Positions 1 through 64,000 of a stretch of 64,000 bases of DNA are shown one piece after another. The number at the start of each line of letters is the position of its first letter. The first letter of the stretch is position 1. Source of the stretch: an archaeon. Its GTDB lineage: Archaea > B1Sed10-29 > JAJRYS01. The notes under the pieces are model-generated. The model worked only from the letters and a program-made list of their open reading frames with translations, made no database searches and was not told the DNA's origin. The DNA is taken from the NCBI GenBank assembly GCA_024275665.1, contig JAJRYS010000016.1, forward strand, positions 3,050 through 67,049, read 5' to 3'. Position numbers and translations under genes: made by a program.

Positions 1-3
1 GAA

Positions 4-216
4 GTGTTCAACGGTTCTAACTTTACGAGTGTTAACAAGAGCGTTGAGTACTGCGTTTCCCTTGAACAAGGAGAAGGAGTGTTGTTCTTGAAATATCCCT
101 CTTTCAGCAAGGATGAGGTTTGGATAAGCCCTGAAAGAGTAGTGGTAAGAGCTGAGAGCGGCAAGCACTTGTACGCTGTTACGCAAATACTCCACGAGTG
201 GATCAAACAAGCATGA
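4..216 (+). CDS. C-terminal fragment of an unknown protein; the gene starts upstream of the window
   Basis: ORF open to the window edge; no recognisable motif. Confidence 0.2.
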   Translation: MFNGSNFTSVNKSVEYCVSLEQGEGVLFLKYPSFSKDEVWISPERVVVRAESGKHLYAVTQILHEWIKQA

Positions 217-226
217 GGTTTTCTTA

Positions 227-889
227 ATGAAAGAAGTAACAGTCATAGTTCCTGCTTTCAACGAAGAAGAAAGGATTGCAAGAGTGCTTGGAAAACTGAA
301 GAAGAAAGGATTAAACACGATTGTAATAGATGATGGTTCTACTGACAAAACTGCTTTAATAGCTTCCAAGCACGCTACAGTGTTTTCTTACAAACCCAAT
401 CATGGCAAGGGCTTTGCAATGCGTTACGGAGCAAGCAAGGCCAGGACCAAGTACGTCGTGTTCTTCGAAGGAGATGACCAGTTATTCGTTGAAGACATTG
501 ACAAGATAGTTGAAAAACTCAAGCAAGGAAACGACTTGGTATGGGGCAGGAGGGACTTGTCAGTTATTCCGTGGCCTAGGAGAGTGAACAACGTCTTGAC
601 TACTCTTGCATTGTTCTTTGCTACTGGCAGGGTGATAAGAGACCCTCTCAGTGGCTTCATAGGCGCTGACAGGAAGAAGTTCCTGGCACTTGGGCTGAAG
701 GAAGACAGATTTAACATAGAATCAGAGATTCACTTCAAAGCAGTCAAGCACGGGTTGAAACAAGACACAGTGCCTATAAGAATAAAGTATCATTGTAAGA
801 AGAAGTTTTCTTTCAACAAGCTGAACTGGAAGCAAAGCGCTTTAATAATAGCTTTCTTGTTCAAACTAGTGTTGTGGCGAAGAGCATGA
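227..889 (+). CDS. Family 2 glycosyltransferase (dolichyl-phosphate sugar synthase-like)
   Basis: N-terminal VIVPAFNEEERI...IVIDDGSTDKT motif typical of the GT2 / DPM synthase fold; first gene of a co-directional overlapping operon. Confidence 0.7.
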   Translation: MKEVTVIVPAFNEEERIARVLGKLKKKGLNTIVIDDGSTDKTALIASKHATVFSYKPNHGKGFAMRYGASKARTKYVVFFEGDDQLFVEDIDKIVEKLKQGNDLVWGRRDLSVIPWPRRVNNVLTTLALFFATGRVIRDPLSGFIGADRKKFLALGLKEDRFNIESEIHFKAVKHGLKQDTVPIRIKYHCKKKFSFNKLNWKQSALIIAFLFKLVLWRRA

Positions 890-1266
890 AGCAAGTTTAC
901 TTGATAATAATAGCGTTGCTTGTGGTAAGCGTTTTCATAATGCTTGGATACCAAGTTGAGAATTATCCATTAACAAGAATGAGAATAGGCAACGTTACAA
1001 TAATGAATGATGCAACATTTTTCAGCGTTTCGATCTACTCTGAGAAAGCAAGTAATGTTACTGTTGTTGAAGAAGTGAATGGAGCAATAGTGCTTGAGAG
1101 AAGAGAAGAGTTGAATGCTTTTGAAGAAAAAACAATCTCTTTTAATGCGTCATTGCAGAAAGGAGAGAATACAGTAATGGTGATGGCTTACTACAATGAC
1201 GCTGAGTATAATGGTTATGGGTCAAAGGTTAATCCGTATTATGTTTTCTTCAAGGTGGTAGCGTGA
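874..1266 (+). CDS. Small membrane-anchored or secreted protein with several N-x-S/T sequons
   Basis: N-terminal hydrophobic helix, then NVT, NVT and NAS sequons; overlaps both neighbours by a few nt, suggesting translational coupling in the glycosylation operon. Confidence 0.4.
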   Translation: MAKSMKQVYLIIIALLVVSVFIMLGYQVENYPLTRMRIGNVTIMNDATFFSVSIYSEKASNVTVVEEVNGAIVLERREELNAFEEKTISFNASLQKGENTVMVMAYYNDAEYNGYGSKVNPYYVFFKVVA

Positions 1267-2624
1267 AAAAGCAGACAGCAGTGTTGTTGATTGCAGTTGT
1301 TTTGGCTTCGTTGTTCATCAGGCTTTATCCAGTGGTTTTGAACGATGACTTGTTGAAGTATGATTCTTATTATCACGTTAGAATAGCAGAATGGGTTAAA
1401 GAAGAGGGTACAGTCCCTATGATAGAACCTTGGCCTGTTGGAGGAAAACCCCATGTGTACCCTCCTTTGTATCACTTGCTGTTGGTGTTTTTTTCTTTCT
1501 TCATCCCGTTAATGGTTAGTATTAAACTCTTACTTCCAATCATTTCAGGATTGCTTCCATTAGCAGTGTTCTGGTTTGCGAGGAAGTACTGGAGTGAAGA
1601 GGCTTCGTTGCTTGCAGCAGCATTCGTAGCATTTAATCCTTTCTTAATCAATGCTTCTTTTGACTCCCCGCAAGCAATAAGTTTCTTGTTATTACTCCCA
1701 GTATTTTATTACGTTCTCAGAGGAAAGTATTACCTTTCTTCTGTTTTCTTGGCTTTAATGCTATTAACGAATCCGTTTTCCGGGTTCCTCTTGTCTTTGT
1801 TCTTCATTGTTTTTCTTGTTATTGAGAAAAAGGCGAGAGAACTTAACAAAGTGCTACTGCTTCCTCTTGCTGTTTTCTTAGCATGGTATGCTCCGAGAGG
1901 GGCTCTTAGTAATTTTTCAACAATGGTCGTTGGCTTCATTATCAAAGAAGTAAAGCCAGAAGCGTTCTTGAATGTGTTCTTGTTAGTACCTGCTTTCATT
2001 GTGTTGTTCTTGACAAGAGCAAGGAATTCTTTTGAAAGATTTTGGTATTTGTTTTCGTGTTTCTTCTTGTTATTGTACTTGTCAGTGTTCGTGTCACCTG
2101 CTCTGCATCCGTGGAGGCATGATGCTTTCATAATGCTAGGGGTTTCAATGCTTGCTGGAAAGCTGTTTTCAAAAGCCACTAATACTAAGAAACTATTAGC
2201 GTTGTTAGTGTTTTCTTTCTTCTTGCTAGCGCAGTTGAATGTGTTCGTTCATTCCAATGCTTTCAAGCCAATACTTTCAGAATCTGATTTTGATTCCATG
2301 AAGTACTTGAATGGTGGTGTGCTATCTGATCATGATTACTGCGCTACTGCAATCACATTGTACAACATTTCTTGTTTTACAGATGTTGCCTTTGATGTTT
2401 CCTTTGATCCTACCAGGGCTTATGAGTTTGAAGAGTTTTTCTGGGCTAGCAAGCCAAAACAAATGCAAAGAGTGATAACAGAATATTCTCCTGATGTTGT
2501 GGTGTTCGCGCGTAATGACTGGGGAGCGTTAGTATTAAATGAATTGAATGTGAATAAGACTTACGAATCATGGCAATGCATTGGTAATTTCTGTCTAAAA
2601 CCTACGAGCGTTTATGAGGTGTGA
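1263..2624 (+). CDS. STT3/AglB-like polytopic membrane protein; short paralog with a degenerate WWDYG region
   Basis: EL1-type motif D-S-Y-Y-H-V-R and YPPLYHLL shared with the downstream paralog; about 11 predicted TM helices; C-terminal SDHDY in place of WWDYG. Confidence 0.45.
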   Translation: MKKQTAVLLIAVVLASLFIRLYPVVLNDDLLKYDSYYHVRIAEWVKEEGTVPMIEPWPVGGKPHVYPPLYHLLLVFFSFFIPLMVSIKLLLPIISGLLPLAVFWFARKYWSEEASLLAAAFVAFNPFLINASFDSPQAISFLLLLPVFYYVLRGKYYLSSVFLALMLLTNPFSGFLLSLFFIVFLVIEKKARELNKVLLLPLAVFLAWYAPRGALSNFSTMVVGFIIKEVKPEAFLNVFLLVPAFIVLFLTRARNSFERFWYLFSCFFLLLYLSVFVSPALHPWRHDAFIMLGVSMLAGKLFSKATNTKKLLALLVFSFFLLAQLNVFVHSNAFKPILSESDFDSMKYLNGGVLSDHDYCATAITLYNISCFTDVAFDVSFDPTRAYEFEEFFWASKPKQMQRVITEYSPDVVVFARNDWGALVLNELNVNKTYESWQCIGNFCLKPTSVYEV

Positions 2625-4092
2625 TGATTTGAACAAGAGACTAGTGTTGCTTGCAGTGTTTTTCTTCTTACTGTTTTCAGCCCCGCAATTCTTAAGAAAT
2701 TATGTTTACGGAGGCACTATTATAGGAACTACTAGTTATTACCACGTGCGAATGGCTGAAATGATTTCAAAAAATCAGCTTTATGACCCTCTTTCTTTTG
2801 GCGGAAGATTTTACACTTACCCTCCTGGCTTCCACTTACTGCTGTCTTTCTTGCTGCCGATTAAAGACTTCTTGCTTCCTTTGTTCGGAATAGGGGGGAT
2901 TATCTTAGCTTATTATTTTGCAAGACAACTAGGATTAAGTGATGAAGAGTCTTTGTTTTCAGCAGCGTTACTCGGACTGATACCAGGATATGTTTACTTG
3001 TCAGGGCATTTGAATCCAAGACTTCCAGCAATACTGTGTTTGATTGCTTCTTATTACTTTTTGATGAGGAAAGAGCCTGAAGCAAAGTATTATGCTTCTG
3101 TCTTTTATGCATTTTCACTGATTACTCATCCTTTTGCAGCGACTGTTGGAGGCATCATGGCTTTCTTGTTGTTCTGGAGGAATAAGAAGAGAGTGCTTGT
3201 AAGCTATTCACTTTCTGCTTCCTTATTCATACTTGCTTGGTTGCTTCCGTTAGTAATGTCACACGGCCTGCCTTCAAGAGTTGATTTTTACACAGTGTAC
3301 ATTGAGTTAAAGTCAGGGATTCAGTACTTCGTATTCGAAGCAAGAGTAGTGAGTGATACTATTGGTGCTTTCACTTGGCTTATGGCGTTGTATTCTGCTT
3401 TCAAATTCAAGACAAAACAAGTTAATTTCTTAAAATTGTGGTTGTTTTTGGGAATAGTGGTTTCTCTAAGCATTGGTAACAGGCTTAATGAAATGCTTTA
3501 CTTCCCAATAGCAATGCTTGCTGCTAAGACTTTCGTAACAAGCTGGCATAAGTTTCTTGACACTCTTCACTTGACTTACTTTGTCCAAGACCTGAAGTTT
3601 TGGACTGCTTTGTTTTTCATTTACTCCTCAATCATAGGCATACTCGCAGCAGGGGCTTTACTTTATTTCCCTCCTTCCCCAGCAGAGTATCATGCAATGG
3701 AGTGGATTAAGGATAATACTCCTAAGAACGCTGTTATCATGGGCTACTGGCAGGACGGGCATTGGATCAGTGGCATTGCTGAGAGAAAGAATGTGATTGA
3801 CGCTTACGCAGAATACGGCCCTAACGTTGATGAAAGGTACCAGGACATGCTTAACGTTATGGAAGGAACAGACTTGGACAGGGCTCTTAATTCTTTAAAA
3901 AAGTACAATGTTTCTTACATTTACTATCCGTTAATAAACACAATATATTGCGATGGTTTTACTTCTCTCACCAAGTATTCTTACTTCAAGCTAGTATTCC
4001 ACGAAGACCACAAGTTCGTTTATAAAGTTGATTATTCTGGCAAGTCACAGCCATTTGACTTATGCAAGAACTACGTTAATAACACTCTTTAA
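2614..4092 (+). CDS. aglB: Short AglB/STT3-like oligosaccharyltransferase
   Basis: YYHVR loop motif, polytopic membrane core, C-terminal MGYWQDGHWI resembling the WWDYG catalytic motif, followed by YNVSYIYY. Confidence 0.55.
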   Translation: MRCDDLNKRLVLLAVFFFLLFSAPQFLRNYVYGGTIIGTTSYYHVRMAEMISKNQLYDPLSFGGRFYTYPPGFHLLLSFLLPIKDFLLPLFGIGGIILAYYFARQLGLSDEESLFSAALLGLIPGYVYLSGHLNPRLPAILCLIASYYFLMRKEPEAKYYASVFYAFSLITHPFAATVGGIMAFLLFWRNKKRVLVSYSLSASLFILAWLLPLVMSHGLPSRVDFYTVYIELKSGIQYFVFEARVVSDTIGAFTWLMALYSAFKFKTKQVNFLKLWLFLGIVVSLSIGNRLNEMLYFPIAMLAAKTFVTSWHKFLDTLHLTYFVQDLKFWTALFFIYSSIIGILAAGALLYFPPSPAEYHAMEWIKDNTPKNAVIMGYWQDGHWISGIAERKNVIDAYAEYGPNVDERYQDMLNVMEGTDLDRALNSLKKYNVSYIYYPLINTIYCDGFTSLTKYSYFKLVFHEDHKFVYKVDYSGKSQPFDLCKNYVNNTL

Positions 4093-5174
4093 TTCCCAAA
4101 CAGCCAGTCAACAACAGTCGTAGCATAACATCCTTTTGGAAGAGAAAAACGCAGCACGTAATAATGCTTACTGCATTCTTCCCCCTCCCCTATTATTTCA
4201 AAATCAGTTAATTCTATGAATAACTTTCTTCTCTTTCCTTTTGAACTTGCTTCAGGCATGCTTTTTATTCTAAAATCGCTTTGCTTTAGTCCTTCTTCTC
4301 TGAGTATTTCTTCTTCTAACTCGTTTTCAGGCTCTAACTCGTAACCGTATAATGGCCCTTCTTCTAGTTCTAATTCCTTTTCAATCACTCTTTCCAAGAA
4401 CTTGTTGAACAAGTAAGACTGGTAAGCATGGACGAACATTATTTTCAAAAACCGTGGTAGTTTCCTAAGTGCGCCTATAAAGTCATTAGGATGCTGTGAC
4501 AAGTGCGCTAGCATCATGCGCTCGAACTTTAATCCTTTTGGGAAGTATTGCAAGGCTTTTTTGAAATCCTCTTCTTCTACAAGCTTCTTCCTTGCTTGTT
4601 TTGCTTCTTCTGATTCTTTTTCAAAAACCTTGGTCAAGTAAATCATTACTGCTTCCTTGAAGTTCCCTTTCACAATCTCCTTGCCTACTAAGTGAGTTAT
4701 TGGCCTAACTCCTCCGAATCGTTGCACTCCGAAAAAATTAGGAATTCTTTTCTCTTCTCTTGGTGGTTTGTCTGAAAAGACTTTCAAAGTAAACCTATTC
4801 CCAAGCAAGTCACCTAGCTCTACTCTATCATCAGAATGATAAAGAGGCAATATTCTTGCGTCCCTTATGCTGATTTTTTCCAAGTCTTCTGGTTTTGCGT
4901 TCCAAATACTAATACGTTGAGTAGTCCATGCTTTCTTATCCTTCATACCAGCGTAGCCAATGCGTTTGCGTGAAACATGAAGCTTCTTAGCAATCTTGTT
5001 AATCAGTAACAAGTTGTCCCAGTTTTTCTTCTCAAGAAAGCATACTAAGTGCTCTCCCTTGCTTTTCTCATCAAACGCAGGACTAGAGCCGACCTCCAGG
5101 ATTTTGTCCTCTGGAGTAATCTCCTCTACTATGAAATCCTCTGCTGTTTTCTTAATAGAGTACATGACAATCAT
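4089..5174 (-). CDS. truD: tRNA pseudouridine(13) synthase TruD
   Basis: GMKDKKAWTTQ catalytic-Asp motif and FFGVQRFG motif of the TruD/Pus7 family. Confidence 0.75.
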   Translation of the reverse strand: MIVMYSIKKTAEDFIVEEITPEDKILEVGSSPAFDEKSKGEHLVCFLEKKNWDNLLLINKIAKKLHVSRKRIGYAGMKDKKAWTTQRISIWNAKPEDLEKISIRDARILPLYHSDDRVELGDLLGNRFTLKVFSDKPPREEKRIPNFFGVQRFGGVRPITHLVGKEIVKGNFKEAVMIYLTKVFEKESEEAKQARKKLVEEEDFKKALQYFPKGLKFERMMLAHLSQHPNDFIGALRKLPRFLKIMFVHAYQSYLFNKFLERVIEKELELEEGPLYGYELEPENELEEEILREEGLKQSDFRIKSMPEASSKGKRRKLFIELTDFEIIGEGEECSKHYYVLRFSLPKGCYATTVVDWLFGN

Positions 5175-5248
5175 TTACTTGTATCTGAGCATTGCGCCGA
5201 TACTCGTCGAATGCTTTCTGTTTACTTGTATCTGAGCATTGCGCCGAT
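5174..5248. repeat. Perfect 28-nt direct repeat (x2) separated by 19 nt; a 47-bp tandem duplication
   Basis: TTTACTTGTATCTGAGCATTGCGCCGAT occurs at 5174-5201 and 5221-5248; the second copy encodes the aRF1 C-terminus plus stop on the minus strand, the first copy abuts the TruD ATG. Confidence 0.85.
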
Positions 5249-6286
5249 TCCACCAAAGGCTTTGAAGAATTGTTCTCCTTCAACAGTGTCGGTTGAAATC
5301 ATTTCAATCTCAGCGTCTGTTTGTTCTGCGAGTTCTCCTAACTCTTCTATCTTCTCCTCTGGCAAGCCTTCTGACACCAGCAGGATTCTCACTTTTCCTT
5401 CTATTAATGCTTCTTTGACTTGTTTCTCCCCATAAGTAGCAAGTCCTCCTGTCACTGCTTCTTTTATGAAGTTATCAACGAGTTCTTTTTCTTTCCTAGT
5501 CTCAAGTTCTTTCACTACTTCTCCTGCTTTTTCAACAAGCTCGCGTATTCCAAACTCGTCAGTATAACTAGTGTCAACAATTGCTGCTATTTTATTCTTC
5601 ACGTTGTTAAACAAGTAGTCTTTTTTCACGAAGTCTTCTTTCGTTGGTCCTGGTCCTCCTATTATCACTGCTTTTATCTTAGAATCAGCAAAGTAATTGT
5701 TAGCAAGCTCCCCTATTCTCTTGAAAAAATCATGAGCAGCTCCTTCTATCAAACGAGTGAAACGCATTGCTGACTGTCCTCCCTTGTGGTGTTTTCCAGG
5801 AACTCCTGAAGTAATCTGCTTCAAAATAGTAGTCTTCTTGCCTTTGAGAGTAGCGAAAGTAGCTTCCCTCCTATCCATTACCAATAATCCGTATTCGTCT
5901 TTCTTCCCTATCAACTCTTCTAACGGCTCTGTGAAGAAAGTAGAGTCACACCTGTATATTGACACGTTAACATCCTCAGGAGGAGTGATAGTGAATAATT
6001 GTATCTTCCCGTCAATATTGCCACAGAAAATAGCAACACCATGTTCTGGTGGCTTGTGAACTCCTTTCAACACTCCTATTATCTTGTCAATGGCTGCTTG
6101 CACGTTTTTCCTTGTTTGTTTTGACTTGATGTTAGAAGCCTGGCCGTACTCGTCACGCAATCGTGCTGACACTTCGTTAACATTCGCGTTGGGAGGAATG
6201 TAAACACTAATCAATTCTGTCCCTTGTCCGCGTTGCTTTTTCAGGAACTTCAACTGTTTTATGAAGTCGTGTTCTTCCTTTGACAT
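5222..6286 (-). CDS. prf1: Peptide chain release factor aRF1
   Basis: GGQ motif (HKGGQSAMRF), NIKS-like decoding motif (ASNIKSK), eRF1 domain order; the true start is probably the internal MSKEEHDF rather than the longer track ORF. Confidence 0.85.
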   Translation of the reverse strand: MSKEEHDFIKQLKFLKKQRGQGTELISVYIPPNANVNEVSARLRDEYGQASNIKSKQTRKNVQAAIDKIIGVLKGVHKPPEHGVAIFCGNIDGKIQLFTITPPEDVNVSIYRCDSTFFTEPLEELIGKKDEYGLLVMDRREATFATLKGKKTTILKQITSGVPGKHHKGGQSAMRFTRLIEGAAHDFFKRIGELANNYFADSKIKAVIIGGPGPTKEDFVKKDYLFNNVKNKIAAIVDTSYTDEFGIRELVEKAGEVVKELETRKEKELVDNFIKEAVTGGLATYGEKQVKEALIEGKVRILLVSEGLPEEKIEELGELAEQTDAEIEMISTDTVEGEQFFKAFGGIGAMLRYK

Positions 6287-6289
6287 GCT

Positions 6290-6361
6290 GTGAAAACACC
6301 TTGCAAAAGCAGTAATCTTTTTAAACGCTCTTATATTAATCAATTCAAGGATATTTAAAGG
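6290..6361. promoter_or_regulatory. Bidirectional promoter region with several TATA-like boxes between aRF1 (minus) and pyrH (plus)
   Basis: TTATATTAAT and ATATTTAAA about 10-30 nt upstream of the pyrH GTG; TTTAAAAAG (minus strand) about 30 nt upstream of the aRF1 ATG; AT-rich 70-nt gap between divergent genes. Confidence 0.35.
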
Positions 6362-7048
6362 GTGTTGGTTTTGAAAGTAGTTATCTCGCTTGGAGGGAGT
6401 CTTGTTTTTAGGAAAGAAGGAATAGCAGTTGATTATTTGAAAAGGTTTTCTGAGATGATTACTTCTTTTGAAAACGCAAGCATTGCTCTGACAGTTGGAG
6501 GAGGTAGAATTGCACGTGAATATGTGGAGAAAGGAAGAATGCTGGGAGCTAATAACTTCGAGCTTGATGAGATTTCAATACAACTAGTCAAAGCCAACTC
6601 TCGTTTGGTTTGCTCTGCTATCCCTCCTGCTGTTTTCTTCGAAGACTTTGAAGAAGCTGCGAGAATGTTCTCAAAACAACCAAGCATAATAGTGCTTGGG
6701 GTGGGTACTCCTGGACAGACAAGCGACTCCACGAGCGCGTTGTTCGCAGAAGAAACAGAAGCAGACAGATGGGTTAATCTGACTAACGTTGACGGAGTTT
6801 ATGACAAAGACCCTAAGAAGTACGATGATGCCGTGAAGTTCAGTGAAATGACCCACGCAGAACTACTTGAACTTGTTGAAAAATATGACAAGAGAAAATC
6901 AGGAGAGAACTTCGTCATCGACGTGCTTGCTGCTAAAGTCCTTGCGAGAAGCAACATAGAAGCGCATGTTGTCAACGGAGATGACTTGGAACAAGCGCAC
7001 AAAGCAATCCTAGGGCTGAAGCATAATGGAACTGTTGTAAAGGATTAA
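6362..7048 (+). CDS. pyrH: Uridylate (UMP) kinase, archaeal type
   Basis: Amino-acid kinase fold, ISLGGSLV...TVGGG nucleotide-binding motifs, about 228 aa as in archaeal PyrH. Confidence 0.8.
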   Translation: MLVLKVVISLGGSLVFRKEGIAVDYLKRFSEMITSFENASIALTVGGGRIAREYVEKGRMLGANNFELDEISIQLVKANSRLVCSAIPPAVFFEDFEEAARMFSKQPSIIVLGVGTPGQTSDSTSALFAEETEADRWVNLTNVDGVYDKDPKKYDDAVKFSEMTHAELLELVEKYDKRKSGENFVIDVLAAKVLARSNIEAHVVNGDDLEQAHKAILGLKHNGTVVKD

Positions 7049-7062
7049 GGGGGGTTGGTATT

Positions 7063-7176
7063 GTGGGAGAAGATGGTTTCAAAGAAGCATTGGAAAAGGC
7101 AAAAGAACATGCTGACGGTAATTTCAAAGAAGCTATTGAAAAAGCAGAGTCTTTGCTTTCAGGAGACGAAGACTAA
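7063..7176 (+). CDS. Small acidic helical ORF (37 aa, GTG start); function unknown
   Basis: Protein-like reading (VGEDGFKEALEKAKEHADGNFKEAIEKAESLLSGDED) in a different frame from pyrH; below the track cut-off. Confidence 0.2.
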   Translation: MGEDGFKEALEKAKEHADGNFKEAIEKAESLLSGDED

Positions 7177-7210
7177 CTTTTAAAAACCTGTCTTGTTTTA
7201 TTAGAAAAGC

Positions 7211-7402
7211 ATGGGGTACGGCAGTTTTGACACAGCAATAGCAAGAAGCAAACTTTATTACGCTGAGAAATACGGCAAGGCAACAATGGAGGACTTGAGG
7301 GCTTTCCAGGAAATCCTTGGAGCTGAAATAGTAATGGCGAAAGACGGCTCAGCAGCAACCATTCACTGCAAAGGTCAGTCAATAAGCGTTAGAGTGGTGT
7401 GA
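7211..7402 (+). CDS. Hypothetical small protein (63 aa)
   Basis: ORF with balanced composition; no recognisable motif. Confidence 0.25.
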   Translation: MGYGSFDTAIARSKLYYAEKYGKATMEDLRAFQEILGAEIVMAKDGSAATIHCKGQSISVRVV

Positions 7403-7406
7403 GCTC

Positions 7407-8310
7407 GTGGCACTTTCAAATTTTCAATTAGTAGATATTTTTAATGATGAGTTAATTGAGACCAGAGTTAATAATGAATACTTGGATGAAAGGTTAAATG
7501 AAGGAATAAAAAATAAGAAAATTTCAGGAGAACAGTGGTTTAGAAATCCTCAAGATTGGTACTCGATAACAGCTTACGCCAATCCTTACAAGACTCCTTT
7601 TTCAGAGCTTAAGATTTTGTTAAAAGAACAAGAAAATCTCAAACCATTGTTAAAAAACACTCTGAAAATATTTTATGGAGTTGGTATAGGTGAGACAGAA
7701 ACAGTTCCTGTTGAATGGGATTTACAGGATAATAAGTACTCTGAAGTGATTGGAATAGATATCATTGAATTTTTTCATAAAAGGTTTTATTTACGGATTA
7801 AGAAATTTAGCTCAGGAATACCCTGATAGTAAGATTATGTTTAAAGGGATCAATGGTTTGTTTGAGGATTTAACAAGGGAAAATATTTTTCCTTCTAATT
7901 CTAAGTATGAAAAGTCTTCTCACATTTGCTTTGGCAATACTGTTGGTAATTTTGATCAAGAAGAAATATTTGGGATTTTTAATGATAATATGTTAAAGGG
8001 GGATTTGTTACTACTTGGAATACAACTTGCTTTTGATCCTGATAGAGTACTAAGACAATATGAGAGTAATAAAAGATTTGAAAAATTGCTGGTAAACTCT
8101 ATTAGTAAAAAACTGGAAATAAAGAAGATTGATTGGAAGTGGAACTCTGAGGAAGGTCAGATAGAAGCATGGGCTGGGGATATTTTAGTGTTTAGATCAA
8201 AAAAATATGATGAGGAAGAATTTGAAAATTTTGTAGAAAAACACTCATTTTTAATAGTGAAAAAATTTGTTGAAAGAGATGTTGCATTATACGTTATGAA
8301 AAAAGAGTAA
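7407..8310 (+). pseudogene. EgtD-like (Methyltransf_33) SAM-dependent methyltransferase, disrupted by a frameshift in a T6 run near 7775-7785
   Basis: Two overlapping ORFs in frames 0 and +1 join into VIGIDIIEFF|IKGFIYGLRNLAQEYP...; C-terminal GNTVGNF...DLLLLGIQLAFDPDRVL matches the EgtD motif LGSTIGNF...LLLGxD; region GC about 30%, against about 40% for its neighbours. Confidence 0.5.
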
Positions 8311-8314
8311 AGTA

Positions 8315-9229
8315 TTAATATGGTTTCTTCACTTCAACAAACTCATTAGGCAGTAGTATTGGCTTTTCGTAATTCTTCCAGTCGTCCAAGACTATTCGTG
8401 GGCAGGCAGTGATTACGAAAGCGTCGAAAGGAAGGTAGTCGATTCGTTCAGGAGTGATTTCGTTCATTATTACCAAGTAAGTGTTTTCATGTTCTTTGCA
8501 TAGCTTTTCAGCGAGTTGTAGTTGCTGTTGGCCTGGCTTCGTGCTTGCGATTACTCCGAACGTCTTAGCCTTGCTTGCTTTACTTATCCTAAGCCATTTT
8601 TCTTTCTCCCATTCCCCAGCGCTTACTTCTGTCACTTCCTCGTTGTACGGGTTTGCTTGGATTATTTTTTTCTTAGTAGTATAAGCTACCAGTAGTGGGT
8701 GGAATTTTCCAGAACCTATGAACAAAAAACAATCAACGTCGTTGGCAATGCTTGCAGCGCTTCCAGCATCACATCCCAGCACTTGCCCGTCGTACGTTGC
8801 TTTGTTCCCTTTTCTTCCTATTACTGCTCTCTTACCTTTGTTTTCTAGGAATTTTTTCACTTCATCAAGCTTGTGAATGTGCTGCACTGTGGTGACTAAT
8901 CCTACTTTTTCACAGAGAAAGTTAAGCGCTTTTTCAACTACTGTGATCACTTCCAAATCTGACCTTGTTTCTGCGTATATTACGTTCTTGTTTTCAAGCA
9001 TTTTTGAATGCCCGTAGTGCACTGTTAGGAACCCTGGGATTGTTTGAATGTCGCATGCTCCGTAACAAGGGTCTCCTGACAATGCTATTTCAGCATTTGT
9101 TTTTTCCTTTAACTCTTTCATGAGTTTTTCAGCGTACTGTTTTAAGCCTTCTGGAAGCTGAAGCAGGACTTTGCTTGCTTTTCTCTTCTTGATTTCTCCT
9201 ATTATCCTTTTTGTTTCAAAATCATACAT
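8315..9229 (-). CDS. dph2: Diphthamide biosynthesis enzyme Dph2 (2-(3-amino-3-carboxypropyl)histidine synthase)
   Basis: Colinear with Pyrococcus Dph2: KVLLQLPEGLK, YGACD, QVLGCDAGSA, FIGSGKFHP and VITACPR cysteine-containing motifs. Confidence 0.8.
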   Translation of the reverse strand: MYDFETKRIIGEIKKRKASKVLLQLPEGLKQYAEKLMKELKEKTNAEIALSGDPCYGACDIQTIPGFLTVHYGHSKMLENKNVIYAETRSDLEVITVVEKALNFLCEKVGLVTTVQHIHKLDEVKKFLENKGKRAVIGRKGNKATYDGQVLGCDAGSAASIANDVDCFLFIGSGKFHPLLVAYTTKKKIIQANPYNEEVTEVSAGEWEKEKWLRISKASKAKTFGVIASTKPGQQQLQLAEKLCKEHENTYLVIMNEITPERIDYLPFDAFVITACPRIVLDDWKNYEKPILLPNEFVEVKKPY

Positions 9230-9525
9230 TAGTCATTCACTTTTCCTATCATTGACAAGCCTAACAAGTTGAATGAGAAGAAGACTGCAAGTGCTTGCAA
9301 GTGCCATGGTCTCATACTTATCAAGTATCCTGTGTTCATTGAGTCAAAAATCCAGTACAAGACTACGAATTCCTGCAGTGCCAGGAAAGCGAATGCGATG
9401 GCAGCCCATTTGTAGAGTTTTATGTTTTTCTTTGAGTATTTTTCAACAAGCAAGACTGCTGTTGCTATGAAAATTATCATGTTCACGAAGCTTATGATGA
9501 AATAATAACCAAGCACGCCTATCAT
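9229..9525 (-). CDS. Small integral membrane protein (3 TM)
   Basis: Hydrophobic helices; start overlaps the upstream gene, stop abuts Dph2. Confidence 0.4.
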   Translation of the reverse strand: MIGVLGYYFIISFVNMIIFIATAVLLVEKYSKKNIKLYKWAAIAFAFLALQEFVVLYWIFDSMNTGYLISMRPWHLQALAVFFSFNLLGLSMIGKVND

Positions 9526-9528
9526 TTT

Positions 9529-9894
9529 TTAGCCCCTCATCCATCCTACTGCTATTGTCACGCTTAAATATCCTATTGTTATTATCATGTTTATTGATGC
9601 TTCAAGTTGAAGTGTTAAACTGTTTGTCAATGCCAATACTGCAGTGGTAGTGTAAGCAAGCGCTATTAATGCGAATCCTACTGTTCCGAATAGTATGTCT
9701 TTTTCTTTGAAGTACAAGTAAGTTCCTATTACGTAATACAGTAATGCCAAAGCGTTTAAGGCAAGCATTGTCTGAATTATTACAAGCATTAATCTATCTG
9801 TTGTGATTGTTTTTGTAAACAAAGTAGTGACTAATAAAACTCCTAATATCATGTTTCCTGCCAGCAATATTTTTCCAATGTGTTTTTCTATCAT
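9529..9894 (-). CDS. Small integral membrane protein (4 TM)
   Basis: Hydrophobic helices; 4-nt overlap with the KaiC-like ATPase gene. Confidence 0.4.
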   Translation of the reverse strand: MIEKHIGKILLAGNMILGVLLVTTLFTKTITTDRLMLVIIQTMLALNALALLYYVIGTYLYFKEKDILFGTVGFALIALAYTTTAVLALTNSLTLQLEASINMIITIGYLSVTIAVGWMRG

Positions 9895-10580
9895 TTGAAA
9901 AACTCCCTCACTCTTATCCTGGCATCAGGTGTGATGTTGAATTCTATCCAGTTCAATGGATGGTTAGTATTATGCATTCTTTCAATCTTAATAAACCTCT
10001 TGTCTTTCATTACTTCCATGTGAATAGTAGCGTCTGCCAAATAGTTTATTGTGAAGAATTGGGTTTTTTCATGGATCCCTTCTTCTAAGATTATCAAACC
10101 TATAGAATTTAGAGCGATTATTTTTCCTCTTAGCATTTGAAGGAACTTATAAACTGCTTTTTCGTTGTTGTAAAGAAGCAAGTCTGAGACAGAGTCAATG
10201 ATTACTACTCCTTTTTTGAAATTGTTTTCTTCTATTGCTTTTTTTATCAGCATGTTAAGCTCGTTAAGGTTGCTGAGGTTTTTCAAGGTGTATCCTTCCT
10301 CTTCTTTAGCATAAGAATAGCAATCTATGATTACAAGATTTTTGTCATCAGGGTTCATGCCGTATAAGCCCATTTTTTTTCTGAAAGCAAGGCTTGGCTC
10401 GTATGTCAGGATTAACAGTACTTTCTTTTTTTGTTTCAGCGTGTTGTTTATGAAGTTGAGGACAAAAGTTGATTTTCCACTTCCCGGATGGCCGTAAAGC
10501 AGGCTCATGCTTTCTTCTGGAAAGCCTCCTTGCATTAACTTGTCAAGCCCTTTTACTCCTGAACTTATTCGCATAACCAT
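9891..10580 (-). CDS. KaiC/RadA-like RecA-superfamily ATPase (single domain, about 229 aa)
   Basis: GLDKLMQGGFPE...LLYGHPGSGKST Walker A in the KaiC-like context; Walker B hydrophobic strand ending in D (VVIIDS). Confidence 0.65.
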   Translation of the reverse strand: MVMRISSGVKGLDKLMQGGFPEESMSLLYGHPGSGKSTFVLNFINNTLKQKKKVLLILTYEPSLAFRKKMGLYGMNPDDKNLVIIDCYSYAKEEEGYTLKNLSNLNELNMLIKKAIEENNFKKGVVIIDSVSDLLLYNNEKAVYKFLQMLRGKIIALNSIGLIILEEGIHEKTQFFTINYLADATIHMEVMKDKRFIKIERMHNTNHPLNWIEFNITPDARIRVREFFK

Positions 10581-10607
10581 AGTTTAGTCATGATTGTTTT
10601 AAAATCA

Positions 10608-11579
10608 TTACTCTAAAGGTTTTGCTTTTATGCTGAAGAGTTTTTCAATGATTTTTGCCAATTGTTTAGAGTACCCATGCACGGTTAACACTTTTCTCGG
10701 TTTTGCATTTTCAACATACTCAAGAATTTGGTAGAAGTCAGCATGGTCTGGTAGTTGGAAAGTTTTGTGAATTCCTGTGAAGTTGTATAAGGAAGACCAG
10801 CCAGTGAGCACTGCTGTTGAAGTTTTCCTCCCTGTCTCTGATGATAACCTTCTTGCTTCTTCTTTTATCTTGTTATGCTGAGTGACTGCTGTGAATGGGG
10901 CTTCTTTCACCTCTTCATCTTTTTCCGTCGTATAATATTCAAGATTTACCTTATTTTTCTTGTAAATATTATTGTAGTAGGCTATTTGCTCGTTTACTAA
11001 TGGTTTTTCACCTGACTCGTTTAACAGTTTAGTCACTTCTTGGGCTTTTCCAAGAGAATAAGCTCCTAGTAGTACGTTGTTCCCTTTTTGTTTTTCTCTC
11101 TCGATCCAGTCTATCAACTGGCTTTGCACTTCTCTTATTTCAGGAAATCTGAATTTCGGAAGCCCGTAAGTTGATTCTATTATGATGGTATCTGCTTCTA
11201 TTATTTCTGCTTTCCCAAGCATTGATTCCTTTAGCCTGAAATCACCTGTATAAACTATCCTTTCATCTTTCGTGTCTATTACTAATTGAGATGATCCTAA
11301 AATATGGTTTGCGTTTGCCTGTGTAACTGTCATTCCGTCGAATTCTATTTCTTCCCAGTATTTTTTCCTTACTTTTGCTTCAAAAGGCATTAAGCAAGAA
11401 GTTTCAGGAGTGCATAATACTCTTGCTTCATGTTTTCTAACGTGATCTGAGTGAGCGTGCGAAATGCTTACAAGAGTATTGTCCTTGTGCCTTACTTTTT
11501 TATTAGGGTCTAAAATCAGTTCATGCTTTCCATTGTCTTGACTAATCACTATTCCTTCTTTCATTATTACTGAAGCCAC
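10608..11579 (-). CDS. Metallo-beta-lactamase fold hydrolase, probably a beta-CASP family nuclease
   Basis: HAHSDH (HxHxDH) motif, downstream Asp/His motifs, about 323 aa. Confidence 0.5.
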   Translation of the reverse strand: MASVIMKEGIVISQDNGKHELILDPNKKVRHKDNTLVSISHAHSDHVRKHEARVLCTPETSCLMPFEAKVRKKYWEEIEFDGMTVTQANANHILGSSQLVIDTKDERIVYTGDFRLKESMLGKAEIIEADTIIIESTYGLPKFRFPEIREVQSQLIDWIEREKQKGNNVLLGAYSLGKAQEVTKLLNESGEKPLVNEQIAYYNNIYKKNKVNLEYYTTEKDEEVKEAPFTAVTQHNKIKEEARRLSSETGRKTSTAVLTGWSSLYNFTGIHKTFQLPDHADFYQILEYVENAKPRKVLTVHGYSKQLAKIIEKLFSIKAKPLE

Positions 11580-11697
11580 CGTTGCCCACCAGTGGCTTAT
11601 TATTCAAGAATAGTTTTTAAGACTTTACACTGAAGTGCAGATGTTTATGTTATAAAAGAAAAAGAGAGGTGGTGAAGAGTAATTCACCAAATGGTTT

Positions 11698-12900
11698 TTA
11701 TTGCTTCTTTTTTGCTGCTTCTTTTTTTGCTTTTTCAACAAGTTTTTCCAAGTAGTCTCTGGTTTTTTGTTCTTCTATTTTTTCCGCTTCAGCGTTCCTG
11801 CTTCTTATGTAAAGCAATGCTATTACTAGTGCTATTATTATCACTGCTCCTATTAGTGTTGATCCTCCGAAGAAGGCCATTCCTGTAGGCATTCCTATTT
11901 TGTATCCTGCGAGTACTACTTGTTCTTTTGTTATCACTGAATCATCTTTGATAAGGCTTATGTTTAATGGTGTTTCTGAAAAGCTTGTTGGGATTATTGT
12001 CAGGTTTATTGTTTTAGTCTCGTATCCTTCTATTGAGAATGGTTCGTTTCCGCTTACTTCCCATCCTTCTGGAAGTCCTTCTATTTTCCATTCAACGTTG
12101 TTAAGGTCTGAGATTCCTCTGTTCTTTATCCTGAATGATAGTTCATATCCTATTATTTTTCCTGTTTCTTCTTTTACAGGCTCCCATGGCAGTAATAGTT
12201 TCATGTCAAGCCTGTCTGTTAGGGGTTCTGCTCCTTCAATGTTCAGGATGAAGTCTGCTTGTGTTATAACGTTTCCGCTTCCTGCTTTTACTGTTAGTTC
12301 ATACTCGTCTGCTGGGAAGTATATTGGCACTGTTATTCTTATTTTTAATTCTTTTACTTCATTAGGGTCTAAATCAAATGGTTCTGGGTATTTTGGATTT
12401 AACACTTCTGGTATTGTTCCTTCTATTACTATGTTTCTGAGTCTTTCGTTTCCCTCGTTTCTTATTATGAATTTGAGGTCTTGGGTTTCTCCTTGCATTA
12501 CGCTTACTTCTTCATAAACAGAAGTCAGTTTTAAAGCATCTACTCCTTCTTGCACGTTCACGGCAAGGTTTTCAACCTGTCCATTAATATTTAATTTGAT
12601 TAAGTATACTCCTTCTCCTAAGCCGTTTGTAACCCCAAACACATGGATTGTCTTGGTCTTATTTGTGTCCAAATGGAATGATGGCTCACTTATTGAAGTG
12701 TACACATCCTTAGAGTCTGCTGTTACTAGCACGTTTTGTGCTTGGTCGTAGTTTGTTATTTGGATTTCAAAGTCTGCTACTCCTCCTTTAGGCACGGTTA
12801 CGAGAGGATTCACAGTATTTATGCTCAAAGCAAGTGCTATTCCTACTAAGAGCAGTCCAGCTATTATGTTTTTTATTCCTGTCATCTTCACCACACTCAA
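11698..12900 (-). CDS. Cell-surface protein with signal peptide, CARDB/DUF11-like beta domains and a C-terminal TM anchor with a Lys-rich tail
   Basis: N-terminal signal-like helix, repeated beta-rich segments, C-terminal hydrophobic helix followed by KKEAAKKKQ. Confidence 0.5.
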   Translation of the reverse strand: MSVVKMTGIKNIIAGLLLVGIALALSINTVNPLVTVPKGGVADFEIQITNYDQAQNVLVTADSKDVYTSISEPSFHLDTNKTKTIHVFGVTNGLGEGVYLIKLNINGQVENLAVNVQEGVDALKLTSVYEEVSVMQGETQDLKFIIRNEGNERLRNIVIEGTIPEVLNPKYPEPFDLDPNEVKELKIRITVPIYFPADEYELTVKAGSGNVITQADFILNIEGAEPLTDRLDMKLLLPWEPVKEETGKIIGYELSFRIKNRGISDLNNVEWKIEGLPEGWEVSGNEPFSIEGYETKTINLTIIPTSFSETPLNISLIKDDSVITKEQVVLAGYKIGMPTGMAFFGGSTLIGAVIIIALVIALLYIRSRNAEAEKIEEQKTRDYLEKLVEKAKKEAAKKKQ

Positions 12901-12991
12901 TTAGTTTTGTTACTATTTGTAGGGGACAACATTTAAATACTTTACGGTTTACAATAAAAGACGTGAAAAGTTTTTAAAGGCGGTATGATTT

Positions 12992-13744
12992 ATGAAAAAA
13001 CGTATGATAAAGGATCTAGGATTGTTGTCTTTATTAAAGTCAGTGGGCCTTAACGAATATGAGTCAAGAGTATTTGCAACCTTGCTCTTGCAAGGAGCCA
13101 GCACTGCAAGCGAGCTCAGTATTAATGCTAACGTGCCAAGGCCAAGAGTTTATGACATTCTTGAAAAGCTTGCAAGCAAAGGTCTTGTAACCAAGCATCC
13201 TGGGAGGCCTGTAAGATTCAAGGCTCTTGATATTGATGAGGCTTTTTCTAATTACATTGAAATAAAAAGACAGGAGCATGAGAAAAACCTGAAAGAAATA
13301 AATAGGCTTAAGGAAAAGCTTAAGAATTCATTACAGGAAAAAGTTTCAAAATCACAGGAGTTTAAGAGTGAGAAAGACATGGTATGGGTTTTGAAGAACA
13401 GGGCTAATATTTATTCAAAACTAGAGTCGCTTATAAGTAATGCTAATGAAAGCATTTTAATAGCAACTACTGAAGAAGGATTGAAAAGAAAGATAACCAA
13501 TTATGGGGAAGCCCTTAGAAAAGCAAGAAAAAGAGGAGTGGATATTAAAATAATTTCTCCTGCTGATGACGAATACGCGCGTATTGCGAGCAAATTTGCT
13601 AATTTCATTAACAAAGATCCTGCTCAGAGATTAGTTACAGTTGATGACCATGTATTGTTATTCTTGACTCCTGAGCATGATGAAGAAGTAGGAGCATGGA
13701 TCAAATCTCCTTATTTTGCAAGAAATGTTAGAAGATTATTCTAG
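12992..13744 (+). CDS. TrmB-family transcriptional regulator
   Basis: N-terminal winged HTH (YESRVFATLLLQGASTASELS...PRPRVYDILEKLASKGLV), coiled-coil linker and a C-terminal TrmB-type domain. Confidence 0.65.
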   Translation: MKKRMIKDLGLLSLLKSVGLNEYESRVFATLLLQGASTASELSINANVPRPRVYDILEKLASKGLVTKHPGRPVRFKALDIDEAFSNYIEIKRQEHEKNLKEINRLKEKLKNSLQEKVSKSQEFKSEKDMVWVLKNRANIYSKLESLISNANESILIATTEEGLKRKITNYGEALRKARKRGVDIKIISPADDEYARIASKFANFINKDPAQRLVTVDDHVLLFLTPEHDEEVGAWIKSPYFARNVRRLF

Positions 13745-13803
13745 CTATCTTTTTGTAGTAACAATTAATAAATAGCTTTTTTGATAAATAAAGAAGAAAC
13801 AAA

Positions 13804-13921
13804 GGGCCAGTAGCTTAGTCACTACGCTGGACTTTCACTTACCCTCTTTCAGCGTAGCTAAAATGGTTGGAGCACCCGACTGATAATCGGGAGGCCGAGA
13901 GTTCAAATCTCTCCTGGCCCA
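13804..13921 (+). tRNA. tRNA-Ile (anticodon GAU) with a roughly 40-nt intron at a non-canonical position in the D-arm
   Basis: Acceptor GGGCCAG/CTGGCCC plus discriminator A; intact anticodon arm CCCGA-CTGATAA-TCGGG; T-arm GAGAG-TTCAAAT-CTCTC; D-stem GCTT/GAGC interrupted by an insert that forms the helix CTACGCTG/CAGCGTAG; no encoded CCA. Confidence 0.6.
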
Positions 13922-13949
13922 TTGAACTTACTATTTGCTTTGAAAGGAG

Positions 13950-14177
13950 TTGATGGTTTTGAGAGGAAGGTCACAATTAATTGAATGTGTTTACTGCGGT
14001 AGAAAAGTACCAGTGGATAAAGCTATAAGGACAACTGTCTATAGTTTCAGTTATTATGATCCAAGAATGGGTTTGAAGCACAGGGGAGTAGGTACAACTG
14101 CTTATGTGTGTCCTTCTTGTGCAAGACACAGGCACATAGTAGATCAAAGAGGAAGAATAAGGCCAAAAAAGAGGTAA
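13950..14177 (+). CDS. rps26e: Ribosomal protein S26e (eS26)
   Basis: CVYCGRKVPVDKAI and CPSCARHRHIV align with the eS26 zinc-ribbon motifs CxxCxxxVPKDKAI and CVSCAIHSKVV. Confidence 0.7.
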   Translation: MMVLRGRSQLIECVYCGRKVPVDKAIRTTVYSFSYYDPRMGLKHRGVGTTAYVCPSCARHRHIVDQRGRIRPKKR

Positions 14178-14195
14178 CTTTCTTTTTTTGATTTT

Positions 14196-14696
14196 TTATG
14201 CTTTGTCAAGTAATAAGTGAGAAGCAAAACTCAGGAATGCGAAGAAACCTATTAATACAGCAAGCAAATAGTTTCTGAAAATGAAGAAGCTTATGATTAA
14301 TACAAACAGCCCGTATATCATTCCTGTTTTAAAAGAGTGAATCGGCCCTCTGTGTCTTGGCATTATGAAAGTAACAGTAAGAACTACTCCCAGAGTTATT
14401 AATGCAGATACTATTACACTTATCACTGCTTTTTCAAGACTGCTTGCGGTTTTTGACAAGTAGTAAAAGACTGCTGAGAATACTCCTACTGCTATGAAGA
14501 AATTCATTCTCCTAAAAGCTCTTGATTTTTTGTTATCAATGTCTGGCAGTGTTGACCCAATATAACAGAATAAGAAGCTTACGATTGTTATGAGTATTAA
14601 CTTCTCAAGGTTTGAGTAATATTTCATCACTGCATATGCTATGAAAAACAACCATATTACTACTCCCAATGCTTCATGAGCAGTATGCGAACTCAT
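14196..14696 (-). CDS. Membrane-bound metal-dependent hydrolase-like protein (DUF457/YdjM-like)
   Basis: Polytopic membrane protein with an N-terminal H...E and an LPDID motif. Confidence 0.4.
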   Translation of the reverse strand: MSSHTAHEALGVVIWLFFIAYAVMKYYSNLEKLILITIVSFLFCYIGSTLPDIDNKKSRAFRRMNFFIAVGVFSAVFYYLSKTASSLEKAVISVIVSALITLGVVLTVTFIMPRHRGPIHSFKTGMIYGLFVLIISFFIFRNYLLAVLIGFFAFLSFASHLLLDKA

Positions 14697-14736
14697 ACTT
14701 TCCTGTTAACTCTTTTCGTGTTATTAAAGCTTTAAG

Positions 14737-14748
14737 TTTAAATACTTG
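14737..14748 (+). promoter_or_regulatory. TATA-box-like element (AAGTTTAAATAC) about 25 nt upstream of the 14767 start
   Basis: Archaeal TATA consensus TTTAWATA at the expected distance from the start codon. Confidence 0.3.
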
Positions 14749-14766
14749 CATTGATTAACAATAAGT

Positions 14767-15066
14767 ATGCTTTGTAGTATTTGCAAAAAAGAAAGAAAGC
14801 CATTCAATGAATGGATAATTCAGGAACATGCTATGGATAATTCTCTCATGCGTGAGTTCAAAGTATGCGATGAATGTGGGGCTTCTCTTGTTCGTAAAAT
14901 AGTTAGTGAAATGAATCCAAAAGCAGAAATAAATGGAGAAATAGAGTTAATGAGGACAGGGGTTGTTGATCACGTGTTTCTGCTGAAGAAAGGTAATTTC
15001 AGGATTTTCATAACAATGGATTTGGCAAAGGCAAGGAAAATAGTTCTTGATGCTACTGATTCTTAA
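14767..15066 (+). CDS. Hypothetical protein with a CxxC...CxxC zinc-ribbon-like N-terminus
   Basis: CSICKK...CDECG cysteine pairs; otherwise no match. Confidence 0.35.
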   Translation: MLCSICKKERKPFNEWIIQEHAMDNSLMREFKVCDECGASLVRKIVSEMNPKAEINGEIELMRTGVVDHVFLLKKGNFRIFITMDLAKARKIVLDATDS

Positions 15067-15260
15067 GCAATCATCTTTATAAGAACACCCATTAGCAATC
15101 CAAACAACGCCATTAGCACTCCTAGTGCTATGAACAAAAGAGTTCTTGCTTCTCTTAAGTCCTTGTCAAGTTCTATTGCCTGCACATGTGTTTTTCTTAC
15201 AATTTTCTTCAAAGCTTTTATTTCTTTTTCAATCTCTTCCTTACTCTTGACCATTTGCAT
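15063..15260 (-). CDS. Small tail-anchored membrane protein (coiled-coil N-terminus, single C-terminal TM)
   Basis: 65 aa; charged helical N-terminus then LLFIALGVLMALFGLLMGVLI; stop overlaps the MetRS start region. Confidence 0.3.
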   Translation of the reverse strand: MQMVKSKEEIEKEIKALKKIVRKTHVQAIELDKDLREARTLLFIALGVLMALFGLLMGVLIKMIA

Positions 15261-17194
15261 TACCTCACTTTAGCACCTGATTTTATATCCTTATCAACAG
15301 TTAGTAAAACCACGTTGCTGCCTTCTTCTGCTGCTAATAACATTCCCTGTGATTCCACTCCTCTTAGTTTCTTAGGTTCAAGATTAACTAGTACTATTAT
15401 TTTTTTACCTTCAAGCTCTTCTGGCTTGTAATATTTAGCAAGACCTGCTGCTAGTGTTCTTTCTTCTCCTCCAATGTCAACTGTTAGTTTCAAGAGCTTG
15501 TCAGCTCCTTCCACTTTCTCAGCTTTTACTACTTCTCCTACTCTTAGATCTAGTTTTGCAAAGTCATCGTATTTTATCATGTTCTCTTCCTCCTTTTTGT
15601 TTATTTTTTCAATAACTTCTCTTATTTCAACTTTTTTGAACAACGGCTTGAATTCCTTTATAATGAATTTTTCTTCAAGAATCTTTACATCATCCCATTT
15701 TTTGTTTTCCAATCCTAAGTATTCAAGTATTTTTTCACTTGACTCAGGAATGAATGGTTTTAAGAGCACTGCAAGTGCTTTGGCGACATGCAGGCAAGTG
15801 TAAGTAACTGCCTTCTTTCTTTCTTCTTTTTTCCAAGGCTCTTCAGCTGTGATGTACTGGTTTGCTTTTCTTGCAAGACCAACAACCAATCCAAGCGCTT
15901 TCTTAAGTTCAACATTGTGCATTGCTTCTTCTACTTTTTTTACAATCTTTCCTACTTCTTTCACCATCTCTTCGTCTGCTTGTGTGAGTTCTGGTTTTTC
16001 AACGATGTTGTTGAAGAACTTCTTTGCAAAAGTAAGAGTCCTATGAATGAAGTTTCCTATTACGTCGTTTAACTCGTTCGTCTTTTCCTCAAGGAATTCC
16101 CAAGTAAAGTTATAGTCTTTGTTTTCAGGAAGAGCTGAGAGCAAAGCATACCGCCAGTAGTCAGCGGGCAAGGCTCTTACTGCGTCCAATGCTTTTATCA
16201 TTGTTCCTTTCGACTTTGACAGCTTGGACCCGCTGAACCTCAAGTACTCGTAGGCTATTACTTTGCTTGGTAGTATGAATTCTCCTTCTGCTATCAGCAT
16301 TCCAGGAAAGAACACTGTATGGAATACTATGTTGTCTTTTCCAAGGAAGTGCACTAATTGCGTGTCGTTTTCCCTCCACCAGTTCATCTTTCCAAGTTGT
16401 TTTGTGAAGGTAATATAACCTATTGGAGCATCAAACCACACGTAGAACACTAAGCCTTCAGCATCAGGAATGGGCACTCCCCATTCCATGTTCCTTGAAA
16501 TGTCTTTTTCCCTTAGTCCTTCTTTTATGAAGGAAACCGCGAAGTTCTTAGCATTAGCAGTCATTCCCTCGTGTTTTTCAACCCATCCTCTTAGTTCTTT
16601 TTCAACTCTCGGCAAGTCGAAGAATACATGTTCTTCTTTTTTCAAAACAGGTTTATCCTTGCATATCACGCAGTAAGGTTCTATCAGCTCAGTAGTAATT
16701 AATGGCTTGCCGCACTCCTCACATTGGTCCCCTCTTGCTCCTTCAGCACCACAGTAAGGGCATTTGCCTTCTATGTAACGGTCTGGCAAGAACTTCTTGC
16801 AATGCTCGCAGTAGTATTGTTCTATTTCCTTCCTAAATATGAACCCATTCTGTTTCAAGTAATAATAAAAGTCCTGTACTACTTTAGTATGTTCTGGAGT
16901 AGTGGTTCTTGAAAAAATATCCATTCTTATGTTGAATCCTTCAAGAGCCTGCTTGTGTCTTTCATGGAACTTGTCAGCAAGCTGCTTTGGTGCCAGTCCT
17001 TGTTTTTCAGCAGCCACTACTATAGGAGTGCCGTATTCGTCGTTACCGCATACGTATATTGCTTTTTCTCCTTTTGATCTCAAAAACCGAGTATAAACAT
17101 CTGCTGGCAACAAGCAGCCTACTAAGTGTCCTAAGTGAAGGTCTCCGTTCACGTAGGGAAGTGCTGATGTTACTAAGTACTTGATTTCAACCAC
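15260..17194 (-). CDS. metG: Methionyl-tRNA synthetase with a C-terminal Trbp111/EMAP-like tRNA-binding domain
   Basis: HLGH (HIGH-class), KMSKS motif, two zinc knuckles (CEHC, CPYC, CEEC) and a C-terminal FAKLDLRVGEVVKAEKV OB-fold domain. Confidence 0.9.
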   Translation of the reverse strand: MVEIKYLVTSALPYVNGDLHLGHLVGCLLPADVYTRFLRSKGEKAIYVCGNDEYGTPIVVAAEKQGLAPKQLADKFHERHKQALEGFNIRMDIFSRTTTPEHTKVVQDFYYYLKQNGFIFRKEIEQYYCEHCKKFLPDRYIEGKCPYCGAEGARGDQCEECGKPLITTELIEPYCVICKDKPVLKKEEHVFFDLPRVEKELRGWVEKHEGMTANAKNFAVSFIKEGLREKDISRNMEWGVPIPDAEGLVFYVWFDAPIGYITFTKQLGKMNWWRENDTQLVHFLGKDNIVFHTVFFPGMLIAEGEFILPSKVIAYEYLRFSGSKLSKSKGTMIKALDAVRALPADYWRYALLSALPENKDYNFTWEFLEEKTNELNDVIGNFIHRTLTFAKKFFNNIVEKPELTQADEEMVKEVGKIVKKVEEAMHNVELKKALGLVVGLARKANQYITAEEPWKKEERKKAVTYTCLHVAKALAVLLKPFIPESSEKILEYLGLENKKWDDVKILEEKFIIKEFKPLFKKVEIREVIEKINKKEEENMIKYDDFAKLDLRVGEVVKAEKVEGADKLLKLTVDIGGEERTLAAGLAKYYKPEELEGKKIIVLVNLEPKKLRGVESQGMLLAAEEGSNVVLLTVDKDIKSGAKVR

Positions 17195-17202
17195 CTTGTA
17201 TT

Positions 17203-17706
17203 TTATTCAGAATAAAGTAGCATTAATATTACGCCGAACATTGATAAGACTAACCCAAGGGCTTTCCCGATAATGCCTTGAGTTAGGAAGACTAAGTTAG
17301 CTGCAAGGAATACCATTACGAATGCTGTGAGCATCATCAAGTACCTTACTTCGTGGTGGTAGTACTTTAATGATTCAAAAGTGTAAATGTTGTTTTCAGC
17401 AAGCGTTTTCAACAAAGTAATTAGTTCCTTATTGCTAAGGTTTTCGTCATAAACTCTTCCAGAAGCATGCCAAGGAGTGCCGAACATTTCCATTATTCTC
17501 TTATTTTTTTTCTTTATTACTATGTGATTGAATTTTCTTTTTTCCTCTCTTCCTGGCTGAGGGGTTTTAAGAGTAGTTGATAAGGGTATTAATGACTCGT
17601 AGTAGTATGTTTTTGCTTTCAGTTTTTTAGCAACTGCTTCAGCTGCTTTTCTAACATTCTTCTCGTTGAAAGAACTGAATACTACGCCGAGTTGCAAGTG
17701 TTTCAT
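17203..17706 (-). CDS. Hypothetical protein with a C-terminal membrane anchor
   Basis: Soluble N-terminal region plus two C-terminal hydrophobic helices; no motif recognised. Confidence 0.35.
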   Translation of the reverse strand: MKHLQLGVVFSSFNEKNVRKAAEAVAKKLKAKTYYYESLIPLSTTLKTPQPGREEKRKFNHIVIKKKNKRIMEMFGTPWHASGRVYDENLSNKELITLLKTLAENNIYTFESLKYYHHEVRYLMMLTAFVMVFLAANLVFLTQGIIGKALGLVLSMFGVILMLLYSE

Positions 17707-17760
17707 GAAAGAAATTAAGCGAGGACTGGTTTAAAATACTTTACAGTTGAAATAATAATC

Positions 17761-18246
17761 ATGCTTGGCATTGAAACACTCCTTGCGTTAGCGTATTCTT
17801 ACTGGTACTTAGGAGTATTCGCGATTGGAGTAATAACTTCAGCAGTATTGTTTTTACCTACTCCTGCTTTTCTCGTGTTTTTCTTCCTTGCAAAGACTTT
17901 TGACCCTTTTTTGTTAGGGTTCGTAGCAGGGTTCGGGTCAGCAATAGGAGAATTAACCGGATATTTTACGGGAGTGATAAGCGAAAAAGTAGTGTTGAAA
18001 AGGTATGAGAGCAAGTTAAAGGATATTGAGAAAAAGTTTGAAAAACACCATCCTTCAATAACTATTTTCTTATTCGCTGCCCTTCCTCTTCCTTTTGACA
18101 TCGTAGGTATTTTTTGTGGTTTGATCCATTACAAGTTAAGACATTTCATGCCTCCTTTGCTTGTCGGGAAATTCGTGAAGTATTGGATAATTTCTTACGC
18201 TGGTTATTATGGGCTTACATGGGTGCAGAGTTTTGGTTTCTGGTGA
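17761..18246 (+). CDS. Small polytopic membrane protein, possibly DedA/VTT (YqaA)-like
   Basis: 4 TM helices and a GxxxG-rich GFGSAIGELTGYF segment; TATA-like GGTTTAAAATAC about 22 nt upstream. Confidence 0.35.
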   Translation: MLGIETLLALAYSYWYLGVFAIGVITSAVLFLPTPAFLVFFFLAKTFDPFLLGFVAGFGSAIGELTGYFTGVISEKVVLKRYESKLKDIEKKFEKHHPSITIFLFAALPLPFDIVGIFCGLIHYKLRHFMPPLLVGKFVKYWIISYAGYYGLTWVQSFGFW

Positions 18247-18247
18247 T

Positions 18248-20095
18248 TCAACGCAACCAGAATTTCTTTACTTCAAGGCCAGGGTTTTCTGTTATTACGA
18301 AATCCTCTCCTGAAGGCAGGCACTTCGCGTACTTCTGCCATGAGAAACGAGTGTCAAGGAAGACTACTACTCCTTTGTCTTGTTCGTTCCTAATTACTCT
18401 TCCAGCTGCTTGCACTGCTTTTGACATTGCCGGAAGCACGTATCCGTAGTCCCACCCTTTGCCAAACTTCATGTCATAGTATTTTATCAATGCTCTTGTT
18501 TCAATGTCTGGTTCTTTCAAAGGAACTCCTACTATTATCACTCCAAGCAAGTCGTTTCCAGGGAAATCAATTCCTTCTGCAAAACTTCCTCCAGAAACTC
18601 CTACTAGTATTCCTCCTTCTTCTGACAGTGATTTGAAAATATCAATGACTTCTCGTGTTTTTTCAGGAGACTGGTTTTCTTTTTGTACTATTACTTTTTT
18701 CTCAGTTTTCAGAAAAGGAAGAACTTCCCTCATCATGGAATAAGAAGGAAAGAACACTGCTGAGTTGCCTGGAATGTTGCTTGTTATCTCTCTTATCATG
18801 CTTGCTATTTTAACAAACTCTTCCATTGTCCTGTTCTCGTATTTAGTAGTTACCCCTTTTACTAACACGTTGAGCTTGTTGTGCTTTGGGAAAGGAGAAG
18901 AGTATTCTCTTATCATGGTTCTTTCCTTGTCAAGCCCTAACAGGTCCCTGTACATTTCCCCTGGTTTCAGAGTGCCGCTCATCAGGATAGTAGAGTGAGT
19001 GGCGTTTAAACGGTCTGCTGTTATTATGGAAGCATCCAAGCATTTTACAACAGCACTGTAACCCCTTTTGGTTTTCTTGAATATTCGTATGAATGCTTCT
19101 GAGTCATTAACCCAATTCTCGTAGAAGGACAGAATTTTCAAACAGTAACTCTTGTTAAGGTTAGTGGTTTCAAGCACGAACATTCCCACTTCGTACAATT
19201 CTTCGAAGAAGTCAGAAGAAAACAAAGGCAATTCTGACTTGTGCATTACTCTCTCCTGTTCTTCTTCTTTCATATTCTCTGCCATTAAGATTAGCTCTTT
19301 TTCAATCTTCTGCAAGCGTTTTTCAAGCTCTCTTGTTCCTGCTAGTATTGCTTCGTTCCTTGCTTTCCTAACCATGCTAATGTTAAGAGAAGAGCTCATC
19401 GCGTTACGCAGTCTTTCAGCAGCGTTATGCGCTTCATCTATTATTACTATGGCATCTTCAAGGTTCTTGTTAGTCTTTGACAAGAAAGAGTCTCCTATGA
19501 ATGGATTAAGCACGTGGTAATAATCGCATATGATTACGTCTGCTTTTTCTCCTATCATTAAAGAAGCTTCGTAAGGACATAATTCTTCTTTCTCACAATA
19601 GGATAAGAGTTCTTCATGCGTTCTCACGCTGCCATACCAGTCTCTTAGGGCTTCTGCGCGTATCTTAGCGCTTGCTTTTTGTTTCAACCCATATCCTCTT
19701 ATCCTGTCATAATAATAGCAAGAACGCTTCATTTTTTTCTTCTTGCATAACTCATAAAAACCGTCTGTTTCTTTTTCACGGATTTCATCAAGGCACAAGT
19801 GCTTCTTGCCTATGACGTCAAGAGTAACTGCTTTCAAGTCATATTTTTCCACAAGTCCTTTCATCACGTCAACTGCTATTCTGTGCTGTGATATTTTAGG
19901 AGTGCAGAAAAAGATGGTCTTGTCGTTCTCCAAAGCATAACCAAGCGAAGCGCTTATAGAACTGTCAGTCTTACCAAGACCAGTGGGAGCATGAGCTATC
20001 AGGTGGTTGCCTTGAGAAACAGCAGTGATTATGTCCTGCATTAATTCCTTCTGCCCTTTTCTAATACTCTCATGTCTGAAGAAAACAGAGACCAT
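18248..20095 (-). CDS. xpd: XPD/Rad3-family 5'-3' DNA helicase with an FeS domain
   Basis: Walker A AHAPTGLGKT, DEAH box IVIIDEAHNA, four Cys (CLDE, LCKKKK, SCYYYD, LCPYE) in the HD1 insertion as in the XPD 4Fe-4S domain, helicase C-terminal motifs. Confidence 0.75.
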   Translation of the reverse strand: MVSVFFRHESIRKGQKELMQDIITAVSQGNHLIAHAPTGLGKTDSSISASLGYALENDKTIFFCTPKISQHRIAVDVMKGLVEKYDLKAVTLDVIGKKHLCLDEIREKETDGFYELCKKKKMKRSCYYYDRIRGYGLKQKASAKIRAEALRDWYGSVRTHEELLSYCEKEELCPYEASLMIGEKADVIICDYYHVLNPFIGDSFLSKTNKNLEDAIVIIDEAHNAAERLRNAMSSSLNISMVRKARNEAILAGTRELEKRLQKIEKELILMAENMKEEEQERVMHKSELPLFSSDFFEELYEVGMFVLETTNLNKSYCLKILSFYENWVNDSEAFIRIFKKTKRGYSAVVKCLDASIITADRLNATHSTILMSGTLKPGEMYRDLLGLDKERTMIREYSSPFPKHNKLNVLVKGVTTKYENRTMEEFVKIASMIREITSNIPGNSAVFFPSYSMMREVLPFLKTEKKVIVQKENQSPEKTREVIDIFKSLSEEGGILVGVSGGSFAEGIDFPGNDLLGVIIVGVPLKEPDIETRALIKYYDMKFGKGWDYGYVLPAMSKAVQAAGRVIRNEQDKGVVVFLDTRFSWQKYAKCLPSGEDFVITENPGLEVKKFWLR

Positions 20096-20121
20096 GCTTA
20101 TTAATTACTCTTTCCAGTGTT

Positions 20122-20280
20122 TTATAGTATTACCCTGCTTGCTTTTCTGATCAACGCGTTAGGGTCTATGTTTTTGTCAACGCATGCTTTCTTAAAATCT
20201 TCAAGCAGTTGTTTCTCTGCCTCTGTCAGGTTGTTTCCTGGTTTTTCTTCCCTGTGAACTCCGAACTTATGCAATCCCAT
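20122..20280 (-). CDS. Small hypothetical protein (52 aa), below the track cut-off
   Basis: ATG...TAA ORF MGLHKFGVHREEKPGNNLTEAEKQLLEDFKKACVDKNIDPNALIRKASRVIL between the XPD gene and the small Zn protein, same strand. Confidence 0.25.
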   Translation of the reverse strand: MGLHKFGVHREEKPGNNLTEAEKQLLEDFKKACVDKNIDPNALIRKASRVIL

Positions 20281-20301
20281 TTCAAAACCAACTCTCACTT
20301 T

Positions 20302-20484
20302 TTACCATGCTTCTGTTTTTTCCAAGAACCCTTCCTTGTTCGGTTTGAACTTGTGCTGCGGATTCTTAGGGCATACGAGTATTCCTCTGTCATTCTCTTC
20401 TAATACTATACTGTAACCAGTTTCTGCAAAGCAAGTAGGGCAAATCTTGTTAATTTTAACAGTTGGCTCTTTAACCATGACCAA
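20302..20484 (-). CDS. Small putative zinc-binding protein (60 aa) immediately downstream of RuBisCO
   Basis: CPTC...CPKNPQH ligand pattern; 8-nt spacing after the rbcL stop on the same strand. Confidence 0.4.
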   Translation of the reverse strand: MVMVKEPTVKINKICPTCFAETGYSIVLEENDRGILVCPKNPQHKFKPNKEGFLEKTEAW

Positions 20485-20492
20485 TCACCTTC

Positions 20493-21767
20493 TTATTTTT
20501 TATAAACCCATTTTTCAAGAGCTCTCCTAAGTTCTCTGTGGTCCACAGCGTATTTTTTTAAGCTGATTCCTTGCATTGTTGCTTCAAGAGCTTGCCTTGC
20601 TGCTACTGCTCCTTCTGTAGTCCCGTCAGGGTGTCCGTGGATTCCTCCTCCCATTTGTATTATAATGTCAGTGCCAAGAGTTTTTACAAGTTTTGGCACG
20701 TGTCCTGGGTGAAGTCCTCCAGAAGCCACTGGGAACACTGGTTTTATGTTCTCCCATTTCTCAGCAAGCTTGTGTTCTCCTGGTTTTATTATCATTTCTC
20801 TTATCTCTCTGTCAATGGTGGTGACTTCTTTTTTGCTTCCATGCATTTTACCGAAAATAGTTCCAATGTGTATCTGGTCAACTCCTATGAGTCTGGCGAA
20901 GTCAGCAATAGCAAGCATGCTAATGCCATGCTTCTTGTTTCTTGTCAGAGCAGCGTGCATTGCCCTATGCGCGTGGATTATCAGTCTTCCGCTGTTTTCC
21001 CTTAGAGTCTGCAAGGCAGACCATCCTGTAGTTATTATGTCAACCATCACGTACTTCCCGCCTTGCGAGCGCACGAAGTCAACGCGTTCAAGCATTTCAA
21101 TAGTTTCAGCAGTAACATTAGCCATGTAAGCTTTCCTTTCTCCTGTTTCTTCTTCTGCCTTGTCCCTTGCTTCAAGAGTCTTAATCACTCTTTCTTCGAA
21201 AGGATTGAACTTCTGGCTGGTGAGGTTTTCATCGTCTTTCACTATGTCACATCCTCCGATCCAAGCGTTGTAAGCTACTTGCGCGTGTTCTGAGGCATGA
21301 AGTCCTAGTTTTGGTTTTACAATAGTGCCAAGAAGAGGTCTTTTCTTAACACGCATTATTTTCCTGACTCCTTGAATGCCGTGTTTTGGTCCTTTGAAAC
21401 GCTTCAAAATGACTTTCGGAAAGTCGTTGTCAACAAGACGAAGGTTTTCAACTTCTTTCATTCCAAAAATATTGCCAGCTACTGAGCTCAAAATTTCAGG
21501 AACGTTGTCCATTTCGAACAACTCTGCTGGATAAGCTATTTTAACATAGTGGCCTTTTATGTCAAACACTTTGGCACTCATCTTCATTATTCTCTTTTTC
21601 ATCGTAGTGACTTCTGTCCAAGTACCAGTAGAGGATTCTGCAGCAACAGCTGCTGCTGCTTCTTTCATGCTGACTCCCTTAGCAGGTTCTACGTAGAACA
21701 AGCATATCATGTCATCTTTTCTTGGCTTGTAATTCAAGTCGATGTAATGCGCGTACGATTCCTTCAC
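20493..21767 (-). CDS. rbcL: Ribulose-1,5-bisphosphate carboxylase/oxygenase large subunit, archaeal form III
   Basis: GGCDIVKDDENL (carbamylated Lys motif), GLHASEHAQ, HAHRAMHA, GGGIHGHPDG; about 424 aa, typical of form III. Confidence 0.9.
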   Translation of the reverse strand: MKESYAHYIDLNYKPRKDDMICLFYVEPAKGVSMKEAAAAVAAESSTGTWTEVTTMKKRIMKMSAKVFDIKGHYVKIAYPAELFEMDNVPEILSSVAGNIFGMKEVENLRLVDNDFPKVILKRFKGPKHGIQGVRKIMRVKKRPLLGTIVKPKLGLHASEHAQVAYNAWIGGCDIVKDDENLTSQKFNPFEERVIKTLEARDKAEEETGERKAYMANVTAETIEMLERVDFVRSQGGKYVMVDIITTGWSALQTLRENSGRLIIHAHRAMHAALTRNKKHGISMLAIADFARLIGVDQIHIGTIFGKMHGSKKEVTTIDREIREMIIKPGEHKLAEKWENIKPVFPVASGGLHPGHVPKLVKTLGTDIIIQMGGGIHGHPDGTTEGAVAARQALEATMQGISLKKYAVDHRELRRALEKWVYKK

Positions 21768-22036
21768 ACAAACCCTCCTTTGTTTTTTTCAATTAATTCG
21801 TACGAAGAATAAGTTTATAAACTTGCCTTGGTTATACCTAATTAAGGAGAAGAAGAGGAAAGAGAAGAGAATTGAATTCATTACGTGACAAAAAGAGGTG
21901 TTTTCAAGATGGATCCAGATGTTGAAAGAGGCGAAGAGCCAAAACCTTTATGAAAAAAAGGAGAAGTGTTTTTAATGATGGGTGAAAGAGAAGGAAACTA
22001 AAATTTTTTTGAAAATTTTTCCAAAGTGATGAGATT

Positions 22037-22744
22037 ATGGCGCGTGTTCCTACAGGCATTCCAGGACTTGATGAACTGATTCAAGGAGGCTTCTTAGAAG
22101 GAGCAACAATCCTAGTAAGCGGAGGAGCTGGTACTGGTAAGACCATACTCGCTACTCAGTACATTTACAACGGAGCAGCGCAGTACGGAGAGCCAGGCAT
22201 TTACATCACCATGGAAGAAGGAGCCACTAACTTATGGTGGAACATGAAAAGCTTTAAATGGAATCTCACTAAGTACGAGCAGGATAATTTGATAAAAATT
22301 TACAAAGTAGGCATGATTGAACCAGCTGAGTTTGCTAAGAAGTTCTCAGAAGAAATTGACAGAATAAAGTCAATGGTAGAGAAAATGGATGCAAAGCGCC
22401 TAGTGATTGACTCTACTACTGCTTTTGGAATGTGGATGGGTTCAGAGTCACAGATAAGGTACTCTTTGTTCAAGCTTGCTGAAGAACTCAAGGAAATGAA
22501 ATGCACTACTATAATGACTGCTGAGACACTTGGAGGAAGAGACCAATTCTCCCGTTTCGGAGTAGAAGAATTCATAGCAGACGGAGTAATAGTCTTGTAC
22601 TTCATGCCTCCTCAGAGAGCATTGTTCGTTAGGAAGATGAGGGGAACAAAACACGACCAAAAAGTACACCCTTATGTCATAGGGCCTAAGGGGATTGAAA
22701 TAAATGCTAAAGAAGAAGTATTATGGGAAAGTTTGAAGAGATGA
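22037..22744 (+). CDS. KaiC/RadA-like RecA-superfamily ATPase (single domain, about 235 aa)
   Basis: GIPGLDELIQGGF...LVSGGAGTGKT Walker A; Walker B LVIDS. Confidence 0.65.
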   Translation: MARVPTGIPGLDELIQGGFLEGATILVSGGAGTGKTILATQYIYNGAAQYGEPGIYITMEEGATNLWWNMKSFKWNLTKYEQDNLIKIYKVGMIEPAEFAKKFSEEIDRIKSMVEKMDAKRLVIDSTTAFGMWMGSESQIRYSLFKLAEELKEMKCTTIMTAETLGGRDQFSRFGVEEFIADGVIVLYFMPPQRALFVRKMRGTKHDQKVHPYVIGPKGIEINAKEEVLWESLKR

Positions 22745-22753
22745 AAATTATTC

Positions 22754-22969
22754 CTAGTCCTCGTTTCCCCAGTCCATTGCTCCTTCTATCTCCACTTCTT
22801 CAACTAGGATTTTTAAAGGCTTCACGTCTAAGTGCCTTCTTTTCTTAATTACTTCCAACTCAGAACCGCAGTAACGGCATTTTACTACGTCAGCGTCTTC
22901 AGCGTGTTTTGGAAGATTGAAATCTTTCCCGCATACAGCGCATCTTACCAGTTGCCCTTTGGAAACCAT
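22754..22969 (-). CDS. LysW/ArgW-like zinc-ribbon amino-group carrier protein
   Basis: CxxC...CxxCGSELEV followed by a C-terminal acidic MDWGNED tail, resembling LysW CGAELEV...EDWGE. Confidence 0.45.
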   Translation of the reverse strand: MVSKGQLVRCAVCGKDFNLPKHAEDADVVKCRYCGSELEVIKKRRHLDVKPLKILVEEVEIEGAMDWGNED

Positions 22970-23048
22970 GGCTTTATTTTTCAGTCGTCATTATTTTTAA
23001 AGTTATGTTTTTTATATTCTCAAAGAGTAAATCAATTGGTGACGCGCC

Positions 23049-23750
23049 TTGGAAAAACCGAAAATAGACTTAGTTGAGTTAGCTTCTCAGCCTGAATGGA
23101 AGGAAATGCTTTTCAACATTGTGAAAAAAGAAGGAATGGACCCATGGGACATTGACATTTCACTACTTACTTCTAAATTCGTTGAGCATGTTAATTCTTT
23201 GAAGAGAATGGATTTCAGAATACCTGCTAATGCAGTGCTTGCTTCAAGCATTCTTTTGAGGTATAAGTCTAATAACTGGAAGCTTTCCGAAGAAAGAGAA
23301 GAATATCCTCTCATATTCATTCCTGATGAAATAATACCAGAACCAGTGCCAATAGAGTTAGAGCCAGTGACTAGGATTACTAAGAGGAAAGTCACTCTCG
23401 AGGAATTGATCAATGCTATTGAGGACGTGATGAAAAAAGAGAAAAAAGCAGCTCAGAAGCACAAGCCTAAAAAACCTGAGATACCAACATCTATTCTCAA
23501 ACTCGTGAACGTTGATGAAGAAGATTTTGAAAGAGTGGAAGAAGAAGTCCTTCAGCGTATTATGAAAACCCTTGACAAGACCAGAATGACAGTATTTTCC
23601 AACATACTAAAAAGTAATACAACAGAAGAGGTCATATCAACTCTTGTTCCAGTGCTCCATCTTGCGCATAAGGGAAAGATAGTAATATGGCAAGAGGAAG
23701 TGTTTGGAGAGATATTCATACAATTAAACAGTGATGAGAATGCAAGCTAA
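23049..23750 (+). CDS. scpA: Segregation and condensation protein A (ScpA kleisin)
   Basis: N-terminal DPWDIDISLL motif characteristic of ScpA; 20-nt overlap with scpB. Confidence 0.7.
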   Translation: MEKPKIDLVELASQPEWKEMLFNIVKKEGMDPWDIDISLLTSKFVEHVNSLKRMDFRIPANAVLASSILLRYKSNNWKLSEEREEYPLIFIPDEIIPEPVPIELEPVTRITKRKVTLEELINAIEDVMKKEKKAAQKHKPKKPEIPTSILKLVNVDEEDFERVEEEVLQRIMKTLDKTRMTVFSNILKSNTTEEVISTLVPVLHLAHKGKIVIWQEEVFGEIFIQLNSDENAS

Positions 23751-24243
23751 GAAAATAGCAGAAGCAGCATTGTTCATGTCGCCAGAGCCTCTTACTGTTA
23801 ATGAAATAGTGAAAGTGACAGGAGTTGAGTCTGTACCAGTTGCTTTAAAATTAATAGAAGATTTAGTGAAAGAGTTCAACTCTAGAGATTCTGCTCTTGA
23901 AATAGTAAATGATAACGGGAAATATTTGATGAGAGTCAAGTAAGAGTACTTGAAGCACGTGTCGCACTTAGCAGTTTCCCCTGAATTCTCAAAAGCAGTA
24001 CTAAGAACGCTTGGATTGATTGCTTTGAAACAGCCGGTAAAGCAGTCAATAATAGTAAGCATAGTAGGCAACAAGGCATATGATTACGTGAACGAGCTTG
24101 TTTCAAAAGGATTTATCAAAGCGAAAAAACAGGGCAACACCAAGATATTAATGACCACTCCTAAGTTTGAGTCTTACTTCGGGAAGAAAACAAACGAGAT
24201 AAAGAAAATGAGCAAAGCTTCTTACCAAAGTACTTTACTTTGA
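23731..24243 (+). pseudogene. scpB: Segregation and condensation protein B (ScpB) interrupted by an in-frame TAA at 23941-23943
   Basis: Two same-frame ORFs (70 aa and 97 aa) correspond to ScpB winged-helix 1 (AEAALFMSPEPLTVNEI) and winged-helix 2 (LSPEFSKAVLRTLGLIALKQPVKQS...KILMTTPKF). Confidence 0.55.
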
Positions 24244-25425
24244 GTTATAATATTCTGTGATTACTTCTAACACGTCTTTGAAGCTAACCACTCCATTGGA
24301 AAGCATTTCTTCTAGAATGTTTTGTTTTTTCTTAATCTCCTTGTTAATGTCAGCCCTGCTCTTGCCGCATAGTTTTGCAAGTTCTTCAATCTTGCCGCTT
24401 GGGATGTTCGTGCTTTCCACTTTGTCAGTCTTGGCATTGTAAACAAACAACTCGCTGAAAGAAATACCAATCTCAGAACGTTGCACTTCAACTATTGAAC
24501 TCACTCTTCTTTTCAATCCTTCAGGAGACCTGATTTTTTTGCATACTATTATGAAATCCATTAAGCCAAGCATGTTCTTAGGAACGTTCATAGGAGGATT
24601 AGTCAAACGGGAAATGCACTCAGCAGGAGAATTAGCGTGAAGAGTTCCCATGGCAGAGTGCCCTACGTTCATGGCGTTGAACAAAGTCTCTGCTTCCGGC
24701 CCTCTCACCTCTCCTACTATTAGCCTGTCAGGTCTCATTCTCAAAGCATTAATGAGCAAGTCATTCATAGTAATGGCACGTGTGTTAGCAACAGCGTGCT
24801 TGCTTTCCATCCTCACGACGTTCTTTCTTCCGAAGAAATTCAATTCAAGAGTGTCTTCTATTACTACTATGCGCTCGTCTTTTGGGATGAAAGAAGTAAG
24901 AATGTTCAATAATGTCGTCTTACCAGCTCCTGCTCCTCCAATAACCAGAATGTTGAAAGGATAATTCCTCTCTCCTTCCACTGCTTCCCATAAGAAAGCA
25001 GCAGCCTCTGAAGACAATGTGCTGTTCTGAATGAGACTAACGATTGACAACGGGTTCTGCTTGAACTTCCTAATAGTAATAGTAGGACTGTTAGGAGTAG
25101 CAGGAGGAATAGTAGCGTTCAAACGAGAGCCGTCAGGCAAGCGAGCATCAAGGAAAGGCTTTTCCTCATTAATCACGTCACCTGCTTCCAAGGCAGCGTT
25201 GTTAATCCATTCTATTATCTCTCTTTCACTCATCACAAGGTTAGTTTCGCACATGCCATGCTTAGCATGATAAACAAATACAGGTTCTCCTGCTCTGTTA
25301 ACCATTATTTCTTCAAGCTCAGGGTCTTTCAAAAACTTTTCAATAGAAGGGTTCTTAACCTCATACTTGTAAAACCCTCTCTTCTTAGTAATCGTTGCCA
25401 TGCCTTTCATTACAATCCAATCCAA
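24235..25425 (-). CDS. VirB11/TadA/GspE-family secretion ATPase (type IV pilus or archaellum-type, short form)
   Basis: Walker A VIGGAGAGKTTLLN, Asp-box and His-box of secretion NTPases, about 396 aa. Confidence 0.7.
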   Translation of the reverse strand: MDWIVMKGMATITKKRGFYKYEVKNPSIEKFLKDPELEEIMVNRAGEPVFVYHAKHGMCETNLVMSEREIIEWINNAALEAGDVINEEKPFLDARLPDGSRLNATIPPATPNSPTITIRKFKQNPLSIVSLIQNSTLSSEAAAFLWEAVEGERNYPFNILVIGGAGAGKTTLLNILTSFIPKDERIVVIEDTLELNFFGRKNVVRMESKHAVANTRAITMNDLLINALRMRPDRLIVGEVRGPEAETLFNAMNVGHSAMGTLHANSPAECISRLTNPPMNVPKNMLGLMDFIIVCKKIRSPEGLKRRVSSIVEVQRSEIGISFSELFVYNAKTDKVESTNIPSGKIEELAKLCGKSRADINKEIKKKQNILEEMLSNGVVSFKDVLEVITEYYNSK

Positions 25426-25499
25426 TAAAAAGCTTTTGCAGGACTAATTGCTGAGTTTAAAGTTTTAAATATGTTGCAGGGTATAAGAAATTGATTGAA

Positions 25500-27305
25500 A
25501 TGGTTCGCAAGCCTAAGCATATTAGAATAAGTAGAGAATGGATGGAGTTACAAGCTCTTAGAGAAAGAGAGAAAGAAGAGGAGAATAAGAAAAAGATTCA
25601 AAGAGCATTGCAAGCTATTAAAAAAGCAAAAGAAATTGAGAAGCAATATTACAAGAAAAGAGGGATGGAAGAAATTGAAAAACTTCCAAGAGCGTTGCGC
25701 AGCGGCAGGAATTTGAAAAAAGTCCTTGAGCAGAAAGCAGAGCAACTGCTTGAGGAAGCCAGACGCAAGGAAGAAATGCTTGGGAAAGGAGCTTCTTTTG
25801 TTAATGCTTTCTTCGAGCCAAAAGGACCGATAGAAGTGCAAATTGGAAGACTGAAAAGGTTGAATGAAATTCTTGACAATGCTCTTAAAGAAGAAAGAGT
25901 AATGAAACAAGAGAGGAGGTTGGTTGAAAAGCACAGGAAGAAATCTTTGAGAATGATAAGTGGACTTGAAAAAGAGAATGAGAAATATTTTAAGATAATG
26001 CCAGAATTAAAAGAAAAAGTAGAAGAATTGAATAGGAAAGTGCTTACAGGAGAGATGAATCCAAGGAAAGTTGAGAAAGAACTTGAAGAAATTAGAAGGC
26101 TTCAAGAAGAAGCAAAAGAAAAAGCAGAACTAATTTTGGAAATTGATAAAAGAATTGTGAAAGCAGGAGGAGTTGGGATAAGACCCCCTGCAATAATAGG
26201 CAACAAAGATCTCACCAGACTGAATTTAGAAGAACTTAGAGGTTTGTTAGAATCTGCTGACAAGAAGATTAGGGAAAAACAGCTTGAAAAGCAACGCAAA
26301 GAAGAGGAAAGAGAGGAAAGAAGAAAACTAGCTAACAAGTTTAGAAAGTTGAAGGGGGATTATGAAAAGATCACTGGTAAAGAACCAGGCATAAGGATAA
26401 TAAGAGGGATTAGTTTAAAGGAATACAAGAGGATAGTTGAAGAGTTTGAAGCAAGAGTGGAAAAGGAAAAAGAGCTAGCTGAAGCGAGGAAAGCAAGAGA
26501 GGAGAAAATAAGGAAAATCAAAAAATTAAATGAAGAAATCAAGAAGTATGGAGGAGAGCAGTTAAAAATCACAATTCCCTCTGAGAAACTCTCACTCAAT
26601 GCTTTGGAACAAATAGAAGGAACAGCAAGGGAAAGATTGGAAGAAGCTAAAAAGATGAAAGAGAAAGAGGAAGAGATACAAAAAATAAAAGAAACTTTTG
26701 AAGAGATTAGAAAAATCGACGAGCACTTCAGAATAGGAAATCTCTTTGATGCTTCAAAACCTCTTTCAGAACAGTTGGAAATGCTAAGAAAAAAGAGAAA
26801 AGAACTGGAAGAAGAACTTAAAATACTGAAAAAAGAAAAAAGAGAAGAAATCAAGATGCTTATAAATGAAGGAAAAGTCCCGGAAATAAATGATACAGAG
26901 AGGAGTGCCAGGAGATTAGAAAAAGAGTTGTACCTTCCTGAAGAATTTTCTTTACCTGAAAACAAGAAAATGGAGAGAAGCAGGATTGAAGAAGAAGCAA
27001 TAGAAGAAAAACCAAAGGAAATTAAAAAAACAAAACAGGAAGAAAAATTAGAAATATTCAAGGCAGAGCATTCTCAAATAATAGGTGACTTGTTGTTCGG
27101 AGGAGGGAGGCTCTTTCAGGAGTTTGAAGAAATAGAAAATAGAGTAGCGAGAGGAGATATCTCTCCTAAAGAACTTGAAAAAAGATTAAAAGAATGGCTT
27201 AATAAAGTTGAAAAAAGAAAGAAGGGGAATAAGAAAAAATCAAAGAAAAAGAAATCTGGGAAGAAAGGGAAAAGAAAATCTTCAGGGAGAAAAAAGAGTT
27301 CCTAA
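25500..27305 (+). CDS. Very Lys/Glu-rich predicted coiled-coil protein (about 600 aa) with a poly-Lys C-terminal tail
   Basis: Uninterrupted 1.8-kb purine-rich ORF with heptad-like EEL/KKL periodicity; C-terminal KKGNKKKSKKKKSGKKGKRKSSGRKKSS; TATA-like TTTTAAATA about 30 nt upstream of the ATG at 25500. Confidence 0.5.
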   Translation: MVRKPKHIRISREWMELQALREREKEEENKKKIQRALQAIKKAKEIEKQYYKKRGMEEIEKLPRALRSGRNLKKVLEQKAEQLLEEARRKEEMLGKGASFVNAFFEPKGPIEVQIGRLKRLNEILDNALKEERVMKQERRLVEKHRKKSLRMISGLEKENEKYFKIMPELKEKVEELNRKVLTGEMNPRKVEKELEEIRRLQEEAKEKAELILEIDKRIVKAGGVGIRPPAIIGNKDLTRLNLEELRGLLESADKKIREKQLEKQRKEEEREERRKLANKFRKLKGDYEKITGKEPGIRIIRGISLKEYKRIVEEFEARVEKEKELAEARKAREEKIRKIKKLNEEIKKYGGEQLKITIPSEKLSLNALEQIEGTARERLEEAKKMKEKEEEIQKIKETFEEIRKIDEHFRIGNLFDASKPLSEQLEMLRKKRKELEEELKILKKEKREEIKMLINEGKVPEINDTERSARRLEKELYLPEEFSLPENKKMERSRIEEEAIEEKPKEIKKTKQEEKLEIFKAEHSQIIGDLLFGGGRLFQEFEEIENRVARGDISPKELEKRLKEWLNKVEKRKKGNKKKSKKKKSGKKGKRKSSGRKKSS

Positions 27306-27346
27306 GGTTTTTAAACAAAAAACTTCATATTTAATGTAACTGTATA

Positions 27347-28696
27347 ATGATAACGGCGGTGATTGTGGTGGGAGTGAGGGATTATCTTAAGAAGAAAAAA
27401 AAGTTGAAAAGAGAGACAGTAGGGATTGGTAAGATTTCTGCTGTTGGTATGAGAATGTCCAAACTTAAAGCATTAAAAACAGCAAAAGAGTTGGGCATTG
27501 ACATAAGCAAATATGGCAGGTTTGCTACTGTTACTGATATTAAAAAAGATATAACTTCTAAGATTAGAGAAAATGAGAAGAAAGTGCAAGAAGGTAAAAT
27601 GAGGAAAGCAAGAAAAATTGCTAGGGAAATGAAAGAAGAAGAGGAGTTGTTTGAAAAAATTGTGCAAAAGGCTGTTAAAGAAGGAGAAGAGAAAGTAAAA
27701 AGAAAGTATGGTGAAAGGGAAAGAGAGATAATAAGAGAAAAAGAAGAGATGGCTAAAGAATTTGAGAAAATAAAAGCAAAAGCCAAGAATGGTAAAAAAC
27801 TCACTAGGGAAGAACTTAACTTCTTCAGGAAGTATTATTCAAGAATGGCTGGAACTCCTTCTGAAAAGAAATCATTAGAAAGGAGAGTTAAGAACATAGA
27901 AAAAAGGATTAATAAGCTTATTAGTGAGGAAAAGAATAAAGGAGTTAAAGGAGATATATTTGCCCAACTCTTAAAACAAGGCAAGATAAGCGAAGAGGAA
28001 ATCAACCTGCTCAATGAGTACTATCAACAAGCTGGAGGAGCTAAGTTCATAACAAGAGTAAATGTTGCTCCTGAGTTGAAGGATATGATTTATAGTGGAA
28101 AAGCCGCGAAGATTACTGGAAGAGTACCAGAAGTTAACATTGAGGACTTTGAAATAAGAAAAGGAGAGAGAATAATATTCCATCCAATGCAACAGCCAAT
28201 GATGGCTAAATTAAAAAACCTTGTAGAGAAAAGAGACTCTCTTAAAGAAAGAAAACAAGCTCTGAAGGAGCAGATTAAGAAGTTAGAAGAGTTTGGAAGA
28301 TACTCTGACCTTGAAATTGCGAAAAAGAAATTAGATGAAGTTGAAGCAAGAATAGATGAAATGAAAGAAGAAATAAAATATTATCATAAATTAGCAGAGG
28401 AGGAAGAGAAAGAGTTTGAAAGAAGAAAAAAAGAGGAATTAAGAAAAGAAAAAGAAAAGCTTAAGAAAGAACGTGAGAAAGAGCTTCAGAGACAGGCAAT
28501 GCTTAGAAAGAAACAACAGATAAAGGAGACTAATGAAAAAATTAAGAAAATAAAGGAAGAGTTGAAAGTTCTCAGAAGCCCTAGAAAGAGAATTGAAATG
28601 AGGATCAAGGAAGGAGATATAAATCAGAGAATAAGAGAACTTGAGAATAAACTCAGAGAAGAGAAGAAGATATTAGAAGAATTACAAAAAGCATAA
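27347..28696 (+). CDS. Lys/Glu-rich predicted coiled-coil protein (449 aa)
   Basis: Long uninterrupted ORF with a short N-terminal hydrophobic segment (ITAVIVVGV) then charged helical repeats. Confidence 0.5.
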   Translation: MITAVIVVGVRDYLKKKKKLKRETVGIGKISAVGMRMSKLKALKTAKELGIDISKYGRFATVTDIKKDITSKIRENEKKVQEGKMRKARKIAREMKEEEELFEKIVQKAVKEGEEKVKRKYGEREREIIREKEEMAKEFEKIKAKAKNGKKLTREELNFFRKYYSRMAGTPSEKKSLERRVKNIEKRINKLISEEKNKGVKGDIFAQLLKQGKISEEEINLLNEYYQQAGGAKFITRVNVAPELKDMIYSGKAAKITGRVPEVNIEDFEIRKGERIIFHPMQQPMMAKLKNLVEKRDSLKERKQALKEQIKKLEEFGRYSDLEIAKKKLDEVEARIDEMKEEIKYYHKLAEEEEKEFERRKKEELRKEKEKLKKEREKELQRQAMLRKKQQIKETNEKIKKIKEELKVLRSPRKRIEMRIKEGDINQRIRELENKLREEKKILEELQKA

Positions 28697-28743
28697 ACCT
28701 TTCCCTTCCTTACTTTCTTTACCCTTTCATTGGTGTTAAATAG

Positions 28744-28959
28744 TTGTTGATCATGTTGAAGGAGAGAAGAAAACTCAAGGAAAAAGCAAGAAAAATAGAA
28801 TCTCCTTACAAACCTTATTGGACTAAAGAAAGAATAAGAACAGAGATTAATTTAGTTGAAGCAGCAAGAGAACTCAAGAAAAGTATTGAAGAACTTCCTG
28901 AAAATGAAAGGAAAAAAATTTTAGAAAAACAGAACATTAATCTATCAGTTCTAGAATAA
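28744..28959 (+). CDS. Small Lys/Glu-rich helical protein (71 aa); may continue through the TAA into a TM tail
   Basis: Charged helical ORF; the same frame continues after the TAA as ...KKKKIFLAGGGGGASVPSVSAEGLEVIIRIALIGLAVLVVLYFLSSLF to 29157. Confidence 0.3.
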   Translation: MLIMLKERRKLKEKARKIESPYKPYWTKERIRTEINLVEAARELKKSIEELPENERKKILEKQNINLSVLE

Positions 28960-29164
28960 ATAAGCAAGCAACAAGAAATTAATGAAGAAGCACTAAAAAA
29001 GAAAGAAAAAAAGAAGAAAATCTTCCTCGCAGGTGGAGGCGGAGGAGCAAGCGTTCCTTCAGTGAGTGCAGAGGGCTTGGAAGTGATTATCAGGATTGCT
29101 TTGATAGGCCTGGCAGTGCTTGTAGTGTTATACTTCTTATCCTCCTTGTTCTAATGAATTGAAT

Positions 29165-30238
29165 TTAGTCAGCGAACACTGCTTTTACTACTTCTTCGTA
29201 AGGAGCATTCGTGCGTATCCCTTGTCCTGTGAAGTGAGTGCGAGTAGCCTTGAAACCCTTTTCCTTCAACGTTTTCAGAATTTCTTCTCTTTTCCTGACC
29301 TTCTTCTTGTACTTCTTGGCAAGAGAAGGCAGGTCGTAGTAAGGAGTTGTTATTGAGTAATCCTCTTCTGTTAGTGGATTAAATTCTCCTAGCCTGCCAA
29401 TCCAAGTAGGCCCGAGGATGACTGCTTTTTTCCCACACTCGCATCCAGTGCTAACATCTGAATTAATTGGAATGAGTTCTCTTCTCTCACAAGCAGGACA
29501 GTACTTCACGAACCCTATTTCTTTCAGTTTTCTGTTTGCTGTTTTTCTCCCTCCCTTGATTTCTACGAATGCGCGGTAGTAGTGAATATGAGAGTAAGCG
29601 AACACAGGACGCGTGAAGTAATCATGCTTTCCAGCTTCTCTCATTATTACGTAAAGCAGGTTTCTTAACCCAAGCTCGTGGAGGAAGCTGGTTCTTGTTG
29701 CTTTCAAAGCATACCTGCGAGCGCATGCAGTGAAGTAAACTCCTGAAAGAGTGCCAGTATCAGTAGCAGTAACAGCTAACAATGATCCATTGGGGTTCAA
29801 GGCAGTGACAGCGTTTGCAAGGAAGCGTATTGGAGAGCCGAAGGGATCGATGTCTACCAAGTCGAATTTCTCTCTCTTGTTATCCACTAGAAACTTGTTG
29901 GCTTCTTCGTTGCTCGTTCTGATTTTCACGTTGTTAAGTTCAGCGTTTTTCTCCACAAGTCTCACAGCGCTTGGCTGCACGTCGTTAGCCCATACTTCCA
30001 CGTTTTCAAGCTCGTTAGCATATCTGACTGCTCTTGCTCCCACTCCACTAAGCAAGTCAAGTATTTTCGGTTTTTCTTTCCCGTCTTTTCTGAAGTAATA
30101 CTCAGCAATGGTTATTGAAATGCTTCTGTTTTTCTCCATTGCAGGGTTGAAGAACACTGCGCCTTGGCTTGGTTTTTCCAAGCACTCTGCAGGCACTAGT
30201 AACTTTGTTTTGCCTTCAGTGATTTCTTTTAGTTCCAT
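29165..30238 (-). CDS. trm1: tRNA (guanine26-N2)-dimethyltransferase Trm1
   Basis: Trm1 family signature (LDLLSGVGARAVRYANE, DIDPFGSP) and a C-terminal Cys-rich zinc-binding domain. Confidence 0.85.
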   Translation of the reverse strand: MELKEITEGKTKLLVPAECLEKPSQGAVFFNPAMEKNRSISITIAEYYFRKDGKEKPKILDLLSGVGARAVRYANELENVEVWANDVQPSAVRLVEKNAELNNVKIRTSNEEANKFLVDNKREKFDLVDIDPFGSPIRFLANAVTALNPNGSLLAVTATDTGTLSGVYFTACARRYALKATRTSFLHELGLRNLLYVIMREAGKHDYFTRPVFAYSHIHYYRAFVEIKGGRKTANRKLKEIGFVKYCPACERRELIPINSDVSTGCECGKKAVILGPTWIGRLGEFNPLTEEDYSITTPYYDLPSLAKKYKKKVRKREEILKTLKEKGFKATRTHFTGQGIRTNAPYEEVVKAVFAD

Positions 30239-30278
30239 GATATGTGTTTATATTGTTAGTGGTTTTTAATATCTTGTC

Positions 30279-30935
30279 ATGTTAGTGCTTGGAATTGATG
30301 AAGCTGGGAGGGGCCCAGTAATCGGCCCAATGGTAATAGCAGGAGTTCTTCTTGATGAAGAAGCAGAAGAAGAGTTTAATCTCTTGGGAGTGCGTGATTC
30401 CAAGCTCTTAAGCCCTAAGAAGCGTGAACGCTTGGCGAAGGAGATTAAGAAGAAAGCAGTAGAAGTTCAAGTGATTAGTGTTCCTGCTGCTGAGATTGAC
30501 AAAGCCCGTAAAAGGATGAGTTTGAACGAGATAGAAGCTGCTAAAATGGCCTTATTGCTTAAGAAGTTCAAAAACAAGCCTGAAAAGATAATCATCGATT
30601 TGCCAGACCCTACTGGTTTTGCTTTAATCAAACGCATTTCAAAGTATGTTGACTTGAAAGCAGAAGTAATAGCAGAGCACAAAGCTGATTCCAAGTACGT
30701 TGCGGTTGCTGCTGCTTCTATTATTGCAAAGACTGAAAGGGACAAGGCTGTTGAGAGAATTTCAAAAGAACATGGTGAAGTGGGAAGTGGTTACCCTTCA
30801 GACCCGAGAACTGTTAAGTTTTTAGAAAAGCACAAGGAAGAAGAGATGAAGTTCGTGCGTTACAGCTGGAGCACTGCCCGCAGGATTCTTGGCAAAAAAA
30901 AGGAAAAGAAGCAAGCAAAATTATTTGACTTTTGA
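30279..30935 (+). CDS. rnhB: Ribonuclease HII
   Basis: LGIDEAGRGPVIGPMV catalytic DEDD-fold motif, archaeal RNase HII length. Confidence 0.85.
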   Translation: MLVLGIDEAGRGPVIGPMVIAGVLLDEEAEEEFNLLGVRDSKLLSPKKRERLAKEIKKKAVEVQVISVPAAEIDKARKRMSLNEIEAAKMALLLKKFKNKPEKIIIDLPDPTGFALIKRISKYVDLKAEVIAEHKADSKYVAVAAASIIAKTERDKAVERISKEHGEVGSGYPSDPRTVKFLEKHKEEEMKFVRYSWSTARRILGKKKEKKQAKLFDF

Positions 30936-30940
30936 GCAGT

Positions 30941-31306
30941 TCATTCTTCTGGTTCTACTCCGTACACTGTTTTTATGAACTGCTTTGCTGCTTCTTCTAC
31001 TAATGGCTTTCCTTCTTCATCGTTGTAGAAGATTGCTTTGAATACTTGCTTGCCGGTGTTGGCTTCCATGTTTGCTAATGCGAATAAGAACGCTTCGTTT
31101 TCTTCTTTTTCCTCTATGTCCAGTTCTACTATTAGCATTGTTTCATCTGTTTTTTCAAGCATTTGCCTAGTGAATGCGAGAGTGTCGAACAAATCGTTTG
31201 TCTTTTTCTTTTTGAAGCTTATTTGTTCTACTCTGTTGAACAAGTATTCTTCGAAGAAAGGAGCAAGATTTTCAGAACTCTTTTCAACTATTCCCACTGT
31301 TACCAT
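30941..31306 (-). CDS. Hypothetical acidic protein (121 aa)
   Basis: ORF only; no motif recognised. Confidence 0.3.
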   Translation of the reverse strand: MVTVGIVEKSSENLAPFFEEYLFNRVEQISFKKKKTNDLFDTLAFTRQMLEKTDETMLIVELDIEEKEENEAFLFALANMEANTGKQVFKAIFYNDEEGKPLVEEAAKQFIKTVYGVEPEE

Positions 31307-31362
31307 GAGTAGAATTAGAGGGTTTGGTTGAATAAAAAAGTAAGGGTTTAAGGGAAGGGCTT

Positions 31363-32997
31363 TTACATTCCGCCCATTCCTTCCATTCCCTGTGGTCCTT
31401 GTGATGGTTCTTTCATTCTAGAAGCAGCTATTATGTCATCTATTTTTAGTATCATTTCCGCTGCTTCTGCTGCTGATGCTAGTGCTTGTCTTTTTACTTT
31501 GGTTGGTTCTATCACGTCGTATTTTAACATGTCTTCTACTTTTGCGTTGAACACGTGTACTCCTACGTTCTTTTCTCCGTTTGAATGAGAAGACCTTAAC
31601 TGCACTAAGGTGTCTATTGGATCCATTCCAGCGCTTTCTGCAAGGGTTCTTGGTATTATCTCTAGTGCTGATGCGAAGGCTTCTATTGCTAGTTGTTCAC
31701 GGCCTCCTATTTGCGTGGCATATTCTCTTAGTCTTACTGCGAGTTCTGTTTCTATTGCTCCTCCTCCTGTTACTATTTTACCCATTTCAATGGCTGATAC
31801 TACTGCTACTATCCCGTCTTCCACTGCTCTTTCTGCTTCGTTTACCACGTGTTCTGTTCCTCCTCTTATGAGAACAGTTACTGCTTTAGGATCTTTGCAT
31901 CCTTCCACGAATGTCATTGCTTCTCCTGAAACTTTTCTTTCTTCTACCACTTCAGCGAACCCAAGGTCTTTTTCAGTTAGTTCTTTCAGGTTTGTTATTA
32001 TTGTTGCTCCTGTTGCTTTTGCGAGTTTCTCCATGTCTGACTTTTTAACTCTTCTTACTGCGAATATTCCTGCCTTGGCTAGAAAGTGCTGCGCCATGTC
32101 ATCTATTCCCTTTTGACAGAACACTACGTTGGCGTTTGCTTGTTTTATTTTTTCAACCATTTCTCTTAGCATTTTTTCTTCTTGGTCAAGGAATGCTTCT
32201 AGTTGTTCTGGTGATGTTATCCTTATCTCAGCATCTGTTTCTGTTTCTTTTATTTCAAGAGCTGAGTCTATGAGTGCTATTTTAGCATTTTCTATTTTTC
32301 TAGGCATTCCTGAGTGCACTCTTTCCTTGTCTATTACTACTCCTTTTATGAGAGTGGATTCGTCTACGTCTCCTCCTTCTTTTTTCTCTACTTTTATGTA
32401 ATCCTTGTTGATTACTATTTTTCCATCTGTGTTTTCTGCTACTTGTTTCACTGCTTCTACTATGATGTTTGATAGTTTTTCTTTTGACTTTCCAACTGCT
32501 CCTTTTGAACTCATGGTGGTAATGCATACTTTCTTTAGTATGTCTTCATTGTCAATCGTTACTGGTTCTGATACTTGGTCAAGGATTTCAATGGCTTTTT
32601 CTTCAGCCATTTTGTATCCTTTGATTATTATGCTTGGATGTATTTCTTGGTCTAAGAGTTCTTCTGCTTTCTTCAACAGTTCTCCTGCTATTACTACTGC
32701 TGTTGTTGTTCCGTCTCCTGTCTCACTGTCCTGTGTTTTTGCTACTTCTACGAGCATTTTCCCTGCCGGGTGTTCTATGCTCATTTCTTTGAGAATGGTT
32801 GCTCCGTCGTTTGTTATCGTGATGTCTCCTATTTCGTCCACGAGCATTTTGTCCATTCCTTTTGGTCCAAGCGTTGACCTTACTGCATTTGCTACTGCTT
32901 TTCCTACGAGGATGTTTATTCTTTGAGCGTCTCTTCCAAGTATTCTTTTTGATCCTTCAGGAAGCACTAATACTTGCTGGTCTCCCAGTTGAGCCAT
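31363..32997 (-). CDS. ths: Thermosome subunit (group II chaperonin)
   Basis: [28 protein letters not shown]-binding motifs, helical-protrusion apical domain, C-terminal GGM-rich tail (MEGMGGM). Confidence 0.9.
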
Positions 32998-33090
32998 AAT
33001 TAGTTCACCTCTCTTTTCATTAGATTAAAATCAGCATTAACTGTTCTCATTATTATGCTGTTAAGTCTTTAAAAGATTAACGCTGTTGCC

Positions 33091-35403
33091 TTATTTCAAG
33101 TTATGCATTCTTATCAAGTCTTCTTCCAGGGGTTTGAGTTCTACTGGGATTTGTATGCCAGTGATTTCGTTGTTTAGAGGAAGCCTTGCTTCTTTCTTCT
33201 TCTTCCACACTTCTGAGTTGAATTCTATTATCTTGTTAGTGAGTTTTTTGAAAGAACTGTCCCATCCAGCGTTTTCTTCAGGCAGTTTCTTCGAATGAAC
33301 TGTTTCCCCATACACGTCCCTGTAAATCTTGTCAGTGATGAAAGGAGTAATAGGAGCGAGTAGTTTTAATACTGTTCTCATGACAGTGTGAAGAGTGGAC
33401 AATGCAGCCTTATCCCCCTCGTAAGCACGTGGCTTTACCATTTCAATGTAATGAGATGCGAAAACGTTCCACACAAATTCTCTTGTCTTGACTGCTGGTA
33501 TGAAGAAATTATAATCATCGTAGGCTTTCCTGCTTTCCTTAACTAGTTCGTTGAGTTCTGCAAGTATCCATCTGTCAGAGTTTTTCAACTCTCCAGGGTC
33601 TTCAGGGTTGTCGAACGAGGAAATGAATCTAGCAACATTCCATAGTTTTGTTAAGAACTTGGAAGCTCCTTTGATTCTGTCTTCTGATATTCTGAAATCT
33701 TCTCCTATGCTTGCTTCGCTTGCAGCCCATAACCTGTAAGCATCAGCCCCGTACTTGCTTAGCATTTCTTCTGGGGATATAAAGTTTCCTTTGCTCTTGC
33801 TCATCTTCCTGCCGTGCTCGTCCAAGCCCATGCCATGAATCATGACGTGTTTGAATCCTGGCTTTCCAGTAAGCTGGTAACTTCTTAGAAGAGTGTAAAA
33901 CAGCCATGTTCTTACAATGTCCCTTCCTTGCGGTCGCATGCTGCAAGGGAAGGCTTTCTTGAAAAGCTCTTCATCACGCTTGTATCCTGTCACGTATAGG
34001 TTGCTTATGCTTGAATCCATCCAAGTATCAAATACTCTTGTCTCTCCTATGAATTCAGTGGAACCGCATTCGCATTTGCTTCCTTCAGGCGGGTCTTCTT
34101 TCCAAGGCTGGTAATATCTCCCAGGAGGAGGCACGAACGGTTCTACGCATTCCTTGCAATACCATAATGGGATTTCAGTAGCGTAATATCTTCTCCTGCT
34201 GATAGGCCAGTCTATTGTGATGCTGTTAACCCAGTCAAGTAGTATTTGCTTGTGTTTTTCAGGATGGAAGGTTATTTCGTCAGCAATTTTCTTAATATCT
34301 TCCAAGAAGTCTAATTGTTTCAAATACCATTCCTTCATTGAAATGATCTCGATAGGAGCACCGCACCTGTCACAATGAGGAGCTCTGTGAGGCACTTGTT
34401 CTTGTTTCAAAAGCAGCCCTTCTTTCTTAAGGTCTTCTATTATTTTTTCCCTTGCTTCTAAGACATCCAAGCCAGCGTACTTGCCTGCTGCTTCTGTCAT
34501 TTTCCTGTCCTTGTCAATTGCTTTGATTGGTTCTAGTCTGAGTTCTCTGAAAATCTGTACGTCAGTAGAGTCCCCGTAGGAGCATACCATCACGAGTCCA
34601 GAACCATAATTAGGGTCTGCTGAGTGGTGTTGTCTTATTGGCACTTCTCTTCCGTATAGTGGTATTACAGCGTGTTTTCCTTCAAGCTTCTGATATCTTT
34701 CGTCTTCAGGATTGAATAACACTACCTGGCAAGCGCATAACAATTCAGATCTTGTAGTAGCTATTATTATCTTTTCTCCTGTTTCTTTTACTTTGAAGAC
34801 CAAGTGATTCAAAGTAGTTGTTCCTTCTTTATATTCTATCTCAGCGTCTGCTATAGTAGTCTTGCATCCAGTGCACCAGTTGTTAGGCTTTTCATCTTCG
34901 TAGATGAGCCCCTTGTTCCACAGTTCTATGAAAGTAGCTTGCGTCAGTGCTCTGTACTCTTCCATGTCAGTGTAGTAGTAGTCGTCGAAGTCCGCTGATA
35001 AGCCAATCATTTTGTAAACGTTGTAAATCTCGTCACCATATTCTCTTATAAGCTTTTTGCATAGTGATAAGAATTCTTCTCTTTCCATTTCATAAGCTTT
35101 CTTGCCGTATTTTTTTTCCACTGCTGTTTCAATAGGAAGCCCGTTATTATCCAAGCAGAACGGGAAGCGTACTTCTTTTCCTTTCATTCTTTCAGAACGA
35201 GCGATCATGTCAATGTAAGAATAAGCTGCTACTGCTCCTGGATGCCAATGACCAGAAGGATAAACGGGTGGATTGTCAATCACGAATATTTCCTTGCCAG
35301 AGTCCTTGTTAAACTTGAATAATTTTTCTTCCTCCCATTTTGAATACAGTTCTTTCTCGAACTCAGTGTTCCATCTTTTTTCTTTCAACTTCGCTTCCAT
35401 CAT
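33091..35403 (-). CDS. Class Ia aminoacyl-tRNA synthetase, most consistent with leucyl-tRNA synthetase (possibly isoleucyl); short, with a non-canonical HIGH region
   Basis: PPVYPSG plus GLPIE and KMSKSKGN resemble LeuRS (PYPSG, GLPAE, KMSKSKGN); editing-domain ATTRSELL (TTRPET-like); NWCTGCKT zinc motif; the HIGH position reads HWHPGA. Confidence 0.55.
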   Translation of the reverse strand: MMEAKLKEKRWNTEFEKELYSKWEEEKLFKFNKDSGKEIFVIDNPPVYPSGHWHPGAVAAYSYIDMIARSERMKGKEVRFPFCLDNNGLPIETAVEKKYGKKAYEMEREEFLSLCKKLIREYGDEIYNVYKMIGLSADFDDYYYTDMEEYRALTQATFIELWNKGLIYEDEKPNNWCTGCKTTIADAEIEYKEGTTTLNHLVFKVKETGEKIIIATTRSELLCACQVVLFNPEDERYQKLEGKHAVIPLYGREVPIRQHHSADPNYGSGLVMVCSYGDSTDVQIFRELRLEPIKAIDKDRKMTEAAGKYAGLDVLEAREKIIEDLKKEGLLLKQEQVPHRAPHCDRCGAPIEIISMKEWYLKQLDFLEDIKKIADEITFHPEKHKQILLDWVNSITIDWPISRRRYYATEIPLWYCKECVEPFVPPPGRYYQPWKEDPPEGSKCECGSTEFIGETRVFDTWMDSSISNLYVTGYKRDEELFKKAFPCSMRPQGRDIVRTWLFYTLLRSYQLTGKPGFKHVMIHGMGLDEHGRKMSKSKGNFISPEEMLSKYGADAYRLWAASEASIGEDFRISEDRIKGASKFLTKLWNVARFISSFDNPEDPGELKNSDRWILAELNELVKESRKAYDDYNFFIPAVKTREFVWNVFASHYIEMVKPRAYEGDKAALSTLHTVMRTVLKLLAPITPFITDKIYRDVYGETVHSKKLPEENAGWDSSFKKLTNKIIEFNSEVWKKKKEARLPLNNEITGIQIPVELKPLEEDLIRMHNLK

Positions 35404-35448
35404 CTCTCACTTCTTATTGTCTTTTTAGAATTATTGTTATTTAAAACT

Positions 35449-36912
35449 TCAGTACTCTTTCGCTACGTAGACGTATTCTTTTGCTGGTTTTCCGCACACG
35501 ATGCATCCCTCTCCTTCTGCTGGTTTTTCATCAGCTCCGTGCAGTTTTCCTCTTACTTTCCCACCTGTTTCCTTGCTTACTACTCCTCCGCATTCTTCTC
35601 CGTCAAGCTCTACTGAGCAGAAAGGCACTCGCACGAATCCTCCTTTCTCCAGTTTTTCTTTCAACTCTTCAAGAGAACTTGCTTCATGGAGTACGTTTTC
35701 AAAGTTCTTGTCAGCCTTTTCTCTTAGGTTTTTCAAAATTTCCCCAGGAACTCTTTCCAAATACTCTTTCAACTCTTCGTCTTTTATCCTTTCCTTCTCA
35801 CCAGTGTCCCTGCGTGCTACTGTGACAAAGCCTTCTGCTGCTTCTTTTGCTCCTACTTCGAAACGCAGACAAACTCCTTTTAATTCCCAGTAGTAATACT
35901 TTGCTCCTGGTCTTTTCTCAGAATCATCAAGAACTACTCTCACTTTCATTGCTTTGAGCTTTTCCTCTAACTCTTTGCACTTGTTCATTATTGCTTCTGT
36001 GTCTGCTTCTTTCTTAAGCACTGGAACGATTACTACTTGGTAAGGCGCTATGCTCCAGGGGAACACTAGTCCTTTGTCGTCGCCATGCATCATTATCAAG
36101 CTAGCCAGGATCCTTGAAACAGCCGGACCATAGCATGTCTGCCAAACATGCTTCTCGTTTCCTTCCTCGTCAGTGAATTTTATGTCATAAGCTTTTGAGA
36201 AATGCTGTCCGAGGAAGTGAGTAGAAGGTTGTTGTATTACTACTCCGTTCGGCATGACGCAGTCAGCTGCGAAAGTGTACTCAGATCCTTTGAACTTGTC
36301 CCATGCAGGCCTTTTGAAAAACAAGAAAGGCAAGCCAAGTTGTTCGTGGAGTACTTTCTCCGTAGTATCCATGTCTTCAAGTACTTGTTTTTCTGCTTCT
36401 TCACGCGTGGCAAACACGTCATGAGCTTCTATCCAGTAAAACTCCCTGTCTCTTAACAAAGGTCTTGTGTGTTTCGTTTCATAACGCCATACTTGGCATT
36501 CTTGGTATACTTTGAACGGCAGGTCTCTCCATGAACGGATCCACTGCGAGTACATCCAATACATTGCTGCTTCGCTCGTAGGCCTTAAACCCATTCTCTC
36601 AGGCAGTTCATCGGTTCCTGCTTTTTCAACCCAGAACACTTCAGGAGTGAATCCTTGAATGTGTTCTATTTCTTTCGCGAACACGCTTTCAGGAATCAAC
36701 GCTGGGAAACGCATTAACTTATGTCCTTTCTTTTCAAGCTCTTCTTCGAACAACTTGTATATTTGCCTTTCAGCAAAAGCAGCTATTGGCTTGTGAACAA
36801 GGAATCCCTTGACAGGATAACGTTGATCTACTACATCTGCTTTTTTCAGCAACTCGAAGAACCATTCGCTGAAGTTCTCTGACTTCTTCGTCTGCATTTC
36901 CTCTTCTTCCAT
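35449..36912 (-). CDS. proS: Prolyl-tRNA synthetase, archaeal/eukaryotic type
   Basis: Class II motifs (RPTSEAAMY, FKVYQECQVWRYE), C-terminal zinc-binding domain ending in Tyr, as in archaeal-type ProRS. Confidence 0.85.
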   Translation of the reverse strand: MEEEEMQTKKSENFSEWFFELLKKADVVDQRYPVKGFLVHKPIAAFAERQIYKLFEEELEKKGHKLMRFPALIPESVFAKEIEHIQGFTPEVFWVEKAGTDELPERMGLRPTSEAAMYWMYSQWIRSWRDLPFKVYQECQVWRYETKHTRPLLRDREFYWIEAHDVFATREEAEKQVLEDMDTTEKVLHEQLGLPFLFFKRPAWDKFKGSEYTFAADCVMPNGVVIQQPSTHFLGQHFSKAYDIKFTDEEGNEKHVWQTCYGPAVSRILASLIMMHGDDKGLVFPWSIAPYQVVIVPVLKKEADTEAIMNKCKELEEKLKAMKVRVVLDDSEKRPGAKYYYWELKGVCLRFEVGAKEAAEGFVTVARRDTGEKERIKDEELKEYLERVPGEILKNLREKADKNFENVLHEASSLEELKEKLEKGGFVRVPFCSVELDGEECGGVVSKETGGKVRGKLHGADEKPAEGEGCIVCGKPAKEYVYVAKEY

Positions 36913-36966
36913 GAGCTTTTATTATCACGTGAAAGGTTTAAATACGTTTACAGTCAAAAACCATTT

Positions 36967-37392
36967 ATGCGCAAGGCATCTTATTGGCTTAAGAGAGTTA
37001 GGAGAAACGCTCAGAAAGTTAATCCTCTTGGCACAAAGCCAAGCAAGTTTGTTCCAAGCAAGACTCCCGTTGTAAGGGATAAGAGTACTGGAATGCTTTT
37101 AGTAGGAGGAGAGAAAGCAGTTGAGAAGATTAAAGTAATGCCTAAGGGTTTCAGAAAGCTTTTCTTGGTTGACCCTGCTACTGGGAGGGAAATTGGGAAT
37201 ATTTTGTTCAGGGAGACAAGCAACCGTCTCATCATTACTAATGTTTCTGCTAATCCTGAAGTTAAAGGAGCACAAGAAGCAGTTGGTTTGGTTGCTCGTG
37301 AGATAATAAGAGAAGGCAATAAAAATAAGGAAGAAGTGTTTGTATTTTCAAAAATACCAAGAGCCCCTGAATGGTATTACAGGAAGCGTTAG
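36967..37392 (+). CDS. Hypothetical protein (141 aa)
   Basis: ORF only. Confidence 0.3.
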   Translation: MRKASYWLKRVRRNAQKVNPLGTKPSKFVPSKTPVVRDKSTGMLLVGGEKAVEKIKVMPKGFRKLFLVDPATGREIGNILFRETSNRLIITNVSANPEVKGAQEAVGLVAREIIREGNKNKEEVFVFSKIPRAPEWYYRKR

Positions 37393-37787
37393 AGTCTTTT
37401 AGCCATTTGCACTCTTAATGGTTTGTTCCTTATTTCTGGTTTTTTCCCTTTTCTCACCATTTTCATTATTTCTTCTTCAGGGATGTTTGTCCTTGATGAT
37501 AATTCTCTTACCAGCAGCTTTAATCTCTTTCCGCTTTCCTCGCTTATTATGCTTCCTTTTTTCTCAGCATATTCTATTCCTTTTAATCCTTTCATTTTCT
37601 CAGCTGTTCTCAGCTCTGACCATTCTTTTTTAATCATTTCCCACAGTCTCTTATTACTAGGTGGTAGAATTCCTTTTACTCTTTTTTCTATTTTACTTGT
37701 TCTTTTTTCTTGTTTTTTTCTTACTGTCTCGTAAAAGCTCTTCTTATTGAGGGGATTGGTAAATTTTTTGAAAAACCTTGAATGCAT
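37389..37787 (-). CDS. Hypothetical highly basic protein (132 aa)
   Basis: ORF only; Lys/Arg-rich. Confidence 0.3.
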   Translation of the reverse strand: MHSRFFKKFTNPLNKKSFYETVRKKQEKRTSKIEKRVKGILPPSNKRLWEMIKKEWSELRTAEKMKGLKGIEYAEKKGSIISEESGKRLKLLVRELSSRTNIPEEEIMKMVRKGKKPEIRNKPLRVQMAKRL

Positions 37788-37832
37788 GGTTTATGTTGTG
37801 AATTAGTAGTAATAAAAACCTAACGAATGCTT

Positions 37833-38360
37833 TCATAGATCTTCTGTTATGAAACGCCATTCCAAGTCAGTTGCTTTTGAAATTCCCATTCTTTTCGTTT
37901 TTTTGATTCTTGGCTTCAGGCCAATATCATATACTTTCACTTTCTCTCCTATTCGTGTTCCGTTGAGCGTTTTATCAATTCCCATTGCTTGACATAGCTT
38001 TCCAGGCCCGTTTGCCAAGTCTTTCTCTCTCGTGACTCTTCTCTTTTTCATCATTATCTTTATCCCTCTCACTGGTTTTACTGCTCTTATCAGCACTGCT
38101 CCTGGTTTTCCTTTCTCGCAGGTAAAGTTCAAACAGTAATGATTGCCGTAAACGAAGTACACATACACTCTGCCGTGAGTAGAGTACATTAATTCTGATC
38201 TTGGAGTGCGTTTAAAGGCATGAGAAGCAGGGTCGTCTTTGTAAGCTTCTGTCTCAGTGATCACTCCTGCTGTTCTCCCAACTACTAACAGCTTGCCTAC
38301 TAATTCTCTTGCCACTGTGATGGTGTCTCGTGCGAAGAATTCTTCCCTAAGTTCTTTCAT
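37833..38360 (-). CDS. mpg: 3-methyladenine DNA glycosylase (Mpg/AAG family)
   Basis: FFARDTITVARELVGKLL...GVITETEAY...GNHYCLN conserved core of the AAG/Mpg family. Confidence 0.7.
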   Translation of the reverse strand: MKELREEFFARDTITVARELVGKLLVVGRTAGVITETEAYKDDPASHAFKRTPRSELMYSTHGRVYVYFVYGNHYCLNFTCEKGKPGAVLIRAVKPVRGIKIMMKKRRVTREKDLANGPGKLCQAMGIDKTLNGTRIGEKVKVYDIGLKPRIKKTKRMGISKATDLEWRFITEDL

Positions 38361-38520
38361 AACGCGGATTATTCAATTTTTGAAAGGATAAAAAGCTTTC
38401 TCAGGGCTTTTCTCAATGAATAAACCTCTTTCAGAGCTTCTTTTCCAAAAAACTCTGCTCTCAGAGGAATACTGGAAGTAAGGGGGCATGGGGGGTTTGT
38501 TCCAGTATTCTAAACGGGTT

Positions 38521-38922
38521 TCAGCTTTTCTTCACTCTCGTGATCATCTTCTTTCCCATCACGTCTTGTAATTCTACTTCTTGCCCTGACTCAAGTTCAG
38601 CGTATTGTGGTTCAACTTCTAATTCATAAGTTTCGTAGGTTTCCAAATCCATTAACTGTAGCCTGTTCCCACCAAGGTTTGCTACTACTTGAGCAGTTTT
38701 ACGTAGGATTACTGGGATTTCGCAAGTAGCGTCCACGCTTTTCAACAGTGTTTTCTTGCTTCCTGTGAATAATGAAATGCCTTCTACTCTTGCTTTTGCT
38801 GCTCCATGTTTTCCTGGTTTTGACTTTTGAATAGAGACTATTTTGCATGGTTCTCCGTCAATGACTACGTACTTGCCTTCTTTCAAGTCTTTTACTTGCG
38901 CAAGGTTGACTTCTCCATCCAT
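38521..38922 (-). CDS. Translation initiation factor 5A (aIF5A)
   Basis: Hypusine-loop motif KPGKHGAAK, SH3-like N-domain plus OB C-domain, about 133 aa. Confidence 0.85.
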   Translation of the reverse strand: MDGEVNLAQVKDLKEGKYVVIDGEPCKIVSIQKSKPGKHGAAKARVEGISLFTGSKKTLLKSVDATCEIPVILRKTAQVVANLGGNRLQLMDLETYETYELEVEPQYAELESGQEVELQDVMGKKMITRVKKS

Positions 38923-38925
38923 TTC

Positions 38926-39969
38926 TTATTCTCCTCCTTTGCTGTTTTCATAATGCTGGATTCCAAGATAATAAGCTATTATCAAGCCGATTACAGTAAA
39001 AACCCAGAAGCATATAAACCTATCTATGAGAGTGCCTACTCCTGCTGTCACCAACCCCACTCCTGCTGCTGAATATACTATTATCATTGCTGACTCCATT
39101 ACTCCCAATCCTCCTGGTACAAAAGGAGTAGCTCCCGCGAGTGCGGATATTACTATCATGCTTAGTATGAAAACCAATCCCATGTTAGCTCCTAAGGCGT
39201 AGAACACTAAATACACTCTTGTTATTTCAAAAACCCACGAAAGCAAAGTATAGGAAATTCCTATAACCCATAACTTTCTATGTTTCATGAATTTCTTCAC
39301 ATTTGAGGAATACTGCAAAGCGTCTTTTGACACTCTTTTCTCAAGAGAATCATAGTCAGTAAATCTTGCTATTATTTTCTTGAATTTTCGCAGGAAGAAT
39401 CTTGTAAGTTTTAATCCTGCTTTCTTGTTTACTGACACGAATACTAGAAGAGCTGTCAAACCAAGGGAAATCATTAAGGATATGATTATTGCTGTTATAA
39501 TCCAAAATGGAAGATGATAATACACAGCCAAAATAATTACTGCTATGTTCATTAAAGAAAAACCCACTATGTCAAATACTCTTTCGGCAACAATGGTAGC
39601 GAAGCTGTCCCTTGTGCTGGTTTTTGCCTCTTTGTTAAGTAAATAAGCTCTTACAGGTTCTCCTCCCATCCTAGAACCAGGAGTAAGATTGCTGAAAGCA
39701 ATCCCAGAGAGGCTTATTAATAAAAGTCTTGTTCCGTTCACTTTCAAACCAGCTTCTCTTACTACAGTCATCCAGCGCTGATTAATACATAGTATTGAAA
39801 GCCAATTGAAAAAGAAAGCAATAAGGAGGAAAAAATAATTTGCTTGTTGAAGTGCTCTTATTGTCTTATCGAGACCTATTGTCATTCCAACTGCCAGCGC
39901 TACGATTATTCCAATGCTTGCTGCCATTACTACTAACTTTTTGACATTCATGTTTAGTTTTAAAACCAT
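38926..39969 (-). CDS. Flippase-like membrane protein (UPF0104 / lysylphosphatidylglycerol-synthase TM-region family)
   Basis: About 8 TM helices, N-terminal signature resembling TIGR00374-type proteins; 4-nt gap to aIF5A. Confidence 0.5.
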   Translation of the reverse strand: MVLKLNMNVKKLVVMAASIGIIVALAVGMTIGLDKTIRALQQANYFFLLIAFFFNWLSILCINQRWMTVVREAGLKVNGTRLLLISLSGIAFSNLTPGSRMGGEPVRAYLLNKEAKTSTRDSFATIVAERVFDIVGFSLMNIAVIILAVYYHLPFWIITAIIISLMISLGLTALLVFVSVNKKAGLKLTRFFLRKFKKIIARFTDYDSLEKRVSKDALQYSSNVKKFMKHRKLWVIGISYTLLSWVFEITRVYLVFYALGANMGLVFILSMIVISALAGATPFVPGGLGVMESAMIIVYSAAGVGLVTAGVGTLIDRFICFWVFTVIGLIIAYYLGIQHYENSKGGE

Positions 39970-40013
39970 TTTAATTATAAAAACAAATGTCTTAGAATAA
40001 TTCCTGATGCTTT

Positions 40014-40754
40014 ATGATAGATTCTCACGCTCACTTGGATGATAAGGCTTTTAACAAAGACCTGGAAGAAGTTGTTAAACGTTGCAAGGAAAGGCTTAAA
40101 GTAGTAATAGACCCTGCTACTAGTCTTGCTGCTAATGAGAAGATAAAAAGCATAAGCGTAAAATACTCTGGTTTTGTGTTCCCTGCTTTTGGATTAGATC
40201 CAATGCATTCTCATGAAGACATTGAAAAAGCGACAGAATTTATTATTGAAAATCAGAAACAATCAATAGCAATAGGAGAAGTAGGTTTGGATTACTATTG
40301 GCTTAAAGAAAAAGAAGAGCAAGCGCAAGTATTCAAGCATTTCATACAACTTGCTAACGAACTTGGAAAACCTCTAATAATCCATGCCAGGAATTCTGAA
40401 GAAGATGTTATAAAAATGCTTGAAAAACACGCAGGAACTACTGTGATAATGCATCACTTTGCAGGATCAGTGGATCAGATGTTCAGATGTGTGGATAATG
40501 GTTTCCTCATATCCCTTGCTACTAACTTGTGTTATGCTAAATCAAAAGATTTAATTAGAAGAACGCCGTTAGAAAACTTGTTAATGGAAACAGACTCCCC
40601 CTATAATCACCCTGAAAGAAAAGGAAGAAACGAGCCTTTGAACGTGTTCAAACTGCTCTCTATCACAGCTAATGAAAGAGAAATAAACAAAAAGGAATTA
40701 GAAGAAGTCGTTGACAAGAACGCGTTTAAAGTGTTTAAGTTTAAGGTGGTATGA
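40014..40754 (+). CDS. tatD: TatD-family metal-dependent hydrolase/DNase
   Basis: IDSHAHLD at the N-terminus, conserved His/Glu/Asp positions of the TatD TIM barrel. Confidence 0.8.
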   Translation: MIDSHAHLDDKAFNKDLEEVVKRCKERLKVVIDPATSLAANEKIKSISVKYSGFVFPAFGLDPMHSHEDIEKATEFIIENQKQSIAIGEVGLDYYWLKEKEEQAQVFKHFIQLANELGKPLIIHARNSEEDVIKMLEKHAGTTVIMHHFAGSVDQMFRCVDNGFLISLATNLCYAKSKDLIRRTPLENLLMETDSPYNHPERKGRNEPLNVFKLLSITANEREINKKELEEVVDKNAFKVFKFKVV

Positions 40755-41213
40755 GTGTTTAGAAGTCTTACTAAGAAAATGCATAAAGAAAAAAGAATAG
40801 CTTTCTTCGCAGACGGTCCTAACATGCTGCGCAAAGAGTATGATTTTGACTTATCCAAAGTCAAAAAGCAATTAGAACAATTTGGTATCATTGCAATTGG
40901 TAAAGTGTTTTTGAACCAGTTCGCCCCTGACAAACTCATAGAAGCAATAGTAAACCAAGGATTCCAACCAGTTATTGTTACTTCTGATGACGTGGATGCT
41001 CCAATGGCAGCAGAAGCAATGGAAGCAGTGTTCAATCCCAACATTGATGTAATAGCATTAATGACTCGTGACGCTGACTTCCAAACAGTTTTAAGCAAGG
41101 CAAAAAAATACGGCAAGCTTACAGTAGTTGTTGGAAGCGAGCCATTCGCCGCTGCTTTGAAAAACACAGCAGACCACATAGTTATGGTTGGGAAGAGAGG
41201 TAGTTCAAAGTGA
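40755..41213 (+). CDS. NYN/LabA-like (DUF88) domain protein
   Basis: IAFFADGPN...VIVTSD...MTRDADF pattern of NYN/PIN-like LabA domains. Confidence 0.55.
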   Translation: MFRSLTKKMHKEKRIAFFADGPNMLRKEYDFDLSKVKKQLEQFGIIAIGKVFLNQFAPDKLIEAIVNQGFQPVIVTSDDVDAPMAAEAMEAVFNPNIDVIALMTRDADFQTVLSKAKKYGKLTVVVGSEPFAAALKNTADHIVMVGKRGSSK

Positions 41214-41815
41214 GAATAGCAGCAGGAACGCCAGTTGAAAGAGGAAGAGAATTAACAGCATTAAATGCTGAAGAATATTTGAAAAAATTAATGAAAGAAT
41301 CGTTCACTGGATACGTGTGCGTAGCTATTAATGACAAACACGGGATGGAAGAAGGAATATTACTATTCAAAGAAGGGAACATAGTAGCGTCTTCGTATGC
41401 TTATTTCGCTTTTGACAAAGAATACAAAGCAGAACAAGCATTAGAGAGGGCTTTGAATGCTTTCAAAGCTGTTTCCGGAATAGTGGACTGTTTTTCTCTC
41501 TCCAACTCACAAGCAGAGCTCGTGCTGACTCTTAATGATGAGTTCGTGTTAAAAGAAGTAGTTACTGCAGAAAATCTTTCAATGCCAGCAGTGTTTTCAG
41601 AAGACTTTGAAAACAAAGAAGCGGAACAAGCAGGGGCAAGCATGTCAAAAGAAGACTTGTTCAAGAAGCTTGGCATAAGTAGAAAGACTGGGGAAAGAAC
41701 AACGAAGAAAACTCTTGTGGAGAAAGCAAAACAAGAGGAGAAGAAAACAGAGGAAGCAAGGCCTGAAATCACGGAAGACAGGCTTGAAAAACTAAGAAAG
41801 TTGTTGAAAAGGTGA
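41210..41815 (+). CDS. DUF4388-like domain protein with a charged C-terminal tail
   Basis: FTGYVCVAI...EGILLFKEGNIVASSY matches the DUF4388 core (TG.L.v...g..g.iyf.dG.iv.A). Confidence 0.4.
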   Translation: MRIAAGTPVERGRELTALNAEEYLKKLMKESFTGYVCVAINDKHGMEEGILLFKEGNIVASSYAYFAFDKEYKAEQALERALNAFKAVSGIVDCFSLSNSQAELVLTLNDEFVLKEVVTAENLSMPAVFSEDFENKEAEQAGASMSKEDLFKKLGISRKTGERTTKKTLVEKAKQEEKKTEEARPEITEDRLEKLRKLLKR

Positions 41816-42261
41816 TGTTAGTGCCTTTTTTCAAAAGGGTTGTTTACAAGATTCTCAACAAGAAAACAGAAGAAGAAAAACTAAGAATGAAGATAAGAAT
41901 ACTGAAAGAATTGTTAGAGGAAATGGAAAAAGAAGAGCCGAAAACAACCCAAGAACATGCTGAGAGAATAGCAGAACAATTTTATGTTGATTCTGTTGTA
42001 GTATCAAAGCACGATGGGAGCGTGGTTATAGGAAGGGAAGAGGCTTTTGAGAAAATGGTAAAAGCGTCTTCTTTGTACGAATACATTAATTCAGAGTTTC
42101 CGGGAACACGAATGCTTTTAATAAAAGACAGGGATAAATACAATATTATTTACGCTGAAAATGACTTGCTTTACTTCTTCAAAACAAGCGGGGAAATATC
42201 ATCCATAGAAGCAAAGAGAATGGCTGAGAGGATAAGAGAAAAAATAAAGGTGGCACCATGA
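41812..42261 (+). CDS. Roadblock/LC7 (MglB-like) domain protein with an N-terminal coiled coil
   Basis: VDSVVVSKHDGSVVIG...MLLIKDRDKYNIIYAENDLLYFFKTSG resembles the Roadblock/LC7 alpha-beta fold signature. Confidence 0.35.
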   Translation: MMLVPFFKRVVYKILNKKTEEEKLRMKIRILKELLEEMEKEEPKTTQEHAERIAEQFYVDSVVVSKHDGSVVIGREEAFEKMVKASSLYEYINSEFPGTRMLLIKDRDKYNIIYAENDLLYFFKTSGEISSIEAKRMAERIREKIKVAP

Positions 42262-43031
42262 CAAAAGCAGTAGCAATAGCAAGTGGAAAAGGAGGAGTAG
42301 GAAAAACAACCATAGTAGCAAACCTGGGGCTTGCAATAGCAAAACTAGGCAAGAAAGTTATAATGGTGGATGCTGACCTTGACATGGCTAATCTTGAACT
42401 AGTGCTTGGAATGGAAGGAAGGCCAATAACCCTGCAAGATGTTTTGAAGGGAGAAGCAGGAATAAATGACGCAATTTATGAAGTAAGTGAGAATGCTTTC
42501 TTCATACCAGCAGGAATTTCTCCTTCAAAATTCAGGAGAGTTGACCCTGAAAAATTCGCTGACATTATAAAAACGCTTGAAGGAATGGCAGACTTTGTAT
42601 TATTAGATTGTCCTGCTGGCATTGGTAAGGATACTATTGCTTGTTTTTCAGCATGCAAGGAGACAATATTAGTAATGACCCCTGACCCTTTAAGCATTAC
42701 TGATGCTTATAAGACCAGTATTGCCGCTGCGAAGATGGGAGCAGAGTTAACAGGAATAATACTAAACATGATTAAGAATACTAAAGGAGAATTAAAAGAA
42801 AAAGAGATAACAAGCCTTCTTAATGTTCCAATCCTTGCGAGAATAAATTATAACCCTGCTGTTGCTGAAAGCGTTTTCAAAGGAAAGCCATTGGTTACCC
42901 AGGATTCTTCAAATGACTTCACCGTGGAAGTAATGAAGCTTGCTTCGAAACTAACAGGTGTGCCTTATATACCAGAACAACCTAAAAAGTCATTGTTTTC
43001 AAAGCTTTTTAGTTTTTTGAAAAAGAGGTGA
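42258..43031 (+). CDS. minD: MinD/ParA-family P-loop ATPase
   Basis: Deviant Walker A SGKGGVGKTT, MinD-like switch regions, about 257 aa; translationally coupled to upstream genes (ATGA overlap). Confidence 0.75.
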   Translation: MTKAVAIASGKGGVGKTTIVANLGLAIAKLGKKVIMVDADLDMANLELVLGMEGRPITLQDVLKGEAGINDAIYEVSENAFFIPAGISPSKFRRVDPEKFADIIKTLEGMADFVLLDCPAGIGKDTIACFSACKETILVMTPDPLSITDAYKTSIAAAKMGAELTGIILNMIKNTKGELKEKEITSLLNVPILARINYNPAVAESVFKGKPLVTQDSSNDFTVEVMKLASKLTGVPYIPEQPKKSLFSKLFSFLKKR

Positions 43032-43038
43032 AATAAAA

Positions 43039-43260
43039 GTGGAAATCACAAGACCATTTGACTTGTTGAACAGTGTGATGAACCAACCAGTACTAGTAAG
43101 ACTCAAGGGAAACAAGCAGCTCAGAGGAATACTGAAAGCATTCGACCAGCACATGAACTTAGTGCTTGACGAAGCAGACGAACTGGAAAACGATGAAGTG
43201 AAAACAAAACTAGGCAAGGTCATTGTACGAGGAGACAATATACTATACGTGAGTCCTTGA
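43039..43260 (+). CDS. Sm-like archaeal protein (LSm/SmAP)
   Basis: Sm1/Sm2 motifs (VLVRLKGNKQLRGILKAFDQHMNLVL...VIVRGDNILYV). Confidence 0.8.
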   Translation: MEITRPFDLLNSVMNQPVLVRLKGNKQLRGILKAFDQHMNLVLDEADELENDEVKTKLGKVIVRGDNILYVSP

Positions 43261-43340
43261 AAACCATTAATTTTAAAAACAGAAGAGTTGATAAACTACT
43301 CACTTGTTTTAAGCTTAAAAACTAACGAAGGTGTTTTCTA

Positions 43341-43918
43341 GTGGCTTTAAGACCAGCGCGAACTGTGAGAAAACCTAAAAGACCATGGACTAGGACTGCA
43401 AGAAGGAAAGTCAAAAAAGCACTCGTGAGAGGAGTTCCTGATACCAGGATAAGAGCTTTTGACATGGGTTTCCTTATCCTGCCAAAGCAGAATTGCAGTT
43501 TGATGTCGTGATGGGAGAGAATGTTCAAATCAGAGACAATGCTCTTGAATCAGCCAGAGTAATGGCTAATAAAATATTTGAAAAGAAAATAACTAAAGAT
43601 TTTTACTTTTTCAAAGTAAGAAAATACCCTCACCAAGTACTAAGAGAACATGCCATCCTGACAGGAGCAGGAGCAGACAGGCTTTCTTCAGGGATGAGGA
43701 AGGCATTCGGAAAGCCTAAAGGAAGAGCAGTGAGGACTAAGAAGGAAGAAGTGCTCATGTCATTATTTACTCTTAAGAAATACGAGCATGCTGCCAAAGA
43801 AGGATTGAAAAGAGCTGTTTTGAAACTCCCGGGCAATGCAAAAGTAAAAATGACAGACCTTACAAAAGAAAAACTTAAGAAAGTAATACCTCCTAAGAAG
43901 AAAAAAGAAAAAAAATAA
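43341..43918 (+). CDS. rpl10e: Ribosomal protein L10e (uL16) with an apparent -1 frameshift at the GGGTTT run near 43466-43471
   Basis: N-terminus VALRPARTVRKPKRPWTR...RAFDMG in frame 0; remainder FPYPAKAELQFDVVMGENVQIRDNALESAR...AGADRLSSGMRKAFGKP in frame +2; one missing base in the G3T3 run restores a continuous L10e. Confidence 0.7.
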
Positions 43919-43988
43919 TGAATAAAGATTATTTTAACAAGGATGTGGGGTTGCAGCACCTTTAAGGTGTTGTCCTGAACAAAAAGAG

Positions 43989-44522
43989 GTGTTTTTAATG
44001 CCAGCGTTTGAAAGAATAAGGGAAGCTTTTCAAAAATCATACAAAGGAGAAAAAGAATTCAAAGAATTCCAAAAAGAAAGGCTTATAAAATGGAGAAGAG
44101 AGCCGACCATAGTAAGGGTTGAAAAGCCAACTAATCCTGTGAGAGCAAGAGAGATTGGTTACAAGGCAAAGAAAGGGTTTATAGTAGTCAGAGTAAGAGT
44201 GAAGAGAAGCAGTGGAAAACACAAGAGACCAAGAGGAGGCAGAAGACCAAGTCGCATGGGGGTTCTTAAGAAGAAAAGAGCAAAATCACTGCAATTAATA
44301 GCAGAAGAAAGAGCAGCAAAAAAGTTCCCTAACTTGGAAGTGCTTAACTCTTACTGGGTAGGAGAAGACGGGCAGCACAAGTGGTTTGAAGTAATATTCA
44401 TAAACCCTACAAGCAGGAACATTCTCAAAGACGAACAGTACAAGGGAGTGGCTTTGGATACTCGCAGAGTTTTCAGAGGAAAAACCAGTGCTGGGAAGAA
44501 AATGAGAGGCCTTGTTAGATAA
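43989..44522 (+). CDS. rpl15e: Ribosomal protein L15e
   Basis: IGYKAKKGFIVVRVRVKRSSGKHKRPRGGR matches the L15e core ([24 protein letters not shown]). Confidence 0.8.
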   Translation: MFLMPAFERIREAFQKSYKGEKEFKEFQKERLIKWRREPTIVRVEKPTNPVRAREIGYKAKKGFIVVRVRVKRSSGKHKRPRGGRRPSRMGVLKKKRAKSLQLIAEERAAKKFPNLEVLNSYWVGEDGQHKWFEVIFINPTSRNILKDEQYKGVALDTRRVFRGKTSAGKKMRGLVR

Positions 44523-44527
44523 AACTA

Positions 44528-44962
44528 ATGATCATGAAGAAAATATTGTTAATCACTGGAGAAGCGTTTGAATACTCTTCAGAAGACCCAGACAAAGTGA
44601 AGCAAGCGATTGACTTTGTTTTCCCAGTGGAGAAAAAACTAAGGAAAGAGAGAATAGAATCTTATCACAAGGTGCCTTTCTACAAAATAATAATAGAAGT
44701 TAAAAAACAACAAGAAATTAAGAAACTGTTAAAACACTGGAAAGGATTGCTTTCAGAAGAAGACAAGGAAAAGATAAAGAAAACAGTAAGAGACAGAGTT
44801 AGTGATGAAGGAGTTTTGTTTGTTCGTTTTGACAAACAAGCAGCATTTGACAAGGTTCTCAGAGTTTCTTATTCAGGAGACGTGATACGAGTTACTATTA
44901 AGCTTACGTCTTATCCTTTCTCATTAGATAAAATAATGGAAACAGCGGTGAGTTTGTTTTGA
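44528..44962 (+). CDS. UPF0201/DUF54-like protein at the head of the exosome superoperon
   Basis: About 144 aa; conserved position upstream of Rpp30 in the archaeal exosome superoperon; sequence-level assignment is weak. Confidence 0.35.
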   Translation: MIMKKILLITGEAFEYSSEDPDKVKQAIDFVFPVEKKLRKERIESYHKVPFYKIIIEVKKQQEIKKLLKHWKGLLSEEDKEKIKKTVRDRVSDEGVLFVRFDKQAAFDKVLRVSYSGDVIRVTIKLTSYPFSLDKIMETAVSLF

Positions 44963-45438
44963 GAAAGTATTATGATATAGTCCAATGCGAAGAAGCGAGA
45001 AAGCATGAGAAAAAGCTTGGCTTTGAGAAGATGCTTTTAGCTTCTGAGTTGCGTTTGAAGAAAGGAGGAAGTCTTGAAGCAAACCGCAAAGCAGTAAGAA
45101 CCAAGACAGACGTACTCCTGGATCCTGTTTCTCCTACTGGGTTGTTCTTTGACACTGCAGTGGCTCAAGTGGCTAAGGATAATAACGTGGTCATTGCTTT
45201 CTCTCTTAACTCTTTGCTTTCGTTGAAAGGAGTTCAACGCGTTAAAATGCTTGCCAATATGCAAAAAGCTTTAGGGATTTGTTTGAAGATGAAGAACGAA
45301 GTGATGGTAATTTCACACGCTGAAGACGAGTACGGCGCCAGAGATGCATTATCCTTGGTTGGTCTTGGAGTGCTTTTAGGGTTGTCAAAACCACAAGCTT
45401 TATGGGTTGTTAGTAATGTTTACGAGGGATTAGTATGA
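44959..45438 (+). CDS. rnp3: RNase P protein subunit Rpp30 (RNP3)-like
   Basis: Position immediately upstream of Pop5 in the conserved operon; short (159 aa) TIM-barrel-like sequence. Confidence 0.5.
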   Translation: MRKYYDIVQCEEARKHEKKLGFEKMLLASELRLKKGGSLEANRKAVRTKTDVLLDPVSPTGLFFDTAVAQVAKDNNVVIAFSLNSLLSLKGVQRVKMLANMQKALGICLKMKNEVMVISHAEDEYGARDALSLVGLGVLLGLSKPQALWVVSNVYEGLV

Positions 45439-45770
45439 AGCCATTTCCGCAGACGATGAAAGAAAACAGGAGATACTTGGTGTTTGAAGTAATAGGAGAG
45501 CAAAAATTCTCAAAAGAAGAAGTGTCAAAAGCGTTGTGGAAGACAATGTTTTCAATGATTGGAACAACAGGAGCAGCTGCTTCTGGTTTCTGGATAATTG
45601 ATTTCAAAGAGGAAGAACAAAAAGGCATGCTGAGATGCAATTCAGAATGGCTTGAATTTATCAGAGGTGTTTTGTGTTTTCTCACAGAAGTTAATAATAA
45701 AAAGGCGTTTATTCATATTATTAGAACGAGTGGAACGATTAAGAAAGCTAGGGAGAAAACAGGCTTGTGA
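45435..45770 (+). CDS. rnp2: RNase P protein subunit Pop5 (RNP2)
   Basis: RYLVFEV...FSKEEVSKALWKTMFSMIGTTGAAASGFWIIDF...AFIHIIRTSGT matches the Pop5 signature. Confidence 0.7.
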   Translation: MKPFPQTMKENRRYLVFEVIGEQKFSKEEVSKALWKTMFSMIGTTGAAASGFWIIDFKEEEQKGMLRCNSEWLEFIRGVLCFLTEVNNKKAFIHIIRTSGTIKKAREKTGL

Positions 45771-45842
45771 GTTAATGCCTGTACTAACTCTTATAAACTG
45801 AAAAGGAGTGTTTATTATTCAAAAATTTAATGGAGGTAATGC

Positions 45843-46577
45843 TTGATGTATCCTGCTTCTCCGTCAGCTTATGACAGGGCCATAACTGTTTTCAGTCCTG
45901 AAGGGCGTTTGTTTCAAGTAGAATACGCAAGAGAAGCTGTTAAGAGAGGAACCACTGCTCTTGGAATTGTCTTTAAAGATGGTGTACTGCTTGCGATTGA
46001 TAAGAATATTACTTCAAAGCTTTTAAAAGCAGAATCTTTGGAGAAGATATTCAAAATAGACGAGCACATTGCAGTAGCAACCTCTGGCCTTGTAGCAGAT
46101 GCAAGAAGACTAATTGACTATGCTCGCGTAACAGCACAAGAAGAAAGGCTTGTTTACAATGCTCCTATTGATGTTGAAGTTCTCACGAAAGAATTATGCG
46201 ACTTGAAGCAGAGTTACACTCAGTGGGGAGGAGTGCGTCCTTTCGGAGCCTCTTTGCTCATAGTAGGGGTTGATGACACTGGAAAACACTTGTTCGAAAC
46301 AGATCCTTCAGGAGCTTTCCATGAACTGCTTGCAACAGCAATAGGATCTGGTAAGGAAGAAGTTGAAAAGTTTTTTGAAAAAGAATATTCTGAAAGCCTT
46401 GACTTTGAGGAAGCAGTAATGCTTGCTTTAAGAGCGCTTACAAAAGTAGGTGACAGGAAGATAAGCAAAGAAACAGTTGATGTATGTTTCATAAAAGCAG
46501 AAGACAGGAAGTTTAAGAGAATGGAGAAAAATGAGATTGAAAAATTCATTGCAAAAGTGCACTCAAAAAGAAAGTAA
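45843..46577 (+). CDS. psmA: Proteasome alpha subunit
   Basis: YDRAITVFSPEGRLFQVEYAREAV N-terminal signature, Ntn-hydrolase fold. Confidence 0.9.
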   Translation: MMYPASPSAYDRAITVFSPEGRLFQVEYAREAVKRGTTALGIVFKDGVLLAIDKNITSKLLKAESLEKIFKIDEHIAVATSGLVADARRLIDYARVTAQEERLVYNAPIDVEVLTKELCDLKQSYTQWGGVRPFGASLLIVGVDDTGKHLFETDPSGAFHELLATAIGSGKEEVEKFFEKEYSESLDFEEAVMLALRALTKVGDRKISKETVDVCFIKAEDRKFKRMEKNEIEKFIAKVHSKRK

Positions 46578-46598
46578 AATAATTAGGAAGGATGGTTC

Positions 46599-47294
46599 AT
46601 GATTGATGTTGATAAAGCAGTAATTGCCAGAATAACAAGAGCAGGGACTCGTTTTGAAATATTAGTAGATCCAGAGAAAGCTCATGAGTTCAAAGAAGGA
46701 GAAATTCCCCTTGATGATGTGGTAGCTGTTTTTGAAGTTTTCAAAGATGCTAGTAAGAGTGAGAAGCCTTCAGAAGAAGAATTGAAAAAAGCTTTTGGAA
46801 CTACAAAGTTTGAAGAAATAGCAAAGATAATACTTAAAAAAGGAGAAGTGCAGTTGACAACAGAACAAAAGAGGAAGATAAAAGAAGCAAAAGAAAACAA
46901 ATTAGTCTTTATGATTTCAAAGAATGCCGTAGACCCGCGCACTCATGCTCCTCATCCTCCTCAGAGGATTAAAAAAGCATTAGAAGAAGCAAAGTTTCAC
47001 ATTGATGTTTCAAGAAGTGTTGAAGAACAGTTGGAAAAAGCAGTGCAAGCAATAAGAAAAGTTCTTCCGTTAAAGTTTGAGACAGATAGGATAGCAGTAA
47101 AAGTTCCACCGCAGCATGCAGGTCCTGTTGCTGGTTTTCTTAAAAAGTATAAAGTTATGAAAGAAAACTGGGGGGAGGATGGGAGCTTGCTTGCGGTAAT
47201 TGAACTCCCAGCAGGATTGCAGGAAGAATTTTTCGGAAAAATAGGAAAAATTACTCATGGTTCTGCTGAGACAAAAGTAATTGAAAGAATCTGA
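46599..47294 (+). CDS. sdo1: Ribosome maturation protein SBDS/Sdo1
   Basis: FYSH N-domain (ARITRAGTRFEILVDPEKA), central and C-terminal SBDS domains; conserved superoperon position. Confidence 0.85.
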   Translation: MIDVDKAVIARITRAGTRFEILVDPEKAHEFKEGEIPLDDVVAVFEVFKDASKSEKPSEEELKKAFGTTKFEEIAKIILKKGEVQLTTEQKRKIKEAKENKLVFMISKNAVDPRTHAPHPPQRIKKALEEAKFHIDVSRSVEEQLEKAVQAIRKVLPLKFETDRIAVKVPPQHAGPVAGFLKKYKVMKENWGEDGSLLAVIELPAGLQEEFFGKIGKITHGSAETKVIERI

Positions 47295-47324
47295 ATTTTT
47301 TAGAAAAACAAAAAAGGAGTTGTT

Positions 47325-47915
47325 TTGAAGATGAAACAAATAATAACACCAGGTGAAAAAATACAAGGAAAAGTCAATAATTATGTTTACAGAAAAGGAG
47401 AAGAGCAATATGCAACCATTTATGGGTTGCTTTCTGAAAGAGAAGGATTTAACAAAATAGTTCCTTTGAAAGGCAAATACACTCCAGTAGAAGGGGACAT
47501 AGTGATAGGAATAATTACAGAAGTAAAGCACAACGGTTATTTTGTTGATATAAATTCTCCTTATTCTGGTTTTCTCATGAGCCAAAAGGAGTATAATCAT
47601 GGAGAGGTTGTGCTGGCTAAGATAATAAGAGTTGATGAAGTCAAAAGAGTGCTTTTAGGAGAAGACAGAAAACTAGTAGGAGGGAATATCATTGAAATTC
47701 TTCCAGTTAAGATTCCAAGAGTTATTGGAAAGAAAAATTCAATGCTTAACCTCATAAGAGAAAAAACAGGAAGCGAGATACTCGTAGGGAGGAATGGCAG
47801 AGTATGGATTAAAGGAGGAGATATTGCGAAGGCAGAAGAAGCAATATTCAGGATTGAAAGAGAAGCTCATACTACTGGACTTACTGAAAGAATTACTAAA
47901 ATGCTTGAAGAATGA
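47325..47915 (+). CDS. rrp4: Exosome RNA-binding cap subunit (Rrp4-like; S1 plus KH)
   Basis: S1 domain ([23 protein letters not shown]) followed by KH ([10 protein letters not shown]); short N-terminal domain, so Csl4 is not fully excluded. Confidence 0.6.
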
Positions 47916-48679
47916 AAAAAGAAGGTGAAAAGAAAATGGGAATGAAATCAGACGTGCAATTAATAAAGGATGGTAAAAGAATTGATGGAAGAAATTTTGA
48001 TGAGTTGAGGCCTTTGAAAATAGAAGCAGGAGTGCTTCATAGGGCTGACGGCTCATGCTATCTTGAATGGGGAGGAAACAAAGTAATAGCAGCTGTTTAC
48101 GGGCCGCGTGAATGCTTTCCAAGGCATGAGCAAGACCCATTGAAAGCAAGACTAACCTACAGGTATAATATGGCTCCTTTTTCAGTGGAAGACAGAAAAA
48201 GGCCAGGCCCAGACAGGCGTTCTATTGAAATATCCAAAGTATCAAGGCAAGCATTGGAAAGAGTAGTGTTCCTTGAATACTTCCCAAGAACAAGTATTGA
48301 CGTATTCGTGGAAATACTGCAAGCAGATGCTGGCACTAGGATTGCTGGAATAACAGCAGCATCAGTGGCACTCGCAGATGCTGGAATCCCGATGAGAGGT
48401 CTTGTTGCCGGTTGTGCTGCTGGAAAAGTAGATGATACAGTAGTGCTTGATCTTGGAAAAGAAGAAGACAACTATGGACAAGCAGACATGCCAGTAGCAA
48501 TGCTTGCAGGAACAGATGAAGTAGTGTTAATGCAAATGGATGGAGACTTTTCAAAAGAAGAGTTTGACCAAGCATTCGAACTAATAAGGAAGGGGATAAA
48601 ACAAGTATATGAAGAACAGAAAAGGGCATTGAAGGAAAAATATGAGAAAGGAATAGAAGGTGATATTAATGACCAATGA
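47912..48679 (+). CDS. rrp41: Exosome catalytic subunit Rrp41 (RNase PH fold)
   Basis: [26 protein letters not shown]...[16 protein letters not shown] RNase PH motifs. Confidence 0.85.
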
Positions 48680-49457
48680 AGACATCATATGGGAGATCAA
48701 GAAGAATCCTATAAAAGCGCTTGTCGAGTCAGGAAAAAGAGTTGATGGCAGGGCATTTGACGAGCATAGGGAAATAGAAATAATAAGAGACTTTTCCAAA
48801 AAAGCAGAAGGAAGTTGTTTAGTAAAACTTGGCAACACTCAAGTACTAGCAGGAGTTAAGTTAAGCATTGGAATTCCTTATCCTGATACTCCTGCAGAAG
48901 GAGCATTAAGCGTGGGAGCAGAACTTGTGCCAATAGCAGCTCCGATCTTCTACTCAGGCCCACCTAATGAAAATGCAATAGAATTAGCAAGAGTAGTTGA
49001 CAGAGGCATAAGGGAATCAAAAATGATTGAAATGGATAAGTTAGTCATAGAAGAAGGGGAAAAAGTATGGATGGTTTCAGTAGACCTCCACGTGTTAGAC
49101 TATGATGGAAACTTATTCGACGCATCCAACATAGCAGCAGTGAATGCTTTATTAAACACTTTTGTCCCAAAATACGAAGATGACAAGATAATAAGAGAAA
49201 AGCAAATGGATTTGCCAGTAAGAGAAAAGCCATTGTCATTCACTTTCGTTAAGATAGGAGCTAAAAACCTCTTAGACCCCTCATTAGTGGAGGAAAAAAT
49301 AAAAGATGCTGAAATGACGATAACGCTAACAGAAGACAACCACTTGTGCGCCATGCAGAAAGGAGGAACATACCCTTACTATAAAGAAGACCTTGACGAA
49401 ATGATAGACACAGCTATCAGAGTCTCAAAAAACTTGAGAAAGAAAGTATTTGAATGA
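48660..49457 (+). CDS. rrp42: Exosome subunit Rrp42 (RNase PH-like, non-catalytic)
   Basis: [15 protein letters not shown]...[16 protein letters not shown]; overlaps rrp41 by 20 nt. Confidence 0.8.
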
Positions 49458-49473
49458 AAAAAGGTGAGTTTTA

Positions 49474-49785
49474 ATGGCTAAGACTAAACTCGGTTCAGCA
49501 AGCAGGTATGGGGCAAGATACAGTACTCCTTTAAAGCAAATAGTAAGAGACATAGAAGAAATCCAGAAAAAGAAACAAGTATGCCCTGTCTGCGGTAGAA
49601 AATCACTTAAAAGGAAAGGAAACAGCATATGGGAGTGCTCTAAATGCGGGGCAGTAATAGCAGGAGGAGCCTACGAGCCTACTACCAAAGTAGGAGAAGC
49701 AGTTAGGAAGATAGTATCAAGACAGAAACCAGTAACATTAGAAGAAGTTGAAAAAGTAGAAGAGTTGGAAGAAGAGGCGGTTTGA
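49474..49785 (+). CDS. rpl37ae: Ribosomal protein L37ae (eL43)
   Basis: [10 protein letters not shown]...CPVCGRK...WECSKCG zinc ribbon. Confidence 0.85.
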
Positions 49786-49786
49786 A

Positions 49787-49915
49787 ATGGCTTGGAAATG
49801 CTTCAGTTGTGGTAAAACAGTAGATGATATTAAAACAGTAAGATGTCCTTATTGCGGTTACAGGATTCTCATAAAAGAAAGACCACCAATAGTGAGGAGA
49901 GTAAAAACTGATTAA
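49787..49915 (+). CDS. rpoP: DNA-directed RNA polymerase subunit P (Rpo12/RpoP), 42 aa, below the track cut-off
   Basis: [10 protein letters not shown]...[10 protein letters not shown] zinc ribbon, 1 nt after the L37ae stop; conserved superoperon position. Confidence 0.7.
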
Positions 49916-49917
49916 TC

Positions 49918-50361
49918 ATGTTGCTCATAACAACTTCAAGAAAACCAAGCAGAAACACAAGAGCTTTTGCTAGGACTCTTGCTAACCTTATCCCTCATTC
50001 CCAGTACCTGACCAGAGGAAATAAAAACATACAATCCTTAATAGAAGAAGCGAGAGTAAGAGGATTTGAAAAAATACTAATAATACATGACAAGAACGGA
50101 AATCCCTCAGCTCTTTCTTTCATAAGAGTTACAAGAAAAGACTGGGAATGGGAAGAGGAAATAGTTTTAAAAGGAATCTTCTTTGAAAGAACCAAAAAGA
50201 AATTCACACAAGCAGATGCTGACGAGTTCACTTCAAAACTGTTCAACATACTACCAGAAGAATCAGAATTGTTAATAAAAAAAGAAGATAATGTGATAAT
50301 AATAAAAAATGATGAAAAAAAGCTTATGAAAATGAAGATAAAAGAGGAGGGGAAAAAATGA
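49918..50361 (+). CDS. Brix-domain (Imp4-like) ribosome biogenesis protein
   Basis: MLLITTSRKPSRNTRAFARTLANLIP Brix N-terminal signature. Confidence 0.75.
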   Translation: MLLITTSRKPSRNTRAFARTLANLIPHSQYLTRGNKNIQSLIEEARVRGFEKILIIHDKNGNPSALSFIRVTRKDWEWEEEIVLKGIFFERTKKKFTQADADEFTSKLFNILPEESELLIKKEDNVIIIKNDEKKLMKMKIKEEGKK

Positions 50362-50678
50362 ATGAAGGAGAAAAACTAGCCCAACAGCTTGAAAACCTGA
50401 ATGCTCAAACCCAGATGCTTGCAATGGAAAAACAAAGGTTTGAATTCGAAATAGAGCAAATGAAGCACGCTTTAGAACATCTTGAAAAAACAAACGGAAA
50501 AGCATTCAAAGCAGTAGGAGCATTCCTGCTGGAAGCAAAACCAGAGGATTTGAAAAAAGAGATAAAAGAAAAGCTTGAAAAATTCGAAGAAAGAATAAAA
50601 ACACTTGAAAAACAAGAGCAAAGAATCAACTCCAAGAAAGAAGAAATTCAGAAAAAACTAAAAGAAATGACAAGCTGA
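50358..50678 (+). CDS. pfdB: Prefoldin beta subunit
   Basis: Two coiled-coil helices around a beta hairpin, about 106 aa; conserved superoperon position. Confidence 0.75.
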   Translation: MNEGEKLAQQLENLNAQTQMLAMEKQRFEFEIEQMKHALEHLEKTNGKAFKAVGAFLLEAKPEDLKKEIKEKLEKFEERIKTLEKQEQRINSKKEEIQKKLKEMTS

Positions 50679-50697
50679 ACACAGGAGGCTTGTTCTT

Positions 50698-51597
50698 TTG
50701 GAAACCCTTATAGTCACTCATGGGTCTCCTGATGTTGATGCAGTGGCCTCAGCAGCAGGAGCCAAAGAGTTATACGGTGGGAAGATATGCATTCCCAATG
50801 GCTTGAACCAGAAAACTGAAAAAATAGCCAAGTTATTAGACTTAGAACCGCTTGGGTATTATGAGGGGAAGATAGAAAAGTTAGTAGTAGTGGACACTAC
50901 TGACTTGTCATGGGTTGAAAACTTCTTGAAAAACGCTGAAGAAAAAATACTAATAGACCACCACGCGTTCAACCCAGAGTACGCTGCATTGTTCGACGAA
51001 GTAATAGTAAGAGAAAAGAGCTCTTGTTCTGAAATAATATATGGGTTAATGAAAGAGAAAAGAGTTAAAGTAAGCAAGGAACTTGCTCTTGCGTTTGCAG
51101 CAGCTATTTTCACTGATTCTGCTGGCTTTAAAACAGCAGACGCTAGCACTTTCAAAACACTAAGCGAGCTGCTGGAACTGTCTGGTAAGAAGTTCAGCAA
51201 CGTCCTCGAATTAGTTAGTGTTGAAAAAGAACAATCCTTGAGAATAGCAGTGTTGAAAGCAGCGCAAAGACTTGAGATAAACAAGGTGAATGATTACCTC
51301 GTGATAGTCACGCGCGTTAGCGCTTTCGAATCAGCAGTAGCAAACGCTTTGATGGCTCTTGGAGCAGATGTGGTAATAGTAGTGAACGAAGAAGAGAAGA
51401 GGATAGAAGCACGCGCGAGAATGAGTTTGGTGGATAAGGGGTTTAATCTTGGATTGATAATGCAAGAAATCCAAGACAATGGCTGTAACGGAGGAGGGCA
51501 TGCTGGAGCAGCTGGAATCAACTGCGAAGACGGAGTAAAACAAATTGAAGAAAGAGTGCTTGAAAAAATAAAGGGAAAATTAGCAACCATGCGTTAG
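50698..51597 (+). CDS. DHH/DHHA1-family phosphoesterase (NrnA-like)
   Basis: HGSPDVDAVAS (motif I), DHH (IDHHAF), C-terminal GGGHAGAAG DHHA1 motif. Confidence 0.7.
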   Translation: METLIVTHGSPDVDAVASAAGAKELYGGKICIPNGLNQKTEKIAKLLDLEPLGYYEGKIEKLVVVDTTDLSWVENFLKNAEEKILIDHHAFNPEYAALFDEVIVREKSSCSEIIYGLMKEKRVKVSKELALAFAAAIFTDSAGFKTADASTFKTLSELLELSGKKFSNVLELVSVEKEQSLRIAVLKAAQRLEINKVNDYLVIVTRVSAFESAVANALMALGADVVIVVNEEEKRIEARARMSLVDKGFNLGLIMQEIQDNGCNGGGHAGAAGINCEDGVKQIEERVLEKIKGKLATMR

Positions 51598-51637
51598 TTT
51601 TAAAAACAATTCCCGTGTTATTATTTTCAAAGGAGGT

Positions 51638-51880
51638 ATGTTCATGCACAAACTGAGTGACATTTACGGTAGGAAGATTTACGATAAGGATAGTGGTTTT
51701 AAGGGCGTTGCTCACGACGTCTTAATAGACCCAGTTGATGGGAGGATAAAGTTCTTGCTCAAGGAAGAAGCTACTTCCATTCTTGGAAGAGACAGAACTG
51801 CTGCTAAGAAGTTCATAAAAGAAAACTTCATTCCTTTTGAGAGAGTAAAGGCAATTGGTGACATTATACTAGTGGGGTGA
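51638..51880 (+). CDS. PRC-barrel domain protein
   Basis: About 80 aa; G-rich beta-barrel pattern (GRKIYDKDSGFKGVAHDVLID...DGRIKFLLK). Confidence 0.5.
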   Translation: MFMHKLSDIYGRKIYDKDSGFKGVAHDVLIDPVDGRIKFLLKEEATSILGRDRTAAKKFIKENFIPFERVKAIGDIILVG

Positions 51881-51886
51881 ATTAAA

Positions 51887-52129
51887 GTGAAACCTGTTCT
51901 TGGAAAAAACTTAAGAGGAAAAAAGGCTGTGTCCACTACTGGAGTGGAATTAGGAGAGGTTATTGACGCTTACTTCGAGTTAGGCGGTTCCCTGATTTCT
52001 TTGGTGATAAAACCAGAGGAAGGAGTAAAAGAAGTGAGAGACTACCTTGATTCTAATGGCTTGCTTAATATTCCGTTCGAAGATGTGAAAGCAATAAGCA
52101 AGTATGTGGTCGTGAACTTCCCAAAGTGA
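51887..52129 (+). CDS. PRC-barrel domain protein (tandem paralog)
   Basis: LGKNLRGKKAVSTTGVELGEVIDAYFEL...LVIK pattern. Confidence 0.5.
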   Translation: MKPVLGKNLRGKKAVSTTGVELGEVIDAYFELGGSLISLVIKPEEGVKEVRDYLDSNGLLNIPFEDVKAISKYVVVNFPK

Positions 52130-52217
52130 AGTTCACTGGTTTTTTATGTTCCTTATTTCCAATAACTTGTTTTTGTTTTTTTTCCTCATGCTTATTTTCA
52201 AAAAATAGTAATGGTGT

Positions 52218-52283
52218 GAAGGGAGATGGAAGAGACGCTTCATCTTCCCTTTTGGCTGGGTGAGCCTGTCTCTCATCCCCTTC
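52218..52283 (+). repeat. Structured element copy A; conserved core CCTTTTGGCTGGGTGAGCCTGTC enclosed by a long imperfect stem
   Basis: GAAGGGAGATGGAAGAGAC pairs with GTCTCTCATCCCCTTC around the core; a second copy lies downstream of lrp. Confidence 0.45.
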
Positions 52284-52394
52284 AGCTCTTAACGGGGTTG
52301 TTCAGTTTTACCACATCCACCCCCTGCTTATTAGTAAACCCTAACAAATATAAAAGCCTGCTGGCATAAAATAATAAAAAATATTCTTTACAAG

Positions 52395-52898
52395 GTGTCG
52401 TTCTTGAATAAGAAAAACTTACAATTGGATGATATCGACAAGACTATTATTAAAACACTGTCCAGTGATTCCCGTAAGTCTTCAAGGCAGCTTGCTTCAG
52501 AACTCGGTGTGTCTCATCAGACTGTTCTCTCGCGTATAAGACAGCTTGAAAAAGCAGGAGTGATAAAACAATACACTCTCGTAGTTGATTTTGACAAGGT
52601 TGGTTTTCCAGTGAAGACAATGACTCTCATAGAAGCAGGAAAGCTTGGTGATACTGGTTTTAGGAAAATAGAAGAATACTTGAAGTCAGAGCCGTGTTTC
52701 ATTTCAGCTTCTCAGCTTGACGGCACTTTTGACTTATACGTAGTAGGAGTTTTCAGGGACCAGAAGGAGGCCAAGGAAAAGCTCTTAGAACTTAGGAACG
52801 TATTAAGCAAGCATGTTGATTTGAAATCTTTTAAAAATCATGCTATTTGGCAGACCATAAAGCACACGCACAGTGTCAATATTTCCTTAGACGAATGA
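52395..52898 (+). CDS. lrp: Lrp/AsnC-family transcriptional regulator
   Basis: N-terminal HTH (LDDIDKTIIKTLSSDSRKSSRQLASELGVSHQTVLSRIRQLEKAGVI) plus a C-terminal RAM domain. Confidence 0.75.
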   Translation: MSFLNKKNLQLDDIDKTIIKTLSSDSRKSSRQLASELGVSHQTVLSRIRQLEKAGVIKQYTLVVDFDKVGFPVKTMTLIEAGKLGDTGFRKIEEYLKSEPCFISASQLDGTFDLYVVGVFRDQKEAKEKLLELRNVLSKHVDLKSFKNHAIWQTIKHTHSVNISLDE

Positions 52899-52954
52899 CG
52901 ATAAAGCGAAAGGTTTATATATTCGTTTTTAATAAATGTTTAATTGCGCTTTCT

Positions 52955-53029
52955 AGGAGAGGATTCGCATTTCCCTCTTTCTAGGGTAGGATGCTCTTTT
53001 GGCTGGGTGAGCTTGTCCTTATCCTCTCC
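52955..53029 (+). repeat. Structured element copy B; core CTCTTTTGGCTGGGTGAGCTTGTCC enclosed by the stem AGGAGAGGAT / ATCCTCTCC
   Basis: About 80% identity to the core of copy A; closing helix differs in sequence but remains self-complementary. Confidence 0.45.
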
Positions 53030-53132
53030 GCCCATTTTTCACTGAAAACAACAGCCTTAAGGCTATTCAACTTATTTTAACAAAAACTCTTTTCGTCTAA
53101 CGTCAAACTCTAATACGTTAATTATTTAAACG

Positions 53133-53834
53133 TTGATTGTGGTAAAAATAAGCATGGACAAACTGGCTTTAAGCATTGCAGGAGAAATAACACTAAGCGA
53201 GAATCCAGGATCTTCTCTGAAGAAATGGCGTGAAATATTCGGAATCACGCAAACAGAACTAGCAGAGTATTTGAACGTTACTCCTTCAACAATATCAGAC
53301 TACGAGGCAAGCAGGAGGAAAAGCCCTGGAATCAGCGTGATCAAAAGATTTGTTAATGCGATAATAGAAATTGACAGACAAAAAGGAGGATGGGTTGCTA
53401 AGAAATTCAGGACACAGACAGAAACAGAAGCTTATCAAATAATAGACTTGCCAAAACACATGACTGCTTATGAGTTCTGCAAGAGGATAGAAGCAAACAT
53501 AGTTACTAATAAAGACATTGCTAAGAAAGCAAGAGTATATTCTGCTACTATAGTGGATTCTATGAAAGCAATACTAGAACTGCCTGCAAGCGAGTTCATA
53601 AAGATTTATGGTTCCACTACTGAACGTGCTTTGATATTCACTGATGTAACAATGGGCAGGAGTCCAATGGTTGCAATAAGAGTGACAGAGTTAAAACCTT
53701 CAGTGGTAATACTTCATAATGTGGCAGAAGTCGACAAGATTGCAAGAAAAATTTCAGAAGTTGAGAAAGTGCCGATAGCAACCACTTTACTCCCACTGGA
53801 TGAAGTGAAGAAGAGAATAATAAGCAAGGCTTAA
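53133..53834 (+). CDS. XRE-family helix-turn-helix transcriptional regulator with a C-terminal domain of unknown function
   Basis: LKKWREIFGITQTELAEYLNVTPSTISDYEASRRKSP is a canonical HTH_XRE; the true start may be the internal MDKLAL (53155). Confidence 0.5.
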   Translation: MIVVKISMDKLALSIAGEITLSENPGSSLKKWREIFGITQTELAEYLNVTPSTISDYEASRRKSPGISVIKRFVNAIIEIDRQKGGWVAKKFRTQTETEAYQIIDLPKHMTAYEFCKRIEANIVTNKDIAKKARVYSATIVDSMKAILELPASEFIKIYGSTTERALIFTDVTMGRSPMVAIRVTELKPSVVILHNVAEVDKIARKISEVEKVPIATTLLPLDEVKKRIISKA

Positions 53835-54454
53835 ATTAGTTCAAATGCTTTTTCTTTTAATTTTCCCTTATTAATGCCGAGGTTTTCTACTATTACAACA
53901 CCAACTGGCAGGTTTGCTTTCACTGCTTCAGGCAAGTATTCTTTGGAAACAACAAGCATTTTCTTAGGGCTGAGGAAAAAGAAAGCTTGCTTCAATTCTA
54001 CTAAATCACTTGGCTTGAATTCATCCCTGGCAAAAACAAGCAAATGAATATTGTTCTTCCTGCTAAGCAAGCGAGTGCTTAACTCATTTGCAGTTCGGCT
54101 TGTTAGAAATTCATAAGTGCTCATCATCTTCTCAGTTGTTTTATCAATATTATAAAGAGAATTTTTTCCCCTGATTATTACGATTTCAGGAATAAGAGTT
54201 TTTAGCCCTTCAGAATAATAGTAGAAAACAGGCCTCAGCCAAACAGAGTATTTCTCATCTTTTTCAAAAACAACATCAGGTGGCTTTATAGTTGGGTTGA
54301 ATTTATTTTCATCAACTATCCTCACTGTCTCTTCAGCACTTATTACTATGTTCTTAGCATTAGCTCCTTTAATCAAAATCATCAAGCACTCTAATGCAAA
54401 GTCCTTGTTCCTTTTCTTAGGTTTTTCAAATTCAAGCATGTTTATTACTAACAC
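53831..54454 (-). CDS. Hypothetical protein (207 aa)
   Basis: ORF only; 4-nt overlap with the convergent XRE gene. Confidence 0.3.
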   Translation of the reverse strand: MLVINMLEFEKPKKRNKDFALECLMILIKGANAKNIVISAEETVRIVDENKFNPTIKPPDVVFEKDEKYSVWLRPVFYYYSEGLKTLIPEIVIIRGKNSLYNIDKTTEKMMSTYEFLTSRTANELSTRLLSRKNNIHLLVFARDEFKPSDLVELKQAFFFLSPKKMLVVSKEYLPEAVKANLPVGVVIVENLGINKGKLKEKAFELI

Positions 54455-54481
54455 TGTTGTTGAATAAAAAACAAAAGGAAA

Positions 54482-54517
54482 GCCTCCTGCTATTAATGAA
54501 TGCTGAAGGCAGGAGGC
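54482..54517. other. Perfect 9-bp stem hairpin (GCCTCCTGC...GCAGGAGGC) with an 18-nt loop in the 280-nt intergenic region
   Basis: Inverted repeat visible directly in the sequence. Confidence 0.5.
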
Positions 54518-54566
54518 AATAAAAGCATGGCTGTAAAAACGAAGAGAAATAGTTTAACAAGAACAA

Positions 54567-54633
54567 GGCTCTGAGCTCAGGCGTGAGAAGCTTTTCTCTT
54601 CTCAGCTTACCCCCTTTCGGTCTCAGAGAGCCC
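54567..54633. ncRNA. Candidate small structured RNA or regulatory element
   Basis: GGCTCTGAG...CTCAGAGAGCC outer helix enclosing the inner hairpin TGAGAAG-CTTTTCT-CTTCTCA and a C-rich loop; lies in an otherwise AT-rich intergenic region. Confidence 0.25.
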
Positions 54634-54734
54634 TACTAAGGAGGCCTAAGTTTCTCGCCTGTTCAAGTCATATCTCTTTTAGCCAAAGACATATTTAAAA
54701 CTTTTCTGCAAAAACTTTTCCTTGCCATTTGTAA

Positions 54735-55340
54735 TTAATTCCTCTCCTTATAACGTTCTTCTTCTTCCTTCATAATGCTGTTTTCCAGGTAATAATCAAT
54801 GAACTCTTCGAACTTTTCCTTGCGAACAAAGAACACTCCTTTGTGAAAAGCCCAGTCAACAGGCTTGTTATTCAAAAGAATCTCATAATCTACTACTGCT
54901 ACTGGAACAGGCTCGTGGTTTTCCCCTTTTAGTCTTAAGAAAGCTTTTGAAAGCAACCCTTCTCCTTTGCACTGCAACAGCAACTGCCTGCCAGAATCCT
55001 TGAATACTTTTATGCCGTCAGCAAACACTGCTTCCAGTCTTATGCCATCCTCGCTGATGCTTAACTGTTTCTTAACACCATTAGATGCTTTTTCTTCTAT
55101 TGCAAAAGCAGCTCTGTCAGTCCAAGCCAGTAAGTCCACTTGTCTTGTCAAATGTTCTCTTGGAAGCATCCTGTTTTCCTGCAGCAACTTAATTGCTTCC
55201 TTCTGATTCCTGGGATCAGTTCTTGTTAGAAAATCAGTAATCCTTTGTTGCTCGAGCTTGTGGATGCATTCAAACCCTTTCTTCTTAACAATCCTGTAAA
55301 GTTCTAGTTCTCCTTCCAAACCCAGAAGCGTCACCCTCAA
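54735..55340 (-). CDS. Hjc-like PD-(D/E)xK nuclease-fold protein with a roughly 40-aa insertion and C-terminal extension
   Basis: N-terminus GLEGELELYRIVKKKGFECI resembles Hjc [26 protein letters not shown]...FAIEEK resembles Hjc VDLVAG...LCIEVK (D...ExK catalytic motif). Confidence 0.4.
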   Translation of the reverse strand: MRVTLLGLEGELELYRIVKKKGFECIHKLEQQRITDFLTRTDPRNQKEAIKLLQENRMLPREHLTRQVDLLAWTDRAAFAIEEKASNGVKKQLSISEDGIRLEAVFADGIKVFKDSGRQLLLQCKGEGLLSKAFLRLKGENHEPVPVAVVDYEILLNNKPVDWAFHKGVFFVRKEKFEEFIDYYLENSIMKEEEERYKERN

Positions 55341-55381
55341 GCATAAAAAAGCAATACGAGTTTTTAAAAGTTGCTTAATGT

Positions 55382-57007
55382 TTATCTAATTCCTGCTTTT
55401 ATTAAACCATAAAACAAAGGATTTGGTTTCCCAGGCCATGAAGTGAATTCTGGATGAGCTTGTGTTGCTACGAAAAAATTATGACCAGGAATTTCAATAA
55501 ACTCTACTAGTCTTCCATTAGGTGAAACTCCTGATATTACTAATCCTTTTTCTTGTAATAATTCATGATATTTTGGATTCACTTCATACCTATGTCTGTG
55601 CCTTTCTTGTGCTATTCCTTCTTTCATCCTTCCAAATTTTTCATACAACTCTCTTACTAGTGTTCCTTTTTTCAATACTGCTGGATAAGTACCTAACCTC
55701 ATTGTTCCTCCTTTTTCTATGATTTGCTTTTGTTCTGATAAAATATCTATTACATTATAATGAGTTCTTGGGTTTATTTCAGTACTGTTAGCATTTTTCA
55801 AACCGCATACGTTTCTTGCATATTCAACTACTGCTAATTGTAAACCATAACAGATCCCCAAGAATGGTTTGTTCTTTTCTCTGCAGTATTGTATCGCTTT
55901 TATTTTTCCCTCTGCTCCTGTTTTCCCAAAACCTCCTGGTATTATCACACAATCCAAATAATCTAAGATTCTCATTAAGTTTTTGTCTTTTTCAAACATT
56001 TCTGAGTTAATCCATTCAATGTTATCCTGCACTCCAAGTTCTGCGCATGCGTGTTTTACTGCTTCTCTTACTGACACGTAAGAATCTGATAATTGCCAGT
56101 CTCCTGTGTTTAAGTATTTTCCAATTATGCCTATTCTTACTTCCTTTCCTTTGTTTTTCATTTTCTCAACCACTTTTCTCCAGTAATCGAGTTTATCCTC
56201 TCTTGGTTTTAAATTCATCAATTTCAGAAGCATGTCTCCAAAACCTTGTTCTTCAAGTACTAATGGAAGCTCGTATATTATTTCAAGGTCAGGGTTAGAA
56301 ATTACTCTTTTCTCTTTTATGTTGCAAAATAATGCCAGCTTTTTTTTCCTAACACTATCCACTGGTTTTTTACTCCTGCATACTATAAAGTCTGGTTGTA
56401 TTCCAACTTCTTGCAATGCTTTCACAGAATGTTGTGTTGGTTTTGTTTTCGCTTCTCCAAGGAAATTAGGAACTGGTATGAAAGAAATGTGAATAAATAT
56501 CACTTTATCTTTGCCTAGTTTTAATCTCATTTGTCTTGCTGCTTCAAGAAAAGGAATATTCTCATAATCCCCTACAGTCCCCCCGATTTCTATTAATAGA
56601 ATTTCTTCGTTCTTTCCTCTTTCAATTATTTTCTTCTGTATTTCGTCTGTCAGATGAGGAATTATCTGTACGGTCTTTCCAAGAAAATCCCCTCTTCTCT
56701 CTTTCTCTATTATTGTTTTGTAAACTTTTCCAGTAGTAAGATTATGTTCTTTTGAAAGGTTTTTGTGAAGAAAACGTTCGTAATTACCCAAATCTTGATC
56801 TACTTCACCGCCGTCTTGTGTCACAAACACTTCCCCATGCTCAGTAGGTCTCATTGTTCCCGCATCAATGTTGATGTAAGGATCTATTTTCATTGCGGAA
56901 ACTTTGAATCCTTTGCTAATGAGAAGCCTGCCTATGGAAGAAGTAGTAATGCCCTTGCCAAGCCCACTCATTACTCCGCCTGTTATGAAAATGAATTTTG
57001 TTTGCAC
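55382..57007 (-). CDS. pyrG: CTP synthase
   Basis: N-terminal FITGGVMSGLGKG synthetase motif, C-terminal class I glutamine amidotransferase with the GICYGLQ catalytic Cys. Confidence 0.9.
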   Translation of the reverse strand: MQTKFIFITGGVMSGLGKGITTSSIGRLLISKGFKVSAMKIDPYINIDAGTMRPTEHGEVFVTQDGGEVDQDLGNYERFLHKNLSKEHNLTTGKVYKTIIEKERRGDFLGKTVQIIPHLTDEIQKKIIERGKNEEILLIEIGGTVGDYENIPFLEAARQMRLKLGKDKVIFIHISFIPVPNFLGEAKTKPTQHSVKALQEVGIQPDFIVCRSKKPVDSVRKKKLALFCNIKEKRVISNPDLEIIYELPLVLEEQGFGDMLLKLMNLKPREDKLDYWRKVVEKMKNKGKEVRIGIIGKYLNTGDWQLSDSYVSVREAVKHACAELGVQDNIEWINSEMFEKDKNLMRILDYLDCVIIPGGFGKTGAEGKIKAIQYCREKNKPFLGICYGLQLAVVEYARNVCGLKNANSTEINPRTHYNVIDILSEQKQIIEKGGTMRLGTYPAVLKKGTLVRELYEKFGRMKEGIAQERHRHRYEVNPKYHELLQEKGLVISGVSPNGRLVEFIEIPGHNFFVATQAHPEFTSWPGKPNPLFYGLIKAGIR

Positions 57008-57029
57008 ATAGTATTAAAACCAATGTTGT

Positions 57030-57422
57030 TTAAAAAGTTTGTCTTTTCTTCTTCTTGTATTCCTTGTGGAGTTTGTTAACGCTTTTAGCACCAACCACTC
57101 GTTTTCCAAAGCATTTGTGCGGCACTAATGCTCCTGTGAATTTTTTTGGGATGTGCAGGAGTTCATGGATGATTATCTTTTCTTTTTCTTCTTCTGGTAA
57201 TGGGTCAAAGTTATGTGATAAGACTTCTATTACGTAATGAGGTTCGAGGTTCAAAGTCATTTGCCACACTCTTGGTAGTTCCCAGATGCGCGCGTAAGCA
57301 TTAGCTTTTGACCCATAGCTGCGCATGTAAAAAATCCTGGAAGAATCAATGTAATCAAGTTCAAGAGTTTTTATGATGTCATTAGCTTTTTCCTGCACGT
57401 CAGGAGCGAATTGGAACTTCAT
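57030..57422 (-). CDS. Putative zinc metallopeptidase (HExxH; SprT/DUF45-like)
   Basis: IIHELLHIP HExxH motif with a downstream His; about 130 aa. Confidence 0.4.
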   Translation of the reverse strand: MKFQFAPDVQEKANDIIKTLELDYIDSSRIFYMRSYGSKANAYARIWELPRVWQMTLNLEPHYVIEVLSHNFDPLPEEEKEKIIIHELLHIPKKFTGALVPHKCFGKRVVGAKSVNKLHKEYKKKKRQTF

Positions 57423-57607
57423 ACGATCCCTATTACTCAGTGAGCGTTTTTAATAATCGCGCAAAACAAGAGGAGGGAACGTTAAAGTTCCCTCGAAGGC
57501 AACGGTGACGCATTCTGGAAAAAAGGTCTGTTCGTAAGATTATACCATGTGGAAGTATTTAAAACATTAACCATTTATAAAGGGTTTATAAATGGAGTTT
57601 AAAAGTT

Positions 57608-58036
57608 TTACGTTACTACTATGAAGTCAATAACAAAGCTTATCAGCAATGCAGCTGTTATGAAAACACTGCTTATTTTTAAAGACTCCCTGAAGTTTCC
57701 TTTCTCAGCAAGGTCTGATAATAATGCCAAGCCCATTTTCACGCTTGCGAAGCTCATGAACAACACTGATAGTGAAGAGAATATTATGAACGCGCTTAGC
57801 ACTCCGCTTGCTTTGAACAACCATCCTAAAAATACCCCTGTGAGAAATAGAACTAATGGGCTTAGGAATCCGAAGAATAGGAAGCTAAGTGAGAATACTA
57901 CTACTGTTAGTACTAGTGAGGAAATGCTTAACGGGAAAACCACTAGCCATGAAGGGATTGTTAGAAAGAAACTGCCGAGAAATCCTGTTGCGAAAGCTAT
58001 TATGTTCCCTGTTTCAAGTATCTTCTCCATGTTCAT
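57608..58036 (-). CDS. Small polytopic membrane protein (hypothetical)
   Basis: 4 hydrophobic helices; overlaps the next gene by 4 nt. Confidence 0.35.
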   Translation of the reverse strand: MNMEKILETGNIIAFATGFLGSFFLTIPSWLVVFPLSISSLVLTVVVFSLSFLFFGFLSPLVLFLTGVFLGWLFKASGVLSAFIIFSSLSVLFMSFASVKMGLALLSDLAEKGNFRESLKISSVFITAALLISFVIDFIVVT

Positions 58037-58914
58037 TGCTTTATCCTCCTTGCGAGCCTTGTTTTGAAAGCGTGAGCTTTAGTGTCTATTTTTCTATGAA
58101 AATCATAAACTGCTCTTGAAGTGATTATGAACTGATACGCAAGAGCAAATGATATTCCAAGCATTGACAAACCCCATTTTGCATAGGGCACTATTTCTTT
58201 GCTTAATACTGATAAAGGGAACATGAATATTAAAAGCAGCCCTATTGGAGCTGTTATTGCTACCCCCATGCATAAGAGGTAAAGAGTTACTAGCCCTCTT
58301 AGGTTGAATCTCATGAATTCTGAGGCTTGGTAAAAACTCTCGCCAGTGGAGTCTCCTGCTGCTGCATGGGGAATTGCAAGAGCAAAGATTACTCCAAAGT
58401 TAAGCAATAAGACTAACTGAAATCCTTGCATTGAGAAAGAAGAGATAACTACTACTGTTAGTGCTGCAAGAATTGAAAGAAGCAATGTTGAAGAGTTTAT
58501 CCCTTTTGTTCCTATCCTATTAATACCGTTTTTCATGTTGAACACTGTTCTTGAAACCACTGCGAAAGCAAGGTATTGCAGCACTAAGGCAATTAATACT
58601 ATGATGATTTTGGTTTTTTCAATGCCGTTGATAATCCCTTGCTGGAGGTTTACTGTTTTGGTTATTCCTCCAAACCTCATTATTGGTATGAGACCATCTG
58701 CTCCTATCTCGTCGTACTTTGCAGGGTCTGTTCCTGATAATTCAATACTGCCACCGAACAGTTCATCTGTTGCTTTCCCAACACTGTGAAGGGAGTAACT
58801 TCCTTGAATCCAGCAAAAGGAAAGTATTACGAAAGCTATTGCTATGAAAGGAATGATAAGCAATGATATTTTTTTCTTCATTGCCATGAATGGGTAAATG
58901 CTTAAGTCAACCAT
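58033..58914 (-). CDS. Polytopic membrane protein (hypothetical, 293 aa)
   Basis: About 7 TM helices; operon-coupled to neighbours (overlaps). Confidence 0.35.
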   Translation of the reverse strand: MVDLSIYPFMAMKKKISLLIIPFIAIAFVILSFCWIQGSYSLHSVGKATDELFGGSIELSGTDPAKYDEIGADGLIPIMRFGGITKTVNLQQGIINGIEKTKIIIVLIALVLQYLAFAVVSRTVFNMKNGINRIGTKGINSSTLLLSILAALTVVVISSFSMQGFQLVLLLNFGVIFALAIPHAAAGDSTGESFYQASEFMRFNLRGLVTLYLLCMGVAITAPIGLLLIFMFPLSVLSKEIVPYAKWGLSMLGISFALAYQFIITSRAVYDFHRKIDTKAHAFKTRLARRIKQ

Positions 58915-60661
58915 GCTTGAAACCTCTTTTTAATATTGTCAATTTACTTCCCAATCTTTTATTATTCTTTCCCATCATGCGTTTTATCCTTTCCAAATGC
59001 CTTGCTTTGAAGTTTCTTAAAACGTTTTTGTCTGATTCAAGCAGTTTTATGTAATGAGCTACTCTTTCTCCTGCTACTGTTTCTGGTAGGATTACCGCGT
59101 CTGCTCCTTTCTTGTAAAGTCTTAGTGCTTCGTCAGCAAAGGTTGCTCTTACTATTATTGGAATCCTCTTGTTTTCTTTTCTTATTCTTTCTATTGCTGT
59201 TATTGCTGCTTCTTCGTCAGGAATTGTTATTACTACCATTCTGGCATTTTTAATACCAAGCTTTTCATATACTGCTTCATTGAACAGGTCTCCGTATACG
59301 TAAGGTATTTTCCTTTCTTGCAGCATTTTAATGACTTCAGGATCATAATCCACTACCAGCACTTTGTCTCTTATCTCATTTATTATTTCTCCTCCCATCC
59401 TGTGGCATCCTAATATTATTATATGATTTTTCATTTTCTTACTTGCTTCTCGCCATTGTTTTGGCAGTCTTCTTGTGAAGAACTTTCTTTTGAACAGGGA
59501 GAATATCTTACTTGTTTCTGAGAAGAATAAATATATTTTTTTATCAACCCCAAATAAGTAAGGGGTTAGCAGAAGAGTTATGATTATTACTATTGTTACT
59601 GCTGAAAACAAGGTTGAATTCAACACTCCTGACATTAGACCATAGGTTGCTATTATGAATGAAAACTCGCTTATTTGCGCAAGCCCAAGCCCTGTTGAAA
59701 TCGCAGTTCTCCCACCGTATCCTTGTAAAGCATATAATAGGGTTATTATTACTGGTTTTATTACAACAACTAAGAATAACATTGCTCCTATGAATATAAG
59801 AAAAGAAGGGTTGATGTTAGTAGTTATTTGCATTCCGAGCGATACGAAGAAAATGGTTGCAAAGAAGTCTTTAAGGGATCTTATCTTCCCAGCTATTTCA
59901 GCGTCATAATCAAATGCTGATAATGCCAAGCCCCCTATGAGTGCTCCTATTGCTATTGAAAAACCAAGACCGTAAGCAAACCCCATGAAAGCAAAACAAG
60001 TTGATATTGAAGTAAGGAATAAGAGTTCCTGTGATTTTGAAGCAAACTTTAACAAGTAAGGGAACAAGAATTTGTTAGCAACGATTGCTATTGAGAACAA
60101 GCCAAGCCCGTTTATTACTATGTTGGATACTGTTTCAAGGTTTAAAGGTTGCCCAATGTTGCTTAAAAATGAAAGTGCTATGATTGCAAGCAAATCCTGC
60201 ACTATCAAAATTCCCATCATTAATCTACCATGGAGAGAGCTTAGAGCATGGTTGTCTGTTAGCAGTTTCAACACTACCATGGTGCTGCTGAACGAAATGA
60301 TTAATCCCATGTATATTGACTGCGTCTGGTTTAATCCAAAATAAGAAGAAGCAATTATTCCAATTACTATCGTGAGAAGAACTTGCATCAAGCCATTCAC
60401 GAAAGAAACAAACCCTATTCCTTTCAGTTTGTTGAAATTAACTTCAACTCCTGCTCCAAACAATAGGAAAGCAATTCCAAGCTCTGATAGGATTATAATC
60501 TCATTAGTGTTTGAAATTATTCCAATTCCAAGAGGGCCGACGAATACTCCTGCAAGAATATATGCTAAAAGCAGTGGCTGCCTGAAGAGTTTTATAACGT
60601 AAGAGAACAAAGTAGCTATTATAATTATTAAGCCAATATCCAATAGTAGAGAATAATCCAT
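58907..60661 (-). CDS. Monovalent cation:proton antiporter (CPA2/KefB-like) with a C-terminal TrkA-N (RCK) domain
   Basis: Na_H exchanger membrane core (about 12 TM, GPLGIGIISN), C-terminal Rossmann-like IIILGCHRMGGEI...VVDYDPE. Confidence 0.75.
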   Translation of the reverse strand: MDYSLLLDIGLIIIIATLFSYVIKLFRQPLLLAYILAGVFVGPLGIGIISNTNEIIILSELGIAFLLFGAGVEVNFNKLKGIGFVSFVNGLMQVLLTIVIGIIASSYFGLNQTQSIYMGLIISFSSTMVVLKLLTDNHALSSLHGRLMMGILIVQDLLAIIALSFLSNIGQPLNLETVSNIVINGLGLFSIAIVANKFLFPYLLKFASKSQELLFLTSISTCFAFMGFAYGLGFSIAIGALIGGLALSAFDYDAEIAGKIRSLKDFFATIFFVSLGMQITTNINPSFLIFIGAMLFLVVVIKPVIITLLYALQGYGGRTAISTGLGLAQISEFSFIIATYGLMSGVLNSTLFSAVTIVIIITLLLTPYLFGVDKKIYLFFSETSKIFSLFKRKFFTRRLPKQWREASKKMKNHIIILGCHRMGGEIINEIRDKVLVVDYDPEVIKMLQERKIPYVYGDLFNEAVYEKLGIKNARMVVITIPDEEAAITAIERIRKENKRIPIIVRATFADEALRLYKKGADAVILPETVAGERVAHYIKLLESDKNVLRNFKARHLERIKRMMGKNNKRLGSKLTILKRGFKHG

Positions 60662-60672
60662 GACAGTAATTA

Positions 60673-61260
60673 CTATTTAATTATTTTTAAACTCTTTGCT
60701 GTTTTATCAATTACTTTTTCTTCTACAACGTACCAGTATACTACAAGACCAATAGAAGAGCCTATCAGTACATCTGACAAGTAATGAAGTTGTAAGTAAA
60801 CCCTTGAAAAACTAACTAGCAAAGCTGTTGTGAAGAAAACCAATGGTTTTGAATAGTAATATTCCAGAGTGCTCATTAATGAGAAAGCGAAGGCAGCGTG
60901 GCCAGAAGGAAAGGAAGATAAAAACTTTTCAGTGCCAAAGCCAGTTACCCCTCCATCAGGTCTGTTTCTATTAACAACCAGTTTTATCACAAACACTACT
61001 ATTATGTTTATTATTATTACAAGAATCATTCTCCAAGCTATTTCTTTTTTCCTTTTCTTTTCAAACATTAACACCAGTAAAACCAATAAAGGCAATCCTG
61101 TTGTCATGCTTCCAATATTAGTGATTGCTATCATTGCAATATCAAGCAAAGGATTTCTAAAAGAGCTCATTAAAACGCTTACTTGTTTGTCTATTGCAAG
61201 AGAAGCTATTCCAGCAAGTAAGAACAACCATGCTGCTGCGAGTAAAATCTTCTTATTCAT
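60673..61260 (-). CDS. PAP2-family (type 2 phosphatidic acid phosphatase) membrane protein
   Basis: KxxxxxxRP-like (NRNRPDGG), PSGH (SFPSGHAAFAF) and SRxxxxxHxxxD-like (YLQLHYLSD) motifs. Confidence 0.7.
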   Translation of the reverse strand: MNKKILLAAAWLFLLAGIASLAIDKQVSVLMSSFRNPLLDIAMIAITNIGSMTTGLPLLVLLVLMFEKKRKKEIAWRMILVIIINIIVVFVIKLVVNRNRPDGGVTGFGTEKFLSSFPSGHAAFAFSLMSTLEYYYSKPLVFFTTALLVSFSRVYLQLHYLSDVLIGSSIGLVVYWYVVEEKVIDKTAKSLKIIK

Positions 61261-62249
61261 ACTCTCATCTCTTCGTTCATTTTAGTAAGATTTTTCACAC
61301 TCTTGTTTATAACCAGAGTGTTTTCAAGCCTGAATCCTCCGATATTTTGAACATGTAACCCTGGTTCTAATGCTATTACCATGTTGTTTTTGAATGTTTG
61401 TTTTGATTTCAAACTTATGACTGGTTCTTCGTGAACTCTTAAACCAATGCCATGTCCTAACGAGTACTTCCAATACTGTAACACTCCTTTTTCTTTAAAG
61501 AAGCTTTGTACTGCAATCACTGCTTCGTTGCACTTTTTTCCAGGTTTTATTTTTCCTAATGCTATCTTGTATGCTTTTTTTATTATCTCCCATTTTTCTT
61601 CTTTCTCTTTTGAAGGATTGATGCAAAAAGTTCTCGTCATATCAGAGCAATAGTTGTTGACTACGAAACCTAAATCAACTATTATTGTTTCGTCTTCTTT
61701 TATTTTTTTGTCAGTTGGTTTGGAATGAATTCTTAAACTGTTCTTTCCAGAAGAGATTATGAAGTTGAAAGCAATCCCTTCACTTTCTGTTATTGATTCG
61801 CATAACGCTGTTTTATATATTTCTTTTTCAGTAACCCCTTTTTTTATGCTCTCTTTTACTGCTTTCATTGCTCTTACTGATAACCTGCTTGCTTTTTCAA
61901 TGCATTTAATCTCTTTTTTTGTCTTAATGCTTCTTATTTTATCTACTTTATCCTCAGCGTCGTACAATCTTACTTTCTTGCTTAGTGTTGAAAACATTTT
62001 GAAAGGCATTGAATCAACACAAGCAAATGCTTTCTTGATGCGTAATTTTTTAAATAGTTCAAACAAGTCCTTATAATAATCCTTGCTCTCGATTATCACT
62101 GCATTTGCTTTTACATAAGAATCAGCTGTTATCAAATACTTCTTATTCTTAGTGATTAACAAGAAGCCAGAAGTATCAGCATTTGAAAAATACTCTACGT
62201 CCTCTTCTCTATGTAATAGTAAAGGAAGGAGTTTTTCTAATTTTCTCAT
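61257..62249 (-). CDS. M24-family metallopeptidase (Xaa-Pro aminopeptidase/prolidase-like)
   Basis: Pita-bread fold motifs: metal-binding D/D, HGIGLRVHEEP, E...E. Confidence 0.7.
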   Translation of the reverse strand: MRKLEKLLPLLLHREEDVEYFSNADTSGFLLITKNKKYLITADSYVKANAVIIESKDYYKDLFELFKKLRIKKAFACVDSMPFKMFSTLSKKVRLYDAEDKVDKIRSIKTKKEIKCIEKASRLSVRAMKAVKESIKKGVTEKEIYKTALCESITESEGIAFNFIISSGKNSLRIHSKPTDKKIKEDETIIVDLGFVVNNYCSDMTRTFCINPSKEKEEKWEIIKKAYKIALGKIKPGKKCNEAVIAVQSFFKEKGVLQYWKYSLGHGIGLRVHEEPVISLKSKQTFKNNMVIALEPGLHVQNIGGFRLENTLVINKSVKNLTKMNEEMRV

Positions 62250-63226
62250 ACAATCAATTCCCCTGAATCCATTATCTTTTCATCATCAAACCATATTGTA
62301 GGCTTTAATAGTATGGCATCCCAGTGAATTTCGGACCTTACTCTTCCTCCAAAATCAAAGTTAGACCCGAAAGCAATGTGGCAGGTTCCCAGCACTTTTT
62401 CCTCTTCAAGTATTCTTCCTGATAGTATTGCTTTTGGATTCATTCCAACACCAAACTCTGCGATGTTCCTAGCGTTTTTCAACTTCCACATTTTCTTGCT
62501 GAAAGCATTATCCCCTATTACTTCCTGCACTAACCCTTTCCTTACAAGTACTTTTGTTTTCGGCTTGCAGATTCCTTCCATTTCGTCTATTACTATTATT
62601 CCTGCTCCTGTTTTTTCTTTAGGAGCTACAAATACTTCTCCTGCTGGCAGGTTTCCGAAACTCCCTTTCTTTGAATATATGCCTGTATCATTATCCACTA
62701 CTCTTTCTCCTATGTTTTCAAACTGAAAGTTAGTGCCAGAAATAGTAATAATCTTTACTTTGCTTGTTTTTCTAAGCAGTCCAGCTACTTTCTTAATGTT
62801 CTTCTCCATTTTCTTATAATCAACATTAACAGCTCTTGTGAACATTTCCATTGTTATCCCAGGTAGGGTTGCTATCCTCACTCCTTTCTTGGTAGCGTTT
62901 TTCCTTGCTTTCGTGCGTGAAAGGGAGTAATAAGTAGGAGCCAATACTATATCATGCTCAAGCATTGCCTTTGCAACTATTTTAGGAGGTTCTCTTCCAT
63001 GCTCTCCTGTTGGTTTGATTTTTACAAGCATTGCTTGTGTTGTTTTCTCAGCAGCATTGAAAAGAGATTCTCCTACTTCAGAAGTCATGGTGTCTGTTAT
63101 TACAAGTACTTTTTCCCCTTTCTTTACTCCCATGCATTGTTTGATTACTCTTTCAGCAGTTTCTTCTGCTTTGTTCACTTTAATCACTCCAGGAAGCCCC
63201 TTCAAGGAATGCTTTCGTCCTGTCAT
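62246..63226 (-). CDS. Aminopeptidase, M29 (AmpS/PepS)-like
   Basis: CHIAFGSN...GGRVRSEIHWDAI resembles the M29 HIALG...S.vHwD signature; length shorter than typical. Confidence 0.45.
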   Translation of the reverse strand: MTGRKHSLKGLPGVIKVNKAEETAERVIKQCMGVKKGEKVLVITDTMTSEVGESLFNAAEKTTQAMLVKIKPTGEHGREPPKIVAKAMLEHDIVLAPTYYSLSRTKARKNATKKGVRIATLPGITMEMFTRAVNVDYKKMEKNIKKVAGLLRKTSKVKIITISGTNFQFENIGERVVDNDTGIYSKKGSFGNLPAGEVFVAPKEKTGAGIIVIDEMEGICKPKTKVLVRKGLVQEVIGDNAFSKKMWKLKNARNIAEFGVGMNPKAILSGRILEEEKVLGTCHIAFGSNFDFGGRVRSEIHWDAILLKPTIWFDDEKIMDSGELIV

Positions 63227-64000
63227 TAGTGCTTGGGTAGTGCCTGCTTATCTTCATTATTACGCTGTTCCCACTTTTTCTAACTTCTCTTATTGTTGCT
63301 ATTACTCCTAAGTGTTTCAGATTCTCTACGAAATGCATTCCTGTTTCCTCGTCAGGAACTTCTATTTCAAAGTCCTCTGTTACTTCCTCTCCCCTAGCTA
63401 TTTTTCTTATTGTTTCCACCATTGGTATTAAAATGCTTTTACCAAGCGCGCTTGCTTCTTTTTCAAGCTCTTCTCCTTCCAAGCCAAGCTCGTATGCTTG
63501 GAAAGCTTCCCTGACAAGCCTTCTGTACATGAAAGCCAATCCGTAATCGTTGTAAAAAGTGAAAGCATACTGCAGGTCTTTGTTAGTGCTTTGATTAGCA
63601 GTGTATTTCAACATTTTTCCTTCTTCTGTTTTTAGTACCACTCCTTCTCTTCCTTCTGCGCCTATCTTCCTAACAAGGTTTAAAATATCTTTTCCGTTGT
63701 TGAATTCTCCGAACACTCGCACACCTTTCAAACCGTATTCTTCCAGCATTCTTATTTTTTCACTGTGCTTTAATGGTTTGTTAGTGGTCCTGTTGCGGAT
63801 GTCGAATATGAAGTAACCGAAGTCCCTAGCTTCTGGGTAACTCTTTTCTTGATAAGGATTCTGCATTCCTACTACTTCACCACAAAGCATTAACTCAGGA
63901 TAGTCTTTGAAAAATTTTTCATTAATAGTTTTCTTTATCCTGCTTGTGGTGTACTCACATACCAGTCCACCGCGTGTTAATGAGATTATTTTTCCTTCTA
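63180..64000 (-). CDS. Hypothetical protein, possibly an RNA-ligase-like nucleotidyltransferase; N-terminus beyond the window edge
   Basis: ORF continues to the window end on the minus strand; weak resemblance to the archaeal Rnl3/Pab1020-type ligase C-terminal region. Confidence 0.25.
   Translation of the reverse strand, partial: EGKIISLTRGGLVCEYTTSRIKKTINEKFFKDYPELMLCGEVVGMQNPYQEKSYPEARDFGYFIFDIRNRTTNKPLKHSEKIRMLEEYGLKGVRVFGEFNNGKDILNLVRKIGAEGREGVVLKTEEGKMLKYTANQSTNKDLQYAFTFYNDYGLAFMYRRLVREAFQAYELGLEGEELEKEASALGKSILIPMVETIRKIARGEEVTEDFEIEVPDEETGMHFVENLKHLGVIATIREVRKSGNSVIMKISRHYPSTNDRTKAFLEGASWSD

Follow-up and report, generated by a model that had tools for sequence, protein, structure and literature searches.

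In the 64-kb stretch of DNA analysed here (the window), a short sequence occurs almost unchanged on both sides of the gene lrp, and the question that this locus raises is what the two copies encode and whether they have anything to do with the gene between them. A repeat search of the window returned the direct repeat CTTTTGGCTGGGTGAGC(C/T)TGTC at positions 52249-52270, in what we call element A, and 52996-53017, in element B. The repeat is 22 nt long and 95% identical, with a spacing of 747 nt. There are exactly two occurrences of the 17-mer CTTTTGGCTGGGTGAGC in the window, and with up to one mismatch allowed dinucleotide shuffles gave none (0/100); the bare 12-mer with two mismatches allowed is uninformative taken alone. 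At each site, the 22-nt core sits within a long self-complementary stretch, and the two islands have a GC content of 0.55 (A) and 0.51 (B), against 0.29-0.31 in the surrounding intergenic DNA.

An earlier note on this DNA had described two structured copies with a common core, set in AT-rich intergenic DNA around a transcription-factor gene. Its coordinates and sequences for both copies were borne out on re-reading, as were the closing helices that it placed at 52218-52236/52268-52283 in A and at 52956-52964/53021-53029 in B. The ORF between the copies is that of an Lrp/AsnC-family regulator (lrp, 52395-52898, plus strand).

Elements A and B are conserved in a clade of Micrarchaeota

Syntenic loci were gathered by exact-protein look-up, by a B-specific DNA pattern and by a protein-guided metagenome scan, and a covariance-model search was run over all of them. 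The sources are Candidatus Micrarchaeota MAGs and metagenomes, in which the closest homologues of lrp are 48-57% identical and those of the neighbouring HTH_3 protein reach 92%. The window itself comes from a Micrarchaeota-like archaeon. We see both elements in synteny in these relatives, with a recurring gene order of PRC-barrel, PRC-barrel, A, lrp, B, HTH_3; the flanks are the PRC-barrel genes (a radical-SAM gene in L001/2) and the HTH_3 gene, and there is one A and one B in each syntenic locus. The invariant hairpin GGCY-GGGYG-AGCC, termed P3, is found in both elements across the loci, where it corresponds to the core hairpin GGCT-GGGTG-AGCC of the earlier note. That note had also called for a search for copies elsewhere, and both elements do recur at the same place in ~15 related genomes.

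Towards the edge of this distribution, locus L114, with an HTH_3 protein 60% identical, has B only, and in L010 B alone is visible, the locus ending before the expected place of A. Neither element is present in the loci of other archaea with an HTH_3 protein of no more than 57% identity. A strict B pattern run over 185,579 species genomes matched four Micrarchaeota, once each, and gave 15 chance matches in other bacteria and archaea, mostly of high GC. The protein-guided metagenome scan returned 80 loci, including three close relatives (68-69% identity), two of which have the A+B pair; for the third, L029, the upstream DNA is missing from the locus. The pair is not present in the remaining metagenome loci, at 54% identity or less.

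A covariance model trained on eight A copies (model R1) recovered all 15 A copies in these loci at 37-78 bits, with the seven outside the training set scoring 37-62 bits. In the window it gave 72.7 bits at 52214-52288. Element B was recovered weakly, at 19-30 bits or as local matches to the hairpin, and no further copies were detected in the 64-kb window plus ~490 kb of other loci (~550 kb in total). In short, the A/B module is conserved in a clade of Micrarchaeota, which are DPANN archaea.

Element A has a covarying closing helix

The structured domain of element A spans 52218-52283 and comprises a closing helix, P1 (arms 52218-52236 and 52268-52283), around the hairpin P3 (52254-52266) and an A-rich linker. 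We assign the domain, with P1, to the minus strand at somewhat better than even confidence, for reasons given below, and P3 likewise; the hairpin reads GGCU-GGGUG-AGCC on plus and GGCU-CACCC-AGCC on minus.

In a MAFFT alignment of eight orthologues, P1 has 13 pairs, 12 of which show changes on both sides, and double changes are seen at 13 pairs when all 15 copies are aligned. The covariation score was reached by none of 500 shuffles for either the 8-copy or the 15-copy alignment. The helix is 17-20 bp long across copies, and 85-88% of its cells are paired, compared to 48-61% in controls with the partner columns slid. This is covariation at the level of RNA, and the compensatory changes that the earlier note had proposed to look for in more copies are present in the A closing helix. 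The covariation-like signature that it had noticed between the copies holds across orthologues for A (12/13 pairs); the closing helix of B is conserved in sequence and shows none.

Inside the helix, the P3 stem is unvarying in 15/15 A copies, with C or U at position 4. The fourth pair is consequently U-A or C.A when read on plus and U-A or U.G when read on minus, with C in 8/15 copies. An A-specific CCC (52247-52249, also assigned to minus), at a distance of 3-4 nt from P3, is proposed to form a pseudoknot with the loop GGG at 52258-52260. It is present in 14/15 A copies; the remaining copy, in L110, has CCU together with the loop AGG in place of CCC/GGG, a compensatory change that supports the putative CCC:GGG pseudoknot. 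Adjoining A in the relatives is the sequence GGAGGUG with an 8-bp hairpin, P4, which has two covarying pairs. The corresponding segment of the window, at 52284-52326 on the minus strand, is degenerate (GGGGGUGGAUGUGG...), and is the proposed 5' part of a minus-strand A RNA, A(-).

Element B is a well-supported plus-strand RNA

The B orthologues were aligned by hand with anchors. The predicted RNA of ~90 nt occupies 52945-53039 on the plus strand, and comprises a short leader, a closing helix P1 (52956-52964 and 53021-53029), a variable hairpin P2 (52973-52986), the hairpin P3 (53001-53013, GGCU-GGGUG-AGCC), the tail GCCCA and a terminal U5 (53035-53039). The layout common to the orthologues is a helix, the variable P2, a U-rich joiner, P3, a joiner of 4-9 nt and a tail beginning with RCC. 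The closing helix GGAGAGGA/UCCUCUCC is invariant across orthologues, and it lacks covariation because the sequence itself is conserved.

The promoter assigned to B, a BRE-like GCGAAAGG with the TATA box TTTATATA, lies at 52906-52921 on the plus strand. In 14/16 B copies, a BRE-like GAAA(S)(S) with TTTATATA ends 33-38 nt before GGAGAGG, and in 10/16 copies a T-run begins 5-9 nt past the helix. The P2 hairpins, read from the orthologue sequences, have seven G.U and no A.C pairs on the plus strand, and the summed minimum free energy of B is better on plus by 23 kcal/mol. Judged by promoter, T-run and pairing, B is well supported as a plus-strand RNA of ~90 nt, and we count its strand as settled in what follows.

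The regulator gene is an optional passenger

In the window, and likewise in L001/2, L003, L006, L021, L108, L109 and L112, lrp has one element on either side. The gene is absent between A and B in five distinct loci, namely L022 (with its identical duplicate L107), L024, L027, L028 and L110, where the two elements are ~320-340 nt apart and no lrp remnant was found by tblastn. In a tree of the neighbouring HTH_3 protein, which left out L110, the lrp-less loci fall in two separate places, with L022 as sister to the window; these placements indicate at least two losses of lrp. Since the TATA box beside A is still present in the lrp-less spacers, the ends of the deletions did not coincide with the A/B elements. 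Locus L110 has the same flanking genes with the entire A-B module turned round between them, the mutual order and orientation of its parts being kept. Where lrp is present, its identity follows that of the neighbouring gene, which points to vertical descent.

These observations bear on two readings that make the elements accessories of lrp. According to the first, they would be cis-regulatory parts of the lrp transcript (a leader or riboswitch and a 3' terminator) or sites for autoregulation by Lrp. The position of the elements around the gene in these loci fits this reading, as would a recurrent TTGGACAAA motif near promoters in the relatives, which could be a regulator site. However, loci without lrp keep the pair whole. 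A TATA box separates A from lrp, and B is served by a BRE/TATA of its own, beyond the stop codon of lrp, and by a T-run of its own. A riboswitch or leader of lrp was rejected on the same grounds, there being no constant association with the gene and the promoters being separate. Helices that change in sequence yet keep their pairing are also unlike a protein-binding DNA site. We consider this reading very improbable.

According to the second reading, to which we give slightly less credence still, lrp would have been moved by a mobile element or cassette whose ends (MITE-like inverted repeats or attC-like sites) are the A/B elements. In its favour, lrp is present or absent between the repeats depending on the genome, and each element is a bulged, imperfect palindrome. 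Against it, the repeats are direct, not inverted, and lack target-site duplications; each locus has one pair in conserved synteny, with the neighbouring protein only 60-82% identical, and a search of the window and the examined loci turned up no other copy. The vertical descent of lrp, and the promoter region kept in lrp-less spacers, with the elements not serving as break points, are further difficulties. MITE or transposon ends were rejected for want of terminal inverted repeats and of dispersed copies in the examined sequence. An integron attC site was rejected as neither element has the R''/R' boxes RYYYAAC...GTTRRRY, lrp has its own TATA box and the synteny is vertical.

That A and B persist without lrp, and have turned round as one unit in L110, excludes them as a riboregulator of lrp, as a pair of terminators and as the ends of a cassette or MITE. 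Two of the candidates in the earlier note, a riboregulator or terminator pair of lrp and the MITE-like ends of a mobilised lrp cassette, are thereby set aside: the first by the five distinct lrp-less loci that keep the pair and by the separate promoters, the second by direct repeats, a single pair per locus and conserved synteny. The gene lrp merely sits between A and B in some lineages, and the two elements stay together independently of it.

The pair matches no known RNA family

At the gathering threshold of Rfam 15, the window gives only a tRNA, at 13854-13914, and there is no match at A or B in 20 loci. With E values up to 10 allowed, no family recurred over A/B in the window and 26 loci. 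The earlier note had also listed a small RNA family among its candidates and suggested comparison with Rfam and a covariance model; this candidate fares well, as the elements are structured RNA with compensatory variation, absent from Rfam, and the model recovers A in relatives.

Specific classes were considered individually. For a tRNA, split tRNA or permuted tRNA, ARAGORN returned none, and no tRNA model matched at E up to 10 within 51800-53400. A tRNA-like structure was rejected since P3 has a loop, YGGGYGA, that does not qualify as a T-loop, and since in B this hairpin is set off from the closing helix by 4-9 nt. The sole tRNA-like trait is that the 7-8-bp stem of B followed by RCC recalls an acceptor end. 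An H/ACA guide sRNA was rejected because ACA follows the helix only in B of L002, the other B tails including GCCCA, CACCGA, GCCUUAA and UACC, and there is no conserved GA/GA pair. For A, the helix of 17-20 bp also departs from the lower stem of ~9 bp in the H/ACA definition. The C box RUGAUGA and D box CUGA of C/D box sRNAs are not conserved in the A or B alignments, and a K-turn reading was rejected as well for lack of its defining boxes. For 5S rRNA, SRP RNA and RNase P RNA there is no Rfam match, and their size and motifs, as generally known, do not fit. A type I toxin-antitoxin pair was rejected, as neither RNA has an ORF whose frame or start codon is conserved.

The last of these points touches the reading that the conserved core encodes a small protein on either strand. 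There are ORFs across P3, for example at 52226-52369 (plus, 47 aa) and 52133-52276 (minus, 47 aa). The frame across P3 is not conserved among orthologues, however, and substitutions in the core are non-synonymous in every frame; arms made only of purines or only of pyrimidines are free of stops by composition, and the complementary changes in the arms are no coding signature. We regard a coding function as the least probable of all the readings considered. A and B are a real, conserved pair of RNA genes that matches no Rfam 15 family.

The strand of element A leans to minus

The earlier note placed both copies in the same orientation. This is right for the DNA, as the copies are direct repeats, and probably wrong as a reading direction for copy A, which appears to lean to the minus strand, a call that we make with a little more confidence than an even split. 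In P4, 97.2% of cells are paired when read on minus, with G.U in 10 cells, and 86.1% when read on plus, with G.U in 2, and on this pairing we count hairpin P4 as a minus-strand structure. The 15-copy A alignment, which was fitted to the plus-strand model, contains 21 A.C/C.A and 12 G.U cells when counted on plus.

The candidate promoter points the same way. The TATA box TTTTATATTT (as read on minus) at 52347-52356, between A and lrp, is assigned to the proposed A(-) RNA; it is palindromic and could serve lrp on plus as well. On minus it reads (AAGG/AACC)TTTATATA across loci, resembling the promoter of B, and it is retained beside A in the lrp-less loci. The distance from the end of the TATA box to the conserved GGAGGTG is 21-30 nt in 11/15 A loci, and GGAGGTG lies at a fixed 56-62 nt from the P3 hairpin of A. 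With this spacing to both the TATA box and the hairpin, a minus-strand transcript would start at GGAGGUG. At the other end, T-runs of 4-7 are seen on minus just past P1 in 8/15 A loci and are missing in 7/15; in the window, a candidate terminator is found at 52200-52205 (A6 on plus, U6 on minus), 13 nt past P1.

Other measures are neutral or favour plus. P1 of A alone gives no strand signal (13 A.C against 12 G.U cells), and the energies of the A arm duplexes are -234 and -242 kcal/mol for the two strands; folding energies did not decide between the strands of A either. An alignment of the A arms with a symmetric score leans to plus, with 51 G.U against 34 A.C, and G.U pairs occur in the outer P1 of L003 and L006. 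These last observations suit a different reading, which we hold to be possible and on balance doubtful: A and B would be paralogous sRNAs of the plus strand that have the same P3 because both bind the same protein or target, and the minus-strand transcript with P4 and GGAGGUG would be separate, possibly antisense.

Much of the resemblance between the elements can be read in this way. P3 and the 3' arm are identical in the same orientation, and the architecture is common to both, with a purine-rich 5' arm and P3 beside a pyrimidine-rich 3' arm. The likeness runs past P3 into the 3' arm (14/17 in L022; 29 nt in L109), and is more simply explained by paralogy or gene conversion on one strand. The A model also matches B full-length on plus, with E = 1e-5 to 2e-3, and L114, with B only, makes A look like a later duplicate. 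As an example of a common target, the loop GGGUGA and the purine-rich arms are Shine-Dalgarno-like, and the pyrimidine-rich arms and tails are anti-Shine-Dalgarno-like. A BRE/TATA-like AAAC-TTTTTATATT is found ~70 nt upstream of A in several loci and could act as a plus-strand promoter. This candidate, however, falls on the T-run that terminates the upstream PRC gene, stands at no fixed distance and is followed by a leader that is not conserved, and there is no T-run past A on plus. The fourth pair of P3 is C.A on plus in 8/15 A copies, and P4 pairs poorly on that strand. Cognate A(+):B(+) duplexes were no better than non-cognate ones, with means of -51.0 and -50.0 kcal/mol, and so gave no signal of cognate specificity.

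A model for pairing between the two RNAs

With A on minus and B on plus, the RNAs of the two genes may meet by loop-loop pairing as an sRNA and its anti-sRNA, a model to which we give an even chance. The conservation of the pair, the covariation at RNA level, the independence from lrp, the geometry of promoters and terminators and the strands of B and of hairpin P4 are shown above. We infer a minus-strand function for the main domain of A, pairing between A and B, and a target that the pair would regulate.

The A(-) RNA would be ~120 nt long and would be transcribed from a TATA box shared back-to-back with lrp. It would begin with GGAGGUG at the 5' end, followed by the 8-bp P4 and, at its end, by the long covarying helix. 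This helix would enclose GGCU-CACCC-AGCC, with the loop CCC pairing with a downstream GGG as a pseudoknot. As A and B are direct repeats in DNA, opposite reading would make their invariant hairpins exact complements, with a complementarity, if A is indeed minus, of 13 nt in every genome, 24 nt in the window and 29 nt in L109. The predicted contact is a pair of kissing loops, GGGUG in B and CACCC in A, through which one RNA would act as the antagonist or partner of the other.

The core differences within genomes fit such a duplex. Where A has C and B has U (twice in the window, and in L002, L003 and L006), or A has A and B has G (L110), every difference would give a G.U wobble and no mismatch in the A(-):B(+) duplex. 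The argument from the direction of the wobbles involves few independent changes, and the intramolecular constraints of each hairpin can explain it too.

The loop of A is partly occupied by its own pseudoknot. The pseudoknot GGG of A appears to imitate the B loop, which suggests competition between a closed and a B-bound state. GGAGGUG equals the Shine-Dalgarno consensus that a subset of the window's genes uses; in L111 it pairs with CACCUC. We speculate, from these motifs, that the 5' GGAGGUG of A may bind the 3' end of 16S rRNA or be masked.

A fuller version of the model, which we offer tentatively and think rather unlikely as a whole, is a two-RNA switch. B would have acquired a dedicated anti-sRNA, A, from a partial duplicate of B that came to be read backwards via a new promoter, which would make the two hairpins lasting complements, and the perfect Shine-Dalgarno sequence at the 5' end of A could dock on the 16S 3' end or be freed upon binding of B.

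Significance and comparison with known systems

DPANN archaea have genomes of ~1 Mb and depend on host cells. To our knowledge, almost nothing is known of regulatory RNA in these organisms, and our search of the literature on noncoding RNA in Micrarchaeota and DPANN returned no relevant report. A conserved, apparently unique pair of RNA genes in so reduced a genome is likely to have an important role. The annotation of the locus is also corrected, the repeats being neither control elements of lrp nor cassette ends. The alignments and model coordinates suffice to seed an Rfam-type family and to seek transcripts in existing metatranscriptomes.

If the two RNAs are indeed read from opposite strands, the locus would offer a testable case of an sRNA whose dedicated antagonist arose by a route of 'duplicate and read backwards', plus a 5' Shine-Dalgarno mimic. 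If the two-RNA switch holds, it would be the first module of an sRNA and its anti-sRNA to be described from DPANN archaea, and its antisense regulator would have evolved along an unusual path.

Among known archaeal RNAs, HgcC, HgcE, HgcF and HgcG resemble A and B as GC-rich structured islands (0.51-0.55 against 0.29-0.31 for A and B) that have a TATA box of the archaeal type and end in oligo-T, although A and B gave no cmscan match to them, even at E up to 10. The further comparisons with CopA/CopT, type I toxin-antitoxin pairs and sponges draw on general knowledge. CopA/CopT of R1 and RNA I/RNA II of ColE1 are, as A and B would be if A is minus, two structured RNAs with complementary loops, and a loop-to-loop start could likewise extend to a longer duplex (13-29 nt for A/B). 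Those pairs, however, are cis-encoded on opposite strands in plasmids, whereas A and B would be a direct repeat read oppositely, ~0.3-0.8 kb apart in an archaeal chromosome.

The shoB-ohsC, zorO-orzO and tisB-istR-1 pairs of E. coli are neighbouring divergent genes with ~18-23 nt of complementarity and no overlap, as A and B would be. Type I toxin-antitoxin pairs have a small hydrophobic ORF, whereas none is conserved in A or B and both look noncoding. Finally, in the sponge pairs SroC-GcvB, AgvB-GcvB and 3'ETS-leuZ-RyhB, one RNA sequesters a functional site of another, as is proposed here for A and B. We know of no archaeal example of an sRNA sponge or anti-sRNA. The enterobacterial sponges have no sequence relationship with the RNAs that they target and mostly arise as by-products of other transcripts, whereas the partner proposed here would have a dedicated gene, descended from a duplicate of its own target.

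A shared motif near the promoters of A and B

In many related loci a TTGGACAAA(C/T) motif, found in either orientation, lies close to the TATA box between RNA gene A and lrp, and it also occurs ~22 nt upstream of the BRE/TATA elements of RNA gene B. Sites were seen in L002 (~2385-2395), in L021 (~2880), in L108, L109 and L112 (~2250-2265), and in L005 and L006, where they fall in the interval from the TATA box to lrp; none was seen in the window. The motif is kept in loci that lack lrp between A and B, such as L024, L027 and L110. It may be a binding site of a regulator controlling both RNA genes.

The HTH_3 gene has a separate conserved motif, TGTCTAAC, which precedes its TATA box (CGTTAATTATTTAAA) by 10-15 nt. 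This motif lies within 53095-53130 of the window and upstream of HTH_3 in L002, L010, L021, L024 and L108-L112, and probably serves as a regulator site close to the promoter.

Variant forms of the RNA genes

In the window, B contains an internal direct repeat specific to this genome, in which 52949-52972 (CTTTCTAGGAGAGGAT...) and 52977-53000 (CTTTCTAGGGTAGGAT...) are 79% identical, so that the 3' arm of B has a second, weaker pairing partner. In L111, B (~2367-2445) retains its promoter and the GGAGAGG/CCUCUCC helix with a diverged P3 hairpin (CCUUGGGUGGGCC); in A of the same genome, GGAGGUG, the proposed 5' start, forms another hairpin by pairing with CACCUC. A long C/U-only tail (e.g. UACCUUUCCCCCUUCCCUUCCCCCUUUCC), rather than a simple T-run, follows the B helix in L010 (~7560-7610, minus strand) and L114 (~1520-1568), which are the two most basal loci with B. 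The entire A-B module is inverted in L110 (1996-2500), between the PRC-barrel and HTH_3 genes, and A there has the hairpin loop AGGUG and a compensating CCU upstream.

An interrupted tRNA gene

The window also carries, at 13805-13921 on the plus strand, a tRNA gene with an Ile-GAU-like anticodon loop (CUGAUAA). A ~40-nt insert in the D-arm interrupts its acceptor and D region; ARAGORN missed the gene in the window, and the Rfam match covers only model positions 7-64, at 13854-13914. Non-canonical tRNA introns have been reported for ARMAN/Micrarchaeota, and the insert looks like an intron of this kind.
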